Part shown: piece by piece, positions 1 through 49,791 of the stretch
Layout of the letters: every line of letters starts with the position of its first letter
How positions within the stretch are numbered: the stretch's first letter is position 1
Source: an uncultured Muribaculaceae bacterium
GTDB taxonomy: Bacteria > Bacillota_I > Bacilli_A > RF39 > UBA660
DNA: 49,791 bases
Assembly (NCBI GenBank): GCA_964465805.1
Contig: CAYXLG010000003.1
Coordinates: 1-49,791, forward strand
Reading direction: 5' to 3'
Notes under the pieces: generated by a model
Told to the model about the DNA's origin: nothing
What the model saw: the letters and a program-made list of their open reading frames with translations, nothing else
Database searches by the model: none
Program-made: the position numbers and the translations under genes

Positions 1-437
1 TTTAATAATCTTAATTTATTTGAAATTGTAGATTGATTACGATCTAATTTTACAGCTAGACCCTCTTGATTTAAATAACCCATATCTAATATTTTTTTAT
101 ATGATATAGCTTCTTCGATTGGGGTCAAATCTTTTCTTTGAATATTTTCAATTAAAGCAACTTCAGCGCTTTTTTTATCATCTAAATTATTTATTATTGC
201 AGGAATTTTTTCTTTTCCGGCAATTGCACTTGCTTTATATCTTCTTTCACCAGCAATAATCTCATATTTATCACCAATCTCTCTAACTAAAATTGGTTGA
301 ATTACGCCGTGCTCCTTAATTGAACCAGCTAGTTCATTAATCGCTTTTTCATCAAATTTTATTCTTGGTTGAAATCTATTAGGTAAAATATCATCAAGAT
401 TCAATTCTACAACTTTTTTTTCTTTCCCCTCGTTCAT
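1..437 (-). CDS. noc: ParB/Noc-family DNA-binding protein, N-terminal part (3' end runs off the window)
   Basis: Open-ended minus-strand ORF, not in the track. ATG at 437-435 is preceded by GGAGGT. My translation is MNEGKEKKVVELNLDDILPNRFQPRIKFDEKAINELAGSIKEHGVIQPILVREIGDKYEIIAGERRYKAS...IENIQRKDLTPIEEA...QSTISNKLRLLK. GERR and ENIQR are ParB motifs. PNRFQPR and QSTIxNKLRLL resemble Bacillus Noc more than Spo0J, and the position right after rsmG fits noc. It could instead be the sole ParB. Confidence 0.6.
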   Translation of the reverse strand, partial: MNEGKEKKVVELNLDDILPNRFQPRIKFDEKAINELAGSIKEHGVIQPILVREIGDKYEIIAGERRYKASAIAGKEKIPAIINNLDDKKSAEVALIENIQRKDLTPIEEAISYKKILDMGYLNQEGLAVKLDRNQSTISNKLRLL

Positions 438-498
438 TTCGTACCTCCTATTTATTCTTTATAGATATATAATACTATATTTAAATAAATAAAACAAC

Positions 499-526
499 TT
501 TTTTTGGGAAATATTTCCCAAAAAAA
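499..526. terminator. Perfect palindrome T7-GGGAAAT/ATTTCCC-A7, likely a bidirectional intrinsic terminator after rsmG
   Basis: tttttttgggaaatatttcccaaaaaaa read directly. It lies 25 nt downstream of the rsmG stop. Confidence 0.5.
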
Positions 527-550
527 ATATAAAGTGGATTGTATCACACT

Positions 551-1264
551 TTATAAAGGGTTGTTTTTTATTTTATTAAATTTTCTTGGATAAACTTTAG
601 ATGTTTTTCCTTTCTTTTCTACTAATATTAAACTCCTTGTACTATTTTCAATTGGTAATTTAAATTCAATAATATCCTTTACTTCACTGTTTAATTTTTT
701 TAATGCTGTTTTAGATAAAATTATTTCCTGGGAAATATTTCCCTTCATTGCTACAAAAAAATTATCCTTTTTTACAATTGGAATGCAATATTCCAACAAA
801 ATATTAAGTGGTGCGACTGCCCGTGCAGTAACCACATCAAATAAATCTTTATTTTTTTGACCAAAATCCTCAATTCGACTATGGATAACATTTATATTTT
901 TAAGTTCTAATTTATTAATAACTTCAGTTAAAAATGTTATTCTTTTCATTAAAGAATCAATTAATGTAACTTCTAGGTGAGGAAATAATATTTTTATTAC
1001 AATCCCAGGAAATCCAGCACCCGACCCTACATCACATAATGTTTGTTTTTCATAAAAATTAATAATTTTAACAATAGTAGCTGAATCATAAAAATGTTTT
1101 AAATATACATCATCTTTTTTAGTTATACCAGTTAAATTAATTTTTTGATTCCACTCAATTAATAATTCATAATATTTTTGGAATTGTTTTAATTGATACT
1201 CAGTTAAATTGATTCCAAGTTCACTAATACAATTTAAAAATTCTTGCTCACTCATTTTTTTCAC
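551..1264 (-). CDS. rsmG: 16S rRNA (guanine527-N7)-methyltransferase RsmG (GidB)
   Basis: 237-aa ORF with the SAM motif DVGSGAGFPG. It follows mnmG as in the conserved gidA-gidB pair. Confidence 0.9.
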   Translation of the reverse strand: MKKMSEQEFLNCISELGINLTEYQLKQFQKYYELLIEWNQKINLTGITKKDDVYLKHFYDSATIVKIINFYEKQTLCDVGSGAGFPGIVIKILFPHLEVTLIDSLMKRITFLTEVINKLELKNINVIHSRIEDFGQKNKDLFDVVTARAVAPLNILLEYCIPIVKKDNFFVAMKGNISQEIILSKTALKKLNSEVKDIIEFKLPIENSTRSLILVEKKGKTSKVYPRKFNKIKNNPL

Positions 1265-3116
1265 CTTTTTTTAAATAAACCATAAGAATAGATATATCTG
1301 ATGGATTAACTCCGCTAATTCTCAAGGCTTGACCAAGTGATGTTGGTCTGATTTGGTTTAATTTTTGAATTGCTTCATTAGCTAAATTATGAATTTTATT
1401 ATAATCAATGTTATCTGGAATTTTTTTCATTTCTAGTTTCAACATTTTCTCAGCTTCTTTGATTGCTTTATTAATATAACCTTCATATTTAATTGTGATT
1501 TCAACTTGCTCAATTATTTCCCTTTCAAACTGAATTTTAATAAATTTTTCCATTTTGGAAAGATTTATTTCAGGTCTCTTTAATAAATCATACATTGTTA
1601 TACCATCTTTTATTGGGGATGAATTGATACTTTTTAAATATGAGTTTACTTCTTTTGTTGGGGTTATTTTGTTGTTTTTTAACAATTCTTTTAATTTGTT
1701 TATATTATTAAGTTTTATTTGAAATTTATTATATCTACTTTCATCAATTAAACCAACTTCATATCCCTTTTGTCTCAATCTTATATCAGCATTATCATGT
1801 CTTAATAATAAACGATACTCAGCCCTTGAAGTAAGAAGACGATACGGATCTGTAACACCTTTTGTTACTAAATCATCAATTAATACTCCAATATAAGCTT
1901 CATTTCTCTTAAGTATTAAAGGTTCCTTTCCTTCTAACTTTAAGGCAGCATTAATTCCTGCTATCAATCCTTGACAAGCTGCTTCTTCATAACCACTTGT
2001 ACCATTAATTTGACCGGCTGTATATAAATTTTCTATTATTTTAGTTTCTAAGTTTTGCTTTATTTGAGTTGGATTTATTGCATCATACTCAATGGCATAA
2101 GCATACTTTAAAATTTTAGCTTTTTCTAATCCTTCAATACTATGAACTAACTTTTCTTGAATATCATATGGCATACTTGTAGATAAACCTTGAATATAAA
2201 TATCGTCATAATATCTACTTTCAGGTTCTAAAAAGATTTGATGACGCTCCTTATCTTTAAATCTAACAACTTTATCTTCAATTGAAGGACAATAACGTGG
2301 ACCAACACTTATAATATCATCTAATCCTCCATACATACTAGATTTATTTAAATTTTCATTAATAATTTGATGAGTTTTATGATTTGTGTAAGTCAAATAA
2401 CACGGTTCTTGTTTTTCTAAATCGTAATCATAATAAATATCATGATTAAAACTTAAGTGATAAGGGTCACCTTTTTCAACTTTTGTTTTTCTAAAATCAA
2501 TTGAATTTCGATCAATTCTTGGTGGGGTACCCGTTTTTAGACGAATAATTTCAAATCCTAAATTCCTTAAACTATTACTTAAATAAAGACTTGGTTCTTC
2601 ATCGTGAGGGCCTTTTCTAGTTCTAGTGCTACCAATTAAAACATCTGATTTTAAATAAGTTCCTGTTGTTAATATCACAATTTTTCCTGTTATAATACTT
2701 TTATCTTTTAAAACAATTCCTTTGATTTTATTATTCTCAATTATTAAATCTTCAACCATTCCTTCCAAAAGTTCTAAATTATCTTGTTTTTTTAAACTTT
2801 TCATCATTTCTTTTGGGTAAATTATTTTATCTATTTGAGCTCGTAATGCCTGAACTGCCGGACCTTTTTTATCATTTAATTTTTTAATTTGGATTTGTGA
2901 GAGGTCTGCTAATTTACCCATCTCACCACCTAAAGCATCTATTTCCCTAACAACTACTCCCTTTGCACTTCCGCCAAGAGATGGATTACATGCCATATCA
3001 GCAATATTGTTTATATTACTTGTTATTAATAAAGTTTTATGATTTTTTCGTGCGGACGCTAGAGCGGCTTCACAACCGGCATGACCTGCACCTACAACAA
3101 TTATTTCATAGTCCAT
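1248..3116 (-). CDS. mnmG: tRNA uridine-5-carboxymethylaminomethyl modification enzyme MnmG (GidA)
   Basis: 622 aa with the N-terminal FAD fold VVGAGHAGCEAA and typical GidA length and synteny. Confidence 0.95.
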   Translation of the reverse strand: MDYEIIVVGAGHAGCEAALASARKNHKTLLITSNINNIADMACNPSLGGSAKGVVVREIDALGGEMGKLADLSQIQIKKLNDKKGPAVQALRAQIDKIIYPKEMMKSLKKQDNLELLEGMVEDLIIENNKIKGIVLKDKSIITGKIVILTTGTYLKSDVLIGSTRTRKGPHDEEPSLYLSNSLRNLGFEIIRLKTGTPPRIDRNSIDFRKTKVEKGDPYHLSFNHDIYYDYDLEKQEPCYLTYTNHKTHQIINENLNKSSMYGGLDDIISVGPRYCPSIEDKVVRFKDKERHQIFLEPESRYYDDIYIQGLSTSMPYDIQEKLVHSIEGLEKAKILKYAYAIEYDAINPTQIKQNLETKIIENLYTAGQINGTSGYEEAACQGLIAGINAALKLEGKEPLILKRNEAYIGVLIDDLVTKGVTDPYRLLTSRAEYRLLLRHDNADIRLRQKGYEVGLIDESRYNKFQIKLNNINKLKELLKNNKITPTKEVNSYLKSINSSPIKDGITMYDLLKRPEINLSKMEKFIKIQFEREIIEQVEITIKYEGYINKAIKEAEKMLKLEMKKIPDNIDYNKIHNLANEAIQKLNQIRPTSLGQALRISGVNPSDISILMVYLKKGEKNE

Positions 3117-3206
3117 ATTTACACCTCCAACTACTTATTTTTTATCATACAAATTAAAAAAGATTAAGAAACCTTTTACCATAAACTATGATCTTAATTT
3201 CTTATA

Positions 3207-4562
3207 TTATTTTCCTAAGCAAAATTGTTTAAATAATTGGTCGATCAATTCGTCTTCATATGTTTCACCAATTATTTCACCTAGTTGTTGCCATATTCTT
3301 TTAAGATCTATTTCAATCATGTCAATGTATTCACAATTAGCAACACCGTTTTCAACATCTTCGATAATTTTTAATATATTTTTTAATATTGAAATACTTC
3401 TAGCATTTGTTAAATATGTCAAATCATGTGTAACAATTTTTTCAAGATTATATATTTTTTTAATACAATTTTTTAAATTATCAAAACCTATATCCTTAAT
3501 AGTACTCATAAAAACAATATTATCATTTTTTAAAAATTCTTCGTCTATTTTTCTATCTAAATCTATTTTATTAATTATAACGATATGGTTTTTGTTCTTT
3601 AATTTAGAAAGGATTGAAATATCTTCTTTTGTTATTTTTTCATTATTATTTAAAACATATAATATTAGGTCTGATTTATCAATTAATTCTAAACTCTTTT
3701 TTACTCCTAGACTTTCAACAACATCTTCGGTTTTTCTTATTCCTGCAGTGTCAATTATGTTTAAAAGTAATCCACCAATATTAAGTTTACCTTCTACAAT
3801 ATCTCTTGTTGTACCTGGAACATCAGTAACAATTGCTTTTTCCTCATCTATTAATTTGTTTAAAATACTACTTTTTCCAACATTGGGTTTACCTATTATA
3901 GCGGTTTTAATTCCTTCTTTTATTATCTTTCCATTTTCACTTTCTTCAAGTATTTTATTTATTTGATTTTTTATACTTTTTATATTGTTTTTTAAATCAT
4001 TAATAGTAACTTCTTCAATATCTTCATATTCAGGATAATCAATATTTACTTCAATATTAGCAATTATTTTAAGTATTTGTTGGCGAAGGTTTTTAATTAA
4101 ATTAGACACTTTTCCACCAACTTGATTTATAGCTAAAGCACGGGATTGCTCCGTTTTTGAATTTATTAAATCCATTACTCCTTCTGCTTCTATTAAATCT
4201 ATTCTACCATTTAAAAATGCTTGTTTTGTAAATTCACCAGGTTCAGCTAAGCGACATCCATTATTTAACAATGTTTCTAATATTCGATTAGTTGTAGTAA
4301 TTCCACCATGGCAATTAATTTCAACAATATTTTCTCTTGTAAAAGTTTTTGGAGCATACATTATTGAAACTAAAACTTCATCAATTATTTGATCACCATC
4401 TTTTATGTGACCATAATTAATTGTGTGTGAAGCAACCTTTTCTAGATCTTTACCTATAAAAACATTATTTACTATTTTAATTGCATCTTTACCACTGACA
4501 CGAACTATTGAAATTGCACCAATACCAAGTGCTGTTGATATTGCAGCAATTGTATCATTCAT
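3207..4562 (-). CDS. mnmE: tRNA modification GTPase MnmE (TrmE)
   Basis: 451 aa with G1 motif GKPNVGKSS, DTAGIR, and the C-terminal CxGK tail (FCLGK). Confidence 0.95.
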   Translation of the reverse strand: MNDTIAAISTALGIGAISIVRVSGKDAIKIVNNVFIGKDLEKVASHTINYGHIKDGDQIIDEVLVSIMYAPKTFTRENIVEINCHGGITTTNRILETLLNNGCRLAEPGEFTKQAFLNGRIDLIEAEGVMDLINSKTEQSRALAINQVGGKVSNLIKNLRQQILKIIANIEVNIDYPEYEDIEEVTINDLKNNIKSIKNQINKILEESENGKIIKEGIKTAIIGKPNVGKSSILNKLIDEEKAIVTDVPGTTRDIVEGKLNIGGLLLNIIDTAGIRKTEDVVESLGVKKSLELIDKSDLILYVLNNNEKITKEDISILSKLKNKNHIVIINKIDLDRKIDEEFLKNDNIVFMSTIKDIGFDNLKNCIKKIYNLEKIVTHDLTYLTNARSISILKNILKIIEDVENGVANCEYIDMIEIDLKRIWQQLGEIIGETYEDELIDQLFKQFCLGK

Positions 4563-4566
4563 ATTA

Positions 4567-5085
4567 TCACTCCGTCCTTGTATTTAGTCCTATTATTTTA
4601 AAATAAAGATGAAGTTCTTCTGGTCTTCTTAAAGCATTAAGCGAAACTATTTTATCAACTATTGTAACAATCCAACTCTCTAAATATTTGGGTGGTACTA
4701 TATTTAATGGAAACATATGCCTTAATATTATATCCTCTATTTTACAATTTAATAATGTTGGAAACTCTCGCCTAGAATTATTTAAAGCCTCCTGGGCATG
4801 TACAAAACCATGACTTTTAAAAAAATTTGTAGTTTTTTTACGATTAACCTTTCCATTAACTAACCATGGTTCATTATAAAAATCATGAAGTAAAGCACCA
4901 ATTGCTATACTATAATAGTCTAAATTAAATTTTTTGGCTAATTTATAAGATAAAATTGATACTTTTATTGAATGAATATATAATGTTTCACTACCATGAT
5001 GCTGATATGATCTTCGTTTTTGAAATTCGATATTTTTTAATATTGGTTTTACAATTTCATAATACTCTTTTTTGGCAAAAACCAT
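4567..5085 (-). CDS. HD-domain phosphohydrolase family protein
   Basis: 172 aa with an H...HD pattern (HSIKVS...LLHDF). It is tightly coupled upstream of mnmE. Confidence 0.6.
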   Translation of the reverse strand: MVFAKKEYYEIVKPILKNIEFQKRRSYQHHGSETLYIHSIKVSILSYKLAKKFNLDYYSIAIGALLHDFYNEPWLVNGKVNRKKTTNFFKSHGFVHAQEALNNSRREFPTLLNCKIEDIILRHMFPLNIVPPKYLESWIVTIVDKIVSLNALRRPEELHLYFKIIGLNTRTE

Positions 5086-5214
5086 TGTTTTCCTACCTCT
5101 CTAGGCCTAAGCACAATTTTACTCTATTTATTTTTTTATTAATTTGTCAATTTATATAAAATATATACATCAATTTTATAGTTGTATTCTACATCAAATA
5201 TAAACTATAGTCAA

Positions 5215-5255
5215 TGTTCAAAATAAAATCAATTATTTTAACAAAATAATTGATT
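5215..5255 (-). terminator. Intrinsic terminator after jag
   Basis: 13-bp stem aatcaattatttt/aaaataattgatt with loop aac, followed by a T-rich tract on the minus strand. Confidence 0.6.
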
Positions 5256-5262
5256 AGTTTTT

Positions 5263-5874
5263 TTATTCTTTATATTTTATTATTACAAACCTATTAGGTT
5301 CTTCACCATCACTAATAGTTTCTAATTTTTCAAAGGAACTTACAATTGTGTGAACAATTCTTCTTTTATAAGAATTCATAGGATCTAATTGTGCTTCTAT
5401 TTTTGTTTTCAAAACCTCTTTTGCTATTTTAGTTATTTCACGTTCAAAGTATTTTATCTTTTTGGATTTATAATTTGAAACATCTATATTAATTTTTATA
5501 TTAAAAGGTACGTTATTATTTAATGTTTGTTTAAGAAGCAATTGAATTGAATTTAATGTTTTTCCATCTTTCCCTATAATTATTGAATTATTAGAAGTTA
5601 ATAAGTTTATATTTAAAATTTCATCCCTTATTTTTATTTCACAATTTATATTTACATTCATTAAATCAGATAATTTAGTAAAATATTTTTTTATAAATAA
5701 GATTAAATCATCCTTTTTTAAAACATTTATTTCGTATTTTTTTATTTTAAATAATTTGCCCTCTGTTTCTTTATAAGAAATAAAAATTTCATTTTCAGTT
5801 ACCTCTAAGTTAGTAAGTGTTCTTTCTAATAATTCTTCCTTTGATTTTCCTTCAAAACTATGGATTTTTAACAT
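5263..5874 (-). CDS. khpB: RNA-binding protein Jag/KhpB (KH + R3H domains)
   Basis: 203 aa with a KH-like IIGKDGKTLNSIQ and a C-terminal R3H-like region (YKRRIVHTIV). It follows yidC as in spoIIIJ-jag. Confidence 0.85.
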   Translation of the reverse strand: MLKIHSFEGKSKEELLERTLTNLEVTENEIFISYKETEGKLFKIKKYEINVLKKDDLILFIKKYFTKLSDLMNVNINCEIKIRDEILNINLLTSNNSIIIGKDGKTLNSIQLLLKQTLNNNVPFNIKINIDVSNYKSKKIKYFEREITKIAKEVLKTKIEAQLDPMNSYKRRIVHTIVSSFEKLETISDGEEPNRFVIIKYKE

Positions 5875-6766
5875 TTTTATTACTTCCTTTCACAATTAGA
5901 TTTTGTACAATTGTAAAACCACTATTAAATATCCAATAAAGTCCAATTCCTGTAGGTAAATTAAAAGAGAATATTGATATCATTACTACCATTATATTTG
6001 TTGTCATTTTCATTTGGTTTTCTTGTTCTTCAGACATTGGTGCTGTTTTGTTAAGTTTAAATGAAAAATATGTAGATGATATAATTAAAATGATAAATAT
6101 TACATAATAATATTGATTAAGTCTAAATGCTTCTAATGGAGTTCTTCTTAACTCAAATAATTTTAAAAAGTTTTCTTCAAATAAAACAGGTAATCGATTT
6201 ATAGCCTCAAAAAATGCGAAGAATAAAGGAATTTGAATAATAGCAAATAAACACCCAGATAACGGTTTTATATTATATTTTTTATAAATTAATAATTGTT
6301 CCTGACTTTTTTGCATTAATGATTCACGATCATTTTTATTTTCATATTTCTTATTTAATTTTTCTATTTCAGGTTGTGCTTTACTCATATTTACCGATTG
6401 AGCAGTTGTTTTAGCTGTTATTGGTAATACTAATATTCTTAATAACAGTGTTACTGAAATAATAGCAAAACCGTAACTATTTAATGTTTGCCCAACTTTC
6501 AATAGTAAAAGTGCTAATGGTTTTACAAAAACTGTCGTCCACAGACCTTCATACCCACCATCTGTTATTTTAAATTGTGAACATGATTTTAAATTTTTAA
6601 TATCTATATTATTTTTTTTGTATATTTCTATAGTTTCTTGTTTTTCTGGTCGACACAATATATTTTCAGTATATAATTTTCCTTCATAGTTAAAATTTTT
6701 TGTACAACCTGTTATTCCTAATAAAAATACTATCATTATTATTAATTTTATATATTTTTTATTCAT
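5858..6766 (-). CDS. yidC: Membrane protein insertase YidC/SpoIIIJ, lipoprotein form
   Basis: Lipobox LLGITGC and multiple TM segments. ATG at 6766 lies 9 nt after GGAGG; the track start at 6769 is a TTG one codon upstream. Confidence 0.9.
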   Translation of the reverse strand: MNKKYIKLIIMIVFLLGITGCTKNFNYEGKLYTENILCRPEKQETIEIYKKNNIDIKNLKSCSQFKITDGGYEGLWTTVFVKPLALLLLKVGQTLNSYGFAIISVTLLLRILVLPITAKTTAQSVNMSKAQPEIEKLNKKYENKNDRESLMQKSQEQLLIYKKYNIKPLSGCLFAIIQIPLFFAFFEAINRLPVLFEENFLKLFELRRTPLEAFRLNQYYYVIFIILIISSTYFSFKLNKTAPMSEEQENQMKMTTNIMVVMISIFSFNLPTGIGLYWIFNSGFTIVQNLIVKGSNKNVKNP

Positions 6767-6781
6767 CAATAATTACCTCCA

Positions 6782-7111
6782 TCAATCTAATATATCTAAT
6801 TTTTTTAGAGAATTATTTACATCATTTTCTATTTCTTTAAATGTTTTAGTAATTATTCCTCTATTAACCATTATAATACAATTAAAACCATTTTGATAGT
6901 TATTTTTTGAAATTATTTCTTTTAATTGCCTTTTTATTTTGTTGCGTTTTACAGCAATGCCAATTTTTTTACCAACTGAAAACCCGAAAAAATAATTTTC
7001 TTCGGTTATTCGCTCTATATAAAAACTTAAGTATTTATAACGATATGGTTTAAAAGTTTTTATAATTCTATTAAAATCCTCATTTTTTTGTAAAATATTT
7101 TTTTTCTTCAT
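6782..7111 (-). CDS. rnpA: Ribonuclease P protein component
   Basis: Basic protein with KAVKRNKIKRQLKE (RNR-like motif), downstream of rpmH. The start is chosen at MKKKNIL (GGAG 6 nt upstream) rather than the track start at 7138. Confidence 0.85.
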   Translation of the reverse strand: MKKKNILQKNEDFNRIIKTFKPYRYKYLSFYIERITEENYFFGFSVGKKIGIAVKRNKIKRQLKEIISKNNYQNGFNCIIMVNRGIITKTFKEIENDVNNSLKKLDILD

Positions 7112-7154
7112 AATATTCTCCATAAAATAAAACACCACTATTATAGTAGTGTTT

Positions 7155-7277
7155 TTAACGTGATAAAACCTTACGTCCTTTTTTACGTCTTCTATTTATA
7201 ATATTAGTTTTCATACGAGCAAAAAAACCATGTTTTCTACTTTTTCTTCTTTTGTTTGATTGATAAGTTCTTTTCAT
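7155..7277 (-). CDS. rpmH: 50S ribosomal protein L34
   Basis: Not in the track (40 aa). Hand translation is [40 protein letters not shown], with AGGAGGTGG upstream. Confidence 0.9.
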
Positions 7278-7346
7278 TCTTCCACCTCCTGAACTAATTC
7301 ACATTTGCTGATATAATTATATATATGTTTTTTTCATTTGTCAAAC

Positions 7347-7515
7347 ATGTCCACATAAAAATGTTAATAACTTCTTCATTTTTTTAATTTATTATTAAGG
7401 TTTTATGTGTTTTCCACATTTTTGTGGAAAACTATTTTATTCTTTTTGTTAATAATATATTTTTATTCACATTTTTGTGGAAAACATTGTTTTTAAAAGA
7501 TTTTATTGTGGAAAA
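7347..7515. promoter_or_regulatory. oriC left arm: DnaA-box cluster upstream of dnaA
   Basis: Boxes read directly: tgtccaca 7348-7355, ttttccaca 7410-7418, tgtggaaaa 7423-7431, ttattcaca 7463-7471, tgtggaaaa 7476-7484, tgtggaaaa 7507-7515. Consensus is TTATCCACA. Two pairs are inverted repeats with a TTTT spacer. Confidence 0.85.
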
Positions 7516-7583
7516 GTCGTTTTCACTTGGTTTTTTATTGTTTTTGTTGTAAAATAAACTTAGTTAATTAGTTAGGTGGTGGA

Positions 7584-8939
7584 ATGATGGAAATAAATAG
7601 TATATGGAATAATTTTTTAGAAAAAGTCCAAAAGAATCTAGCACCTATGTTATACGAAGCATGGTTTGCTGAAACTAAATTGATTTCATTAGATAATAAT
7701 AAAGCAACGGTGTTAGTTCCAATGCTAATTCATAAAAAACATTTGAAAGAAAATTATAATACTTTAATTGAAACTATATTTAATGAAGTAACTGGCTCTA
7801 ATTTTATTTTTGAATATTTAACAGATGAAGATATCGAAAAAATTAAAGATAAAGAAATTTTCTTATCAGATGAGGAAATCTCCGAACCGTTTCAATCAAA
7901 TTTGAATCCTAAATATTTATTTGAAAATTTTGTGGTTGGAGATAGTAATAAATTTGCAAAAACAACTGCTATAGCAGTTGCAGAAAAACCAGGTTTTATG
8001 TATAATCCTTTATTTATATATAGTAATAGTGGACTTGGTAAAACTCATTTAATGCATGCAATTGGAAATTATATTGTTCAAAACAGTAAGAAAAAAGTAT
8101 TATATGTTACCAGCGAACAATTTGTTAATGATTTTATCGAATTGTATAGAAAAAACAAAAATAATAATAATTTTAAAGAAGTAGAAAGGTTTAAAAAGAA
8201 GTACAGAGATGTTGATGTTTTAATGATTGATGATATACAATATCTAGAAATTGCTAACAAAACACAACAAGAATTTTTTAATACATTTAATGAACTCCAT
8301 ACTAATAATAAACAAATAATAATTTCTTCTGACAGATCCCCAGATGATTTAAAACAATTAGAAGACAGATTAAGAACTAGATTCACTTGGGGATTAATGG
8401 TAGATATTATGCCTCCTAATTTTGAACTTAGGCTTTCAATTATTGAGAAAAAAATTGAAGGGCATGCTTTAAATACTAATTTCCCACAAGATGTTAAAGA
8501 ATATATTGCAAGTAATTGTATTGGTGATATTAGAAAATTAGAAGGTGCAATTACCCGTGTAGTTGCATATGCCACGATGATGAACGGCTCTGATATAACA
8601 TTAGAGTTAGCTATTGAAGCTTTAAAAGATTATATAGGAAAATGTATGGTTTCAAAAAATAATATAGAGAAAGTACAACAATTAGTTGCAAATGCTTATA
8701 ATATAACTATTGAAGAGTTAAAAGGAAAAAGAAGAATTGCGGCAATTGCTGTTCCTAGGCAAGTAGCGATGTATATTTGTAGAACTGTATATAATGAACC
8801 TCTTACAAAAATCGGATTATTATTTGGTGGAAGGGATCATACCACTGTTATACATTCTGTCGATAAAATTAAAAAAGAATTAATTAATGACATTAATTTA
8901 GATAAAGAAATAAAAAAAATTATTAGAAATTTAAATTAA
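7584..8939 (+). CDS. dnaA: Chromosomal replication initiator protein DnaA
   Basis: 451 aa with Walker A GLGKTHL, the AAA+ region, and the C-terminal DnaA signature (GGRDHTTVIHS). Confidence 0.97.
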   Translation: MMEINSIWNNFLEKVQKNLAPMLYEAWFAETKLISLDNNKATVLVPMLIHKKHLKENYNTLIETIFNEVTGSNFIFEYLTDEDIEKIKDKEIFLSDEEISEPFQSNLNPKYLFENFVVGDSNKFAKTTAIAVAEKPGFMYNPLFIYSNSGLGKTHLMHAIGNYIVQNSKKKVLYVTSEQFVNDFIELYRKNKNNNNFKEVERFKKKYRDVDVLMIDDIQYLEIANKTQQEFFNTFNELHTNNKQIIISSDRSPDDLKQLEDRLRTRFTWGLMVDIMPPNFELRLSIIEKKIEGHALNTNFPQDVKEYIASNCIGDIRKLEGAITRVVAYATMMNGSDITLELAIEALKDYIGKCMVSKNNIEKVQQLVANAYNITIEELKGKRRIAAIAVPRQVAMYICRTVYNEPLTKIGLLFGGRDHTTVIHSVDKIKKELINDINLDKEIKKIIRNLN

Positions 8940-8941
8940 TT

Positions 8942-9080
8942 TGTGGATAAATTATTATATAAAAAAGTTTTCCACAATATAAAAACAACGTTTTTTGTAT
9001 TTAATTAAAGGAAATTATTCGATTTTCCACATTATCCACATATATAATAATAATATAATAAACAAAAAATATAAAAAGGA
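8942..9080. promoter_or_regulatory. oriC right arm: DnaA boxes plus an AT-rich unwinding candidate between dnaA and dnaN
   Basis: tgtggataa 8942-8950 (perfect), ttttccaca 8968-8976, ttttccaca 9023-9031, and the abutting ttatccaca 9032-9040 (perfect). An almost pure A/T run follows at 9041-9075. Confidence 0.8.
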
Positions 9081-9087
9081 GAGTTTT

Positions 9088-10209
9088 ATGAATTTTGAAA
9101 TTGAACAAAAAGTTTTATTAGAACATTTAAATTATGTAATAAAAGGTATCTCAACTAAAAATTTAATACCTATTTTAAATTGTATAAAAATGGATTTAAC
9201 AAATGAAGGATTATTTTTACTAAGTACTAATAATGATATAGCAATAAAGACATTTATTTCATCTGAAAAAATAAAAAATATAAAATCACCAGGTACTATA
9301 GTTGTATATGGTAAATATTTATTTGAAATTATTAGAAAATTACCTGATGAAATTATTAATATAGAAGAAGTATTAGAGGATAAAATTAATATATATACAA
9401 CTAAATCTTCTTTTTATTTAAATTGTAATAGAGTTGAAGATTTTCCAACTTTAAATTTAGAAGAAAATAATCAACCTATAAAGTTAAATAATAAAGTATT
9501 GAAAAATATAATAAATCAAACAATTTTTGCAACGTCAAATGAAGAATCACGACCGACATTAACTGGATTGAATCTACAAATAAAAGACAATCATTTAAAA
9601 TGTACAGCAACTGATTCATATAGATTATCATCAAAAGTTGTGGAAATAACTCAAAAAATAGATAATGAAATAAATATTATAATTCCAAATAAAAATATTC
9701 AAGAGTTAAATAGAATACTCGGTGATGATGATGATATTATAGAATTGCATATTTTTAATAATAATATTATATTTAAGTTTTCTGATATTAAATTTATGTC
9801 ACGTTTGATTAATGGAACATATCCAAATACTTCAGCGTTGATACCTACAGATTTTATGTTAAAAGTAAAAGTTAAAAGACAAAATTTTTATAATTCAATC
9901 GATAGAGCTTCTTTACTAACAAATGAATATGAAAAACATACTATAAAATTAGAGTTAAAAGATAATGAGTTTACCATTTTTTCAAATATTCAAGAAATAG
10001 GGAAGGTCGAAGAAAAATTGATTGTTGAAAAAAACAATGAAAAAAACATAATAATATCTTTTTCTTCAAAATATATGCTAGAAGCTTTAAAGTCAATTGA
10101 TGAAGAATTCATAGAAATATTATTTAATGGGGAATTAAAACCCATCATTATTAAAAATTTAGATGATGACTCTTTAATCCAATTAATTCTGCCAATTAGA
10201 ACATATTAA
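9088..10209 (+). CDS. dnaN: DNA polymerase III beta sliding clamp
   Basis: Start is MNFEIEQKVLLEHL after GGAGAG. The track start at 8995 would read through the DnaA boxes. The product is about 373 aa with clamp-like ends (LILPIRTY). Confidence 0.93.
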   Translation: MNFEIEQKVLLEHLNYVIKGISTKNLIPILNCIKMDLTNEGLFLLSTNNDIAIKTFISSEKIKNIKSPGTIVVYGKYLFEIIRKLPDEIINIEEVLEDKINIYTTKSSFYLNCNRVEDFPTLNLEENNQPIKLNNKVLKNIINQTIFATSNEESRPTLTGLNLQIKDNHLKCTATDSYRLSSKVVEITQKIDNEINIIIPNKNIQELNRILGDDDDIIELHIFNNNIIFKFSDIKFMSRLINGTYPNTSALIPTDFMLKVKVKRQNFYNSIDRASLLTNEYEKHTIKLELKDNEFTIFSNIQEIGKVEEKLIVEKNNEKNIIISFSSKYMLEALKSIDEEFIEILFNGELKPIIIKNLDDDSLIQLILPIRTY

Positions 10210-10221
10210 TGTCTTAAATAA

Positions 10222-10249
10222 AAAAATAACCTCTAAAGTGGTTATTTTT
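10222..10249 (+). terminator. Possible terminator after dnaN
   Basis: aaaataacc/ggttatttt stem with an 8-nt loop and a T tail. Confidence 0.4.
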
Positions 10250-10378
10250 AATTGCTAAAAAAAACTTTAGACATAATAATGGTTATTTCAGACAAAAACA
10301 TACTAAAATGTAAAATTTTAATGTATTATGAAGGAAATTCGCAAACTATAGCGAATTATATTAGTAAGGAGGTGTAAA

Positions 10379-10828
10379 ATGGAAAAGTATGAGATTAGTC
10401 CTTCAACTATTGCAATTATTGCAATTGATGGTTATAAAAGTAAAATAATTGAAGATAATGATACTTTTATAGTTAATAGAACGACCCCAAAAATAATAGA
10501 TGACAGTTGTCGTTATTTTGGAAGTTCTTATTTAGGAAGATTTGAAGGGAGTAAAAATTTTTTGGGTGGTACTATATACAAATCACCAATTATTATTGAA
10601 GAGAGCCATGAAATTATTTTTTTACCTACAGGATCAGCACGTTCAAGTGATTGCTCGTGGATCTCTTTAAATAAGATTTCTCATTATAAGAAAAAAGACA
10701 ACCAAACAGAAATACATTTTAAAAACGGAACTTCTTTATTATTTCCGATGTCATATTCGTCATTTGAAAATCAGGTTTTACGAGCATCTAGATTAGAATC
10801 TATACTTAGACAAAGAAAATCTATATAA
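10379..10828 (+). CDS. comK: Competence transcription factor ComK family protein
   Basis: IIDDSCRYFGSSYLGR, FLPTGS...CSWIS and MSYSSFENQVLRAS align with recalled B. subtilis ComK segments (IVDRSCRFFGSSYAGR, FPTLS...CGWIS, ISYNSFENQVYRTA). A strong RBS, AAGGAGGTG, precedes the start. Confidence 0.88.
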   Translation: MEKYEISPSTIAIIAIDGYKSKIIEDNDTFIVNRTTPKIIDDSCRYFGSSYLGRFEGSKNFLGGTIYKSPIIIEESHEIIFLPTGSARSSDCSWISLNKISHYKKKDNQTEIHFKNGTSLLFPMSYSSFENQVLRASRLESILRQRKSI

Positions 10829-10853
10829 AAAAGCGTTATTAACGCTTTTTTTT
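10829..10853 (+). terminator. Intrinsic terminator after comK
   Basis: aaaagcgtt-att-aacgctttt hairpin followed by a T run. Confidence 0.75.
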
Positions 10854-10955
10854 ATTTTTAAAGCCAAATTTATGGTATAATTAATATGTAGGTATAGGGG
10901 GTCAATTAATTATTAAAATCAATTAAAGTATCTTAAAAAAAGAAATGAGGGGAAA

Positions 10956-13996
<3,041 letters not shown>

Positions 13997-14008
13997 AGGA
14001 GAGATAAA

Positions 14009-16444
14009 ATGAATGAAAGATTAAAAGATATAAATATATCAGACGAGATGGAAGGTTCTTTTCTCGATTATTCAATGAGTGTTATCGTATCAAGAGCATT
14101 ACCAGATGTTAGAGATGGTTTGAAACCAGTCCATAGGCGTATTTTGTACACAATGTATGAAGAAGGATTTTTACCAGAAAAAAAATATGTAAAAAGTGCA
14201 AACACAGTTGGTAATGTTCTAGCACATTATCACCCTCATGGAGATACTGCCGTATATGATACTATGGTTAGGATGGCACAGTCATTTAATTATCGTTATC
14301 CATTAGTAGATGGTCACGGAAACTTTGGATCAATAGATGGTTATTCAGCAGCTGCACAACGTTATACAGAATCTAAATTAGCAAAAATTTCTATGGAAAT
14401 GTTACGTGATATAAATAAAGAAACCGTTGATTTTGTACGAAACTATGATGGTGAAAGAAAAGAACCATCTGTTTTACCGAGTCGTTTTCCAAATATTTTA
14501 GTTAACGGAACAATGGGAATTGCAGTTGGAATGGCAACTAATATTCCTCCACACAATCTTAATGAAGTTATTGATGGATGTATAGCTTATATTGATAATA
14601 ATGATATTACAACGTTGGAATTAATGGATTATATAAAGGGACCAGATTTTCCAACAGGAGCTAAAATTTTAGGTAATAGTGGAATTAAAAAAGCTTATGA
14701 AACTGGAAAAGGTATAATAACAATTCGTTCTAAATGTGAAATAGTAGAAAATAAAAAAGGTAAACAAAGCATTATTATCACAGAAATTCCATATCAAACA
14801 AACAAATCATCATTAATAACTAAAATAGCAGATTTAGCTCGCGAAAAAGTCATTGAAGGAATAACAGATTTACGCGATGAAACAGATTTAAATGGAATAC
14901 GTATAGTAATAGATATTAGAAGAGGTGTAAATGCAAATGTAATTTTAAATAATTTATTTAAATATACTAATTTACAAACATCATACGGTATAAATCTCTT
15001 AGCTTTAGTTGATGGAGAACCAAAACTTCTAGGTTTAAAAAGCATAATTGAAAAATACATTGAACATCAAAGAACTGTTATAATAAGAAGAACTAGATAT
15101 GATTTAAATAAGGCTTCTAAAAGAGCTCATATATTAGAAGGATTAGTAATAGCGTTAGAAAACATAGATGATGTTATCAAAATTATTAAATCAGCAAAGA
15201 ATGATAAAGATGCTATCGATCAGTTAATTAATAAGTATAATTTAACGCAAGAGCAATCAGAAGCTATTCTTGAAATGAAATTAAGAAGATTAACTGGGTT
15301 AGAAAGAAGTAAAATTGAAGAAGAATTAAAAGGTTTAACAATATTAATCGAACAATTAAAAGAAATACTTTCAAGTAACGAAAAAATTCTTAATATTATT
15401 AAAGAAGAATTATTGGAAATCAAAAATAAATATGGGGATGAAAGAAGAACTGAGATTGATGTAACATCTATTGAATATATAGAAGATGAATCATTAATTC
15501 CAGTTGAAGATATAGTAATTACTTTAACAGACAAAGGTTATATAAAAAGAATTACTAGTGAAACTTACCGTACACAAAATCGTGGTGGGGTAGGAATAAA
15601 AGGTATGACAACAAATGAGGAAGATATCGTTGAACATTTATTAATAATGAAAACTCATGATTATGTAATGTTTTTCACAAATAAAGGAAAAGTATATCGA
15701 ATAAAAGGATATGAAATACCAATGTTCAGTAGGCAATCAAAAGGATTACCAATAATTAATTTGTTACCATTAGATAAAGATGAAAAAGTAAACGTCTTGT
15801 TAAAAGTAAATGAAGAAGATACTAATAACAATATTGTATTTTGTACACAAAACGGTCTAATTAAGAGAACTAAAATATCAAAATTTGAAAACATTAGAGT
15901 AACCGGAAAAATAGCCATTACTCTTAAAGATGATGATGAATTAATATCTGTTAAAAAGACAACCGGTAATAATGAAATTATGATTGCAACAGCTGATGGA
16001 AGAATGATAAGATTTAATGAAGAAGAAGTAAGAATTATGGGTAGAACTGCAAGTGGTGTTAAAGGTATTAATATAGGCAACAGCAAGTGTGTGGGTTGCG
16101 AGATTGCTACAGATAATCAATTGGTCCTAATTGTAACCGAAAATGGTTATGGTAAAAAAACAGACGTAAACGAATATAGAACTACACATCGAGGTACTAA
16201 AGGTGTTAAAGCACTTAATATAACAGAAAAAAATGGTAATATTATTTCATTTAAACTAGTCGATGGAAATGAAGACTTAATGATAGTTACAGATTATGGT
16301 ACTATTATTAAATTATCACTAGAGCAAGTTTCAACAACAGGTCGTGTTGCACAAGGGGTAAGATTAATAAATTTAAAAGAAGAACAAAAAGTTAGTTCCA
16401 TTGCTATAGATACTAATGTGAATGAAGAAGAAAAAGATGAATAA
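14009..16444 (+). CDS. gyrA: DNA gyrase subunit A
   Basis: 811 aa with a QRDR-like [10 protein letters not shown], the active-site region AAQRYTE, and a beta-pinwheel C-terminal domain. Confidence 0.97.
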
Positions 16445-16469
16445 CAATCATCTTTTTTCTATTAAATAA

Positions 16470-16485
16470 TGTTTCACGTGAAACA
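16470..16485. promoter_or_regulatory. parS site 1 (TGTTTCACGTGAAACA)
   Basis: Perfect 16-bp palindrome matching the Firmicute parS consensus tGTTNCACGTGAAACa. Confidence 0.85.
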
Positions 16486-16541
16486 TTAAAGTATTAATAA
16501 AAAAACAACAATACCATATAAAAACGAACAAATAAAAACCA

Positions 16542-16557
16542 ATGTTTCACGTGAAAC
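16542..16557. promoter_or_regulatory. parS site 2 (TGTTTCACGTGAAACA)
   Basis: Identical 16-mer, 72 bp after site 1. Confidence 0.85.
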
Positions 16558-16609
16558 ATCAAAGTATCAACAAAAACAACGTATCATATAAAAAAATAAA
16601 TAAAAGACA

Positions 16610-16625
16610 ATGTTTCACGTGAAAC
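16610..16625. promoter_or_regulatory. parS site 3 (TGTTTCACGTGAAACA)
   Basis: Identical 16-mer, 68 bp after site 2. Confidence 0.85.
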
Positions 16626-16731
16626 ATTGAAAAAACAATATAAATTGTAAAATATATTAAGAAAAAAACATTGTTTAATAAAAAAATAGATTAATTCTTG
16701 CTTTTTATTAAAAAATATTATATCATCTAAT

Positions 16732-16806
16732 AGACACAACATATATAATCGAACTAGGTCAGGATTGGAAGATAGCAGCCTTAAGATTCCCTATATGTGT
16801 GTGTCT
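16732..16806 (+). ncRNA. ffs: Signal recognition particle RNA, short (4.5S/scRNA-like) form
   Basis: Contains aGGTCAGGattGGAAgatAGCAGCC, the conserved SRP domain IV motif. It is closed by the helix agacacaacatata/tatatgtgtgtgtct and followed by a T7 run. Ends are approximate. Confidence 0.75.
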
Positions 16807-16836
16807 TTTTTTATGATAAAAAATGTGAGGTGTTTT

Positions 16837-17274
16837 ATGAAATATAATTTTATGGAAATTGCACTACAAGAAGCGGAAAAATCTTTTGAGTATGATGACG
16901 TTCCTGTTGGTGCTGTTATAGTAAAAGAAGGAAAAATAATAGCAAAAACTCATAATAAAAGAGAAAAAAACAAAATGGTAACTCATCATGCTGAAATTCT
17001 AGCTATTGAAAAAGCGTGTAAAAAATTAAAAACATGGAGGTTAGATGATTGTATGTTATATGTAACTCTTGAACCTTGTTTGATGTGCTATGGAGCAATA
17101 TTGCAATCTAGAATATCAAAAGTGATTTATGCAACATCCTCGGATAAATTTGGTTTTACACATAATATTAATAACTATTTAAATAAAAATGTAGAAATAT
17201 TAAAATCAGAAAAAAAATATGATGTAAAATCTAAAGAAATGCTTCGATTTTTTTTTAGAGATAAACGAAATTAA
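16837..17274 (+). CDS. tadA: tRNA-specific adenosine-34 deaminase TadA
   Basis: Deaminase motifs HAEILAI and PCLMCYGAI. Start is MKYNFMEIALQEA after GAGGTG. The track start at 16765 overlaps the SRP RNA. Confidence 0.9.
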   Translation: MKYNFMEIALQEAEKSFEYDDVPVGAVIVKEGKIIAKTHNKREKNKMVTHHAEILAIEKACKKLKTWRLDDCMLYVTLEPCLMCYGAILQSRISKVIYATSSDKFGFTHNINNYLNKNVEILKSEKKYDVKSKEMLRFFFRDKRN

Positions 17275-17323
17275 ATTTAAAAAACCACATTAAAATGATA
17301 TAATATAATAATGAGGTGAAATA

Positions 17324-19012
17324 ATGTATCAATCACTATACAGAAAATATAGACCTAAAAATTTTGATGATGTAGTTGGTCAGAAAATTATAATAAGAAT
17401 TTTAAAAAATTCAATTAAAAAAAATCAAATAACACATGCTTATTTATTTACTGGTCCTAGAGGAACCGGAAAAACAAGTGTTGCTCATATATTGGCTAAA
17501 ACTGTTAACTGTACAGATTTAGACGATTATAAAACTTGCGACAAATGTGTTAGTTGTACACAAATAAACAATCGACAAAACATTGATATAGTAGAGATAG
17601 ATGCAGCTTCAAATAACGGAGTTGATGAAATAAGAGAACTAAAGAGTAAAGTTTCTTTAATACCGTCGACAAGTAAATATAAAGTATACATTATTGATGA
17701 GGTTCACATGTTAACAATTGGTGCCTTTAATGCTTTATTAAAAACGTTAGAAGAACCACCAGCACACGTAATATTTATCTTAGCAACAACTGAGCCTCAT
17801 AAAATTCCAGAAACAATTCTTTCTAGATGTCAAAAATTTAATTTTAAGAAAATAGATGATAAAAGCATGTTTGATAGATTAAGTTATATTTGTAAAGAAG
17901 AAAAAATTAAAATAGAACCACCAGCACTAGATGAAATTATTCGCTTTTCATCTGGAGGTATGAGGGATGCTATAAGTTTATTAGAACAAGCTTATGTTTA
18001 TAGCGAAAATAAGATTACAATTAATGAAATTCATGAGATAAATGGTACATTACCTCAATATCAATTAAAAGATTTAGTAATTAATATTGTAAATAAAAAT
18101 TTAGTTGAAATATTTAAGTTGATAGAAAAATATGATCATGAAGGGAAAAATTTTATAAAATTAGTTGAGGAAATAATATTGTTTCTTAAAAATATTATTA
18201 TTTTCAAAAACATTCCAGATTACTTTACAGATGATATTTCCCGGGAAATATATAATGACAAAATTTTTAAACTTTCAAATGAAGAAATCTTGAAAAAAAT
18301 TTCCAAAATAAATGATTCTTTGATTGAAATGAAAAATTATAATCATCCTAAATTAATATTTGAATTATTAATGATTTCATTAGTTGGTACAGAAAAAATA
18401 AAAAACCAACAATTAAAGGAAACTGTTGAACAAATTAATAATCCAGAATTAGTAAAAGAGGTAATATTAGATAATAAAACAGATAAGAATAAGAAAACTC
18501 CAAAAACTATTGAAAACACAGAAAAAAGTAACGAAAAAGAAGAAATTATAAAAAAATTAATAGAAATAAGAGTAAATAATACGTTTGTAAAACCAAGCAA
18601 ATCTTTATTAAATAAATTAAATAGGGATTTAGAAATATCTCGAAAATATGTATTAGACGACAATTATGGAAAAATTGCATCTTTATTATTAGATGGAAGA
18701 ATAACAGGTGCAAGTACCGAAAATATTATCTTTGTTTATTCTAGTGAAGGAATGAAAAGAACATTTAATAATAATATTTCAATTATTGAAAACTTTATTT
18801 CAAAAATATTTGGTAAACATTATAAAATAATTTCACTAAATGAAAATGATTGGTCTTTTTATCGTTCAGAATTTAAAAGTAAATTAAAAAAATATGTATA
18901 TATAGAAGAAACAGAAGAAATAAAAGAATATTTAAATAACCAATTAGAAAAAAATGATAAAAAAGATGAAATACAAACTTTGTTTGATGATATTATAGTG
19001 TATAAAAATTAG
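17324..19012 (+). CDS. dnaX: DNA polymerase III subunit gamma/tau
   Basis: 562 aa with the N-terminus YRKYRPKNFDDVVGQ, Walker A GPRGTGKTS, a Zn module CxxCxxC, and SRC (ILSRCQKF). Confidence 0.95.
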   Translation: MYQSLYRKYRPKNFDDVVGQKIIIRILKNSIKKNQITHAYLFTGPRGTGKTSVAHILAKTVNCTDLDDYKTCDKCVSCTQINNRQNIDIVEIDAASNNGVDEIRELKSKVSLIPSTSKYKVYIIDEVHMLTIGAFNALLKTLEEPPAHVIFILATTEPHKIPETILSRCQKFNFKKIDDKSMFDRLSYICKEEKIKIEPPALDEIIRFSSGGMRDAISLLEQAYVYSENKITINEIHEINGTLPQYQLKDLVINIVNKNLVEIFKLIEKYDHEGKNFIKLVEEIILFLKNIIIFKNIPDYFTDDISREIYNDKIFKLSNEEILKKISKINDSLIEMKNYNHPKLIFELLMISLVGTEKIKNQQLKETVEQINNPELVKEVILDNKTDKNKKTPKTIENTEKSNEKEEIIKKLIEIRVNNTFVKPSKSLLNKLNRDLEISRKYVLDDNYGKIASLLLDGRITGASTENIIFVYSSEGMKRTFNNNISIIENFISKIFGKHYKIISLNENDWSFYRSEFKSKLKKYVYIEETEEIKEYLNNQLEKNDKKDEIQTLFDDIIVYKN

Positions 19013-19025
19013 AAAGAGGAATAAT

Positions 19026-19322
19026 ATGGATATGCAAAAAATGATGAAACAAGTACAAAAACTTCAAAAAGAAATGATGAACGAAAAAGCGAGAATTGAT
19101 GAAACAATTTTTAATGAAAAGACATCAATTGTAAGTGTGGAAATGAAAGGTAGTAAAGAATTAGTTAGTGTAAAAATTTTAGCTGATGAAATTTTAAATG
19201 ATGATATTGAATTGTTAGAAGACATGATACTAGTGTCGATTAACAATATTATAAGTAAGATTGATAAAGAAACAGAAAAAAGATTAGGAAAATATACACA
19301 AGGAATGCCGGGTATATTCTGA
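19026..19322 (+). CDS. ybaB: Nucleoid-associated protein YbaB/EbfC
   Basis: 98 aa with MMKQVQKLQKEM and a C-terminal GMPG. It sits between dnaX and recR as is conserved. Confidence 0.9.
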   Translation: MDMQKMMKQVQKLQKEMMNEKARIDETIFNEKTSIVSVEMKGSKELVSVKILADEILNDDIELLEDMILVSINNIISKIDKETEKRLGKYTQGMPGIF

Positions 19323-19921
19323 TGAATTATCCAAGAACAATTAGAAAATTAATTGAATGTTTAAAAAAGTTGCCAGGCATTGGTGAAAAAACAGCTGAGA
19401 GACTAGCACTTGCTATCTTGAAATTAGATGATGAAACTATTGAACTGTTTTCTAAATCTCTAAAAGATACAAAAACAAAAATTAAAAGGTGTATTATTTG
19501 TAATAATTTAACTGAACAGGAAAAATGTGATATTTGTCTGGATGAAAATAGAAACAAAAAAATAATTTGTGTAGTACAAGAACCTAAAAATGTTATTATG
19601 ATTGAAAAAGCAAACACTTATAATGGCCAATATCATGTAATAGATAATTTAATATCACCTTTAGATGGAATAAACCCATCTGATATAAACATTAACAATC
19701 TTAAAACAAGAATAAAAGAAGATAATATAGAAGAAGTTATGATTGCTTTAAAACAAAGTATTGAAGGAGAAACAACCACGCTTTATATAACAAAAATATT
19801 AGAAAAAACAGGTGTTAAAGTTACCAAAATAGCGCAAGGAATACCATATGGAACTGATATGGATTATATAGATTACTTAACTTTAGAAAAAGCAATTGAA
19901 GATCGTAAGGAAATTTCATAA
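19322..19921 (+). CDS. recR: Recombination protein RecR
   Basis: 199 aa with HhH LPGIGEKTAERLA, the Cys4 finger CxxCx..CxxC, and a Toprim domain. Confidence 0.95.
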   Translation: MNYPRTIRKLIECLKKLPGIGEKTAERLALAILKLDDETIELFSKSLKDTKTKIKRCIICNNLTEQEKCDICLDENRNKKIICVVQEPKNVIMIEKANTYNGQYHVIDNLISPLDGINPSDININNLKTRIKEDNIEEVMIALKQSIEGETTTLYITKILEKTGVKVTKIAQGIPYGTDMDYIDYLTLEKAIEDRKEIS

Positions 19922-19959
19922 GAATATATTATTCTCATAAAATATATAAGGAGGATAAT

Positions 19960-20148
19960 ATGTTAAAAAAAATATTTTCAATAATAAAAAAAATCATTTA
20001 TAGTTCTTTTTTAATTTACGGTTATAATTTACTTGCAGCACCATTGAATTTGATTATACCAATAAATGTTATAACTGTCGGATTGGTAATTTTGTTAGGT
20101 TTTCCTGTAATAATATCATTAATTATTTTTTTATTAATTAATTTTTAA
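19960..20148 (+). CDS. Small two-TM membrane protein, BofA-like (pro-sigmaK processing inhibitor family)
   Basis: 62 aa. LNLIIPINVITVGLVILLGFPVI resembles the recalled BofA segment LGIHVPINLVTTAISGILGIPGI. Its position after recR matches B. subtilis bofA. Confidence 0.5.
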   Translation: MLKKIFSIIKKIIYSSFLIYGYNLLAAPLNLIIPINVITVGLVILLGFPVIISLIIFLLINF

Positions 20149-20160
20149 GGAGGATTAGAT

Positions 20161-21126
20161 ATGCTAGATAAATATATAAGTGAGCAACCAATTGCTTGTA
20201 AAATATTAAATAACTCTATTACAAATAATAATATTTCCCATGCATATCTATTCATTTCAAATCAATATTCTAAAACAATGGATTTAGTGATATCTTTCGT
20301 AAAAAAAATAGTTACGAAAGATATTAGAGATGAAAAAATACAAAAGGATATAATTGATAAAATAGATAAAGGAATTTATAACGATCTTATAATTATAGAT
20401 TCTGAAGAACTATGGATTAAAAAAGAAATTGTTCAAAATCTTCAAAAAGAATTTAGTAATAAATCAGTTTCAGGAAATAAAAGAGTTTATATAATAAATA
20501 ATGCACATAAATTAAACAAATTTTCAGCAAATTCAATTTTAAAATTTTTAGAAGAACCAGAAAAAAATATAATTGCTATTTTAATAACAGATAATAAATA
20601 TCAATTATTAGAAACAATAATATCCAGGTGTGTTAATATTAATTTAATAAAAGACAAAAAAATATTAACCAATTCAGAAAATACTATAAAAGAAAAACTA
20701 GCTAATATTCTATTTAATAATGAAAAAGAAATAGAGGAATTTATAAAAAATGAAGAAAATGATGTTCTAATAAATACTGTTGTAGATTTTATAAATTATT
20801 ATGAAAATAATAGAGAACAAACAATATCACATTTAAATAAATTATGGCATGAAAAAATAAAAAATAAAAAAGACATTCAAATTGCATTTGATTTAATGAT
20901 ATTTTTTTACACTGATGTTTTGCATAAATTAATGAATAACAACATTAATATTTTTAATGATTATTATGATATAATAAGTAAAATGTGTAAAGAAAACACG
21001 ATTAAAGAAATTTGTAACAAAGTAAATATATTAATAGATTTAAAAGGAAAAACAAAATATAATGTAAATAACAAATTGTTGATGGACAAGTTGGTATTAT
21101 TATTAGGGGGTGAATTATATGATTAA
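20161..21126 (+). CDS. holB: DNA polymerase III subunit delta prime
   Basis: 321 aa with an HAYLF-type N-terminus, KFLEEP, and SRC (IISRCV). Confidence 0.85.
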   Translation: MLDKYISEQPIACKILNNSITNNNISHAYLFISNQYSKTMDLVISFVKKIVTKDIRDEKIQKDIIDKIDKGIYNDLIIIDSEELWIKKEIVQNLQKEFSNKSVSGNKRVYIINNAHKLNKFSANSILKFLEEPEKNIIAILITDNKYQLLETIISRCVNINLIKDKKILTNSENTIKEKLANILFNNEKEIEEFIKNEENDVLINTVVDFINYYENNREQTISHLNKLWHEKIKNKKDIQIAFDLMIFFYTDVLHKLMNNNINIFNDYYDIISKMCKENTIKEICNKVNILIDLKGKTKYNVNNKLLMDKLVLLLGGELYD

Positions 21127-21916
21127 AGTAGTAGGGATAACTTTAAAAGAAGGTGGAAAGACATACTATTTTATACCAAATAATTTTCATTTAAAAAAAC
21201 ATATAACAGTTATTGTAGAAACAGAACGAGGATTACAATTTGGATGTGTAGAAACAGATATAACAGAAATAGATGAATCAAAATTAAATTCACCTTTACA
21301 TAAAGTTATTAGAATAGCATCAAAACAAGACTACAGAAAGCATAAAAAAAATTTAAAAGATGCTAGAGAAGCTATGGAAGTAAGTAAAAAATTAATTAAA
21401 AACCAAAAACTAAAGATGAAAATAATTGATGCTAATTTTACTTTTGATCGTAGTCAATTATTATTTCATTTTTTAGCCGATGGACGAGTTGATTTCCGAA
21501 AATTAGTGAAAGAATTAGCATCAATATATAAAACAAGAATTGAATTGAGACAAATTGGGGTAAGGGATAAAGCTAAAGAAATTGGTGGGTTAGGACAGTG
21601 TGGTAGAACTTTATGTTGTGCAACTTTTTTCAACAATATTGAAAATGTAACAATAAATATGGCGAAAAATCAAAATTTGTCTTTAAATCCTTCAAAAGTA
21701 AATGGTTCTTGTGGTAGATTATTATGTTGTTTAAAATTTGAAGATGAAAATTATAAAGTTTGTCATAAAAATCTACCAAAAGTCGGAGCTGTAGTACAAA
21801 CTGAAAAAGGTGAAGGAACCGTTATATCAGTTAATATTTTAGAAAGAAAATATAAAGTAGATATACCTAATACTGGAATAATTGAAGTGGAACTTAATAA
21901 AAATGGATGTCATTAA
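21119..21916 (+). CDS. ricT: PSP1-domain protein RicT/YaaT (stage 0 sporulation/RNase Y regulator)
   Basis: Cys-rich motif GQCGRTLCCATF...GSCGRLLCCLKFE is typical of YaaT. It follows holB as in Bacillus. The ATG at 21119 after GGGGGTGA is preferred over 21110. Confidence 0.85.
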   Translation: MIKVVGITLKEGGKTYYFIPNNFHLKKHITVIVETERGLQFGCVETDITEIDESKLNSPLHKVIRIASKQDYRKHKKNLKDAREAMEVSKKLIKNQKLKMKIIDANFTFDRSQLLFHFLADGRVDFRKLVKELASIYKTRIELRQIGVRDKAKEIGGLGQCGRTLCCATFFNNIENVTINMAKNQNLSLNPSKVNGSCGRLLCCLKFEDENYKVCHKNLPKVGAVVQTEKGEGTVISVNILERKYKVDIPNTGIIEVELNKNGCH

Positions 21917-22622
21917 TTATCTATTAGGATATAAAAATTTAAAGATTTATCAAAATACTTCAATGTTTAATTTTTCTCTTGATTCAGTTCTTTTACCAAA
22001 TTTTGTAACAATCCCTGCAAGGACTAAAAAAATACTAGATATTGGCTGTGGTAATGCGCCAATATCTTTGATATTAACAACAAAAACAAAAGCTCATATA
22101 ACGGGTGTTGAAATACAAAAAGAAAGTTTTGAATTAGCACAAAAATCAGTAAAATATAATAATCTAGAAAATCAAATTAATTTAATAAATGATGATATAA
22201 ATAATTTATATAATACTTGGGAAAGTGATATATTTGATATAATTGTCTGTAATCCACCATTTTTTAAACTTAATCCTAATTCAAAATTAAATAATAACAA
22301 ATATAAAACAATTGCACGCCACGAAATTTCTTTAAATCTTGATAAATTAATGAAAATAAGTAGGAAGTTTTTAAAAAACAACGGTATAATAGCGATAGTT
22401 CATCGACCTGAGCGCTTAGTAGAAATTATAGAACAAATGAAAAAAAATAACATTGAGCCTAAAAAGATTCAATTTATATATCCTAAAAAAAACAGTACTG
22501 CTAATATATTATTAGTTGAAGGTCGTAAAAATGGAAATCCAGGCTTAAAAATATTATCACCAATATATATACACGAGGAAAGTGGAGAATATACACAAAC
22601 TATAAAAAAATATTTTGAATAG
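21903..22622 (+). CDS. SAM-dependent methyltransferase, YabB/TrmN6-like (tRNA m6A37 family)
   Basis: Motifs DIGCGNA and NPPF, with yabB-like synteny. The start is ambiguous between the TTG at 21882 (used by the track) and the ATG at 21903. Confidence 0.75.
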   Translation: MDVINYLLGYKNLKIYQNTSMFNFSLDSVLLPNFVTIPARTKKILDIGCGNAPISLILTTKTKAHITGVEIQKESFELAQKSVKYNNLENQINLINDDINNLYNTWESDIFDIIVCNPPFFKLNPNSKLNNNKYKTIARHEISLNLDKLMKISRKFLKNNGIIAIVHRPERLVEIIEQMKKNNIEPKKIQFIYPKKNSTANILLVEGRKNGNPGLKILSPIYIHEESGEYTQTIKKYFE

Positions 22623-22631
22623 AGGGATATT

Positions 22632-23480
22632 ATGTCTCAAAAAAGTTATAATGATACAGCATCTCTATATTTGATACCAACACCGATTGGTAATTTAGAC
22701 GATATAACATATAGAGTAGTTAAAACACTTAAAAATGTTGAAATAATATTTGCGGAAGATACTAGAGTAACTAGAAAATTATTAAATTATTTAAATATCA
22801 ATAAAAAAATAATATCTAATCACAATTTTAATGAAACAACTAATGGTGAAAAATTATTATATTATTTACAGAATGGCTATAATGTAGGATTAGTTACAGA
22901 TAGGGGAACACCGGTAATTAGTGACCCAGGTTATGAATTAGTAAAAGTTGCTATTGAAAAAAAATTCAATGTAATTGCACTACCAGGACCAACTGCACTA
23001 ATTCCAGCTTTAATAGTTTCAGGTTTAGAACCATCCCCCTTTTTATTTTATGGTTTTTTAAAGAATAAGGAAGAAAAAAGAAAAAAAGAATTAGAAAAAC
23101 TAAAAAAATTAGAGTTTACAATTATTTTTTATGAATCACCTCACCGAATTTTGCAAACACTAAATAATATGTTAGAAATATTTGGAGATAGAAAAATTAG
23201 CATCTGCCGGGAAATAAGTAAGAAGTTTGAAGAAATATACAGAGGAAAAATCAGTGAAATATTAAAAGAAGTAAGTAATATAAAAGGTGAATTAGTTATT
23301 GTTGTGGAAAAAAATAAAGAAAAAAATAATTTTAATTATTTAACTATAATTGAACATGTTAATTTATATATTAAAGAAGGAATTGACAAAAAGGATGCAT
23401 TAAAAAAGGTAGCTGAAGATCGTCAAATTAGTAAAAAAGAAGTTTATAAAATATATCATAATATTAATAAAATAAAGTAG
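22632..23480 (+). CDS. rsmI: 16S rRNA (cytidine1402-2'-O)-methyltransferase RsmI
   Basis: 282 aa with LYLIPTPIGNLDDIT and the tetrapyrrole-methylase fold typical of RsmI/YabC. Confidence 0.9.
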   Translation: MSQKSYNDTASLYLIPTPIGNLDDITYRVVKTLKNVEIIFAEDTRVTRKLLNYLNINKKIISNHNFNETTNGEKLLYYLQNGYNVGLVTDRGTPVISDPGYELVKVAIEKKFNVIALPGPTALIPALIVSGLEPSPFLFYGFLKNKEEKRKKELEKLKKLEFTIIFYESPHRILQTLNNMLEIFGDRKISICREISKKFEEIYRGKISEILKEVSNIKGELVIVVEKNKEKNNFNYLTIIEHVNLYIKEGIDKKDALKKVAEDRQISKKEVYKIYHNINKIK

Positions 23481-23488
23481 GTGAAATT

Positions 23489-24055
23489 ATGAAATTAATT
23501 ATTGGATTAGGAAATCCAGGCAAAGAATATGAAAAAACCAGACATAATGTTGGGTTTATTATGCTAGATAGTTTGTGTAATCATCTAAATATAGAACTAA
23601 ATAAGGAAAAATTTGGTGGAATCTACGGTGAGTTTTATCATAACAATGAAAAAATAATTTTATTAAAACCAAATAAATTTATTAATTTATCAGGAGAGGT
23701 TATTAAAAAATTTGTTGATTATTTTAAAATTGATATAGAAGATATATTAATAATTTGTGATGATTTAAATATAAATGTTGGTAATATAAAATTAAAGTAT
23801 AAAGGGTCATATGGAGGGCATAATGGTTTAAAAAATATTGAAATGCATTTAGGAACAAAAAATTATAAGAGATTAAAGGTTGGTATTTCTCAAAATAATT
23901 TAATCGATGTTCGACAATATGTACTAGGAAAATTTAGTGATGAAGATTATAAACAAATAAAAAAAATTGCAGAACAGTTCCCAAAAGTGATTAAAGATTA
24001 TTTAGAATTATCTTTTGTTGCTCTAATGAGTAAGTATAATAAAAAGCAAAAGTAA
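23489..24055 (+). CDS. pth: Peptidyl-tRNA hydrolase
   Basis: 188 aa with LIIGLGNPGKEYEKTRHNVGF and GGHNGLKN. Confidence 0.95.
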   Translation: MKLIIGLGNPGKEYEKTRHNVGFIMLDSLCNHLNIELNKEKFGGIYGEFYHNNEKIILLKPNKFINLSGEVIKKFVDYFKIDIEDILIICDDLNINVGNIKLKYKGSYGGHNGLKNIEMHLGTKNYKRLKVGISQNNLIDVRQYVLGKFSDEDYKQIKKIAEQFPKVIKDYLELSFVALMSKYNKKQK

Positions 24056-24067
24056 TGGTGGGGTAAG

Positions 24068-27000
24068 ATGAATAATTTTTTTAATATTGATCTAAAAACA
24101 GAAGTAATTATTGGATTAAATAAGGAATTAAAATGTTTATACACATATAATAGATTTGTTCAATCAGATGAATCTATTGTTTTTTTAGTTAATTCGTTGT
24201 ATGAAGCCACCAATATTTATCAAACTTTATTATATTATACAAAAGATGTATTATTATTTCCTATGGATGATTTTTTAACTAGTGAAGCATTTGCATTAAG
24301 TCCTGAATTAAGAATTACAAGACTAGAAACAATCCATTCTATTATTAATAATGAAAAAAAAATAGTTGTTACTAATTTAATGGGTTATTTACGTTACTTA
24401 CCAAACAAAAAGATGTTTATTGATAATAAAATAAATATTGAAATTAACAAAGATTATAAGATTTCAGATATTGTAAAACAATGTAACAAAATGGGTTATA
24501 ATCGTGAAACTATTATTAATAAAACAGGTGAGTTTGCGGTACGAGGATTTGTGTTAGATATTTTTCCAATTAATGAAGTAAATCCAATAAGAATAGAATT
24601 TTGGGGAGATGTTGTAGAATCAATCAGAATTTTTGATGTTGATACTCAAAAAACTATAAAAACAATCAATAAAGTAAATGTTTATGCAAATACTGAGTTT
24701 TTAGTAAATGAAGAAGTTGACGAAGATTTAGTCACTCAGAAGGACCTTGTTAAATATTTAAAACCAGTTAATATTTGTGATTATTTTAAAAACTGCAAAG
24801 TAATTGTGGATAATTATAATGAACTAGAAGTTAGTTATAAAATGCTACAGGAAGAAATATTTAATTATCAACAAAGTATAAATGTAACTAATGTAAAGTA
24901 TATGCATGATTTTTATGAGTTGAATTCTAATTTTTTATATTTAATGGAATTTGATAATGATATCTTAGAATTAAAAAACAAAAAAGTTTACAGTTCAAAA
25001 GATATTGAACCGTTTGGTAAAACTAAAGAATTAATAAATAATCAATTAAATAAATATTTATTAAAAAACAAAAAAGTAATCATTTGTATGTTTAATATAA
25101 ACTCAGTTAATAAATTACTTGCTGAATTAAAAAATTCAAATATTATTTTTACATCTATCGATAAAATAATAGATAATAAAATAAATATTATTATTAAAAA
25201 AATTAATAGCGGATTTCAATTACCGAGTCTTGTAGTCATTAGTGAAAATGAAATATTTAATAAGAAAAATGCTAATCAAAAATACAAATCACGTTTTAAA
25301 ATTGGAACAAAGATAAGTGATTTAACTAAAATTAGTATTGGTGATTATATAGTTCATGAAATTTATGGTATAGGTAGGTATTCTGGAATAAAAAAGGTAA
25401 AGAAAAATAATTTAGAAAAAGATTATCTATTAGTAGAGTATCGTGATAATGATAAATTATATATACCAGTAGAAAAAATAGAAACGATCAAAAAATACTC
25501 TACTAATAGTGGCTATAAACCTAGACTTAATAAACTCGGAAGTTCAGAATGGGCTAAGACAAAGTTAAGGGTGAAACAAAAAGTCGAAACAATTGCTTTT
25601 TCACTTCTAGAATTATATGCAGAACGTGAAGCTAGCAAAGGTTTTGCATTTGAGAAAGATGGTCCTGAACAACTAGAATTTGAAAAAGAATTCAAGTTTA
25701 CGGATACACCTGATCAGTCAAAAGTAACAGAAGAAATAAAAAAGGATATGGAAAAATCAATACCTATGGACAGAATTTTATGTGGTGATGTAGGTTTTGG
25801 TAAAACAGAAGTTGCTTTCCGGTCGATGTTTAAAGCTGTATTTTCTGGTAAGCAAGTGGCTATGTTGTGCCCTACGACAATTTTGTCTAATCAGCATTAT
25901 AATAATGCATTAGAAAGATTTAAATCTTTTGCTGTTAAAATAGAACTTTTAAATAGGTTTGTATCAACTGCAGATCAAAATAGAATAATATCTGATATTA
26001 AAGATGGAAAAGTAGATATTGTAATTGGTACACATAGGATTCTTAGCGATGATATTGTATTCAAAGACTTAGGACTATTGGTAGTTGATGAAGAGCAAAG
26101 ATTTGGTGTAAAACATAAGGAACAAATAAAAAAATACAAAACAAATATAGATGTTTTAACTTTAACAGCCACACCAATTCCACGAACTTTACAAATGACA
26201 TTTACAGGTATTCGTAGTTTATCAATGATTCAAACACCACCAATTAATAGGTATCCAATTCAAACATATGTAATGGCTTATAATAATCAAATTATTAAAG
26301 ATGCCATTTATAAAGAAAAGTCTCGTAATGGTCAAGTTTTTGTTTTATACAATAATATTGCAAATATGGCTTTAAAAGAGTTAGAAATTAAAAAATTAGT
26401 ACCTGATCTTAGAATAACATCTGCACATGGCAAAATGTCTAAAAGTGAATTAGAAAAAATAATGTTAGACTTTTATAATTATGAATATGATGTATTACTT
26501 TGTACAACTATTATTGAAACAGGTATTGATATTCCACGAGTAAACACTTTAATTATTGTTGATGCAGATCGTTTCGGGTTATCACAACTATATCAAATTA
26601 GAGGCCGTGTTGGTAGAAGTAATAAGGTGGCCTATTGTTACTTAATGTATGATAATAAAAAGATTTTATCCGAAATAGCTACTAAAAGATTAAAAGTTAT
26701 AAAAGATTTTACTGAATTAGGTAGTGGTTTTTCAATAGCAATGCGGGATTTATCAATAAGAGGTGCTGGAGATATTCTTGGTAGTGAACAAGCTGGATTT
26801 ATTGATACAGTTGGTATTGAAATGTTTTTAAATATGTTAAATAATGAGATAAAAAAATTAAAAGGTGAACAAGTAGAAAAAACAGATGAAAAAGAAACTT
26901 TACCTTTATTGGAAGTTGATACTTCTATAAGTGACAATTATGTAATTGAAGAAGAATTAAAAATTGAAATTCATACTATGATTAACTCTATTGATTCATA

Positions 27001-27355
27001 TGAAAAATTAGTAGAGGTTAAAAATGAGATAGAAGATCGCTTTGGAAAAATAGACGAAAAAATGCTTATTTATATGTATGAAGAATGGTTTGAAAAATTA
27101 GCACGAAAATTAAATATTACAAATGTAAAACAAACTAATAATTTTATTGAAATTGAAATTTCTGAAGAATTAACTAAAAAAATTACAATTCAAAAATTAT
27201 TTGTGGATGCTAGCAATATAAGTAAAATGTTTAGATTTGGAATGAAACGTAATAAACTATTAATTATATTAGATACTTTAAAAATAGATAAACATTTTAT
27301 TTATTACTTAATAGAACTCTTAATAATAATAGAAAAAGATTATATCAATAATTGA
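24068..27355 (+). CDS. mfd: Transcription-repair coupling factor Mfd
   Basis: 1095 aa with a CarD-like region (GDYIVHEIYGIGRY), the helicase motifs GDVGFGKTEVA and DEEQRFG, and a TRG region. Confidence 0.95.
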   Translation: MNNFFNIDLKTEVIIGLNKELKCLYTYNRFVQSDESIVFLVNSLYEATNIYQTLLYYTKDVLLFPMDDFLTSEAFALSPELRITRLETIHSIINNEKKIVVTNLMGYLRYLPNKKMFIDNKINIEINKDYKISDIVKQCNKMGYNRETIINKTGEFAVRGFVLDIFPINEVNPIRIEFWGDVVESIRIFDVDTQKTIKTINKVNVYANTEFLVNEEVDEDLVTQKDLVKYLKPVNICDYFKNCKVIVDNYNELEVSYKMLQEEIFNYQQSINVTNVKYMHDFYELNSNFLYLMEFDNDILELKNKKVYSSKDIEPFGKTKELINNQLNKYLLKNKKVIICMFNINSVNKLLAELKNSNIIFTSIDKIIDNKINIIIKKINSGFQLPSLVVISENEIFNKKNANQKYKSRFKIGTKISDLTKISIGDYIVHEIYGIGRYSGIKKVKKNNLEKDYLLVEYRDNDKLYIPVEKIETIKKYSTNSGYKPRLNKLGSSEWAKTKLRVKQKVETIAFSLLELYAEREASKGFAFEKDGPEQLEFEKEFKFTDTPDQSKVTEEIKKDMEKSIPMDRILCGDVGFGKTEVAFRSMFKAVFSGKQVAMLCPTTILSNQHYNNALERFKSFAVKIELLNRFVSTADQNRIISDIKDGKVDIVIGTHRILSDDIVFKDLGLLVVDEEQRFGVKHKEQIKKYKTNIDVLTLTATPIPRTLQMTFTGIRSLSMIQTPPINRYPIQTYVMAYNNQIIKDAIYKEKSRNGQVFVLYNNIANMALKELEIKKLVPDLRITSAHGKMSKSELEKIMLDFYNYEYDVLLCTTIIETGIDIPRVNTLIIVDADRFGLSQLYQIRGRVGRSNKVAYCYLMYDNKKILSEIATKRLKVIKDFTELGSGFSIAMRDLSIRGAGDILGSEQAGFIDTVGIEMFLNMLNNEIKKLKGEQVEKTDEKETLPLLEVDTSISDNYVIEEELKIEIHTMINSIDSYEKLVEVKNEIEDRFGKIDEKMLIYMYEEWFEKLARKLNITNVKQTNNFIEIEISEELTKKITIQKLFVDASNISKMFRFGMKRNKLLIILDTLKIDKHFIYYLIELLIIIEKDYINN

Positions 27356-27364
27356 TATAATCTT

Positions 27365-28987
27365 TTAACTTGATTTTATACTATTCATAATAATTGGAAC
27401 AATTTGTTTTTTTCTAGATAAACAATTAGGAATAAAAGTCCATTGTTCTAGGTTTGTTATTTTAAATGAATCGCTAAGAATTTCTTTTGCATCATTATTA
27501 AAAATTATATATGATCCTTTATTGAAAACATCGGTTATAAATATTGTAAACACTTTGTAATTTCCTTTTTTAGCATTATTATTAATTAATTCAATATATG
27601 TACTCAAATCCTTTTTAATATCAGTTGGATTTGTGGTAAATATTTGACCAATTCCAATTAGATAATCTTTAATAGTGAATTTTTTAAAATCGCTATATAT
27701 TATTTCTTGAGGAGTTTTTTCTTCTAAAGATGAAGCAGCGTCAAACATTTTTTTTGCAAGTTCAGCGCTATTAATATTAGCAATTTTACTTAATTTTTTT
27801 AATACATAAGCATCAATTTCTGTAGTTGTTGGCGATGTTAATAAAAGTGTATCGGAAATAATCCCCGCCAACATTAAACCAGCAATGCTTTTATCAATAT
27901 TTATATTATTTTCTTTGTAAAGTTGATAAATAATTGTATTGGTGCTACCTACTGGCATATTCCTAAAATTAATAGGTAATGATGTGCCAATTGATCCAAT
28001 TTTGTGATGGTCAACGATTTCTAATATTTCTGCTTCCTCTAATCCAAGCACGCTTTGTTCTGATTCATTATGATCAACTAAAATAACTTTTTTAGCACTT
28101 TTTTCTGACAAATCAGACAGATGAATAATACCTAAACATTCTCTTTGTTTATTAAGTACCGGATAATTACTATATTTAGTTTTATTTGCAACTTTGATAA
28201 AATCATCAACGTTGTCTAATTCATTAAAATATACAACATTTGTTTCTTTGTTAATAGTGTGTACATAATTGCATAAATGAATCATTTTAGCTACCTTAAA
28301 GGTATCATAAGGTGTTCTGATTATATTAACTTTATTCTTTTTTGCCAATTCAAGATGTTTATCTTTTATTATTGAATTATTAGTTAAAATAATTAATTTA
28401 GCCATATTATGTATTGCATATTCATGAATACTATGTCGATCTCCCATGATAAGTATTGAATTATTATCTATGGTTATATTATTAATAAAAGTTGTACTTC
28501 TATACGAAGGTACAATTATTTTTCCGTTTATTTCTTCATCGAATTTTAATATTTCTTTACCATCTAGGGCTTGAATAATATTATCGTAAGTTGTACACAT
28601 ATTATAAAAATCACCTTCAATATGATCCTTAGCAATATCCTTCATCGAAATTATACCCTTAAAAATTTTATTTTCATCAATGATAGGTAAATTGCTTATA
28701 AAGTTATTATTCATATAATTATAGGCAGTAAAAATTGATTCATTCATATTTAAAAAGTAATTTTTTTGATAATTTATATCTTTTATTTGTAGTTTTACAT
28801 CATTTAAATATTCTGGTTGTTCAAAACCAAAATAATCAAGCACAAATTTAGTCTCTGAATTTATATCACCAAGAACTCTTGGGGAAACATTTAAGCCTTG
28901 TTTAATTTTTAAATCAGCGAGTGCGATAGCAGCAGTTACACTATCCGTATCTGGTGATTTATGACCAAATATGTAAACTTTTTCCAT
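27365..28987 (-). CDS. ppaC: CBS-domain-containing family II (Mn-dependent) inorganic pyrophosphatase
   Basis: 540 aa with the DHH N-terminus FGHKSPDTDS, an internal CBS-type insert, DHN/DHHK and a DHHA2 C-terminus. The length fits a CBS-PPase. Confidence 0.8.
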   Translation of the reverse strand: MEKVYIFGHKSPDTDSVTAAIALADLKIKQGLNVSPRVLGDINSETKFVLDYFGFEQPEYLNDVKLQIKDINYQKNYFLNMNESIFTAYNYMNNNFISNLPIIDENKIFKGIISMKDIAKDHIEGDFYNMCTTYDNIIQALDGKEILKFDEEINGKIIVPSYRSTTFINNITIDNNSILIMGDRHSIHEYAIHNMAKLIILTNNSIIKDKHLELAKKNKVNIIRTPYDTFKVAKMIHLCNYVHTINKETNVVYFNELDNVDDFIKVANKTKYSNYPVLNKQRECLGIIHLSDLSEKSAKKVILVDHNESEQSVLGLEEAEILEIVDHHKIGSIGTSLPINFRNMPVGSTNTIIYQLYKENNINIDKSIAGLMLAGIISDTLLLTSPTTTEIDAYVLKKLSKIANINSAELAKKMFDAASSLEEKTPQEIIYSDFKKFTIKDYLIGIGQIFTTNPTDIKKDLSTYIELINNNAKKGNYKVFTIFITDVFNKGSYIIFNNDAKEILSDSFKITNLEQWTFIPNCLSRKKQIVPIIMNSIKSS

Positions 28988-29094
28988 TGTAACACTCCTT
29001 TCACGAACATTTTAAATTATATCATATTTATAAATTGGTGCAAGTATAAAATCTCCATAATTAGACAAAATATAAAAGAGAAAGAGAGGTAAAA

Positions 29095-29628
29095 ATGAAA
29101 AGCATAGGAATTGTCAGACGAATAGATGAAATGGGTAGAATAGTTATTCCTAAAGAAATTAGGAAAACATTGAGAATAAATAATAATGACAGTATCGAAA
29201 TATATATTGAGGATGATGATAAAATAATCTTGAAGAAGTTTTCACTAATGAAAAATATAAATGATTTTGCACAAAAGTTTGTAGACTCAATGCATACATT
29301 TGTTAAACATAACATTATTATAACCGATACCAAAGATATTATAGCAGTAGCGGGATTTAATAAAAAAGAATATTTAAATCAACCAATAAGTGAGGGCTTG
29401 GAAAAATCAATATTAAGAAGAGAAAACATTTTAGAAAAATACGAAAAAGATTATGAAATAATTAAAGGAAAAAAAGAAAAAGGTACTTACACATTAAGTA
29501 CTGTAATTACTAATGGGGATGCAGTTGGTTTAGTAATAATAACATCTACTAACGGGGAAGTTACTAAGGTTGAGGAAAAAGTTGCTAAAATAGCATCACA
29601 ATTTTTAGGAAAATATCTTGAACAATAA
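29095..29628 (+). CDS. spoVT: AbrB-family regulator SpoVT (stage V sporulation protein T)
   Basis: 177 aa. The SpoVT/AbrB swapped-hairpin N-terminus GIVRRIDEMGRIVIPKEIRKTLRI plus a GAF-like C-terminus closely parallel B. subtilis SpoVT. It lies downstream of mfd as in Bacillus. Confidence 0.85.
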   Translation: MKSIGIVRRIDEMGRIVIPKEIRKTLRINNNDSIEIYIEDDDKIILKKFSLMKNINDFAQKFVDSMHTFVKHNIIITDTKDIIAVAGFNKKEYLNQPISEGLEKSILRRENILEKYEKDYEIIKGKKEKGTYTLSTVITNGDAVGLVIITSTNGEVTKVEEKVAKIASQFLGKYLEQ

Positions 29629-29646
29629 TTATAATCGTGTTATAAT
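29618..29646 (+). promoter_or_regulatory. SigA-type promoter of the T-box leader (TTGAAC-17-TATAAT)
   Basis: Hexamers at 29618-29623 and 29641-29646 with a 17-nt spacer, read directly. Confidence 0.6.
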
Positions 29647-29659
29647 ATACCATAATTAT

Positions 29660-29880
29660 TGTTTAAAGATTATGAAGGAAAGATAAATATTGTTGTTTTG
29701 GTAGAGACTTTGTGCTTGGTGAAAACAAAGAAAGCATAATATTTTAAATGGTTCTGGAATTGTTTGATCGATATGTAGATTAAGCCGTATTCATGCGTTA
29801 AATGGTTAAGTGTATAACATTTGTTATAAATTAAGGTGGTACCGCGTAATCACGTCCTTAAATTGGATGTGATTTTTTTA
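29660..29880 (+). promoter_or_regulatory. T-box riboswitch leader, probable Met (AUG) specifier
   Basis: T-box sequence aaattaaGGTGGTACCGCG at 29828-29846. Terminator atcacgtcc/ggatgtgat plus T6 at 29849-29879. Stem I has an AG bulge gtAGAGAc and a distal loop ttGGTGAAAa. The candidate specifier is taaATGg at 29748-29750. Confidence 0.8.
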
Positions 29881-29894
29881 TTTGGAGGTATAGA

Positions 29895-30389
29895 ATGGCT
29901 AGAGGATTTGAAAAAATAAGTTTTCCACAGTTTTGTGTGGATATTTCTGATAATAAAGAAATTTATGAGGAATATAATTTACCAGCTAGAAGTACCAAAT
30001 ATAGTGCAGGTTATGATTTTTGGGCATTAGAGGATATTGTTATAAAACCTGGTGAAACAAAAAAAATCCCAACGGGAGTTAAAGTCTATATGAATCCTGA
30101 TGAGATGTTAATGTTGGTTGTTAGAAGCAGCATGGGATTTAAATATAATGTTAGATTATGTAATCAAGTTGGTATAATTGAGAGTGATTATTATAACAAC
30201 GCTTCTAATGAAGGACATATTTGGATTAGACTTCAAAATCATGGTAATGATAAATTTTTAATAAAAAAAGGAGATGCCTATATACAAGGGATATTTACAC
30301 AATTTTTGTTTGTTGATAATGAAGAAAAAATAGAAACAGAAAGGGCTGGTGGTTTTGGTAGTACCAGCAGAGGTGATAATAATGAGTAA
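29895..30389 (+). CDS. dut: dUTP diphosphatase (trimeric dUTPase)
   Basis: 164 aa with motifs RSTKYSAGYDF, GIIESDYY and a C-terminal RAGGFGSTSRG. Confidence 0.85.
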   Translation: MARGFEKISFPQFCVDISDNKEIYEEYNLPARSTKYSAGYDFWALEDIVIKPGETKKIPTGVKVYMNPDEMLMLVVRSSMGFKYNVRLCNQVGIIESDYYNNASNEGHIWIRLQNHGNDKFLIKKGDAYIQGIFTQFLFVDNEEKIETERAGGFGSTSRGDNNE

Positions 30390-31956
30390 GAAATTTAATA
30401 TTTATACAGCCATTGCTTATACATCTGGCAAACCTCATATTGGTAATACTTATGAAATAGTACTGACTGATGCGATTGCTAGATACAAAAGATTATTAGG
30501 ATATGAAGTATATTTTCAAACAGGAACAGATGAACATGGACAAAAAATAGCGGAAAAAGCTTGTGAAAATGAAAAGAGTAATCAAGAGTTTGTTGATGGG
30601 GTTGCATTAGAGGTAAGAAGAATTTGGGATACTATGAATACAAGTTATGACAAATTTGTTAGAACTACAAATTCAAATCATAAAGAAAAAGTTTCTAAAA
30701 TATTTGAAAAATTATACAAGCAAGGAGATATATATAAAGGCGTTTATGAAGGATTATACTGTACACCGTGTGAATCATTTTTTACTATTTCACAATTAGT
30801 TAATGGAAAATGTCCTGATTGTGGACGTGATGTAGTACCTACTAAAGAGGAAGCGTACTTTTTGAAATTAAGTAATTATGCTGAAAGATTAGAAGAACAC
30901 ATAAAAAATAATCCCGATTTTATTGTACCTGAAAGTAGAAAAAATGAAATCATAAATAACTTTATAAAACCAGGATTACAAGACCTTTGTGTATCAAGAA
31001 CATCATTTGATTGGGGAGTACCTGTGACTTTTGATGATAATCATGTTGTTTATGTATGGATAGATGCTTTAAGTAATTATATTACATTTACCGGATATGA
31101 TGTAGATGGTAACCATGAATCTAACTTTGAAAAATATTGGCCTGCAGATCTCCACGTTATAGGAAAAGATATTTTGAGATTCCATGCTATTTATTGGCCA
31201 ATAATATTAATGGCTTTAGATTTACCGCTTCCTAAACAGATTTTTGGTCATCCATGGCTTTTATTAGGAAAAGAAAAAATGAGTAAATCAAAAGGTAATA
31301 TTGTTTATGCTGATGATTTAGTTAAAATATTTGGTTTAGATCCGGTTAGATATTATATGTTAAGTCAAATTCCATATGCAAATGACGGAATATTTACATA
31401 TGAGTTAATAATTGATAAAACCAATGCTGAACTTGTTAATAATTTAGGAAATTTAGTTAATAGAACTATAAGTATGGCTCATAAATATTTCGATGGAGTA
31501 GTCCCAGAACCTAAAGAATTTCAAGAAATTGATGATAAACTTATTGAATATATCAATGAAAAACAAACTACTATAGATATAAAAATGAATGAATATAAGG
31601 TTTCTGAAGCTATAAATGCAGTATTTGATATATTCAATAGAACTAATAAATATATTGATGAGACAACACCTTGGATATTAGCTAAAAATACTGATGATCA
31701 TGATCGTCTAGCAACAGTTATATATAATTTATTAGAAAGTATTAGAATTGGTGCGATTTTACTATCACCATTTTTACCTGATGCAGCAGAAAGAATTTTT
31801 GAACAGCTTAATGTATCAAATAAAGACTATAAATTAATATTTGACTTTAGAGGTATTGTTCCTGGTATAAAATTAAATAATCCAGAGCCATTATTTTTAA
31901 GAATTGATAAGCAAGACAAACTTAAAGAAATAGAAAATTACAAAAATAATGCATAA
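30382..31956 (+). CDS. metG: Methionine--tRNA ligase (short form, no C-terminal tRNA-binding domain)
   Basis: HIGH-type motif KPHIGNTYE, a Zn knuckle CTPCE...CPDCG, and KMSKSKGN. The start MSKKFNIY at 30382 overlaps the dut stop (ATGAGTAA). The track start at 30349 is unlikely. Confidence 0.93.
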   Translation: MSKKFNIYTAIAYTSGKPHIGNTYEIVLTDAIARYKRLLGYEVYFQTGTDEHGQKIAEKACENEKSNQEFVDGVALEVRRIWDTMNTSYDKFVRTTNSNHKEKVSKIFEKLYKQGDIYKGVYEGLYCTPCESFFTISQLVNGKCPDCGRDVVPTKEEAYFLKLSNYAERLEEHIKNNPDFIVPESRKNEIINNFIKPGLQDLCVSRTSFDWGVPVTFDDNHVVYVWIDALSNYITFTGYDVDGNHESNFEKYWPADLHVIGKDILRFHAIYWPIILMALDLPLPKQIFGHPWLLLGKEKMSKSKGNIVYADDLVKIFGLDPVRYYMLSQIPYANDGIFTYELIIDKTNAELVNNLGNLVNRTISMAHKYFDGVVPEPKEFQEIDDKLIEYINEKQTTIDIKMNEYKVSEAINAVFDIFNRTNKYIDETTPWILAKNTDDHDRLATVIYNLLESIRIGAILLSPFLPDAAERIFEQLNVSNKDYKLIFDFRGIVPGIKLNNPEPLFLRIDKQDKLKEIENYKNNA

Positions 31957-32063
31957 AAGTGTAAAATGTTGTAAAATGTCTAATAATTTTTTTTGAAATT
32001 CTTTGTATTCTTCAGCACATTATGTTATATTATTTATGCTGAATAAAATGGAGAAAGGGAAAC

Positions 32064-32234
32064 ATGATTACTAAGGATAATAAAAAGATAAAGTGTGTAG
32101 CTGTTTGTTTTATTATTATATTACTACTCAACTTAGGAAGTATCCTTATAGAATTTAGTGTAATCAAGTTTATATACTTAATATCTACGGCTTTTGTTTA
32201 CACCAAACATGTGTATATAAATAAATGTCAATGA
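32064..32234 (+). CDS. Unannotated small hydrophobic protein (56 aa), function unknown
   Basis: Hand translation is MITKDNKKIKCVAVCFIIILLLNLGSILIEFSVIKFIYLISTAFVYTKHVYINKCQ. GGAGAAAGGGA lies upstream. The ORF is below the track size cut-off, and I recognise no homology. Confidence 0.35.
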   Translation: MITKDNKKIKCVAVCFIIILLLNLGSILIEFSVIKFIYLISTAFVYTKHVYINKCQ

Positions 32235-32278
32235 GAATTATACCTAATTATGGTATAATTTTTTTGTGAGGTGAAATA

Positions 32279-33046
32279 ATGATTATTGATACGCATTGCC
32301 ATTTATTCCAGGAATATTATGATAATTTAAGTACTGTCATTAATAAAATGAATAATAATATAATTATAGTAAGTGGTACTAATTATAAGACAAATAAAGA
32401 AGTAATTGGATTGTGTAATAAATACAATAATATTTTTGGAACACTAGGTTACCATCCATCAGAACTAAAAAATTTTAAATATGATGATTTAAAATTAATT
32501 GAAGAAAATATTGATAATCCCAAAATTGTTGGTATAGGTGAAATTGGACTAGATTACCATTGGCAAACAGATAATAAAGATTTTCAAAAAGAAATATTTG
32601 AGCAACAATTAAAGATAGCTAAAAGTAATAAAAAAACAGTAGTTGTTCATAGTCGAGATGCACTTGAAGACACATATAATATATTAAGTAAAAAAGAATA
32701 TAGAAACATGAAAATTATATTACATTGTTATAGTTATGATTTAGAAATGGCTAGAAAACTTACTAAAATCGGTATAATGTTAGGAGTAAGTGGTGTTGTA
32801 ACTTTTAAAAATGCAGAAAAGTTAGAAGATGTTGTTAAAAATATAGATTTAAATTTATTATTATTAGAAACTGATAGTCCTTATCTTACACCAGTGCCGT
32901 TTAGAGGAAAAACAAATGAACCAATAAATGTTATAATAGTTGCTAAAAAGGTTGCTGAAATTAAAAATATAAGTATGGAGGAGGTGTGTAAAATTACAAC
33001 TAATAATGCCATTCGTCAATTTGACTTAAATATCGATTTATGGTAA
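32279..33046 (+). CDS. tatD: TatD-family metal-dependent DNase/hydrolase (YabD)
   Basis: 255 aa with IDTHCHL, GEIGLDYH, HSRDA and ETDSPYL. It follows metG as in Bacillus. Confidence 0.9.
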   Translation: MIIDTHCHLFQEYYDNLSTVINKMNNNIIIVSGTNYKTNKEVIGLCNKYNNIFGTLGYHPSELKNFKYDDLKLIEENIDNPKIVGIGEIGLDYHWQTDNKDFQKEIFEQQLKIAKSNKKTVVVHSRDALEDTYNILSKKEYRNMKIILHCYSYDLEMARKLTKIGIMLGVSGVVTFKNAEKLEDVVKNIDLNLLLLETDSPYLTPVPFRGKTNEPINVIIVAKKVAEIKNISMEEVCKITTNNAIRQFDLNIDLW

Positions 33047-33082
33047 AATTTCATTGTTAGGGGATATTATGAGGTGAAATTT

Positions 33083-33784
33083 ATGAATTCATATTTACTA
33101 CATTTAGTTGGTAAATGGATAAGTTTATTAACGGTTTCAATAACATCGTTATTTGGTACCTACACACTAAATAATGTAGAGAATGTCAATACTAACGATA
33201 ATTTTAATAAGAGTTTAAATATAATATATACAGTTGTTGAATATGATACTATTGTAAATAAAAATGCTAAATTACCGTGGAATACTAAGCGTGTTATTGT
33301 TGAAGGTCAAGATGGTATTGTTTATGATAATAAAGAAAAGAATAGAGTTGAAGTAGTTAGAGAAGTTGTTAACGAAGTTATTGATTTAGGTACTGGTCCT
33401 AGCGGTAATTACTTCGGACGATTAACTGCTTATGGTGCTGATTGTAAGGGATGTAGTGGAATAGTTGCTTGCAAAACACCTTTAAATAAGTATTATAACC
33501 TTGATAAAGATGGAATTGTTTATAATGATACTGAATATGGAGAAATTAGAATTTTAGCAGCACCGCATGAGGTCTTCCCATGTGGAACAATAATAAAGGT
33601 AACTCGTGAATCTGATGAACCGTTTATGGGTGTTGTTATGGACACAGGGATTGCAATGAGAAAGGCTTGGAAAGAAAACAAAAAAATTATTATTGACTTA
33701 GCGTTTTCTTCAGAATTAGATCCAGAAGTTCCCAAAACAACAAGCAATAATGTTAATTATGAAGTTATGCGCTGGGGATGGTAA
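33083..33784 (+). CDS. YabE-like cell-wall protein (TM anchor, G5-like segment, C-terminal 3D domain)
   Basis: N-terminal TM, VIVEGQDGIVYD (G5-like), and the C-terminal GTIIKV...GVVMDTG...IIDLAF (3D domain). The ATG at 33083 follows GAGGTG. Synteny matches yabE. Confidence 0.65.
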   Translation: MNSYLLHLVGKWISLLTVSITSLFGTYTLNNVENVNTNDNFNKSLNIIYTVVEYDTIVNKNAKLPWNTKRVIVEGQDGIVYDNKEKNRVEVVREVVNEVIDLGTGPSGNYFGRLTAYGADCKGCSGIVACKTPLNKYYNLDKDGIVYNDTEYGEIRILAAPHEVFPCGTIIKVTRESDEPFMGVVMDTGIAMRKAWKENKKIIIDLAFSSELDPEVPKTTSNNVNYEVMRWGW

Positions 33785-33807
33785 GAAGACGTTACGTCTT
33801 CTTTTTA
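33783..33807 (+). terminator. Intrinsic terminator
   Basis: aagaagacg-tta-cgtcttctt hairpin plus a T run, overlapping the stop codon. Confidence 0.75.
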
Positions 33808-33827
33808 TTTCTGATAAGGAGGTTTTT

Positions 33828-34664
33828 ATGAATTGTTCGCCCAAAAAATCAATGGAAATGTTAAATAAACATAATTTTAAATTTAAAAAGAAATTTGGAC
33901 AAAATTTTATTGTAGATAAAAACATAATAGATTTAATTATTAATAAAAGTAATATTGATAAAAACACATTAGTTATTGAAATAGGACCAGGAAGTGGTGC
34001 ACTAACAAATGAATTAGCACATATTTCCAAAGATGTTTTATGTTATGAAATTGATATAACTTTAAAAAGTATATTAGAAAGCACACTTAAAAGATATAAT
34101 AATGTTAAGATAATATACGATGATTTTTTAAAAAGGGACGTTATGTCAGATATTAAAGATTATAATTATGAAAAACTTTATGTTGTTGCTAATCTTCCAT
34201 ATTATATTACAACCCCTATTATTATAAAATTAATAGAAGACAAGATTGACACTGATAAAATTGTTGTTATGGTTCAAAAAGAAGTTGGTGATCGTTTTCG
34301 TGCCAAACCGGGAACAAAAGATTATAATTCATTAACTATCTTTGTTAATTATTTTTTTAATGTGAGAAAAATAATTGATGTTAGTAGAAATGTTTTTATA
34401 CCCAAACCAAATGTTGATAGTATTGTTGTAGAGTTTATCAAAAAGGAAAATAAATTGCCTTTAAAAGATAGTGAGTTCTTTTTTGAGATGGTGTATGATT
34501 CGTTTCGTCAAAAAAGGAAAACAATTAAAAATAATTTAAAAGATTATGATATGGATAAAGTTGAAAAGATTCTTAAAAAACATAATATGGATTTATCAAT
34601 CCGTGCCGAACAAATTCCGATAGAAATTTTTGTAGAACTAGCAAATTGTTTGGTTAATGAGTAA
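33828..34664 (+). CDS. rsmA: 16S rRNA (adenine1518/1519-N6)-dimethyltransferase RsmA/KsgA
   Basis: KKKFGQNFIVD, EIGPGSGALT and NLPYYITTPI. The ATG at 33828 follows TAAGGAGG. The track start at 33750 crosses the upstream terminator. Confidence 0.92.
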   Translation: MNCSPKKSMEMLNKHNFKFKKKFGQNFIVDKNIIDLIINKSNIDKNTLVIEIGPGSGALTNELAHISKDVLCYEIDITLKSILESTLKRYNNVKIIYDDFLKRDVMSDIKDYNYEKLYVVANLPYYITTPIIIKLIEDKIDTDKIVVMVQKEVGDRFRAKPGTKDYNSLTIFVNYFFNVRKIIDVSRNVFIPKPNVDSIVVEFIKKENKLPLKDSEFFFEMVYDSFRQKRKTIKNNLKDYDMDKVEKILKKHNMDLSIRAEQIPIEIFVELANCLVNE

Positions 34665-35343
34665 TGGTGTTATGAATACACAAAAAATCAAAATAACAAA
34701 TAATAAGTGGGATAAAATACTACAAGAAGAATATAAAAAAGAATATTTTCAACAATTAATGAGTTTTCTTAAAAAAGAATACAAGAATAAGATGATATTT
34801 CCGGAATATAAAAATATTTTTAAGGCCTTTAGTATTACAGATTATGATGATGTTAAAGTTTTAATCTTAGGGCAAGATCCATATCATGGAATTAATCAAG
34901 CTCATGGGTTATCATTTTCGGTCTTAAACAAACAAAAAAAGCCACCTTCTTTGAAAAATATTTTCAAAGAACTAAAAAATGATTTAGGGATAAACCGTGA
35001 TAATAGTGATTTAAGTAATTGGGCGAGACAAGGAGTTTTACTCTTAAATTCAATTTTGACAGTTGAAAAGGATAAACCTCTTTCACATAAAAATATAGGT
35101 TGGGAAAAATTCACTGATTACATAATTGAAATTTTAAATGATAAAAAAGAACCAATTATTTTTGTTTTGTGGGGAAATTACGCAAAGTCTAAGAAGTATT
35201 TAATTACTAATGAAAAACACATAATCATAGAAGGATTTCATCCTTCACCATTATCAGCAAGTCGTGGATTTTTTGGTAGTAAACCATTTTCAAAAATAAA
35301 TACTTATCTCGAAGAAATTGGTAATAAACCCATAAAATGGTGA
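34657..35343 (+). CDS. ung: Uracil-DNA glycosylase
   Basis: Motifs GQDPYHG, GVLLLN and HPSPLSA. An alternative start is M at 34672. Confidence 0.93.
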   Translation: MSNGVMNTQKIKITNNKWDKILQEEYKKEYFQQLMSFLKKEYKNKMIFPEYKNIFKAFSITDYDDVKVLILGQDPYHGINQAHGLSFSVLNKQKKPPSLKNIFKELKNDLGINRDNSDLSNWARQGVLLLNSILTVEKDKPLSHKNIGWEKFTDYIIEILNDKKEPIIFVLWGNYAKSKKYLITNEKHIIIEGFHPSPLSASRGFFGSKPFSKINTYLEEIGNKPIKW

Positions 35344-35396
35344 ATTAACTTGATATCATCTTTTAAATATAATAAAATAAAAATAGAGGTGTTATA

Positions 35397-36722
35397 ATGG
35401 AAAATGTATATAATTATTTAATGAATGAAATGGGTATAGAATATGGCGATTCAGTAGTAGTTGGTGTGTCAGGTGGACCAGATTCTATGGCTTTGTTACA
35501 TCTTTTAAGTCGTTTAAAAAAAATTCTAGAAATACAAGTGGTATGTGCTCATGTTCACCATAATCTTCGTAAAGAAAGTGATGAGGAAAAAAAGTTTGTT
35601 GAGCGCTTTTGTGCAAATAACGGAATTGTTTTTGAATGGCACAAAATTGAAGATTACGGGGATGATAATTTTCATAATGAAGCTAGAAGTATTAGATATA
35701 ATTATTTTGCTAAAATTGTTAAAAAATATAATGCTAAATATTTATTTACAGCTCATCATGCTGATGATTTAATGGAAACCATATTAATGCGTATTGTTAG
35801 AGGTTCAACTTTAAGAGGATATAGTGGTTTTTCAAAAGTAGTAAATATGGGAGACTATACTATTGTTCGACCTCTTATCAATATTACTAAAGAAGAAGTA
35901 TATGAATATACTAAGAAAAATAAAATTGATTATGTAGTAGATAATTCAAATTTTAAAGATGTTTATACTCGTAATCGTTTTAGAAAATATATCGTACCTA
36001 CTTTTAAAAAGGAAGATCCAAGAGTTCATGAAAAATTTTATAAATTCAGTACAACTTTGCTAGAATATAATGATTATATTGATCAACAAGTTCAAAAAAA
36101 ACTAAAGAAAATATACCCACAAAATGTTTTAAATATAGAAGAATTTTTAAAAGAAGAACGTGTTATTAAAATGAAAATTATTTATTACATTTTGGAAAAA
36201 ATATATCAAGATGATTTGATGTTAATAACCGATAGGCATGCGAAATTACTATATAATTTAATTCATTCTAAGCGTGCTAATGTAAAAATATATTTACCAA
36301 ATAATGTTAGGGCGATTAAATCTTATAATACTTTTGTTGTTGTGCAAGATGAAATGAAAAGTAATGAATATGAAATTGAATTAATTAATTATATGAATTT
36401 ACCTAATGGACATAATATAGAGATTGTAACTGAAGCTGATTCAAATAGTAATTATTACTGTCGTCTTGACAGTAGTGAGGTGACTTTACCATTGCATGTA
36501 CGCTCAAGGAAAAATGGTGACAAAATGTATGTTAAAGGAATGTTAGGTCGTAAAAAGATTAATGATATTTTTATTGATGAAAAAATTTCCGTAAAAGAAA
36601 GAGATTTATGGCCTATAGTTGTAGATTCAACAGGGGTAATTGTTTGGTTACCGGGGTTAAAAAAATCTAAATTTAATAAATCAAAATCTGAAAAGTATGA
36701 TATAATACTAAGGTACTATTAA
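35397..36722 (+). CDS. tilS: tRNA(Ile)-lysidine synthetase
   Basis: 441 aa with the PP-loop VGVSGGPDS and a C-terminal TilS domain (GDKM...KKI...DEKI). Confidence 0.92.
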   Translation: MENVYNYLMNEMGIEYGDSVVVGVSGGPDSMALLHLLSRLKKILEIQVVCAHVHHNLRKESDEEKKFVERFCANNGIVFEWHKIEDYGDDNFHNEARSIRYNYFAKIVKKYNAKYLFTAHHADDLMETILMRIVRGSTLRGYSGFSKVVNMGDYTIVRPLINITKEEVYEYTKKNKIDYVVDNSNFKDVYTRNRFRKYIVPTFKKEDPRVHEKFYKFSTTLLEYNDYIDQQVQKKLKKIYPQNVLNIEEFLKEERVIKMKIIYYILEKIYQDDLMLITDRHAKLLYNLIHSKRANVKIYLPNNVRAIKSYNTFVVVQDEMKSNEYEIELINYMNLPNGHNIEIVTEADSNSNYYCRLDSSEVTLPLHVRSRKNGDKMYVKGMLGRKKINDIFIDEKISVKERDLWPIVVDSTGVIVWLPGLKKSKFNKSKSEKYDIILRYY

Positions 36723-36736
36723 GGAAGGAGATTATA

Positions 36737-38710
36737 ATGAATAAAAAAGTAGTGAAAAAAGGATTATATCCATATTTAGTGTTATTTTTAATAATGCTTT
36801 CAATTATGTATGTATTTGGTAATGCAAATTTAAAAACTAATACATTAACATATGATTCATTTATGGAGTTTGTAAATAAAGAAGAGGTTAAAGAAATAAT
36901 AATTACACCTCGAACTAGAGCTAATGTCTATGAGATAAAAGGAAAATTAAAAAATTATGATGAAAACGAAAGTTTTATTTTAAAAGTTCCGTTATCAAAT
37001 GAAGTTATTTCAAAAATATTTAATGCTGAAGAGCAATATAATTTCAAGGTTGATACTAAAGTTGACCCAGAATCAGGAACATTTTTATTATTCTTAGTTA
37101 ATATTTTACCAATGTTATTATTGATTGGTTTTGCATTTGCATTTGTTAAAAAACAAGTAGGTACAGCTAATAGTTCAATGGATTTTGGAAAGAGTCGTGC
37201 TAAATTAAATCCTGACTCAAATAAAGTTACATTTGAAGATGTTGCAGGATTAACAGAAGAAAAAGAAGAAGTTTCCGAATTAATTGATTTCTTAAAAAAT
37301 CCTAAAAAGTTTCAACGTTTAGGAGCAAGAATACCAAAAGGTGTTTTATTAGTTGGTCCTCCAGGAACTGGAAAAACCTTATTAGCCAGAGCTGTTGCAG
37401 GTGAGGCTAGTGTACCATTTTACTATATAAGTGGTTCTGATTTTGTTGAATTATTTGTTGGTGTTGGTGCTAGTCGTGTTAGAGATATGTTTAAACAAGC
37501 TAAGCATAACGCCCCTTGTTTAATATTTATTGATGAAATAGATGCTGTTGGTCGTCAAAGAGGGGCTGGTTTAGGTGGTGGACATGATGAAAGAGAACAA
37601 ACTTTAAACCAGTTATTAACAGAAATGGATGGTTTTGGTGCAAACGAAGGAATTATAATAATTGCAGCTACTAACCGTCCTGATGTTTTAGATCCTGCAT
37701 TATTAAGACCAGGTCGTTTTGACCGTCAAGTTACAGTTAATTTACCTGATGCAAAAGGTCGTGAAGAAATATTAGCGGTTCATGCTAAAGGAAAAATTTT
37801 TGCAAAAGGTGTTACTCTATCTAATATAGCTAAAAGAACGGTTGGTTTTAGCGGGGCAGATTTAGAAAATTTATTAAACGAAGCTGCTTTGTTAGCTGTT
37901 AGACGTGATAAAGATTGTATTAATATGGAAGAAATAGATGAAGCGCACGACCGTGTGTTAATGGGTCCTGCTAAAAAGACTAAAAAATATACTGAAAACG
38001 AGAAAAAATTGGTTGCATATCATGAAGCAGGTCATGTAGTTTTAGGATTAAAATTAAGTGATGCGAATGTTGTTCAAAAAGTTACAATTATTCCAAGAAG
38101 TTATGCAGGTGGATATGCTTTAATGTTGCCAAAAGAAGAAAGATATACATCAACTAAAAAAGAATTATTAGAAAGAATCGCTGGTCTTCTTGGTGGAAGA
38201 GTTGCTGAAGAAGTAGTTTTTAATGAAATAACAACAGGAGCTCACAATGACTTTGAAAAAGCAACAAAAATAGCACGTGCTATGGTTACAGAATATGGTA
38301 TGAGTAGTTTAGGACCTGTTCAATTTGAGCATCAAGAATCAAGTGTTTTCTTAGGCAGAGATTATAACAAAAGTAGAAATTTTTCAAGCCAAGTGGCTTA
38401 TCAAATTGATGAAGAAGTTAGAAAAATAATTGGTGAGCAATATGAGGTGGCAAAAAATATTATTAAAGAAAACATTGATTTGTTAGAATTAATTGCAGAA
38501 ACTTTAATTGAATGTGAAACTTTAACAAAAGAACAAATTGAATATTTAGTAGAGCATGGATGTATGCCAGAAGATGTTGAGGAGAAAGAAATAACAGAAA
38601 ACTTAGAGGATTTAACCGTAGCTAAATTAAAGGAACTTGCAAAATTAAAAAATATTTCTGGATACAGCAAGATGAATAAAAGTGAATTAATTGATAAATT
38701 AAAAGAGTGA
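36737..38710 (+). CDS. ftsH: ATP-dependent zinc metalloprotease FtsH, with a C-terminal Rho_N/SAP-like tail
   Basis: Two TM segments, Walker A GPPGTGKT, an SRH region, and the Zn site HEAGH. The last ~35 aa, [30 protein letters not shown], resemble the Rho N-terminal helix-extended-helix motif. Confidence 0.96.
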
Positions 38711-38724
38711 TACCACTCTTTTTT
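38702..38724 (+). terminator. Intrinsic terminator after ftsH
   Basis: aaagagtg-atac-cactcttt hairpin plus a T run. Confidence 0.65.
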
Positions 38725-38811
38725 CATGTTTATTAAGAAACTTTCAAAAAATAATTGCAAATATTGATTTATTTGGTTATAATAATATTGGAGAATAAAA
38801 GGAGGGAAAAA

Positions 38812-39423
38812 ATGGAGAAGATAACTTTAATTAATACAAATAACGAACCAATAGATGCTCATGTTATTCGTTATTTTGAATTAAATAATAGTAACTATTT
38901 AATTTACTCATTAAATGAAATTGATGAACAAAATTATCTGAAGTTGTATGCAGTAAAAGTAGAAAACCAAAATGGTTCATTGTTCAGTTCTAATATAACT
39001 AATGATGCTGATTGGAGTGCTATTAAAGAACTGATTAAGGTGATTATTAGAGGTAATAAAAATGGTGTAGCAGAAGTAAATGATTTAAATTATAATGAAT
39101 TAGAATCATTAAAAATAAACGAAATGCGTGTGTTTAAGTTAGCTAATCAATTAGCAGAATTATTGGCTGCTAATAAGAAGGTGACAGAAGAAAAACCACA
39201 AATCGAAATTGAACCTATTGCTATTGAGCCAATTGTAAATCCTGAAGTTAATATTGAAACTGAACCGATTGTTCAAACACCTGAGCCTGCTGAAACAACA
39301 GAAGATAAACAACAAAATGTAGAAGCAGATTATTATAAAAATTTATATCTTAAAGAAAAAGAAAAAAATGAAGATTTAAATAATAAATTAAATGAAATCA
39401 AAAAACTTTTAGGAGCAATATAA
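38812..39423 (+). CDS. Hypothetical protein with an acidic Pro/Glu/Ile-rich repeat linker and a coiled-coil tail
   Basis: Start MEKITLIN follows AAAGGAGGG. A TTGCAA-17-TATAAT promoter lies at 38755-38783. It contains IEIEPIAIEPIVNPEVNIETEPIVQTPEPAE. I do not recognise the family with confidence. Confidence 0.6.
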   Translation: MEKITLINTNNEPIDAHVIRYFELNNSNYLIYSLNEIDEQNYLKLYAVKVENQNGSLFSSNITNDADWSAIKELIKVIIRGNKNGVAEVNDLNYNELESLKINEMRVFKLANQLAELLAANKKVTEEKPQIEIEPIAIEPIVNPEVNIETEPIVQTPEPAETTEDKQQNVEADYYKNLYLKEKEKNEDLNNKLNEIKKLLGAI

Positions 39424-39454
39424 AAAAATAGAATTGTTAATCAATTCTATTTTT
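39424..39454. terminator. Bidirectional terminator between convergent genes
   Basis: atagaattg/caattctat stem flanked by A and T runs. Confidence 0.65.
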
Positions 39455-39922
39455 GTGTGCTAATCTACTAGCAGCAGATGAAGCAATCGCGCATATAATA
39501 TCATCAAGAAATGTATGGCATTGCTTTTTTTCTTTTCCTAATTTATCAAGTTTGCCGATTATACCAGGTTTAACCTTATCTAAATAACCAAAGTTAGTAA
39601 AAGCAATAGAACCATAAATGTTTACTATACTAAGCGGTAATATTTCATCAATACCATAAAGGGAATCATCATTTTTGATTATATTGTTAATTATTTCATC
39701 AAACAAATTTTTTTCAACCGCTTCATCGATCGCAATGGCTGTTAAGATAGCATGTGTAACCTCTCTTTTATCAATAACACTATAAACCGTGCTAATACAG
39801 TCTTTTTCTGTAAGTTTTTCTATATATTGTTTTTGTAAATCGAAAACAATAAGTGCTATATCTTTAATTTCAACATTTCTTTCATTTAATTTTTGAATTG
39901 CTACTTCTTTTAAATTATTCAT
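39437..39922 (-). CDS. Phosphatidylglycerophosphatase A-like protein (YutG family)
   Basis: Start MNNLKEV follows GGAGGA. LYGIDEILPLSIVNIYGSIAFTNFGYLDKVKPGI...CHTFLDDIICAIASSAASRLAH parallels recalled B. subtilis YutG. The track start at 40045 is an extension. Confidence 0.75.
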   Translation of the reverse strand: MNNLKEVAIQKLNERNVEIKDIALIVFDLQKQYIEKLTEKDCISTVYSVIDKREVTHAILTAIAIDEAVEKNLFDEIINNIIKNDDSLYGIDEILPLSIVNIYGSIAFTNFGYLDKVKPGIIGKLDKLGKEKKQCHTFLDDIICAIASSAASRLAHKNRID

Positions 39923-39979
39923 TTTAGTCCTCCAATCATAAAATAATAATAATTTCATAAAATTAGTTGAGGTGAATAT

Positions 39980-40885
39980 ATGAAAAATACAATTAATTAT
40001 TTTTATAACATTCAACCTGAAAATATTCACCAACATGAAAAACAATTTAGATTTAGAATTAATAACAATAATTATGCTTTTTTACCTTGCTACCGCCCGG
40101 AAAATGAGATAAGAGAATTACAAATTTTAAGTACTTCTTTATTTTTACAAGGTATATATTGTCATCAATTTGTTTTAAATATTAATTCTTCTATAATAAC
40201 CGATGTAAATAATGTTCCTTATGTTTTATTATTAGTACATACAAATGATAAACGTCTTGTTACTTTAGATGATTTAATATGGTTTTCCAACATTAATATA
40301 TCTCCAACCAACGATTTGTTAAAAAAAGATAATTGGTTTTTGTTATGGACTGAGAAAATAGATTATTTTGAATATCAAGTTAGTCAATTTGGAAAAAGTT
40401 TTCCATTAATACGTGAAAGTTTTAGTTATTTTGTTGGTATGGCTGAAACAAGTATAAGTTTTTTAAGAAATACCAATACTAATAATAACAAAATACTGTC
40501 TGTATCACATGGTAGAATAAAAAGTAACAGTACGATTTTTGACTTGTATAATCCTTTAAATTTTATTATTGATAGTAAAGTAAGAAATATTTGTGAATAC
40601 TTTAAGGATCAATTTTTTAAAGGTAATGATATAATTGATGATCTTTTTAACTATATTTCATCTAGTAATTTTGCTACCTCTGATTATATGTTATTATATG
40701 CAAGAATGCTTTTTCCTACCTTTTATTTTGATGTATATGAGCTTGTTATTCATGGATACATAGAGGAAAAGGAAATTCTTAGTATTATTCAAAGGATCAG
40801 TGATTATGAGTTGTTTTTAAAATATTTACATGATTATTTAAAACAATTTGTTATGATTCCGAATATCGAGTGGATAACCAGATAA
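39980..40885 (+). CDS. CotS/YutH-family spore-coat kinase-like protein
   Basis: 301 aa, divergent from the yutG-like gene exactly as yutH is in Bacillus. The N-terminal pattern is similar to recalled YutH. Similarity is judged by eye only. Confidence 0.5.
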   Translation: MKNTINYFYNIQPENIHQHEKQFRFRINNNNYAFLPCYRPENEIRELQILSTSLFLQGIYCHQFVLNINSSIITDVNNVPYVLLLVHTNDKRLVTLDDLIWFSNINISPTNDLLKKDNWFLLWTEKIDYFEYQVSQFGKSFPLIRESFSYFVGMAETSISFLRNTNTNNNKILSVSHGRIKSNSTIFDLYNPLNFIIDSKVRNICEYFKDQFFKGNDIIDDLFNYISSSNFATSDYMLLYARMLFPTFYFDVYELVIHGYIEEKEILSIIQRISDYELFLKYLHDYLKQFVMIPNIEWITR

Positions 40886-40889
40886 ATTA

Positions 40890-41120
40890 TTAACTACAAT
40901 TTATTACTTCTTTTATTTCTGGAACTTCGTTTTTAATAGCGGTTTCAATAACTTCTTTTATAGTAACATTAACCATTGGGCAACCGGAACAAGCACCTAA
41001 TAATTTAATATAAACAATATTATCCTCTAGTTTAACAAATTCTACATTCCCTCCATCACTAATTAGAAAGGGTCTTAATTCATTAATTAATTTAATAATT
41101 TTTTCTTCATTATTTTGCAT
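40890..41120 (-). CDS. NifU-like (Nfu C-terminal domain) Fe-S scaffold protein, YutI family
   Basis: 76 aa with DGGNVEFV and CSGCPM motifs. Confidence 0.85.
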   Translation of the reverse strand: MQNNEEKIIKLINELRPFLISDGGNVEFVKLEDNIVYIKLLGACSGCPMVNVTIKEVIETAIKNEVPEIKEVINCS

Positions 41121-41218
41121 ATTATACCTCCTATTTCATTATATATTAATATTTTAAGATAGTAAATAGTTTTTAAATTAATTGAGTTTTGTGCTATAAT
41201 AAAAATAGAGGTGTAATA

Positions 41219-41587
41219 ATGACTAAATATAAGAAAGGAAAAATTGTTAAAGGTACAGTTACGGGTATGGAATCATATGGAATTTTTGTATCATTAGATG
41301 AATTTTACAGTGGATTGATACATATTTCTGAAATTTCTCATAGTTATGTAAGAAATATTAATGATTATGTAGAAATTGGTGATATAATATATATGGAGAT
41401 TCTTGAGGTTGATGAAAAATTATCGCAACTTAAATTAAGCATAAAAAACATTAATTATAAGAGAACTGGTAATTTTAGAAAGAAAAAAATTAAAGAAACT
41501 AGTTTGGGTTTCAAGACATTACAAAAAAAATTACCATATTGGATAGAAGAAAATATAAAAAAAACGACAAATGTTGTTGACAAATAA
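41219..41587 (+). CDS. yugI: S1 RNA-binding domain protein (YugI / general stress protein 13-like)
   Basis: Start MTKYKKGKIVKGTVTG follows GAGGTG. It has an S1 fold (YGIFVSL...GLIHISEIS) and a C-terminal GFKTLQKKLPYWIEE matching the recalled YugI tail. Confidence 0.8.
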   Translation: MTKYKKGKIVKGTVTGMESYGIFVSLDEFYSGLIHISEISHSYVRNINDYVEIGDIIYMEILEVDEKLSQLKLSIKNINYKRTGNFRKKKIKETSLGFKTLQKKLPYWIEENIKKTTNVVDK

Positions 41588-41605
41588 AATTATAAATGAT
41601 ATATT
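41577..41605 (+). promoter_or_regulatory. Promoter of the tRNA array (TTGACA-17-TATATT)
   Basis: The hexamers are read directly. The -35 lies inside the end of the S1-protein CDS. Confidence 0.55.
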
Positions 41606-41625
41606 ATTTTACGTCCAGTGGTTTT

Positions 41626-41702
41626 GGGTGATTAGCTCAGTTGGTTAGAGCACCTGCCTTACAAGCAGGGGGTCGTAAGTTCGAGTCTTACATCGCCCAC
41701 CA
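41626..41702 (+). tRNA. tRNA-Val (anticodon TAC)
   Basis: Acceptor GGGTGAT/ATCGCCC, anticodon loop CTTACAA, T-loop GTTCGAGTC, encoded CCA. Confidence 0.9.
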
Positions 41703-41703
41703 T

Positions 41704-41780
<77 letters not shown>

Positions 41781-41786
41781 TTAGTT

Positions 41787-41870
41787 GGAGGGATAGCGAA
41801 GTGGTCAAACGCGGCAGACTGTAAATCTGTTCCTTCGGGTTCGATGGTTCAAATCCATCTCCCTCCACCA
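41787..41870 (+). tRNA. tRNA-Tyr (anticodon GTA)
   Basis: Acceptor GGAGGGA/TCCCTCC, anticodon loop CTGTAAA, long variable arm, encoded CCA. Confidence 0.9.
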
Positions 41871-41884
41871 TTAATATTTGACCT

Positions 41885-41959
41885 TGCCTCGTAGCCAAGC
41901 GGTAAGGCACCACACTTTGACTGTGGCATGCGCTAGTTCGAATCTAGCCGAGGCAGCCA
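41885..41959 (+). tRNA. tRNA-Gln (anticodon TTG)
   Basis: Acceptor TGCCTCG/CGAGGCA, anticodon loop CTTTGAC, encoded CCA. Confidence 0.88.
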
Positions 41960-41966
41960 TTTTTAT

Positions 41967-42042
41967 GTCCCGTTAGCTCAGTCGGTAGAGCATTTGACTT
42001 TTAATCAAAGGGTCACAAGTTCGATTCTTGTACGGGACACCA
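41967..42042 (+). tRNA. tRNA-Lys (anticodon TTT)
   Basis: Acceptor GTCCCGT/ACGGGAC, anticodon loop CTTTTAA, encoded CCA. Confidence 0.9.
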
Positions 42043-42051
42043 TTCTTTTTT

Positions 42052-42140
42052 GCCTGAGTGGCGGAACAGGTAGACGCACAGGACTTAAAATCCTGGGAGA
42101 CTCAAATCTCGTGCCGGTTCAATTCCGGCCTTAGGCACCA
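42052..42140 (+). tRNA. tRNA-Leu (anticodon TAA)
   Basis: Acceptor GCCTGAG/CTTAGGC, anticodon loop CTTAAAA, long variable arm, encoded CCA. Confidence 0.9.
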
Positions 42141-42169
42141 TTATAATTTTTAGATTAAATCTATATTAT

Positions 42170-42262
42170 GGAGAAATACCCAAGTCTGGTTGAAGGGGCC
42201 GGTCTTGAAAACCGGGAGGTCGGTAATACGGCGCGGGGGTTCGAATCCCTCTTTCTCCGCCA
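42170..42262 (+). tRNA. tRNA-Ser (anticodon TGA)
   Basis: Acceptor GGAGAAA/TTTCTCC, anticodon loop CTTGAAA, long variable arm, encoded CCA. Confidence 0.9.
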
Positions 42263-42280
42263 TAAAGATTTAATCAATAT

Positions 42281-42357
<77 letters not shown>

Positions 42358-42362
42358 TATTT

Positions 42363-42438
42363 GGTCCCGTGGTGTAGCGGTTAACATGTCTGCCTGTCAC
42401 GCAGAAGATCGCGAGTTCAATTCTCGTCGGGACCGCCA
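42363..42438 (+). tRNA. tRNA-Asp (anticodon GTC)
   Basis: Acceptor GGTCCCG/CGGGACC, anticodon loop CTGTCAC, encoded CCA. Confidence 0.9.
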
Positions 42439-42443
42439 TTGTT

Positions 42444-42519
<76 letters not shown>

Positions 42520-42541
42520 TTTTAAATATAAGATTTAATTT

Positions 42542-42618
42542 GCGCCCGTAGATCAATTGGATAGATCGTTTGACTACGGATCAAAAGGTTATGGGTTCGA
42601 CTCCTATCGGGCGCGCCA
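42542..42618 (+). tRNA. tRNA-Arg (anticodon ACG)
   Basis: Acceptor GCGCCCG/CGGGCGC, anticodon loop CTACGGA, encoded CCA. Confidence 0.9.
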
Positions 42619-42621
42619 TAC

Positions 42622-42698
42622 CGGGAAATAGCACAACTTGGTAGTGCACTTGGTTTGGGACCAAGGGGTTGCAGGTTCAAATCCTGTTTTCCCGACCA
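42622..42698 (+). tRNA. tRNA-Pro (anticodon TGG)
   Basis: Acceptor CGGGAAA/TTTCCCG, anticodon loop TTTGGGA, encoded CCA. Confidence 0.9.
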
Positions 42699-42701
42699 TC
42701 T

Positions 42702-42778
42702 GGGGAATTAGCTCAGTTGGCTAGAGCACCTGCCTTGCACGCAGGGGGTCAAGGGTTCAAGTCCCTTATTCTCCACCA
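42702..42778 (+). tRNA. tRNA-Ala (anticodon TGC)
   Basis: Acceptor GGGGAAT/ATTCTCC with the G3:U70 identity pair, anticodon loop CTTGCAC, encoded CCA. Confidence 0.9.
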
Positions 42779-42815
42779 TTAGAAAATTATCTCGTTTTTA
42801 CGAGTTAAAGCACAA

Positions 42816-42842
42816 AATCAACAAAAATTGTTGATTTTTTTC
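42816..42842 (+). terminator. Intrinsic terminator closing the tRNA array
   Basis: aatcaacaa-aaa-ttgttgatt hairpin plus a T run. Confidence 0.7.
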
Positions 42843-42882
42843 TTATTAATGATAAAAATAACCATTAATTTACTTTTTTTGC

Positions 42883-42910
42883 TTGACAGATGATAAAAAA
42901 TGTGTATAAT
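42883..42910 (+). promoter_or_regulatory. Near-consensus SigA promoter (TTGACA-16-TATAAT) of the 101-aa gene
   Basis: Hexamers at 42883-42888 and 42905-42910, read directly. Confidence 0.65.
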
Positions 42911-42938
42911 AAAAGTACTTTAAAGGGGGAATGTATAT

Positions 42939-43244
42939 ATGGCTGATATTCATATAAGTATGAAATTAAGTGATATTCTTAGGTCATTATGGAATGTCAA
43001 TGATAATCTTAAAAATTTAAATAGTAATCTTAAAAAAAATGATGGATCAGAAAAAGTTATCTTAGAATCTTTAAGTGAAGTGTTAAAATCAAATCAAAGA
43101 ATTGAAGAATTACTTATTGAACAAGTAGAATTAAAAAAATACGAACTAGGATTGCCAAGTAAAATTAATGGAATTTATAATAAAAACCGTTCAAATTTAG
43201 ATACAAATCATTCAAAAGGTAGAGTTATAAAAGGAAAAATATAA
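42939..43244 (+). CDS. Hypothetical 101-aa hydrophilic, predicted helical protein (no recognised family)
   Basis: ORF with a GGGGGA RBS, its own strong promoter and its own terminator. It has no TM segment or signal peptide. The C-terminus is Lys/Asn rich. Confidence 0.6.
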   Translation: MADIHISMKLSDILRSLWNVNDNLKNLNSNLKKNDGSEKVILESLSEVLKSNQRIEELLIEQVELKKYELGLPSKINGIYNKNRSNLDTNHSKGRVIKGKI

Positions 43245-43271
43245 AAAATCAGATAATTATCTGATTTTTTT
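43245..43271 (+). terminator. Intrinsic terminator (perfect palindrome aaaaatcagataattatctgattttt)
   Basis: Read directly. It lies immediately after the stop at 43244. Confidence 0.8.
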
Positions 43272-43377
43272 AATGATGTTAAATATAAATAATTTATATC
43301 AAAAATGGTTGCAATTTTTGCCGGACTATGTTAGCATAAAGTTAGTTTACGAGAAGCAAACATATAGAGGTGATGTA

Positions 43378-44085
43378 GTGATTAATTTTGTTTTATGTGA
43401 TGATAATAAGGAAATACTTGATAAAGTTAGTAATATTATTGATGAAGAAATGATGAAAAATCAAATAGTTTATAAAAAACATATGTTCAAAGACTATGAT
43501 TCCAAATTCATAAAATTAGTTAAGTCAAAATTATCTTGCCGAATATATATATTAGATATTGAAACGCCTAGCGCTTCTGGAATTGATATTGCTAGAATTA
43601 TCAGGGAAAAGGATGTGGAAAGTGTTATAATTTTTTTAACATCTCATGATGAACTTGGTTATACAGTTTTAAAAAATGAATTTATGTTTTTATCATTTAT
43701 TAACAAGTATGATAACTATCAAGATAACTTACGTAAGTCAATAAGAAAAGCGTTAGAAATTCTTGGTAAGAAACGAATTATTAGATTTGAAGATAGGGGA
43801 GCAATATACACAATACCAATTAATGATATTTTATATATTATTCGTGATAATATTGAGAGAAAAGTTGTTATAACCACAGATTATTCAAAATACAGCGTTA
43901 ATAAATCTTTAACTGAGATGTTAGAGTTATTAGGTGATGTTTTTAAACAAACACATCGTTCGTGTATTGTTAACATTAATCGAATAACAATTGTAAATGC
44001 TTCTAAAAGAAAAATTGTTTTTGATACTGGAGTAGAAATTGACTGGTTAAGTGCAAAATATAAAAACGAGGTAATTTTAAAATGA
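43378..44085 (+). CDS. agrA: LytTR-family response regulator (AgrA-like)
   Basis: Receiver domain (VLCDDN...YILDIETPSASGIDIA) plus a C-terminal LytTR domain (ILYI...VVITTD...HRSCIVNINRI). A GTG start at 43378 after AGAGGTGA gives 235 aa. The track start at 43273 abuts the upstream terminator and adds a non-receiver extension. Confidence 0.85.
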   Translation: MINFVLCDDNKEILDKVSNIIDEEMMKNQIVYKKHMFKDYDSKFIKLVKSKLSCRIYILDIETPSASGIDIARIIREKDVESVIIFLTSHDELGYTVLKNEFMFLSFINKYDNYQDNLRKSIRKALEILGKKRIIRFEDRGAIYTIPINDILYIIRDNIERKVVITTDYSKYSVNKSLTEMLELLGDVFKQTHRSCIVNINRITIVNASKRKIVFDTGVEIDWLSAKYKNEVILK

Positions 44086-45374
44086 TATTACTTATTAATA
44101 GTTTTATTTTTTCTCTAGCTTGCTTTTATGTTTCTTCTAAGATTTTTAAATTTAAAATAGATTATAAAAAAAAAGATTATTGGATTGTTGTATTTATTAA
44201 TACACTATTAATAACATTATCGTTTGTTATTACAACACACTTTTTAAGAGTTGTTTTTAATTATATTATTTTATTGATTTTAAACAAATATTACTTTAAC
44301 AAACCCTTTTTCGAATTAATGCTAGGTAGTTTTTTTACATTTGTAGTAATAACTGTTTCTGAAATATTTATGGCAATTATGTTAGTTAGTGTTTTCAAAA
44401 TAGAAATTACACAGTTATCAGAATCATATATTGGACAGTTTTATATAAATATTATTATATCAATTATTATGGTGTTGATTGTTAATGTACGTGAATCAGG
44501 CCGTTTTTTTAAAATTTTCTCCGATAATGTTAAAACAAAAGGACTTGAAGGAATTGCACCTTTAGTACTAATTATTATAGTTATATATGCTGCTCTTTTA
44601 TATTATATATATTATCAAATAAACGGAATTACAGTAATGATTTTAAGTGTTATTCTTATTACTATAATATGTGTTTTATTAATGACTGTTTTGAAAGAAA
44701 AAAATTATAGTGTTAACCTTAAAAAGGAATATGAGGAGTTAATTAGTAATTTAAATGAGTATGAAAAAGTACTGGAAAAGTACCGATTAACAAATCACGA
44801 GAACATTAATAATTTTATTATTATAAAAGGAATGCTAGAAAAAAATGAAAGCGATGTTGTAAAACAAATTGATGAAATTATTTGTAATAAGCAACAAGAT
44901 GATAATGAAATATTATTTAAGACAAAAAAATTGCCTACTGGTGGTCTCCAAGGTCTTGTTTATCAAAAAATGTTAATTATGAAAGAAAAAAATATTATAT
45001 GTAATTTAGAAATTAGTAAACATATTAATGCGAAAAAAATGAAAACATTAGAATCTGAGTTAAATAAAAAAATATGCACTATTGTGGGTATTTTTATTGA
45101 CAATGCTATTGAAGCTGTTGTTGACTTGAATAAAAAAAATGTTGGATTATATCTATATATGGAAAATAATGAATTGTGTTTTTCTATTTCAAATAATTTT
45201 TCTGGTATTATTAATTTAGATAAAATAGATAATATTGGATATTCAAGTAAAGGCAAAGGTAGGGGTTATGGCTTAGGTTTAGTAAAAAAAATAGTTGATA
45301 AGGATGAAAGGATAATAATTAAACGGGAAATTATTAGAGATTCATTTAAACAAATAATAAAAATAAAAATGTAG
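44082..45374 (+). CDS. agrC: AgrC-type (HPK10) membrane sensor histidine kinase
   Basis: About 6 N-terminal TM helices, H-box region RLTNHENINNF, N-box IFIDNAIEA and G-box GKGRGYGLGL. Its start overlaps the agrA stop by 4 nt (ATGA). Confidence 0.85.
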   Translation: MILLINSFIFSLACFYVSSKIFKFKIDYKKKDYWIVVFINTLLITLSFVITTHFLRVVFNYIILLILNKYYFNKPFFELMLGSFFTFVVITVSEIFMAIMLVSVFKIEITQLSESYIGQFYINIIISIIMVLIVNVRESGRFFKIFSDNVKTKGLEGIAPLVLIIIVIYAALLYYIYYQINGITVMILSVILITIICVLLMTVLKEKNYSVNLKKEYEELISNLNEYEKVLEKYRLTNHENINNFIIIKGMLEKNESDVVKQIDEIICNKQQDDNEILFKTKKLPTGGLQGLVYQKMLIMKEKNIICNLEISKHINAKKMKTLESELNKKICTIVGIFIDNAIEAVVDLNKKNVGLYLYMENNELCFSISNNFSGIINLDKIDNIGYSSKGKGRGYGLGLVKKIVDKDERIIIKREIIRDSFKQIIKIKM

Positions 45375-45389
45375 AATTTCTACATTTTT
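45365..45389. terminator. Bidirectional terminator shared by convergent agrC and agrD
   Basis: aaaaatgtaga-att-tctacattttt hairpin overlapping both stop codons. Confidence 0.7.
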
Positions 45390-45510
45390 ATTTTATTAAG
45401 TTTTCTGGCATTTCTGGTTCATCTAACCAAAGAAACATACATGCTGTACTAAAAGAATTTGCAGAAGCAAAGCCAATTAGACTCAAAACAAAAGCACCTA
45501 TTTTATTCAT
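45388..45510 (-). CDS. agrD: AgrD-type autoinducing-peptide precursor (40 aa), unannotated
   Basis: Codon-by-codon hand translation gives MNKIGAFVLSLIGFASANSFSTACMFLWLDEPEMPENLIK. GGAGG lies 5 nt upstream, and the start is 13 nt after the agrB stop. Layout is an amphipathic leader, Cys+4, then an acidic EP..P tail. Confidence 0.8.
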   Translation of the reverse strand: MNKIGAFVLSLIGFASANSFSTACMFLWLDEPEMPENLIK

Positions 45511-45523
45511 GTTAACCTCCTTT

Positions 45524-46114
45524 TTAATATAAATAATTATTATATGGTTGTTTAAATAAATAATAGCTAAGTGGGCTAATTAAGAAAGATTGGATAGTAA
45601 TTGCGCTAAATATAGCATTACTTATAAAATTATCATTAGTAGTAATTAAAATAAGCCCATATATAGCAATAATTAAAATGGAAATAAATTTATATATCAT
45701 TCTTCTTTTTAGACTAATAATAGGTCTTTTTTTTGTATCCGCAGGAGCACACTTTATAAAGATTAAAGTGCATATAGAAAATATAATGATTTTGGTCAGT
45801 TTTGAAATTGTTACAATGGTGCATAAATAAGCTGTACCAATAAAAATAGAGGCAGAAAGTATTAAACAACTTAAACTATTATTAGCGTGCGATCCAAAGG
45901 AAAACATTCTCAGAAAGTTATATAATATAACAATTATTAATAATTGTTTTAAAATGTTTAAAAGAAAAGCAATTATGAATATTATAACAGTTTTGGTAAC
46001 TGATATATAAATGCCTTCTAATCCATATCTTATTGTTTTTAGCTGTAGTTCCGAATACTCAGGATAAGATTTATTAATTAATTTTATTAAACTATCTAAC
46101 ACATATTTTTTCAT
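45524..46114 (-). CDS. agrB: AgrB-family membrane peptidase that processes the AIP precursor
   Basis: 196 aa and polytopic. FLRMFSFGSHANNSLSCLILS matches the AgrB catalytic His/Cys region (LR.fsGG.H......C). Basic loop KKRP. Confidence 0.85.
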   Translation of the reverse strand: MKKYVLDSLIKLINKSYPEYSELQLKTIRYGLEGIYISVTKTVIIFIIAFLLNILKQLLIIVILYNFLRMFSFGSHANNSLSCLILSASIFIGTAYLCTIVTISKLTKIIIFSICTLIFIKCAPADTKKRPIISLKRRMIYKFISILIIAIYGLILITTNDNFISNAIFSAITIQSFLISPLSYYLFKQPYNNYLY

Positions 46115-46142
46115 TACTAAATCACACCTTTATTTATTATAT

Positions 46143-46176
46143 AATGTGTTTAATTTTTTTTTAAGAATGTGTTTAA
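46143..46176 (-). promoter_or_regulatory. Two identical 11-bp direct repeats with a 12-bp spacer upstream of agrB; candidate LytTR (AgrA) binding site
   Basis: AATGTGTTTAA at 46143-46153 and 46166-46176 on the plus strand (TTAAACACATT in the agrB direction). The proximal copy abuts a TATAAT on the minus strand. Confidence 0.5.
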
Positions 46177-46410
46177 AAAAACTGTTTTGATGTCTGAAAT
46201 TACAAAAAACATCTTTTTTGATTAAAAAAATATATAATAGACGTTAAAAGACATACTTTAGACCATTTAATAAAAATTTATAATAAAACATAGTAGAATA
46301 TTTTTATTGCAAATAGAAAATGTCGAAATTTGACTTTCTTATTTTATTGATTATTATACCATTAATGAGGTATATTTGAATTGTAAGGAAACTAGAAGGG
46401 AGAGGTATTT

Positions 46411-46623
46411 GTGCGAGGTAAGGTTAAGTGGTTTAACAATGATAAAGGCTTTGGATTTATTGAATACAAAGAAGGCGAAGATATCTTTGTTCACTATTCC
46501 GCCATTTTGTCATCGGGCTACAAAACATTGGTTGAAGGACAATATGTTGAGTTTGAACTTGTTCGAACTGACAAAGGGTTACAAGCTAAAAATGTCATTG
46601 AAATAAAAACTGCTCTTGTTTAG
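46411..46623 (+). CDS. cspA: Cold-shock protein (CspA family)
   Basis: GTG start after GGGAGAGG. Contains RNP1 KGFGFI and RNP2 IFVHY. 70 aa. Confidence 0.92.
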   Translation: MRGKVKWFNNDKGFGFIEYKEGEDIFVHYSAILSSGYKTLVEGQYVEFELVRTDKGLQAKNVIEIKTALV

Positions 46624-46692
46624 TAGTTTTTTTTATTTTTTTATTTATATATAAAATTAACTATGTTATAATTAATATAGGAGGTAGATAAG

Positions 46693-47235
46693 ATGAAATT
46701 TAATATTAGAGGTGATAAAGTAAAAATAACCCCAGCTATAAATGATTACATCGAATCTAAGATTGGTAAATTAGATAAATATTTAGAAAATCCTGAAAAT
46801 ATAACTGCCAATGTAATTGTCAGAGTTCGTAATATTGAACAAATTGTAGAAGTGACAATTAGATTTAACAAAGTAATATTACGCGCAGAGGAAGAACATA
46901 AAGATTTATATGCTGCTATTGATTTAGTTAGTGAAAAATTAGAACGTCAAATTAGAAAAAACAAAACACGAATGAGCAAAAAAAATAATGATAGTTATAT
47001 AAAAGAAATAAAAACTAATTTTGAATTAGAACAATCAGAAAAAGAAGAAAAGAAAGAATACAAGATTGTTAAAAGAAAGTCAATTGAAATGAAACCTATG
47101 AATGAAGAAGAGGCAATTTTGCAATTGAATTTAATTGACCACAACTTTTTTGTTTATAAGGATGATTCAAGCGAGAAAATTTGTATATTATACAAGAGAA
47201 AAGATAATAATTATGGGGTTATAACAACTGAATAG
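46693..47235 (+). CDS. hpf: Ribosome hibernation promoting factor, long form (YvyD)
   Basis: 180 aa with an N-terminal S30AE domain (MKFNIRGDKVKITPAI) and a C-terminal dimerisation domain (KPMNEEEAILQL...FFVY). It lies upstream of secA as in Bacillus. Confidence 0.92.
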   Translation: MKFNIRGDKVKITPAINDYIESKIGKLDKYLENPENITANVIVRVRNIEQIVEVTIRFNKVILRAEEEHKDLYAAIDLVSEKLERQIRKNKTRMSKKNNDSYIKEIKTNFELEQSEKEEKKEYKIVKRKSIEMKPMNEEEAILQLNLIDHNFFVYKDDSSEKICILYKRKDNNYGVITTE

Positions 47236-47251
47236 GCCGCAGGCCTTTTTT
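47234..47251 (+). terminator. Intrinsic terminator after hpf
   Basis: aggcc-gca-ggcct hairpin plus T6. Confidence 0.65.
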
Positions 47252-47335
47252 ATTTAAATAAATATAAACCGAAGTTTTACTATTATTTTTAATCTTTTTT
47301 TGATAAAATAGATATATAGGAGAAAGGAAGATAAA

Positions 47336-49791
47336 ATGAAGTTTTTAAAACGGATATTTGATCATGAATATAAAGAACTCGAAAAATTTAAAAAAATAGC
47401 TGATGAAATAGATAAATTTGATGAAACAATGAGCAAAATGTCTGATGAAGAACTTAAAAATAAAACAGATATTTTTAAGGAAAGAATCAAAAATGGTGAA
47501 ACTGTAGAAGATGTTTTGGTTGAGGCGTTTGCTGTTGTTCGTGAAGCCGCATATCGGGTTATTGGTGAAAAACCTTATTATGTTCAGTTATTAGGTGGTT
47601 TAGCAATTCACTATGGTAATATTGCAGAAATGAAAACTGGTGAAGGTAAAACATTAACCTCAACTATGCCGGCTTATTTAAATGCTTTAACCGGTGAAGG
47701 TGTTCATATTATTACAGTTAATGAATATCTAGCTGATCGTGATGCGAATTGGATGGGAAATATTTATCGCTTCTTAGGTTTGACAGTAGGCGTAAATCAT
47801 CGTGATTTGTCACCTAGTGAGAAAAAAGAAGTATATGAATGCGATATTCTTTATTCTACAAATAATGAAATTGGATTTGATTATTTACGAGATAACATGG
47901 TTGTTAAAGCTGAAAATAGAGTTCAACGACCACTTAACTTTGTAATTATTGATGAGGTGGACTCTGTTTTAATTGATGAAGCTAGAACACCACTTATTAT
48001 TTCTGGGGGCTTTTTACAATCTGCTAATTTATATGTTCAGGCTGATAGATTTGTAAAAACTCTTAAAGAAGATAATGGATATATATATGATGAGAAAACA
48101 AAAACTGTTGCACTTGATCCAGTTGGGATTGAGGCTGCTGAAAAAGAATTTAAGTTAGACAATTTATTTGATTTAAATAATACAATTTTGGTACATCATA
48201 TTAATCAAGCGCTGCGCGCTAATTATGCAATGAAGAGGGATTTCGATTATGTTGTAGAAGATGGTAAGGTTATTATTGTTGATCAGTTCACAGGTCGTTT
48301 AATGCATGGCCGAAATTATTCAGATGGGTTACATCAAGCGATTGAGGCTAAAGAAGGTGTTAAAATTGGTGAAGAAACCAAAACCTTAGCAACTATTACA
48401 TTCCAAAATTTATTTAGAATGTATAAAAAATTATCTGGGATGACAGGAACTGCCAAAACAGAGGAAGAAGAATTTCGTGAAATATACAACATGTATGTTA
48501 TTTCTATTCCAACAAACGTCCCTGTAATTCGTGAGGACTATGAGGATTTAATATTTGCTACAAGAAAAGGTAAATTTAAAGCAATCATATCTGAAATTAA
48601 AGAAAGATATGAAAAAGGTCAACCGGTTTTAGTCGGAACTATTGCAGTTGAAACTAGTGAGTATATTAGTACATTACTTAAAAAAGAAAAAATTCCACAT
48701 GAGGTATTAAATGCTAAAAATCACGCTAGGGAAGCTGAAATTATTGCCAATGCTGGACAAAAAGGTTCAATTACAATTGCAACCAATATGGCTGGACGTG
48801 GAACAGATATAAAATTAAGTCAAGAAGTTAAAAAATTAGGTGGACTTTGTGTTATAGGAACAGAAAGACATGAATCACGTAGAATTGATAATCAATTAAG
48901 AGGACGTTCTGGGCGTCAAGGTGATCCGGGAATGTCACAATTTTGTGTATCATTTGAAGATGATTTAATGGTTCGATTCGGAACTGATCGTGCAAAAGGA
49001 ATGTTAGAAAAAGTTGGTTTTGATGGTGAGTCATCACTTCGTAGCCCAATGTTTGCTAAAATGATTGAATCTGCACAAAGACGAGTTGAAGGAAATAACT
49101 TTGATATAAGAAAAACATTATTGCAATATGATGATGTTATAAATAATCAACGAACCATTATTTATGAAAAAAGAAACGAATTATTAGATACTGAATCAAT
49201 ATATGACATGATACTTAATAATTTTATTGATTACGTTGATGAGTTGGTTATGAGTCATTTAATTGAAACTACAAAGTTAACTGAAACGGATTTGTCAGAA
49301 ATTTTAGAAGCAGTTAACACTAAGTTATTAAAAAATCATATTTCAATTGATGAAATTAAGAATAAGAACGAAGATGAAATTGTTGATTATATTTCTCATA
49401 AAATCATCAATGAATATGAAACAAAAATTAAGAGTGTACCTGAGGAAATTAGAAATGAATTTGAAAAAGCAATTGTATTAAGGGTAATTGATACACATTG
49501 GATGGAACACATAAATACAATGGCTCATTTAAAAGAAGGAATTCATTTAAGAGGTTATGCTCAGGAAGACCCATTACGAGCGTATACTACAGAGGGATAT
49601 GAATTGTTTGATAATTTATTAAACACTATTGATAGAGAAATTACTATTTATTTATTAAATTCAGAAATCAGACAAAATATTGAAAGAAAAAAAGTTGTTG
49701 AAAACGAAATTACTAATGATAGTGATGATTCAGTAAAAAGAAGTCCTAAAAAGGTTGAAAAAATTGGACGAAACGAACCATGTCCTTGTGG
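47336..49791 (+). CDS. secA: Preprotein translocase ATPase SecA (3' end truncated by a few codons at the window edge)
   Basis: Open-ended ORF, not in the track. Start MKFLKRIFDHEYKEL follows GGAGAAAGGAAG. Contains MKTGEGKTL (Walker A), DEVDSVLIDEARTPLIISG, and GRNEPCPCG (start of the C-terminal Zn finger) at the window end. Confidence 0.95.
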   Translation, partial: MKFLKRIFDHEYKELEKFKKIADEIDKFDETMSKMSDEELKNKTDIFKERIKNGETVEDVLVEAFAVVREAAYRVIGEKPYYVQLLGGLAIHYGNIAEMKTGEGKTLTSTMPAYLNALTGEGVHIITVNEYLADRDANWMGNIYRFLGLTVGVNHRDLSPSEKKEVYECDILYSTNNEIGFDYLRDNMVVKAENRVQRPLNFVIIDEVDSVLIDEARTPLIISGGFLQSANLYVQADRFVKTLKEDNGYIYDEKTKTVALDPVGIEAAEKEFKLDNLFDLNNTILVHHINQALRANYAMKRDFDYVVEDGKVIIVDQFTGRLMHGRNYSDGLHQAIEAKEGVKIGEETKTLATITFQNLFRMYKKLSGMTGTAKTEEEEFREIYNMYVISIPTNVPVIREDYEDLIFATRKGKFKAIISEIKERYEKGQPVLVGTIAVETSEYISTLLKKEKIPHEVLNAKNHAREAEIIANAGQKGSITIATNMAGRGTDIKLSQEVKKLGGLCVIGTERHESRRIDNQLRGRSGRQGDPGMSQFCVSFEDDLMVRFGTDRAKGMLEKVGFDGESSLRSPMFAKMIESAQRRVEGNNFDIRKTLLQYDDVINNQRTIIYEKRNELLDTESIYDMILNNFIDYVDELVMSHLIETTKLTETDLSEILEAVNTKLLKNHISIDEIKNKNEDEIVDYISHKIINEYETKIKSVPEEIRNEFEKAIVLRVIDTHWMEHINTMAHLKEGIHLRGYAQEDPLRAYTTEGYELFDNLLNTIDREITIYLLNSEIRQNIERKKVVENEITNDSDDSVKRSPKKVEKIGRNEPCPC

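Follow-up and report, generated by a model that had tools for sequence, protein, structure and literature searches.

Three consensus parS sites in a tandem repeat between gyrA and ffs of an uncultured low-G+C bacterium: a probable chromosomal ParB loading locus whose copy number appears to vary among relatives

Bacterial chromosomes carry their parS sites in more than one arrangement. Bacillus subtilis has 10 dispersed parS sites, which are mostly intragenic. Clustered, intergenic consensus sites have been documented experimentally in Corynebacterium glutamicum (10 parS in 35 kb, 9 of them intergenic), Caulobacter crescentus (at least five parS near ori) and Pseudomonas aeruginosa (parS1–4), and intergenic parS of P. 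aeruginosa can repress neighbouring genes. The sopC-type centromere of the F plasmid is built from direct repeats in tandem, every one of which contains a single inverted repeat that ParB binds. The variation in parS number and clustering is named as an open question in a review of the ParABS system. Noc is a paralogue of ParB, and its binding site, the NBS, is the palindrome ATTTCCCGGGAAAT. The two specificities have been assigned to a set of four residues, Q173, K179, K184 and R201 in Noc and R173, T179, A184 and G201 in ParB (Jalal et al., 2020).

We analyzed a stretch of 49,791 nucleotides, called the window below, which is an entire metagenomic contig of about 25% G+C and has the layout of a classical Firmicute origin region. 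The minus strand carries a noc-like gene (3–437), rsmG, mnmG, mnmE, khpB/jag, yidC and rnpA. On the plus strand, dnaA, dnaN, comK, recF, gyrB and gyrA are followed by an array of parS sites and then by ffs, tadA and dnaX, beyond which lie ybaB, recR, holB, ricT, rsmI, pth, mfd and further genes. The features referred to in the text are as follows.

3–437, minus strand: Noc-type ParB paralogue, N-terminal 145 codons, cut by the contig end
7410–7515, no strand: DnaA-box cluster upstream of dnaA, oriC part 1
8942–9040, no strand: DnaA-box cluster at the dnaA–dnaN junction, oriC part 2
14009–16444, plus strand: gyrA, upstream flank of the array (ORF annotation)
16464–16627, no strand: tandem repeat with three parS (Tandem Repeats Finder and unit alignment)
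16470–16485, no strand: parS copy 1, TGTTTCACGTGAAACA, perfect 16-bp palindrome
16543–16558, no strand: parS copy 2, perfect
16611–16626, no strand: parS copy 3, perfect
16698–16726, plus strand: putative ffs promoter, TTGCTT, 17 nt, TATCAT (read by eye)
16728–16813, plus strand: ffs, small SRP RNA, downstream flank of the array (Rfam RF00169, 59.2 bits)
16837–17274, plus strand: tadA, tRNA adenosine deaminase, then dnaX, ybaB and recR (ORF annotation)

Several other features of the window were recorded in passing. A comK homologue (10379–10828, plus strand; Pfam ComK, 1.3e-41) lies amid the core origin genes, between dnaN and recF, an unexpected place for a competence regulator; the relative L124 too has a ComK gene next to dnaN. 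A T-box leader (113 bits; 29663–29862, plus strand) precedes an ORF with a dUTPase-domain match (29895–30389), which overlaps the start of metS (30349–31956), and the GTG listed as the start of metS may lie too far upstream. Fourteen tRNA genes are clustered at 41626–42775 (plus strand) in a stretch of raised G+C (about 38%), and the window contig has no rRNA genes.

All three sites of the array match the parS consensus tGTTNCACGTGAAACa at 16 of 16 positions, in agreement with the perfect palindromes claimed in an earlier, sequence-only reading of this DNA. That reading had the first site right at 16470 and placed the other two at 16542 and 16610, each off by one (16543 and 16611). The palindrome extends to 18–20 bp (AATGTTTCACGTGAAACATT) and is the same in every copy. 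No other match to TGTTTCACGTGAAACA is found on the whole 49.8-kb contig, with up to three mismatches allowed. Dinucleotide shuffling gave a mean of 0.33 expected matches, and none of 100 shuffles reached three. Tandem Repeats Finder describes the array as a repeat of period 68 with 2.3 copies, 84% matches and 5% indels; the start-to-start distances between the parS sites are 73 and 68 bp. Aligning the units gives an invariant core of 18–20 bp, AATGTTTCACGTGAAACAT[T/C], separated by A-rich spacers that have diverged and whose kinship is still recognisable, so that the array consists of two full units and a third parS. The period and the related spacers bear out the proposed ~70-bp repeat and support an origin by tandem duplication of a unit bearing one parS. 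As the assembly is metagenomic, the copy number could be in error through mis-assembly, although the diverged spacers speak against collapse.

The array is non-coding, as had been claimed: it lies between the end of gyrA at 16444 and the start of ffs at 16728, and the interval contains no ORF of 60 or more residues and no Rfam family; a relaxed Rfam scan and a list of short ORFs added nothing credible. Its distance from oriC, measured from the DnaA-box clusters and the GC skew, which switches near 7 kb, is 7.4–9 kb, close to the 8–9 kb given before, and the sites are thus origin-proximal, as expected of parS.

In its sequence and setting the array resembles the parS/Spo0J-Soj-SMC system of B. 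subtilis. The 16-bp consensus is identical, the sites are origin-proximal, and the surroundings are of Firmicute type, with noc next to rsmG and, in relatives of the window, soj-spo0J downstream. Unlike the dispersed sites of B. subtilis, those of the window are packed into a single non-coding tandem array, and in relatives no parS was found in or near the parAB genes. With C. glutamicum, Caulobacter and P. aeruginosa the locus shares redundant, mostly intergenic consensus sites near oriC that would make up one ParB nucleation zone. In those species, however, the sites are kilobases apart and have unrelated flanks, whereas here they are 68–73 bp apart and the flanks are duplicated. The architecture, direct tandem repeats with one inverted-repeat site in each unit and a copy number open to unequal recombination, fits that of sopC. 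In contrast to sopC, the array is chromosomal and of chromosomal parS type, and it is not adjacent to parAB, which in one relative lies about 24 kb away (k141_1274299). The flanking genes, gyrA, ffs, tadA and dnaX in conserved order, are housekeeping genes and not those of a plasmid or phage. The array shows no similarity to plasmid and phage records, which rules out a mobile origin of the repeat unit but has no bearing on plasmid-borne parS sites of 16 bp. Finally, the window shares with the Noc-NBS system a paralogous protein encoded on the contig and a related palindromic site, and relatives have NBS beside parS; the array of the window differs in containing parS only.

To place the array among bacteria at large, we scanned species-representative genomes for two parS sites 35–65 bp apart and obtained at least 120 loci, distributed over Actinomycetota, Bacteroidota, Acidobacteriota, Pseudomonadota, Planctomycetota, Verrucomicrobiota, Clostridia and others. 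Among the 120 loci listed, 49 have three or more sites in steps of at most 150 bp, 13 have arrays recognised by Tandem Repeats Finder that hold at least two sites, and about half lie within 8 kb of homologues of parB, rsmG or mnmG. Examples are Collinsella (3 × 39 bp), L049 of the Acidobacteriota (4 × 52 bp), L045 of the Verrucomicrobia (66 bp × 2.5) and L098 of the Bacteroidia (81 bp × 3.3). Like the window, these arrays repeat the same 16-mer at a spacing of 24–90 bp, often near parB, rsmG or mnmG; they differ from it in host lineage and neighbouring genes, and they are known from the sequence scan only. Since close pairs, triples and tandem arrays are so widespread across phyla, the description of the array as unusual holds only against B. 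subtilis. The window array is an ordinary parS cluster of a known kind, atypical only relative to the B. subtilis model. The more interesting point is lineage-wide: an apparently hypervariable copy number, and units in sister lineages that combine parS with NBS.

The gene at 3–437, given as 1–437 in the earlier reading, had been taken as the start of a ParB/Noc-family gene. The family assignment stands: ParB_N and HTH_ParB domains are recognised in the fragment, and TIGR04285, the Noc model, gives its best score. As the cognate ParB of the array it does not qualify. The NCBIfam models do not separate the two types cleanly, as Noc and Spo0J-type paralogues both score best on the Noc model and below its cut-off, and the call therefore relies on the four residues to which Jalal et al., 2020 assigned the specificity. 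The fragment reads ...NQSTISNKLRLL and has Q and K at the equivalents of positions 173 and 179, which identifies the gene as Noc-type and predicts that it does not bind parS. The contig ends inside noc, and no cognate ParB is visible on it.

Relatives supply the missing side. Over mnmG-rsmG-noc, nucleotide identity to the window is about 80% for L123 and 77% for L206–L208, and the Noc protein of L123 is 91% identical to that of the window. In L123 and L206 the gene order is rsmG-noc-uvrB-...-parA-parB-mscS-DUF951-...-ychF, with parA-parB about 6 kb beyond noc, so that the counterpart in the window would fall beyond its left edge. The ParB of the relatives has 293 residues and an N-terminus typical of ParB; it reads GKSRSHITNILGLLRLP...MGHAR (GKSRSHITN...MGHAR), that is, R173 and G201, and is of parS type. 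The Noc paralogue has Q173, K179 and R201. A single 179-kb contig (k141_1274299), to which both L206 and L209 belong, encodes this parS-type ParB and, about 24 kb away, has the order gyrA, three parS with a 35-bp period, ffs and tadA. From relatives at 77–80% nucleotide identity, a Spo0J-type ParB is very likely encoded in the window's own genome, and most probably just beyond the left end of the contig. On the noc-parAB side of three relatives (13–21 kb each) no parS with two or fewer mismatches is present, which makes the ffs-side array the apparent local centromere. One Noc-like gene of a relative (L206:3334–4833) encodes 499 residues, about twice the usual length.

The position beside ffs is widely conserved. 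A parS-pattern scan of species-representative genomes and a metagenome scan with the GyrA C-terminus yielded, among the matches listed, 38 low-G+C loci of the type gyrA-ffs-tadA-dnaX. In 33 of these 38, again among the matches listed, 2–13 parS-like sites lie beside ffs in the gyrA-ffs-tadA order, and four further loci found through TadA homologues (L209–L212) also have parS beside ffs. In some relatives the array is downstream of ffs or tadA. Across 42 loci (279 kb), 172 parS sites with up to three mismatches were counted; 159 of them fit TGTT[TC]CACGTG[AG]AACA. Positions 5 and 12, which correspond to the degenerate position (N) of the published parS consensus, account for 116 of the 138 mismatches. 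The flanks are often unrelated while the 16-mer is kept, and clustered sites with unrelated flanks occur in L032, L107, L141 and L144. The concentration of mismatches at positions 5 and 12, together with the diverged flanks, indicates purifying selection on the bases predicted to contact ParB and not a decaying repeat.

A second parS array, past tadA, is present in some relatives. That of L134 (4672–4944) comprises 8 copies with a 34-bp period, its placement relative to dnaX being deduced from the start of tadA and the gene length; others are found in L135 (4682–4777) and L144 (5260–5741). The tadA-dnaX gap of the window is 50 bp and contains no second array. A contig labelled 'uncultured Muribaculaceae' (L014, CAYOWI010000005.1) has 28% G+C, the Bacilli-type order gyrA-ffs-tadA-dnaX and parS arrays, and is probably mis-binned or mislabelled.

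The number and length of the units differ from one relative to the next; the shortest unit is 34 bp and the longest about 110 bp.

Window: unit of 68–73 bp, 2.3 copies
L125: unit of 50 bp, at least 3.4 copies, contig ends inside the array
L132: unit of about 46 bp, 4 copies (Tandem Repeats Finder: 93-bp double unit × 1.9)
L134: unit of 34 bp, 8 copies (Tandem Repeats Finder: 135-bp four-fold unit × 2.0), second array between tadA and dnaX
L138: unit of 61 bp, 9.3 copies
L139: unit of 62 bp, 3.4 copies
L150: unit of 63 bp, 2.1 copies

The closest comparison is between L139 and L140, whose flanks are 99.6–99.98% identical and which have four and two units, respectively, assembly collapse being possible; their sister L138 has 10 units. 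Three contigs that encode an identical TadA (P0242; L210, L211 and L212) have at least five, at least four and three sites in differing layouts, again with collapse possible. Copy number at the ffs locus thus appears to expand and contract rapidly in the lineage, while any single case could reflect collapse in assembly. For the window itself, exact-protein look-ups of RsmG and GyrA gave no match, and those of MnmG and TadA matched only short Logan contigs (SRR8925797, SRR8925798) that stop before the array. Short-read contigs tend to break at or near the array: L125 and L210 stop inside one, and L205 begins 47 bp ahead of tadA. Arrays of this kind may therefore be under-represented or truncated in metagenome-assembled genomes (MAGs).

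NBS occur in the same intergenic region in at least 17 of the 42 related loci. In sister lineages, a tandem unit of 61–62 bp holds one parS and one NBS (ATTTCCYGGGAAAT) in strict alternation. The longest such array, L138:4000–4569, has 10 parS and 9 NBS with a 61-bp period, and alternation is also seen in L139 (4007–4216) and L140 (4008–4085). In L211 (50–81) and L212 (168–199) an NBS lies 2 bp from a parS, L008 (2034–2102) has the order parS-NBS-parS, and L144 and L141 are also among the loci that combine the two sites. In the literature searched, we found no description of an interleaved parS/NBS array or of a hypervariable tandem chromosomal centromere. Two NBS outside the array of the window were also recorded. 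A perfect one is located inside dnaX (18236–18249), 1.6 kb from the array, and one with a single mismatch lies in the 3' part of rsmG (723–736), just upstream of noc. In the relatives L123 and L206 the site in rsmG is free of mismatches, pointing to a conserved Noc site beside noc.

Could the palindromes serve some purpose other than loading ParB? They might be operators of another transcription factor, acting on ffs/tadA/dnaX or on gyrA termination, with a coincidental match to parS. The array is intergenic and upstream of ffs, intergenic parS of P. aeruginosa can act as repressor sites, and in L209 the last site is about 14 bp from a putative −35. In the window, however, the array stops about 70 bp upstream of the putative −35 and does not overlap the promoter. 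The promoter itself was read by eye and is not among the matches of a promoter/terminator scan of the interval, which returned only background-level promoter matches; L209 and L210 also have a TTGCTT-like motif. Relatives differ freely in copy number and in the distance to ffs, and some of them have the array past ffs or tadA. The sites equal the experimentally defined parS in full, their variation is almost confined to its known degenerate position, and a parS-type ParB is present in the relatives. Operators of another regulator are thus very unlikely. A hairpin in RNA or DNA, such as a terminator or cruciform, comes close to negligible as the role of the palindromes. The one feature in its favor is a terminator-like minus-strand hairpin at 16629–16608, formed by the third parS and a T-rich tail. 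No minus-strand gene reads into it, the T tail accompanies only one of the three copies, and a hairpin with a 4-nt loop is inherent to any perfect palindrome. Moreover, gyrA has a weak AT-rich hairpin and T-run of its own (16431–16457), which overlaps its stop codon. Two candidate classes were rejected: an intrinsic terminator, given the single minus-strand match (copy 3) and no upstream gene on that strand, and a CRISPR array, given a conserved core of 18–20 bp against repeats of 28–37 bp and spacers that are interrelated (84% matches). There are no cas genes among the annotated ORFs of the window.

Binding by the Noc paralogue, with a role in nucleoid occlusion or membrane tethering and not in partition, would be in line with the Noc-type gene on the contig and with the NBS that relatives interleave with parS at this locus. 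But the window sites are parS and not NBS. No NBS with two or fewer mismatches is present in the array (16464–16627), the nearest being those at 723 (one mismatch) and 18236 (perfect). The specificities of ParB and Noc are distinct and conserved, set by residues 173, 179, 184 and 201, and the window Noc has the NBS-type residues Q, K and R. We regard Noc as an extremely improbable ligand of these sites. It is also highly improbable that the array is a functionless repeat, neutral or selfish, or an artefact of assembly. It is a tandem repeat within an A-rich spacer, and short-read contigs do break at arrays of this kind (L205, L125, L210). Against this, the spacers have decayed around an unchanged 16-mer, parS recurs at this locus in more than 35 relatives that were assembled independently and have unrelated flanks, and the units of the window differ enough for unambiguous assembly.

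Based on these observations, we suggest, with a probability of roughly 85%, that the three palindromes are genuine chromosomal parS sites and the predicted loading sites of a Spo0J-type ParB. The conserved position in relatives and their parS-type ParB are the grounds for reading the locus in this way. By analogy with established ParABS biology, from which ParB binding, spreading and SMC loading at the array are extrapolated, ParB dimers would recognise every one of the 16-bp sites and, with CTP bound, form clamps that close and slide to flanking DNA. The partition complex built in this way would extend over the oriC/dnaA-gyrBA-dnaX region; ParA (Soj) would act on it, and SMC-ScpAB would be loaded from it. 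Three sites 68–73 bp apart could be occupied simultaneously, which would multiply the loading rate and provide redundancy against mutation. It is reasonable to infer that the array would be a very strong point of ParB nucleation and SMC loading. Unequal recombination or replication slippage between units would alter the copy number, and the locus beside ffs would be a conserved centromere site in this lineage of low-GC Bacilli ('Mollicutes bacterium' MAGs). More tentatively, and at somewhat less than even odds, the parS sites of the origin region may have been consolidated in a single, fast-turnover tandem locus on the ffs side, with none at parAB, and the units of sister lineages that carry NBS would load ParB and Noc clamps side by side.

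For this uncultured bacterium, the result shows where the centromere and SMC-loading site probably lie, which aids annotation and the orientation of MAG contigs around oriC. The lineage as a whole bears on the questions that the ParABS review leaves open, namely why the number of parS sites varies and why the sites cluster. At one fixed locus it provides arrays of 2 to 13 tandem copies, a natural series that includes the near-isogenic pair L139 and L140, which differ in unit number only. These arrays could serve as natural templates for relating the number and spacing of sites to the loading of ParB clamps. Those in which parS and NBS alternate could show whether the clamps of ParB and of Noc hinder or help each other, and the series could show how unequal recombination shapes bacterial centromeres.

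Follow-up and report, generated by a model that had tools for sequence, protein, structure and literature searches.

The agr-type genes that follow a tRNA array in this DNA raise two questions: were they acquired at that site or inherited with the chromosome, and which genes do they control? The window, that is, the whole analysed stretch of 49,791 nucleotides, stems from a host lineage with about 25% GC, whose MAGs are labelled Bacilli, Mollicutes or Tenericutes and which may be RF39-like.

Locus layout and gene identities

The window encodes all four agr-type proteins: a LytTR response regulator (AgrA), a kinase (AgrC), a pro-peptide (AgrD) and a peptidase (AgrB). The locus is probably a complete, intact agr-type autoinducing-peptide quorum-sensing system and an ancestral chromosomal part of an uncultured low-GC lineage. 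The gene order of the block is agrA> agrC> <agrD <agrB csp> hpf> secA> (Table 1). agrA and agrC are located on the plus strand, agrB and agrD on the minus strand; a 25-nt palindrome marks the point where these convergent units meet. The original prediction had described the four genes, their positions and two convergent units with one common hairpin; ORFs, Pfam and NCBIfam matches placed all genes accordingly, and strands and palindrome bore out the convergence. The 4-nt overlap that it had seen between agrA and agrC is real (ATGA at 44082–44085), and the array of thirteen tRNAs was confirmed at 41626–42778. Its interval for the module, 42883–46176, held for the agr part. The left part is a separate small unit with its own promoter and terminator.

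Table 1. Positions of annotated and predicted features in the window.
Feature	Position	Strand	Description
Predicted AgrA-dependent comK promoter	10262..10329	+	repeats AAACTTTAGACA (10262–10273) and TTATTTCAGACA (10283–10294)
comK	10379..10828	+	competence transcription factor homologue, 149 aa, between dnaN and recF
Non-agr unit	42883..43275	+	sigma-70 promoter, 101-aa ORF, own hairpin terminator
Predicted agrAC promoter	43309..43337	+	−35 TTGCAA, 17 nt, −10 TAGCAT
Inverted repeat GTTTAC-N5-GCAAAC	43345..43361	+	in the agrA 5′ leader; seen in most relatives' leaders
agrA	43378..44085	+	response regulator, REC and LytTR domains, 235 aa from GTG 43378 (most likely start)
agrC	44082..45374	+	histidine kinase, 430 aa; polytopic N-terminal sensor of about 205 aa
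Bidirectional intrinsic terminator	45365..45389	both	A-tract, stem-loop and T-tract between convergent agrC and agrD
agrD	45388..45510	−	40-aa pro-peptide MNKIGAFVLSLIGFASANSFSTACMFLWLDEPEMPENLIK
agrB	45524..46114	−	membrane peptidase processing AgrD, 196 aa
Predicted AgrA-dependent agrBD promoter (P2-like)	46136..46202	−	repeats TAATTTCAGACA (46202–46191) and TTTTTTTAAACA (46181–46170)
Predicted AgrA-dependent csp-ward promoter (P3-like)	46232..46299	+	repeats ATATAATAGACG (46232–46243) and ATACTTTAGACC (46253–46264)
csp	46411..46623	+	cold-shock domain protein; Pfam CSD 1e-26; candidate direct output

The shared palindrome, AAAAATGTAGAA-T-TTCTACATTTTT, includes the agrC stop codon (45372–45374) and touches that of agrD (45388–45390). 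On either strand, its folding energy is −15.1 kcal/mol (z about −6), and none of 200 shuffled sequences folded equally well. Of the 22 related loci examined, 21 have an equivalent hairpin 3′ of agrC; in distant relatives, its stem has a different sequence. The non-agr unit starts with a consensus sigma-70 promoter (TTGACA, 16 nt, TATAAT; 42883–42910). Its 101-aa ORF (42939–43244) had no Pfam or NCBIfam match; among relatives, only L007, with a partial homologue, and L002 and L003, with remnants of 13 aa, have anything similar.

The agrA ORF was called at 43273–44085 on the plus strand. The true start is most likely the GTG at 43378, as indicated by a Shine–Dalgarno sequence AGAGGTG at 43366–43372 and by orthologue lengths of 233–235 aa. 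AgrA matched the Pfam domains LytTR (1e-14) and Response_reg. Its best NCBIfam model was AgrA, far below the equivalog cut-off, and its best PDB match was ComE. Residues D9, D60, T88 and K110 are conserved in 21 orthologues. AgrC has hydrophobic segments spanning residues 1–208 and a GHKL domain (Pfam HATPase_c_5, 9e-10), and its best matches among solved structures in the PDB are S. aureus AgrC. H239, the D340–N341 box (DNAI) and G395/G397 (GxG) are conserved among orthologues. AgrC reached 48 bits with the staphylococcal equivalog model (cut-off 500) and therefore does not count as an orthologue, narrowly defined, of staphylococcal AgrC. The promoter block TTGCAAT..TTGGTAAAATATGGTAATAT is kept 5′ of agrA in most relatives. 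A scan with the box matrix found no LytTR boxes at the agrAC promoter, which is therefore presumably basal or constitutive.

AgrD scored 30 bits with TIGR04223 (cut-off 19). The predicted macrocycle is CMFLWL, a ring of six residues. All 22 loci encode AgrD orthologues in which a cysteine (a threonine in two cases) precedes a conserved DE(P/A/V/S)..P tail by six residues; the 22 loci share the motif C-x5-DEPEMP, with a variable core. AgrB was identified by Pfam AgrB (1.2e-30). In 23 orthologues, H76 and C83, seven residues apart, are at least 95% conserved, and PADT.K.PI is also conserved. In S. aureus numbering, the pair is H77/C84.

Domains and conserved catalytic and phospho-transfer residues assign the proteins to their families, and the first steps of signalling can be proposed from this membership. 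agrA and agrC would be transcribed from their own box-less promoter, yielding basal sensor and regulator. AgrB, with its catalytic H76/C83, would process the 40-aa AgrD to an exported cyclic thiolactone with the predicted ring CMFLWL. The peptide would activate AgrC at H239, leading to phosphorylation of AgrA at D60.

Could the locus in this genome be a remnant that is decaying or silent? The predicted regulator boxes of the window are more degenerate than those of sister species, two related species (L019, L029) show partial loss, and the neighbouring 101-aa ORF is eroding in relatives. This reading is nevertheless very improbable: the four ORFs are of full length, no catalytic or phospho-transfer residue is lost, ribosome-binding sites, promoters and terminator are intact, and the AgrD core is identical to the cores of three sister species. 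Several sister species encode the same predicted ring, and cross-species signalling is possible. A synthetic CMFLWL peptide could be used as a probe or cultivation aid for this lineage, which is known only from gut and digester metagenomes and carries a conserved peptide signalling system.

Inheritance of the agr block

The original prediction had interpreted the module as a lineage-specific acquisition at a tRNA-flanked site and had proposed a comparison of the interval in relatives. An hpf-anchored scan of species representatives provided 27 informative relatives. The same block occupies the same place beside csp-hpf-secA in 18 of them (16 complete and two contig-truncated loci). Two have agr remnants (L019, L029), and seven lack the block at the hpf position (L012, L016, L017, L020, L021, L023, L025). 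Three further agr-bearing relatives were reached through AgrB. Measured against the condition that the original prediction had set for its own refutation, the acquisition reading fails.

The block is fixed to csp-hpf-secA across relatives with 65–89% identical SecA, whereas the upstream flank varies. Across relatives, the identity of AgrA to that of the window rises and falls with that of SecA (Spearman rho 0.94, n = 17). The GC content is 0.22–0.24 within the module and about 0.25 around it. As originally noted, the ORF list holds no integrase or transposase, and no att-like direct repeat of a tRNA 3′ end was found. The module had no phage match, and its best plasmid match was 37%. Because of the conserved position, the tracking of SecA by AgrA, the lack of a GC anomaly and of an att repeat, and the lack of close phage or plasmid homologues, we conclude that the agr block is old and has been passed on vertically with the chromosome. 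The distribution fits ancestral presence followed by several losses, and the remnants in L019 and L029 represent decay in place.

The idea of an accessory agr island, recently acquired by the lineage at a tRNA-flanked integration site, draws on the position of the module directly after the tRNA array in the window and the closest relatives, and on the seven relatives that dispense with it. It is largely refuted, and we give it hardly any probability: the block stays with csp-hpf-secA while its other flank changes, AgrA diverges as SecA does, GC shift, mobility genes, repeat and close mobile homologues are lacking, and the remnants decay where they are. The tRNA array adjoins the module in the closest four relatives alone, which makes this flank incidental, and the placement is no sign of horizontal transfer. 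A genomic island integrated at a tRNA gene was likewise rejected, with no integrase or recombinase, no repeat, unchanged GC and a distribution that follows phylogeny.

Predicted AgrA sites between agrB and csp

Two pairs of direct repeats with divergent orientation were detected between agrB and csp. In the predicted agrBD promoter, the second repeat is followed after 28 nt by the −10 hexamer TATAAT (46141–46136); in the csp-ward promoter, 29 nt precede TAGAAT (46294–46299). The csp-ward pair, together with a −10 hexamer at an offset of 29–31 nt, was found in about 18 of 23 loci. It is conserved in alignment A1, and its core GTCTA-N16-GTCTA is unique in the window (0.02 expected). Matches in the agrB–csp region are partly circular, since the matrices were trained there. 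The agrB-ward geometry is also present in L002, L004, L006 and L007 and, weaker, in about five more loci; about half of the relatives with agr show no detectable pair there. The boxes of the window are weak, and its intergenic ones are the weakest of the clade (pair scores of 14–15 vs. 25–32 in L004/L006). No good box pair was found in the seven agr-less loci. L009 has an orphan pair pointing at a terminator, and this pair was read as a relic.

The clade consensus of the 9-bp repeats is ACATTTCAG, with a 12-bp spacer. The published ComE box is aCAnTTcaG-12-aCAgTTgaG, then 31–32 nt to the −10 (PMC6001120), and the AgrA P2 site is TAACAGTTAAG..ACAGTTAGG (PMC8228455). In sequence and orientation, the boxes match both of these. 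At all three window sites (agrBD, csp and comK), 9-bp repeats are separated by a 12-bp spacer, with 31–32 nt from the 9-mer to the −10. By sequence, these predicted sites have the 9-12-9 architecture, the distance and the downstream −10 of a ComE box or LytTR-activated promoter.

Downstream, csp has a proximal promoter (TTGATT 46347, TATATT 46371) and a conserved upstream palindrome, GTCGAAATTTGAC (46322–46334), both of which also occur in relatives without agr. There is no terminator between the predicted csp-ward start site and csp. The search of 42779–46410 against Rfam gave no match to RNAIII or another RNA, consistent with the original reading that no RNAIII-like element is recognisable.

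A predicted AgrA site at comK

A matrix trained only on the agr intergenic boxes found one further site in the 50-kb window. This best match lies 5′ of comK (0.7 matches per shuffled window), where 29 nt separate the second repeat from the −10 TATTAT (10324–10329). The match to the ComK family is full-length (Pfam ComK, 1.3e-41, residues 1–147 of 149), and the position between dnaN and recF is conserved in relatives. The same matrix gave exactly one match each in L036 and L038 and the top of two matches in L039, all 5′ of comK, against 0.05 expected per locus; related sequences are non-independent, and such position statistics overstate significance. A separate lineage-wide matrix, trained only on the agrB–csp region, revealed the same geometry 5′ of comK in L048, L049 and L050. 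Site and geometry recur in these six related sequences. In the one genome represented by both L006 and L049 (same contig), the pair of boxes at comK is identical in sequence to the agrB-ward pair. Only near-clade members, with ComK at least 74% identical, have this site; in more distant relatives, the comK promoter has another tandem motif, of 10 bp.

The new element here is the set of predicted LytTR sites, direct repeats in the geometry of a ComE box, at agrBD, csp and comK. The original prediction had named no output; the predicted AgrA sites point to comK and csp as candidates. Judging from the conserved cis-elements, phosphorylated AgrA would bind the paired 9-bp repeats 31–32 nt upstream of the −10. 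One pair would drive agrBD in a positive feedback, and the second, divergent site, 30 nt from the agrBD site, would drive transcription into csp, placing a protein-coding gene where RNAIII would be in a P2/P3-like layout. The third site would drive comK and link cell density to competence. We tentatively propose that, in this small-genome Bacilli clade, the agr thiolactone system may be wired directly, via ComE-box-like AgrA sites, to the competence master regulator ComK and to csp, a gene for a cold-shock RNA chaperone, in RNAIII's place.

The agr system may also be genuine and conserved while the repeat pairs are chance matches in AT-rich sequence or serve another regulator, with csp and comK not being targets. 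−10-like hexamers occur at 4.9% of positions, the same intergenic region served to train the matrices, the boxes in the window are weak, and the binder could be a different LytTR regulator, encoded at another place in the genome. In S. aureus, any connection between agr and competence is indirect or disputed (PMC9072672, PMC10182052). We consider this explanation unlikely: exact 21-nt spacing with a −10 at 28–31 nt is shared by about 18 of 23 csp-ward sites and 7 of 7 near-clade comK promoters, the comK matches lay outside the training set and are the independent ones, comK and agrBD boxes of the same genome co-vary or are identical, and the geometry equals the published ComE box (PMC6001120).

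Direct wiring, if true, would explain why agr stayed beside csp-hpf-secA across the lineage. The comK output would link density to DNA uptake and hence to gene flow in gut communities; the csp output, possibly with the adjoining ribosome hibernation factor, would link it to a stationary-phase programme. The literature searched contained no direct AgrA–comK link.

Comparison with known systems

The S. aureus agr system comprises the same four proteins, shares their key residues (AgrB His/Cys, AgrC H239, AgrA Asp, LytTR) and has paired direct-repeat AgrA sites immediately 5′ of two divergent promoters in one intergenic region (PMC4227749, PMC8228455). Staphylococcal-type agr in the narrow sense is a single agrBDCA operon with a divergent RNAIII; in the window, agrAC and agrBD are separate, convergent operons. 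The P3-like promoter points to the gene of a cold-shock protein, with no RNAIII found here. The predicted ring has six residues, and the promoter-proximal repeat is centred near −47 rather than −60.

In ComCDE of S. pneumoniae and S. mitis, a LytTR regulator acts on 9-bp direct repeats with a 12-bp spacer, 31–32 nt upstream of the −10; the box consensus, aCAnTTcaG, is nearly identical to ACATTTCAG, and competence is the output (PMC6001120). The best structural match of AgrA is likewise ComE. Unlike the AgrB-cyclised thiolactone, the streptococcal pheromone is linear and exported by ComAB, and the master regulator is the sigma factor ComX, not ComK.

In B. subtilis, cell density controls a ComK-family competence regulator, along the route from ComX-ComP-ComA to ComS to ComK. 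This link is indirect, via ComS and the MecA/ClpCP proteolysis of ComK, whereas the pheromone-responsive LytTR regulator of the window is predicted to act directly on the comK promoter. This would be a third coupling of peptide quorum sensing to natural transformation, one that combines the chemistry of agr, the promoter logic of streptococci and a master regulator of Bacillus type.

The module itself is ordinary, a four-gene agr system whose layout recurs in other Firmicutes. C. acetobutylicum keeps signal production (agrBD) and response (agrCA) in separate transcription units, has an AIP with a six-membered ring and no RNAIII, and uses a neighbouring gene as direct effector (PMC10301443, PMC12312760). 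Both of its units point the same way, with agrBD ahead of agrCA, and its effector, a LanM-like protein, controls granulose and sporulation. C. difficile agr2 (agrACDB) shares the map order agrA-agrC-agrD-agrB (PMC3754575). Plasmids of C. estertheticum and C. tagluense are annotated with exactly this convergent layout, agrB> agrD> <kinase <LytTR regulator, the regulator upstream of and overlapping the kinase. The convergent arrangement is therefore not unique. AgrB of C. difficile agr2 and of these plasmids is only 32–37% identical to that of the window, and their agr loci are strain-variable or plasmid-borne, whereas the block described here is chromosomal and fixed in position across the lineage.

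Gene content and layout of the agr module

Very probably, this is an agr system of two convergent operons that was inherited vertically and looks functional. All four agr functions were borne out by the ORF list and by profile searches, and agrA and agrC overlap in an ATGA, as claimed and as seen in the sequence. The AgrD peptide scores 30 bits on the NCBI AgrD model (cut-off 19). The best solved structural relatives are S. aureus AgrC for the kinase and ComE for the regulator; a PDB sequence search gave no match for AgrB. In the alignment of collected orthologues, AgrA residues D9, D60, T88 and K110, AgrC H239 with the DNAI box and GxG, and AgrB H76 and C83 with PADT.K.PI are conserved in at least 95%.

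The agrA gene most likely starts at GTG 43378, because the resulting 235 aa agree with the orthologue length. Within the interval 42883–46176, originally assigned to agr, 42883–43275 is a separate small transcription unit. Its gene, orf101, was considered as a member of the agr system and rejected: it has no family match and is eroding in relatives. The gene is partly conserved in L007, a locus of a relative, and only a 13-aa trace is left in L002 and L003, which indicates a young or eroding gene.

The two convergent units meet at one hairpin, as predicted. The 25-nt palindrome folds with −15 kcal/mol on either strand (z ~ −6). Of the 22 related loci examined, 21 have a hairpin 3′ of agrC flanked by an A-tract and, on its opposite side, a T-tract; in the exception, L030, the fold gave a weak stem without a distinct A-tract. 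Close relatives share the stem sequence and distant ones have a different stem. Variation of the stem sequence under persistence of the hairpin fits a shared bidirectional terminator.

The convergent layout is not special. RefSeq plasmids from two Clostridium species, C. estertheticum and C. tagluense, carry it in their annotation: as in the window, agrB and agrD are followed on the opposite strand by a LytTR regulator and an overlapping kinase. The agr2 locus of C. difficile has the map order agrA-agrC-agrD-agrB (PMC3754575), and its likeness to the window is one of gene order. Published descriptions of clostridia include separate agrBD and agrCA operons, six-residue rings and a lack of RNAIII (PMC10301443, PMC12312760). 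The module is a new agr family member in an already-known layout.

Features of the agr locus, predicted regulatory sites and further elements of the window
Feature	Position	Strand	Description
orf101 transcription unit	42883–43275		Separate unit left of agrA; own consensus promoter and terminator; encodes a 101-aa protein without assigned function
orf101	42939–43244	+	Perfect sigma-70 promoter and own terminator; no family assignment
agrA promoter block and leader inverted repeat	43309–43361		TTGCAAT..TTGGTAAAATATGGTAATAT; GTTTAC-N5-GCAAAC in the leader
agrA (ORF)	43273–44085	+	REC + LytTR response regulator (ORF list, profile search)
agrC	44082–45374	+	430-aa kinase, GHKL domain (ORF list, profile search)
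Hairpin	45365–45389		25-nt palindrome
agrD	45388–45510	−	40-aa peptide (ORF list, profile search)
agrB	45524–46114	−	AgrB-family protein (ORF list, profile search)
agrB–csp intergenic region	46115–46410
agrB-ward box pair	46202–46170	−	28 nt, then TATAAT 46141–46136
csp-ward box pair	46232–46264	+	29 nt, then TAGAAT 46294–46299
csp palindrome	46322–46334		Upstream of csp −35
comK box site	10262–10329		Third matrix match
comK inverted repeat	10336–10357		AATTCGC-N8-GCGAATT, just 3′ of comK −10
comK	10379–10828	+	149 aa, full-length ComK homologue (Pfam 1.3e-41); between dnaN and recF
tRNA genes (13)	41626–42778
T-box leader	29663–29862		Rfam
Small SRP RNA	16728–16813		Rfam

Inheritance of the agr locus

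The original prediction had taken the placement of the module to suggest lineage-specific acquisition at a tRNA-flanked site. The exact AgrB sequence was found in only one other short assembly. MAGs labelled Bacilli, Mollicutes or Tenericutes contain many AgrB homologues at 36–67% identity, and three of these homologues, on long contigs, have the same arrangement adjoining csp-hpf-secA. Relatives were scanned with one genome per species and anchored on Hpf instead of agr, because relatives without the module would then also be found. All genes were mapped in 28 in-lineage loci. The complete block agrA> agrC> <agrD <agrB csp> hpf> secA> is present in 16 of the 28. Two more are cut by a contig end and compatible with the block, L029 retains agrBD alone, L019 retains agrA and an agrC fragment, seven lack the block and one is uninformative. 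The block thus occupies this position in most of the mapped relatives, which by the refuting condition given with the original prediction refutes acquisition.

The constant neighbour of the block is csp-hpf-secA. The upstream flank varies between loci, and the tRNA array adjoins the module in the four closest relatives only. AgrA identity to the window tracks SecA identity (Spearman 0.94, n = 17). AgrC and AgrB follow SecA more loosely, an expected behaviour of specificity genes, which are hypervariable. The GC content of the module is unremarkable. A search for a repeat of a tRNA 3′ end found none, no phage homologue of the module was found and the best plasmid match is 37% identical. With the complete block in 16 of 28 loci and AgrA tracking SecA, acquisition is not sustained: the agr block was present ancestrally and was lost several times. 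The variable spot is the interval from the tRNA array to agrA, not the agr module.

Several relatives have individual arrangements. L029 (1–3500) has unrelated genes in the place of agrAC, and L019 (1500–3300) has agrA with a 60-aa piece of agrC and no agrBD. L034 (5750–7180) carries two agrA paralogues in tandem. L009 (230–330) has an orphan repeat pair aimed at a terminator, beside two csp copies; the pair was probably left behind when agr was deleted. In two sister species, L004 (10900–13900) and L006 (10900–12600, locus coordinates), the stretch from the tRNA array to agrA contains additional genes: a Ham1-like gene, a WYL-domain regulator, an acyltransferase and an ORF of 50–54 aa.

Predicted AgrA sites upstream of agrBD, csp and comK

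The intergenic region between agrB and csp contains 12-mers that recur exactly 21 nt apart. Their reverse complement is the clade consensus ACATTTCAGACA. It agrees with the published binding site of the streptococcal LytTR regulator ComE, aCAnTTcaG-12-aCAgTTgaG followed after 31–32 nt by the −10 (PMC6001120), and with the AgrA P2 site ACAGTTAAG..ACAGTTAGG (PMC8228455). Two box pairs stand back to back. The csp-ward pair is more widely conserved than the agrB-ward pair. The back-to-back arrangement follows the logic of P2/P3 in S. aureus, where two AgrA-dependent promoters diverge within a single intergenic region (PMC4227749).

The boxes can also be read in the opposite orientation, TGTCTGAAATGT, which would result in crossed, overlapping promoters with the widely conserved pair driving agrBD. 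This was rejected, since it is the reverse complement that matches the published ComE/AgrA box. A −10-like hexamer lies 29–31 nt past the csp-ward pair in ~18 of 23 loci, where such hexamers occupy 4.9% of positions, and is far less consistent the other way; as the 23 loci are mutually related, this count is a sign of constraint and carries no formal probability. The comK site fixes the direction unambiguously, because nothing else is located downstream. The preferred reading remains that of ACATTTCAGACA, with one pair directed to agrB and one to csp.

The comK site came from a matrix to which five species contributed only their agr-intergenic boxes, with spacing and a −10 as requirements. The scan of the whole window gave three matches. 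Two were training sites, and the third, outside the training set, had the top score and lies 50 nt upstream of the comK ORF; 0.7 matches occur per shuffled window. Relatives have comK too, and at the same position. The comK-upstream site is the sole match of the same matrix in L036 and L038 and the top of two in L039 (0.05 expected per locus), and L048, L049 and L050 from a metagenome scan have identical geometry upstream of comK. L049 and L006 belong to one genome, in which both comK boxes are identical to both agrB-ward boxes. L039 and L004 belong to another, whose GC-starting flavour is carried by its comK boxes. More distant comK genes (≤71% identity) have no box pair upstream, so the comK link is a near-clade property and not generalisable. 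No boxes are present in the comK promoter of OW818670.1. In S. aureus, the link from agr to competence is indirect or contested (PMC9072672, PMC10182052). In the literature searched, no AgrA site was described at the promoter of a comK gene, and nothing relevant turned up on RF39 together with agr.

No terminator was found between the predicted start of the csp-ward promoter (~46306) and csp. The csp gene has its own proximal promoter and the palindrome GTCGAAATTTGAC, both present in relatives without agr; the palindrome was rejected as an AgrA half-site by its presence upstream of csp in these relatives. The sole hairpin 3′ of csp is a weak one with a T-run, hpf carries its own promoter-like site, and 3′ of hpf there is a strong terminator. 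The agrA promoter is conserved in relatives and gave no boxes in the matrix scan. The orf101 promoter region contains no box pair at ComE-box spacing by reading and none by matrix scan.

It is slightly more likely than not that the three promoters are AgrA targets. AgrA would then act at the agrBD, csp and comK promoters, with density-dependent induction of all three. The three conserved LytTR-type promoters yield a specific, testable hypothesis for the agr output.

The promoter block of agrA is conserved in the agrA upstream regions of L002–L032. An inverted repeat in the agrA leader, GTTTAC-N5-GCAAAC, is also conserved; AgrA is only 36–75% identical across the species that share the two elements.

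Predicted signal peptide

A cysteine (threonine in two species) precedes the conserved DE(P).. tail of AgrD by six residues in 21 of 22 sequences and by seven in L028. S. aureus AgrB cleaves AgrD before the C-terminal tail. If AgrB cuts likewise here, a six-residue ring would result, CMFLWL in the window. Staphylococcal autoinducing peptides diverge rapidly within species, whereas CMFLWL is common to four species, among which AgrB is only 51–61% identical. An identical predicted ring leaves room for cross-species signalling.

The predicted ring and its flanking residues are identical in the window, L002, L004 and L006; L007 has one change, CIFLWL. In L033 and L031, threonine or serine replaces the cysteine at the ring position (..TATYWWVFDEP.. 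and ..TYTSWFVFDEA..), which predicts a lactone instead of a thiolactone.

Further features of the window

The 49.8-kb contig has ~25% GC and includes the replication origin, with a GC-skew turn near 7 kb and dnaA, dnaN, recF, gyrB and gyrA from 7584 on. The agr module had been regarded as the sole departure from Bacillus-like synteny; the insertion of comK between dnaN and recF, with its LytTR/ComE-box-type pair, is another. Both Rfam matches, the T-box leader and the small SRP RNA, are housekeeping RNAs of an ordinary kind with no relation to the agr finding.

A AAATTCGACA-type motif, which resembles a LytTR box minus one base, occurs in the palindrome upstream of csp, agr-less relatives included, and in the inverted repeat at comK. 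Upstream of comK in the distant loci L042, L051, L052, L059, L067, L092 and L124, it forms 10-bp tandem arrays. It looks like a putative site of another regulator common to csp and comK.

Follow-up and report, generated by a model that had tools for sequence, protein, structure and literature searches.

The open reading frame of 40 codons on the minus strand at positions 45388..45510 is, as judged from the comparison with related genomes, a genuine gene for a signalling-peptide precursor of the AgrD family and part of a complete agr-type locus. The best explanation for the whole set of observations, namely that it serves as agrD of an agr-type quorum-sensing locus together with the processing, sensing and operator steps proposed below, is regarded by us as likely. 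The function predicted for the locus is that AgrB processes AgrD to a (thio)lactone, which would then activate the cognate AgrC. The most interesting lead is situated outside of the agrD coordinates, namely a second copy of the putative agrBD operator upstream of the competence gene comK. All positions refer to the window, i.e. the whole stretch of 49,791 nucleotides of DNA that was analyzed.

Identity of the agrD gene and its locus

The agr locus comprises the following features:

45388..45510, minus strand: agrD, ATG start, 40 codons plus stop, product MNKIGAFVLSLIGFASANSFSTACMFLWLDEPEMPENLIK
45510..45442, minus strand: agrD leader, residues 1-23
45441..45424, minus strand: predicted agrD core C24-L29, CMFLWL
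45423..45391, minus strand: AgrB recognition tail of agrD, D30-K40, DEPEMPENLIK
45516..45520, minus strand: Shine-Dalgarno sequence GGAGG of agrD, read from the sequence, with TTAAC (5 nt) between GGAGG and ATG
45524..46114, minus strand: agrB, membrane cysteine peptidase/cyclase of 196 aa (PF04647, E=1.2e-30)
44082..45374, plus strand: AgrC-like sensor histidine kinase of 430 aa (PF14501, E=9e-10, C-terminal GHKL ATPase domain)
43378..44085, plus strand: AgrA-like LytTR response regulator of 235 aa (PF04397, E=1.3e-14; PF00072, 31 bits)
45355..45398, both strands: AT-rich hairpin of 44 nt shared by the convergent agrD and kinase genes at their 3' ends, containing the 13-nt gap between their stop codons

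A sequence-only reading of this DNA had proposed a minus-strand frame of 40 codons, preceded by GGAGG at a distance of 5 nt and starting 13 nt behind the agrB stop, and all of these details were recovered exactly, with GGAGG read at 45520..45516 and both genes on the minus strand. The AgrD/LamD-like layout that it had described is present as well, consisting of a hydrophobic leader (the hydrophobic segment covers residues 1-15), the single and invariant C24 followed by a hydrophobic variable core, and an acidic, Pro-containing tail. Its assignment to the AgrD-type precursors is supported by the synteny with agrB, by the conservation among related loci and by one of two profiles. The search with AgrD profiles that it had suggested gave a divided answer: the 40-mer reached 30.0 bits with NCBIfam TIGR04223 (curated cut-off 19, E=4.2e-07), aligning residues 6-40 with positions 8-38 of the 38 profile positions, whereas the score with Pfam PF05931 (AgrD) stayed under the gathering threshold (15.3 vs 22.7 bits). 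The latter model was built from staphylococcal sequences, and the AgrD peptides of the relatives show a weak precomputed match to it.

Of 80 related agrB loci, which had been collected by an AgrB-alignment scan with one genome per species (species-representative genomes), 78 contain a homologous small ORF directly behind agrB in the same orientation; together with the window, these 78 loci provide a set of 79 AgrD peptides. The comparison of agrD codons 20-40 between the window and the related locus L008 revealed four synonymous and no non-synonymous differences, and five synonymous and no non-synonymous changes separate the agrD codons of L013 and L014. These results bear on the possibility that the frame is an untranslated, AT-rich chance ORF between two convergent genes. 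Frames of 40 codons are common by chance in this DNA of approximately 26% GC, where dozens of ORFs of at least 25 aa exist in the region, and the sub-threshold Pfam score would also be in line with a chance origin. However, a strong ribosome binding site stands correctly spaced before agrD, the TIGR04223 score exceeds its curated cut-off, the peptide follows agrB in nearly all related loci and its C, D, E and P columns are invariant, its conserved half shows synonymous codon changes only, and the gene has been called and named in relatives. A chance frame thus appears extremely improbable, and the comparative sequence data can be taken to effectively rule it out already.

The peptide had been regarded as unannotated and new, which did not hold, because the exact AgrD 40-mer is present in a public protein collection (sources NCBI and Logan). 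Moreover, agrD was called on an independently assembled contig of 3.7 kb (L096, SRR8925798), which is base-for-base identical. The database comparison of the 40-mer that had been proposed as a check returned, besides the exact match, the NCBI proteins MDD2180858.1, MDD4282213.1 and MDD4718212.1, which are named 'cyclic lactone autoinducer peptide [Bacilli bacterium]'. They are 80% identical to the window peptide over 40 residues, their C-terminal half FSTACMFLWLDEPEMPENLIK is identical to it, and they share the synteny secA-hpf-csp / agrBD / HK-RR. They differ from the window by eight substitutions in the leader, by an agrD that overlaps agrB by 8 nt instead of following it after a gap of 13 nt, and by an AgrB that is merely 61% identical. 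The public records label the uncultured low-GC (approximately 26%) Bacillota lineage of the host 'Bacilli' or 'Mollicutes bacterium'. The literature searched contained no match for 'CMFLW' and none for RF39/RFN20 together with agr. The agrD gene is an ordinary member of the known AgrD family that is already public under a correct annotation; by itself, it represents one more AgrD in a family that annotation pipelines recognize, with small practical gain.

The other components also resemble those of known agr systems. The AgrB residues R69, H76 and C83 do not vary across 20 homologues; with an offset of 1, they are the counterparts of R70, H77 and C84 in the S. aureus enzyme (PMC10196373), i.e. 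the catalytic Arg, His and Cys are kept. The kinase shows a weak match over its full length to NF046015 (AgrC), approximately seven hydrophobic segments in residues 1-201 according to hydropathy, and, as the His of its H-box, H239 within RLTNHENINNF. The regulator matches NF046049 (AgrA) weakly over its full length (E=3e-10) and carries D8/D9 as well as D60 in ILDIETP. Its gene overlaps the start of the kinase gene by 4 nt; the mechanical ORF begins at 43273, and the true start is probably the GTG at 43378 that follows AGAGGTGA, the regulator being 233 aa long in relatives. An HPK10-type membrane kinase and a LytTR regulator are hence found adjacent to the peptide and agrB genes, as in other agr loci. 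The regulator is the best-conserved agr component (72-83% identity), and the sensor domain of the kinase is conserved at 44-50%. It was also considered whether the sensor-domain identity tracks the ring rather than phylogeny, but the effect is small (48-50.5% in same-ring species vs 44.5% in L007) and was not relied on.

Compared with S. aureus, the same four components AgrD, AgrB, AgrC and AgrA are present, including the kinase His (at position 239), the LytTR-type regulator and a direct-repeat operator upstream of the agrBD promoter. The gene order agrBDCA of S. aureus is, however, not found in the window, no RNAIII-like divergent transcript is evident at its locus, and PF05931 stays below the threshold. 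Instead, agrB-agrD on the minus strand converges on the regulator-kinase operon on the plus strand. The hairpin at 45355..45398 has an RNA folding energy of -15.1 kcal/mol (z = -5.8), and none of 200 shuffled sequences was equally stable; it probably represents a bidirectional intrinsic terminator. This hairpin escaped a scan for consensus terminators, which requires 3 or more G-C pairs and gave no hit in the interval between agrD and the kinase gene. In C. acetobutylicum, agrBD and agrCA likewise form separate transcription units, but in the window a hairpin common to both operons lies where they converge, and the agr locus lacks an adjoining homologue of the LanM-like CA_C0082; no such effector gene and no large ORF were found beside the cluster. 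Moreover, the host belongs to an uncultured low-GC Bacilli/'Mollicutes' lineage and not to Clostridium. The window locus is flanked by csp, hpf and the start of secA on one side and by a 101-aa ORF and 13 tRNA genes on the other, and related MAGs keep the neighbourhood secA, hpf, csp / agrBD / HK-RR / tRNA cluster / S1, NifU, YutH. The window also holds dnaA, dnaN, recF and a GC-skew switch; therefore, it adjoins the replication origin.

Ring size and maturation of the predicted peptide

The ring predicted from the alignment probably consists of the six residues CMFLWL rather than of CMFLW, as had been proposed from the sequence alone. The 79 AgrD peptides were aligned on the Cys and column entropies were computed. 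Exactly five residues separate the Cys from a near-invariant D-E-P motif in 76 of the 79 peptides, and six do so in the other three. Hypervariable, hydrophobic residues occupy positions +1 to +5 (2.35-3.02 bits), with +5 being as variable (2.35 bits) as +1 to +4, whereas the columns -3, -1, +6, +7, +8, +9 and +11 show entropies of only 0-0.9 bits. Among the 76 peptides with five residues, the conserved follower shows D at +6 (73 peptides, 0.24 bits), E at +7 (all), P at +8 (68), E at +9 (63) and P at +11 (66). The window peptide has the register C24-MFLWL-D30-E31-P32-E33-M34-P35-E36-N37-L38. The sharp step from the variable +5 to the nearly invariant Asp at +6 places the end of the core at +5. 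The three members with six residues before DEP leave some doubt about this register, since the family may not have a fixed ring size or AgrB may measure the ring from the Cys.

This placement can be compared with experimentally characterized systems. In S. aureus, the ring extends from C28 to M32, AgrD is cut at M32|D33, and D33 and E34 are essential for cleavage (PMC10196373); the window peptide likewise carries D-E right after the predicted cut, yet with five instead of four residues between the Cys and D-E, so that the staphylococcal spacing is found neither in the window nor in the great majority of the family. The AgrD of C. thermocellum forms a ring from S25 to F29, followed by Y30, and its conserved Pro is P35. 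The AgrD precursor of C. acetobutylicum (CA_C0079) contains the sequence ...GKCVLVTLYEPKMPEELL (PMC10301443 supplement), and its AIP [CVLVTL] (R6T0) has been experimentally shown to be six-membered and tail-less (PMC12312760; PMC8251862). Counted from the AgrB cut, all three systems have their conserved Pro in 6th place and their conserved Glu, if they possess one, in 2nd place. A Pro in the 6th position past the cut in these characterized systems implies that P35 sets the cut in the window peptide at L29|D30; its Cys and five core residues before x-E-P, with Pro in 6th position, correspond to the register of the six-membered ring. The same spacing of the Pro applies to the precursor tails of L. 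plantarum, L. monocytogenes and C. perfringens, which were not counted as evidence here.

The closest parallel is C. acetobutylicum, in which CVLVTL|YEPKMPEEL has the same register as CMFLWL|DEPEMPENL in the window, both showing the Cys and five variable hydrophobic residues ahead of x-E-P-x-M-P-E-x-L. The two precursors differ in that the leader is unrelated, with 32 residues before the Cys in C. acetobutylicum and 23 in the window, and in the P1' residue, which is Tyr in the former and Asp in the latter. By its sequence, the window peptide belongs to the six-ring subclass, for which C. acetobutylicum is the model. AgrB would accordingly cleave at L29|D30 and link the L29 carbonyl to the Cys24 thiol, resulting in the macrocycle C-M-F-L-W-L. 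The alternative is that AgrB cuts AgrD after W28 and that A, TA or STA remains as a short exocyclic tail on a thiolactone of the staphylococcal style, C-M-F-L-W; this is considered rather unlikely. Rings of five residues are by far the most common size among the characterized AIPs, and the L. plantarum ring [CVGIW] ends in Trp (table in PMC12312760), a residue that is also the most frequent one at +4 in the related AgrD peptides (23 of 76). However, after a cut at W28 the Glu would be the 3rd and the Pro the 7th residue, in contrast to the 2nd and 6th positions in the systems checked, and the follower would begin with the variable +5, while it is +6 that is a near-invariant Asp. Moreover, C. 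acetobutylicum makes a six-membered ring from the same C-x5-xEP register. Given the position of D-E-P, the five-residue ring of the earlier proposal is probably wrong.

The ring CMFLWL is common to the window and the relatives L008, L013 and L014, whose AgrB proteins are 51-61% identical to that of the window, while the closest relative L007 (AgrB 67-68% identical) carries CVILWL in its place.

Regarding the N-terminal side, nearly all of the 76 AgrD peptides carry S or T at position -3 (74 peptides) and A or G at -1 (73 peptides). Such small residues fit a type I signal-peptidase site directly before Cys24 and hence a product without an exocyclic tail. In C. thermocellum, a cut predicted by SignalP directly before the ring residue has been confirmed by LC-MS. 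Furthermore, all clostridial AIPs detected by Molloy et al. were tail-less and had undergone an S-to-N acyl shift to homodetic cyclopeptides, the half-life of the clostridial thiolactone being approximately 5 min (PMC8251862). The predicted ring resembles these clostridial cAIPs (e.g., Rc-AIP1, cyclo-CWFWSY) as a six-residue, Cys-first, hydrophobic and Trp-rich macrocycle, and the small residue before the Cys makes a tail-less product with an S-to-N acyl shift plausible. The leader would then be cut immediately before Cys24, and the tail-less thiolactone would, in keeping with published chemistry, turn into the lactam cyclo(CMFLWL), whose thiol is free. We regard this as the single most likely outcome, to which we give about an even chance; a probably tail-less product would also set the window apart from S. 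aureus. An alternative site A-S-A|N at residues 15-17 could give the six-residue tail NSFSTA. The corresponding -7 position is a conserved Ala, but -9, i.e. its own -3 position, is not small, so the A-S-A|N site of the window is not a feature of the family.

If the cut is generally located just before the residue preceding the invariant Glu, with the conserved Pro in 6th position after it, a concrete and testable rule is available for this family. Under this rule, six-membered rings, for which experimental evidence has so far come from only a few clostridia, would be expected to predominate in this lineage from gut, digester and environmental habitats. The distinction matters for the synthesis of AIPs predicted from metagenomes, for which the guess of five residues would yield an inactive compound.

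Putative operator repeats upstream of agrBD and comK

Direct repeats of similar sequence were found upstream of agrBD and upstream of comK:

46170..46199, minus strand: two 9-bp direct repeats, TTTCAGACA-N12-TTTTAAACA, 5 bp upstream of the agrBD -35 element
46136..46164, minus strand: candidate agrBD promoter, TTAAAA-17-TATAAT
46143..46153, minus strand: third repeat copy, TTAAACACATT, inside the spacer of the agrBD promoter
10265..10294, plus strand: second copy of the putative operator, CTTTAGACA-N12-TTTCAGACA, upstream of comK
10379..10828, plus strand: comK, competence transcription factor, between dnaN and recF (PF06338, E=1.3e-41)

A typical LytTR site consists of two 9-bp direct repeats with a spacer of 12 bp a few bp upstream of the -35 element (PMC6193735). 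The agrBD promoter shows this architecture of 9-bp repeats 11-13 bp apart near the -35, and the pair at 46170..46199 is the sole match without mismatch to TTTNRRACA-N12-TTTNRRACA in the window. The same repeat pair, with 21-bp periodicity, is also present at -84 to -88 from the agrB ATG in L007, L009, L013, L014 and L042. The exact repeat TTAAACACATT, occurring twice at a spacing of 23 bp, had been considered as the conserved unit and was rejected, because the relatives keep the 21-bp pair including the upstream TTTCAGACA. Simple activation does not explain the third repeat copy in the promoter spacer.

The 9-12-9 repeats just before the -35 fit an autoinduction of agrBD by the adjacent LytTR regulator. 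The seven-helix sensor domain of the kinase would sense the peptide, whereupon H239 would phosphorylate D60 of the regulator, which in turn would bind the TTTnRGACA repeats with their 12-bp spacer 5-6 bp upstream of the weak -35 at agrBD. From the arrangement of the sites, we consider it somewhat more likely than not that binding of the regulator to 46170..46199 leads to autoinduction of agrBD. No such repeats were found at the kinase-regulator operon, which sits behind a perfect TTGACA-16-TATAAT promoter and the 101-aa ORF.

Loosening the operator pattern to two mismatches gave 6 matches in the window vs 4.3 expected, i.e. no enrichment, and this pattern was therefore replaced by a matrix built from the agrB-side half-sites only, in combination with tile controls. 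Both strands of the window were scanned with this matrix for pairs 20-22 bp apart. The agrBD promoter ranked first, by construction, and the pair at 10265..10294 ranked second in the whole window. Only 3 of 1168 tiles of 170 nt reached the level of the comK site, namely two overlapping agrB tiles and the comK tile itself. The putative comK operator is located 6 bp upstream of a weak -35 and the -10 element TATTAT.

The position of comK between dnaN and recF is kept in nine relatives. High-scoring pairs at exactly 21 bp, located at -114 to -121, were found in six of nine comK upstream regions (window included), the relatives concerned being L088, L089, L091, L094 and L095; these six pairs score 16.8-28.3, values that none of 1000 shuffles reached. 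The comK-side repeats are weaker in L087 and absent in L092. The most distant genome carries TTCGACA twice upstream of comK, matching the half-site of its own agrB promoter. More generally, the half-sites, and even the spacers, co-vary within genomes, as exemplified by JAQWBL with TTTGAGACAcatattcggccaTTTCGGACA upstream of agrB and TTTGAGACAcatatttgggcaTTTGGGACA upstream of comK.

A regulator acting on the same operator at the comK promoter would couple cell density to competence. We infer from these repeats, with confidence that is evenly balanced, that the agr regulator drives comK directly; a direct link from an AgrA-type regulator to comK was not found in the literature searched. It is also conceivable that another factor, such as ComK or a LytTR protein encoded elsewhere, binds the TTTnRGACA repeats, in which case agrBD and comK would be co-regulated without a peptide signal, for example by ComK activating agrBD. 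This appears quite unlikely. It would be in line with the facts that the agr regulator is only a candidate for binding the repeats and that its own operon has a consensus promoter of its own and no such repeats. ComK is also known to autoregulate its own promoter in B. subtilis; the ComK boxes, however, are AAAA-N5-TTTT dyads. The repeats found here differ from such dyads, since direct repeats of 9 bp that are spaced by 12 bp and placed 5-6 bp before a weak -35 represent the LytTR signature (PMC6193735). Moreover, the regulator of the agr locus is the only LytTR regulator seen in the window, and the half-sites co-vary between both promoters per genome, with the regulator being conserved at 72-83%.

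Returning to a direct action of the agr regulator on comK, the joint reading would be that the agr system is wired to competence via a shared 9-12-9 operator, with cyclo-CMFLWL, probably in homodetic form, as competence pheromone, and that the occurrence of the same ring in several species permits cross-species signalling. This combination remains tentative, and we rate its chances slightly below even. The putative operator shared by agrBD and comK leads to the direct hypothesis that quorum sensing controls DNA uptake in an uncultured group of bacteria with reduced genomes.

Repeat elements upstream of comK and agrBD

The competence regulator gene comK adjoins the replication origin and is preceded by two distinct repeat elements:

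10265..10294, + strand: putative 9-12-9 direct-repeat operator (two 9-bp repeats, 12-bp spacer) 5' of comK, the same as at agrBD
10336..10357, + strand: inverted repeat AATTCGC-N8-GCGAATT, within the 5' leader of comK and immediately 5' of the RBS
10379..10828, + strand: comK, between dnaN and recF

When the window was compared with its comK-side relatives (L087 to L095), the direct repeats were found to be kept at positions -114 to -121 in most close relatives, and in each genome the half-site variants 5' of comK correspond to those in its own agrB promoter. Of the nine genomes compared, eight keep the arms of the inverted repeat (AATTCG/CGAATT), among them L092, in which the direct repeats are absent. 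The arms are degraded in L091 and missing in L093, the most distant genome. The inverted repeat could form an RNA hairpin or serve as the operator of a dimeric repressor.

The agrBD promoter holds a further copy of the direct repeat:

46143..46153, - strand: third repeat copy, TTAAACACATT, between the -35 and -10 elements

This third copy is identical in sequence to the second one, 23 bp apart from it. Its placement between -35 and -10 is odd for an activator site; it may mediate repression when the level of the regulator is high, or have arisen by recent duplication.

Genomic surroundings of the agr locus

The GC skew switches sign at about 5-10 kb in the window and is followed by dnaA (7584..8939) and dnaN, hence the window spans the replication origin, from which the agr locus is about 38 kb away. 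Two features precede the agr two-component operon:

41626..42778, + strand: cluster of 13 tRNA genes (Val, Thr, Tyr, Gln, Lys, Leu, Ser, Met, Asp, Phe, Arg, Pro, Ala), immediately 5' of the operon
42939..43244, + strand: 101-aa ORF inside 42883..43270, directly 5' of the response regulator gene

The ORF is preceded by a perfect TTGACA-16-TATAAT promoter and a GGGGG RBS; immediately 3' of its stop codon lies a perfect 14+14-nt palindrome. Its product had no match in Pfam or NCBIfam, and among the loci fetched only L074 carries a homologue, 42% identical and in the same position.

A low-GC, Bacillota-type agr locus was also observed on contigs of MAGs titled Muribaculaceae or Bacteroidaceae (L010, L018, L029, L042, L060, L074, L075, L081 and L086). 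In the public records these MAGs seem to have been misbinned or mislabelled.

Variation of the AgrD ring and follower

Among 76 AgrD precursors with the C-x5-DEP arrangement, 33 have a second Cys at +10 after the ring Cys (follower DEPECPKSLIK), a position taken by Met34 in the window. The predicted ring CMFLWL is identical in the window and in the related loci L008, L013 and L014, the AgrB proteins of which are only 51-61% identical to that of the window; L007, the closest relative (AgrB 67-68%), has the predicted ring CVILWL. Altogether, the 79 precursors contain 73 distinct C-to-DEP cores. The sharing of CMFLWL across species and the large number of cores indicate that the pherotypes of these bacteria are both common to several species and highly diversified.
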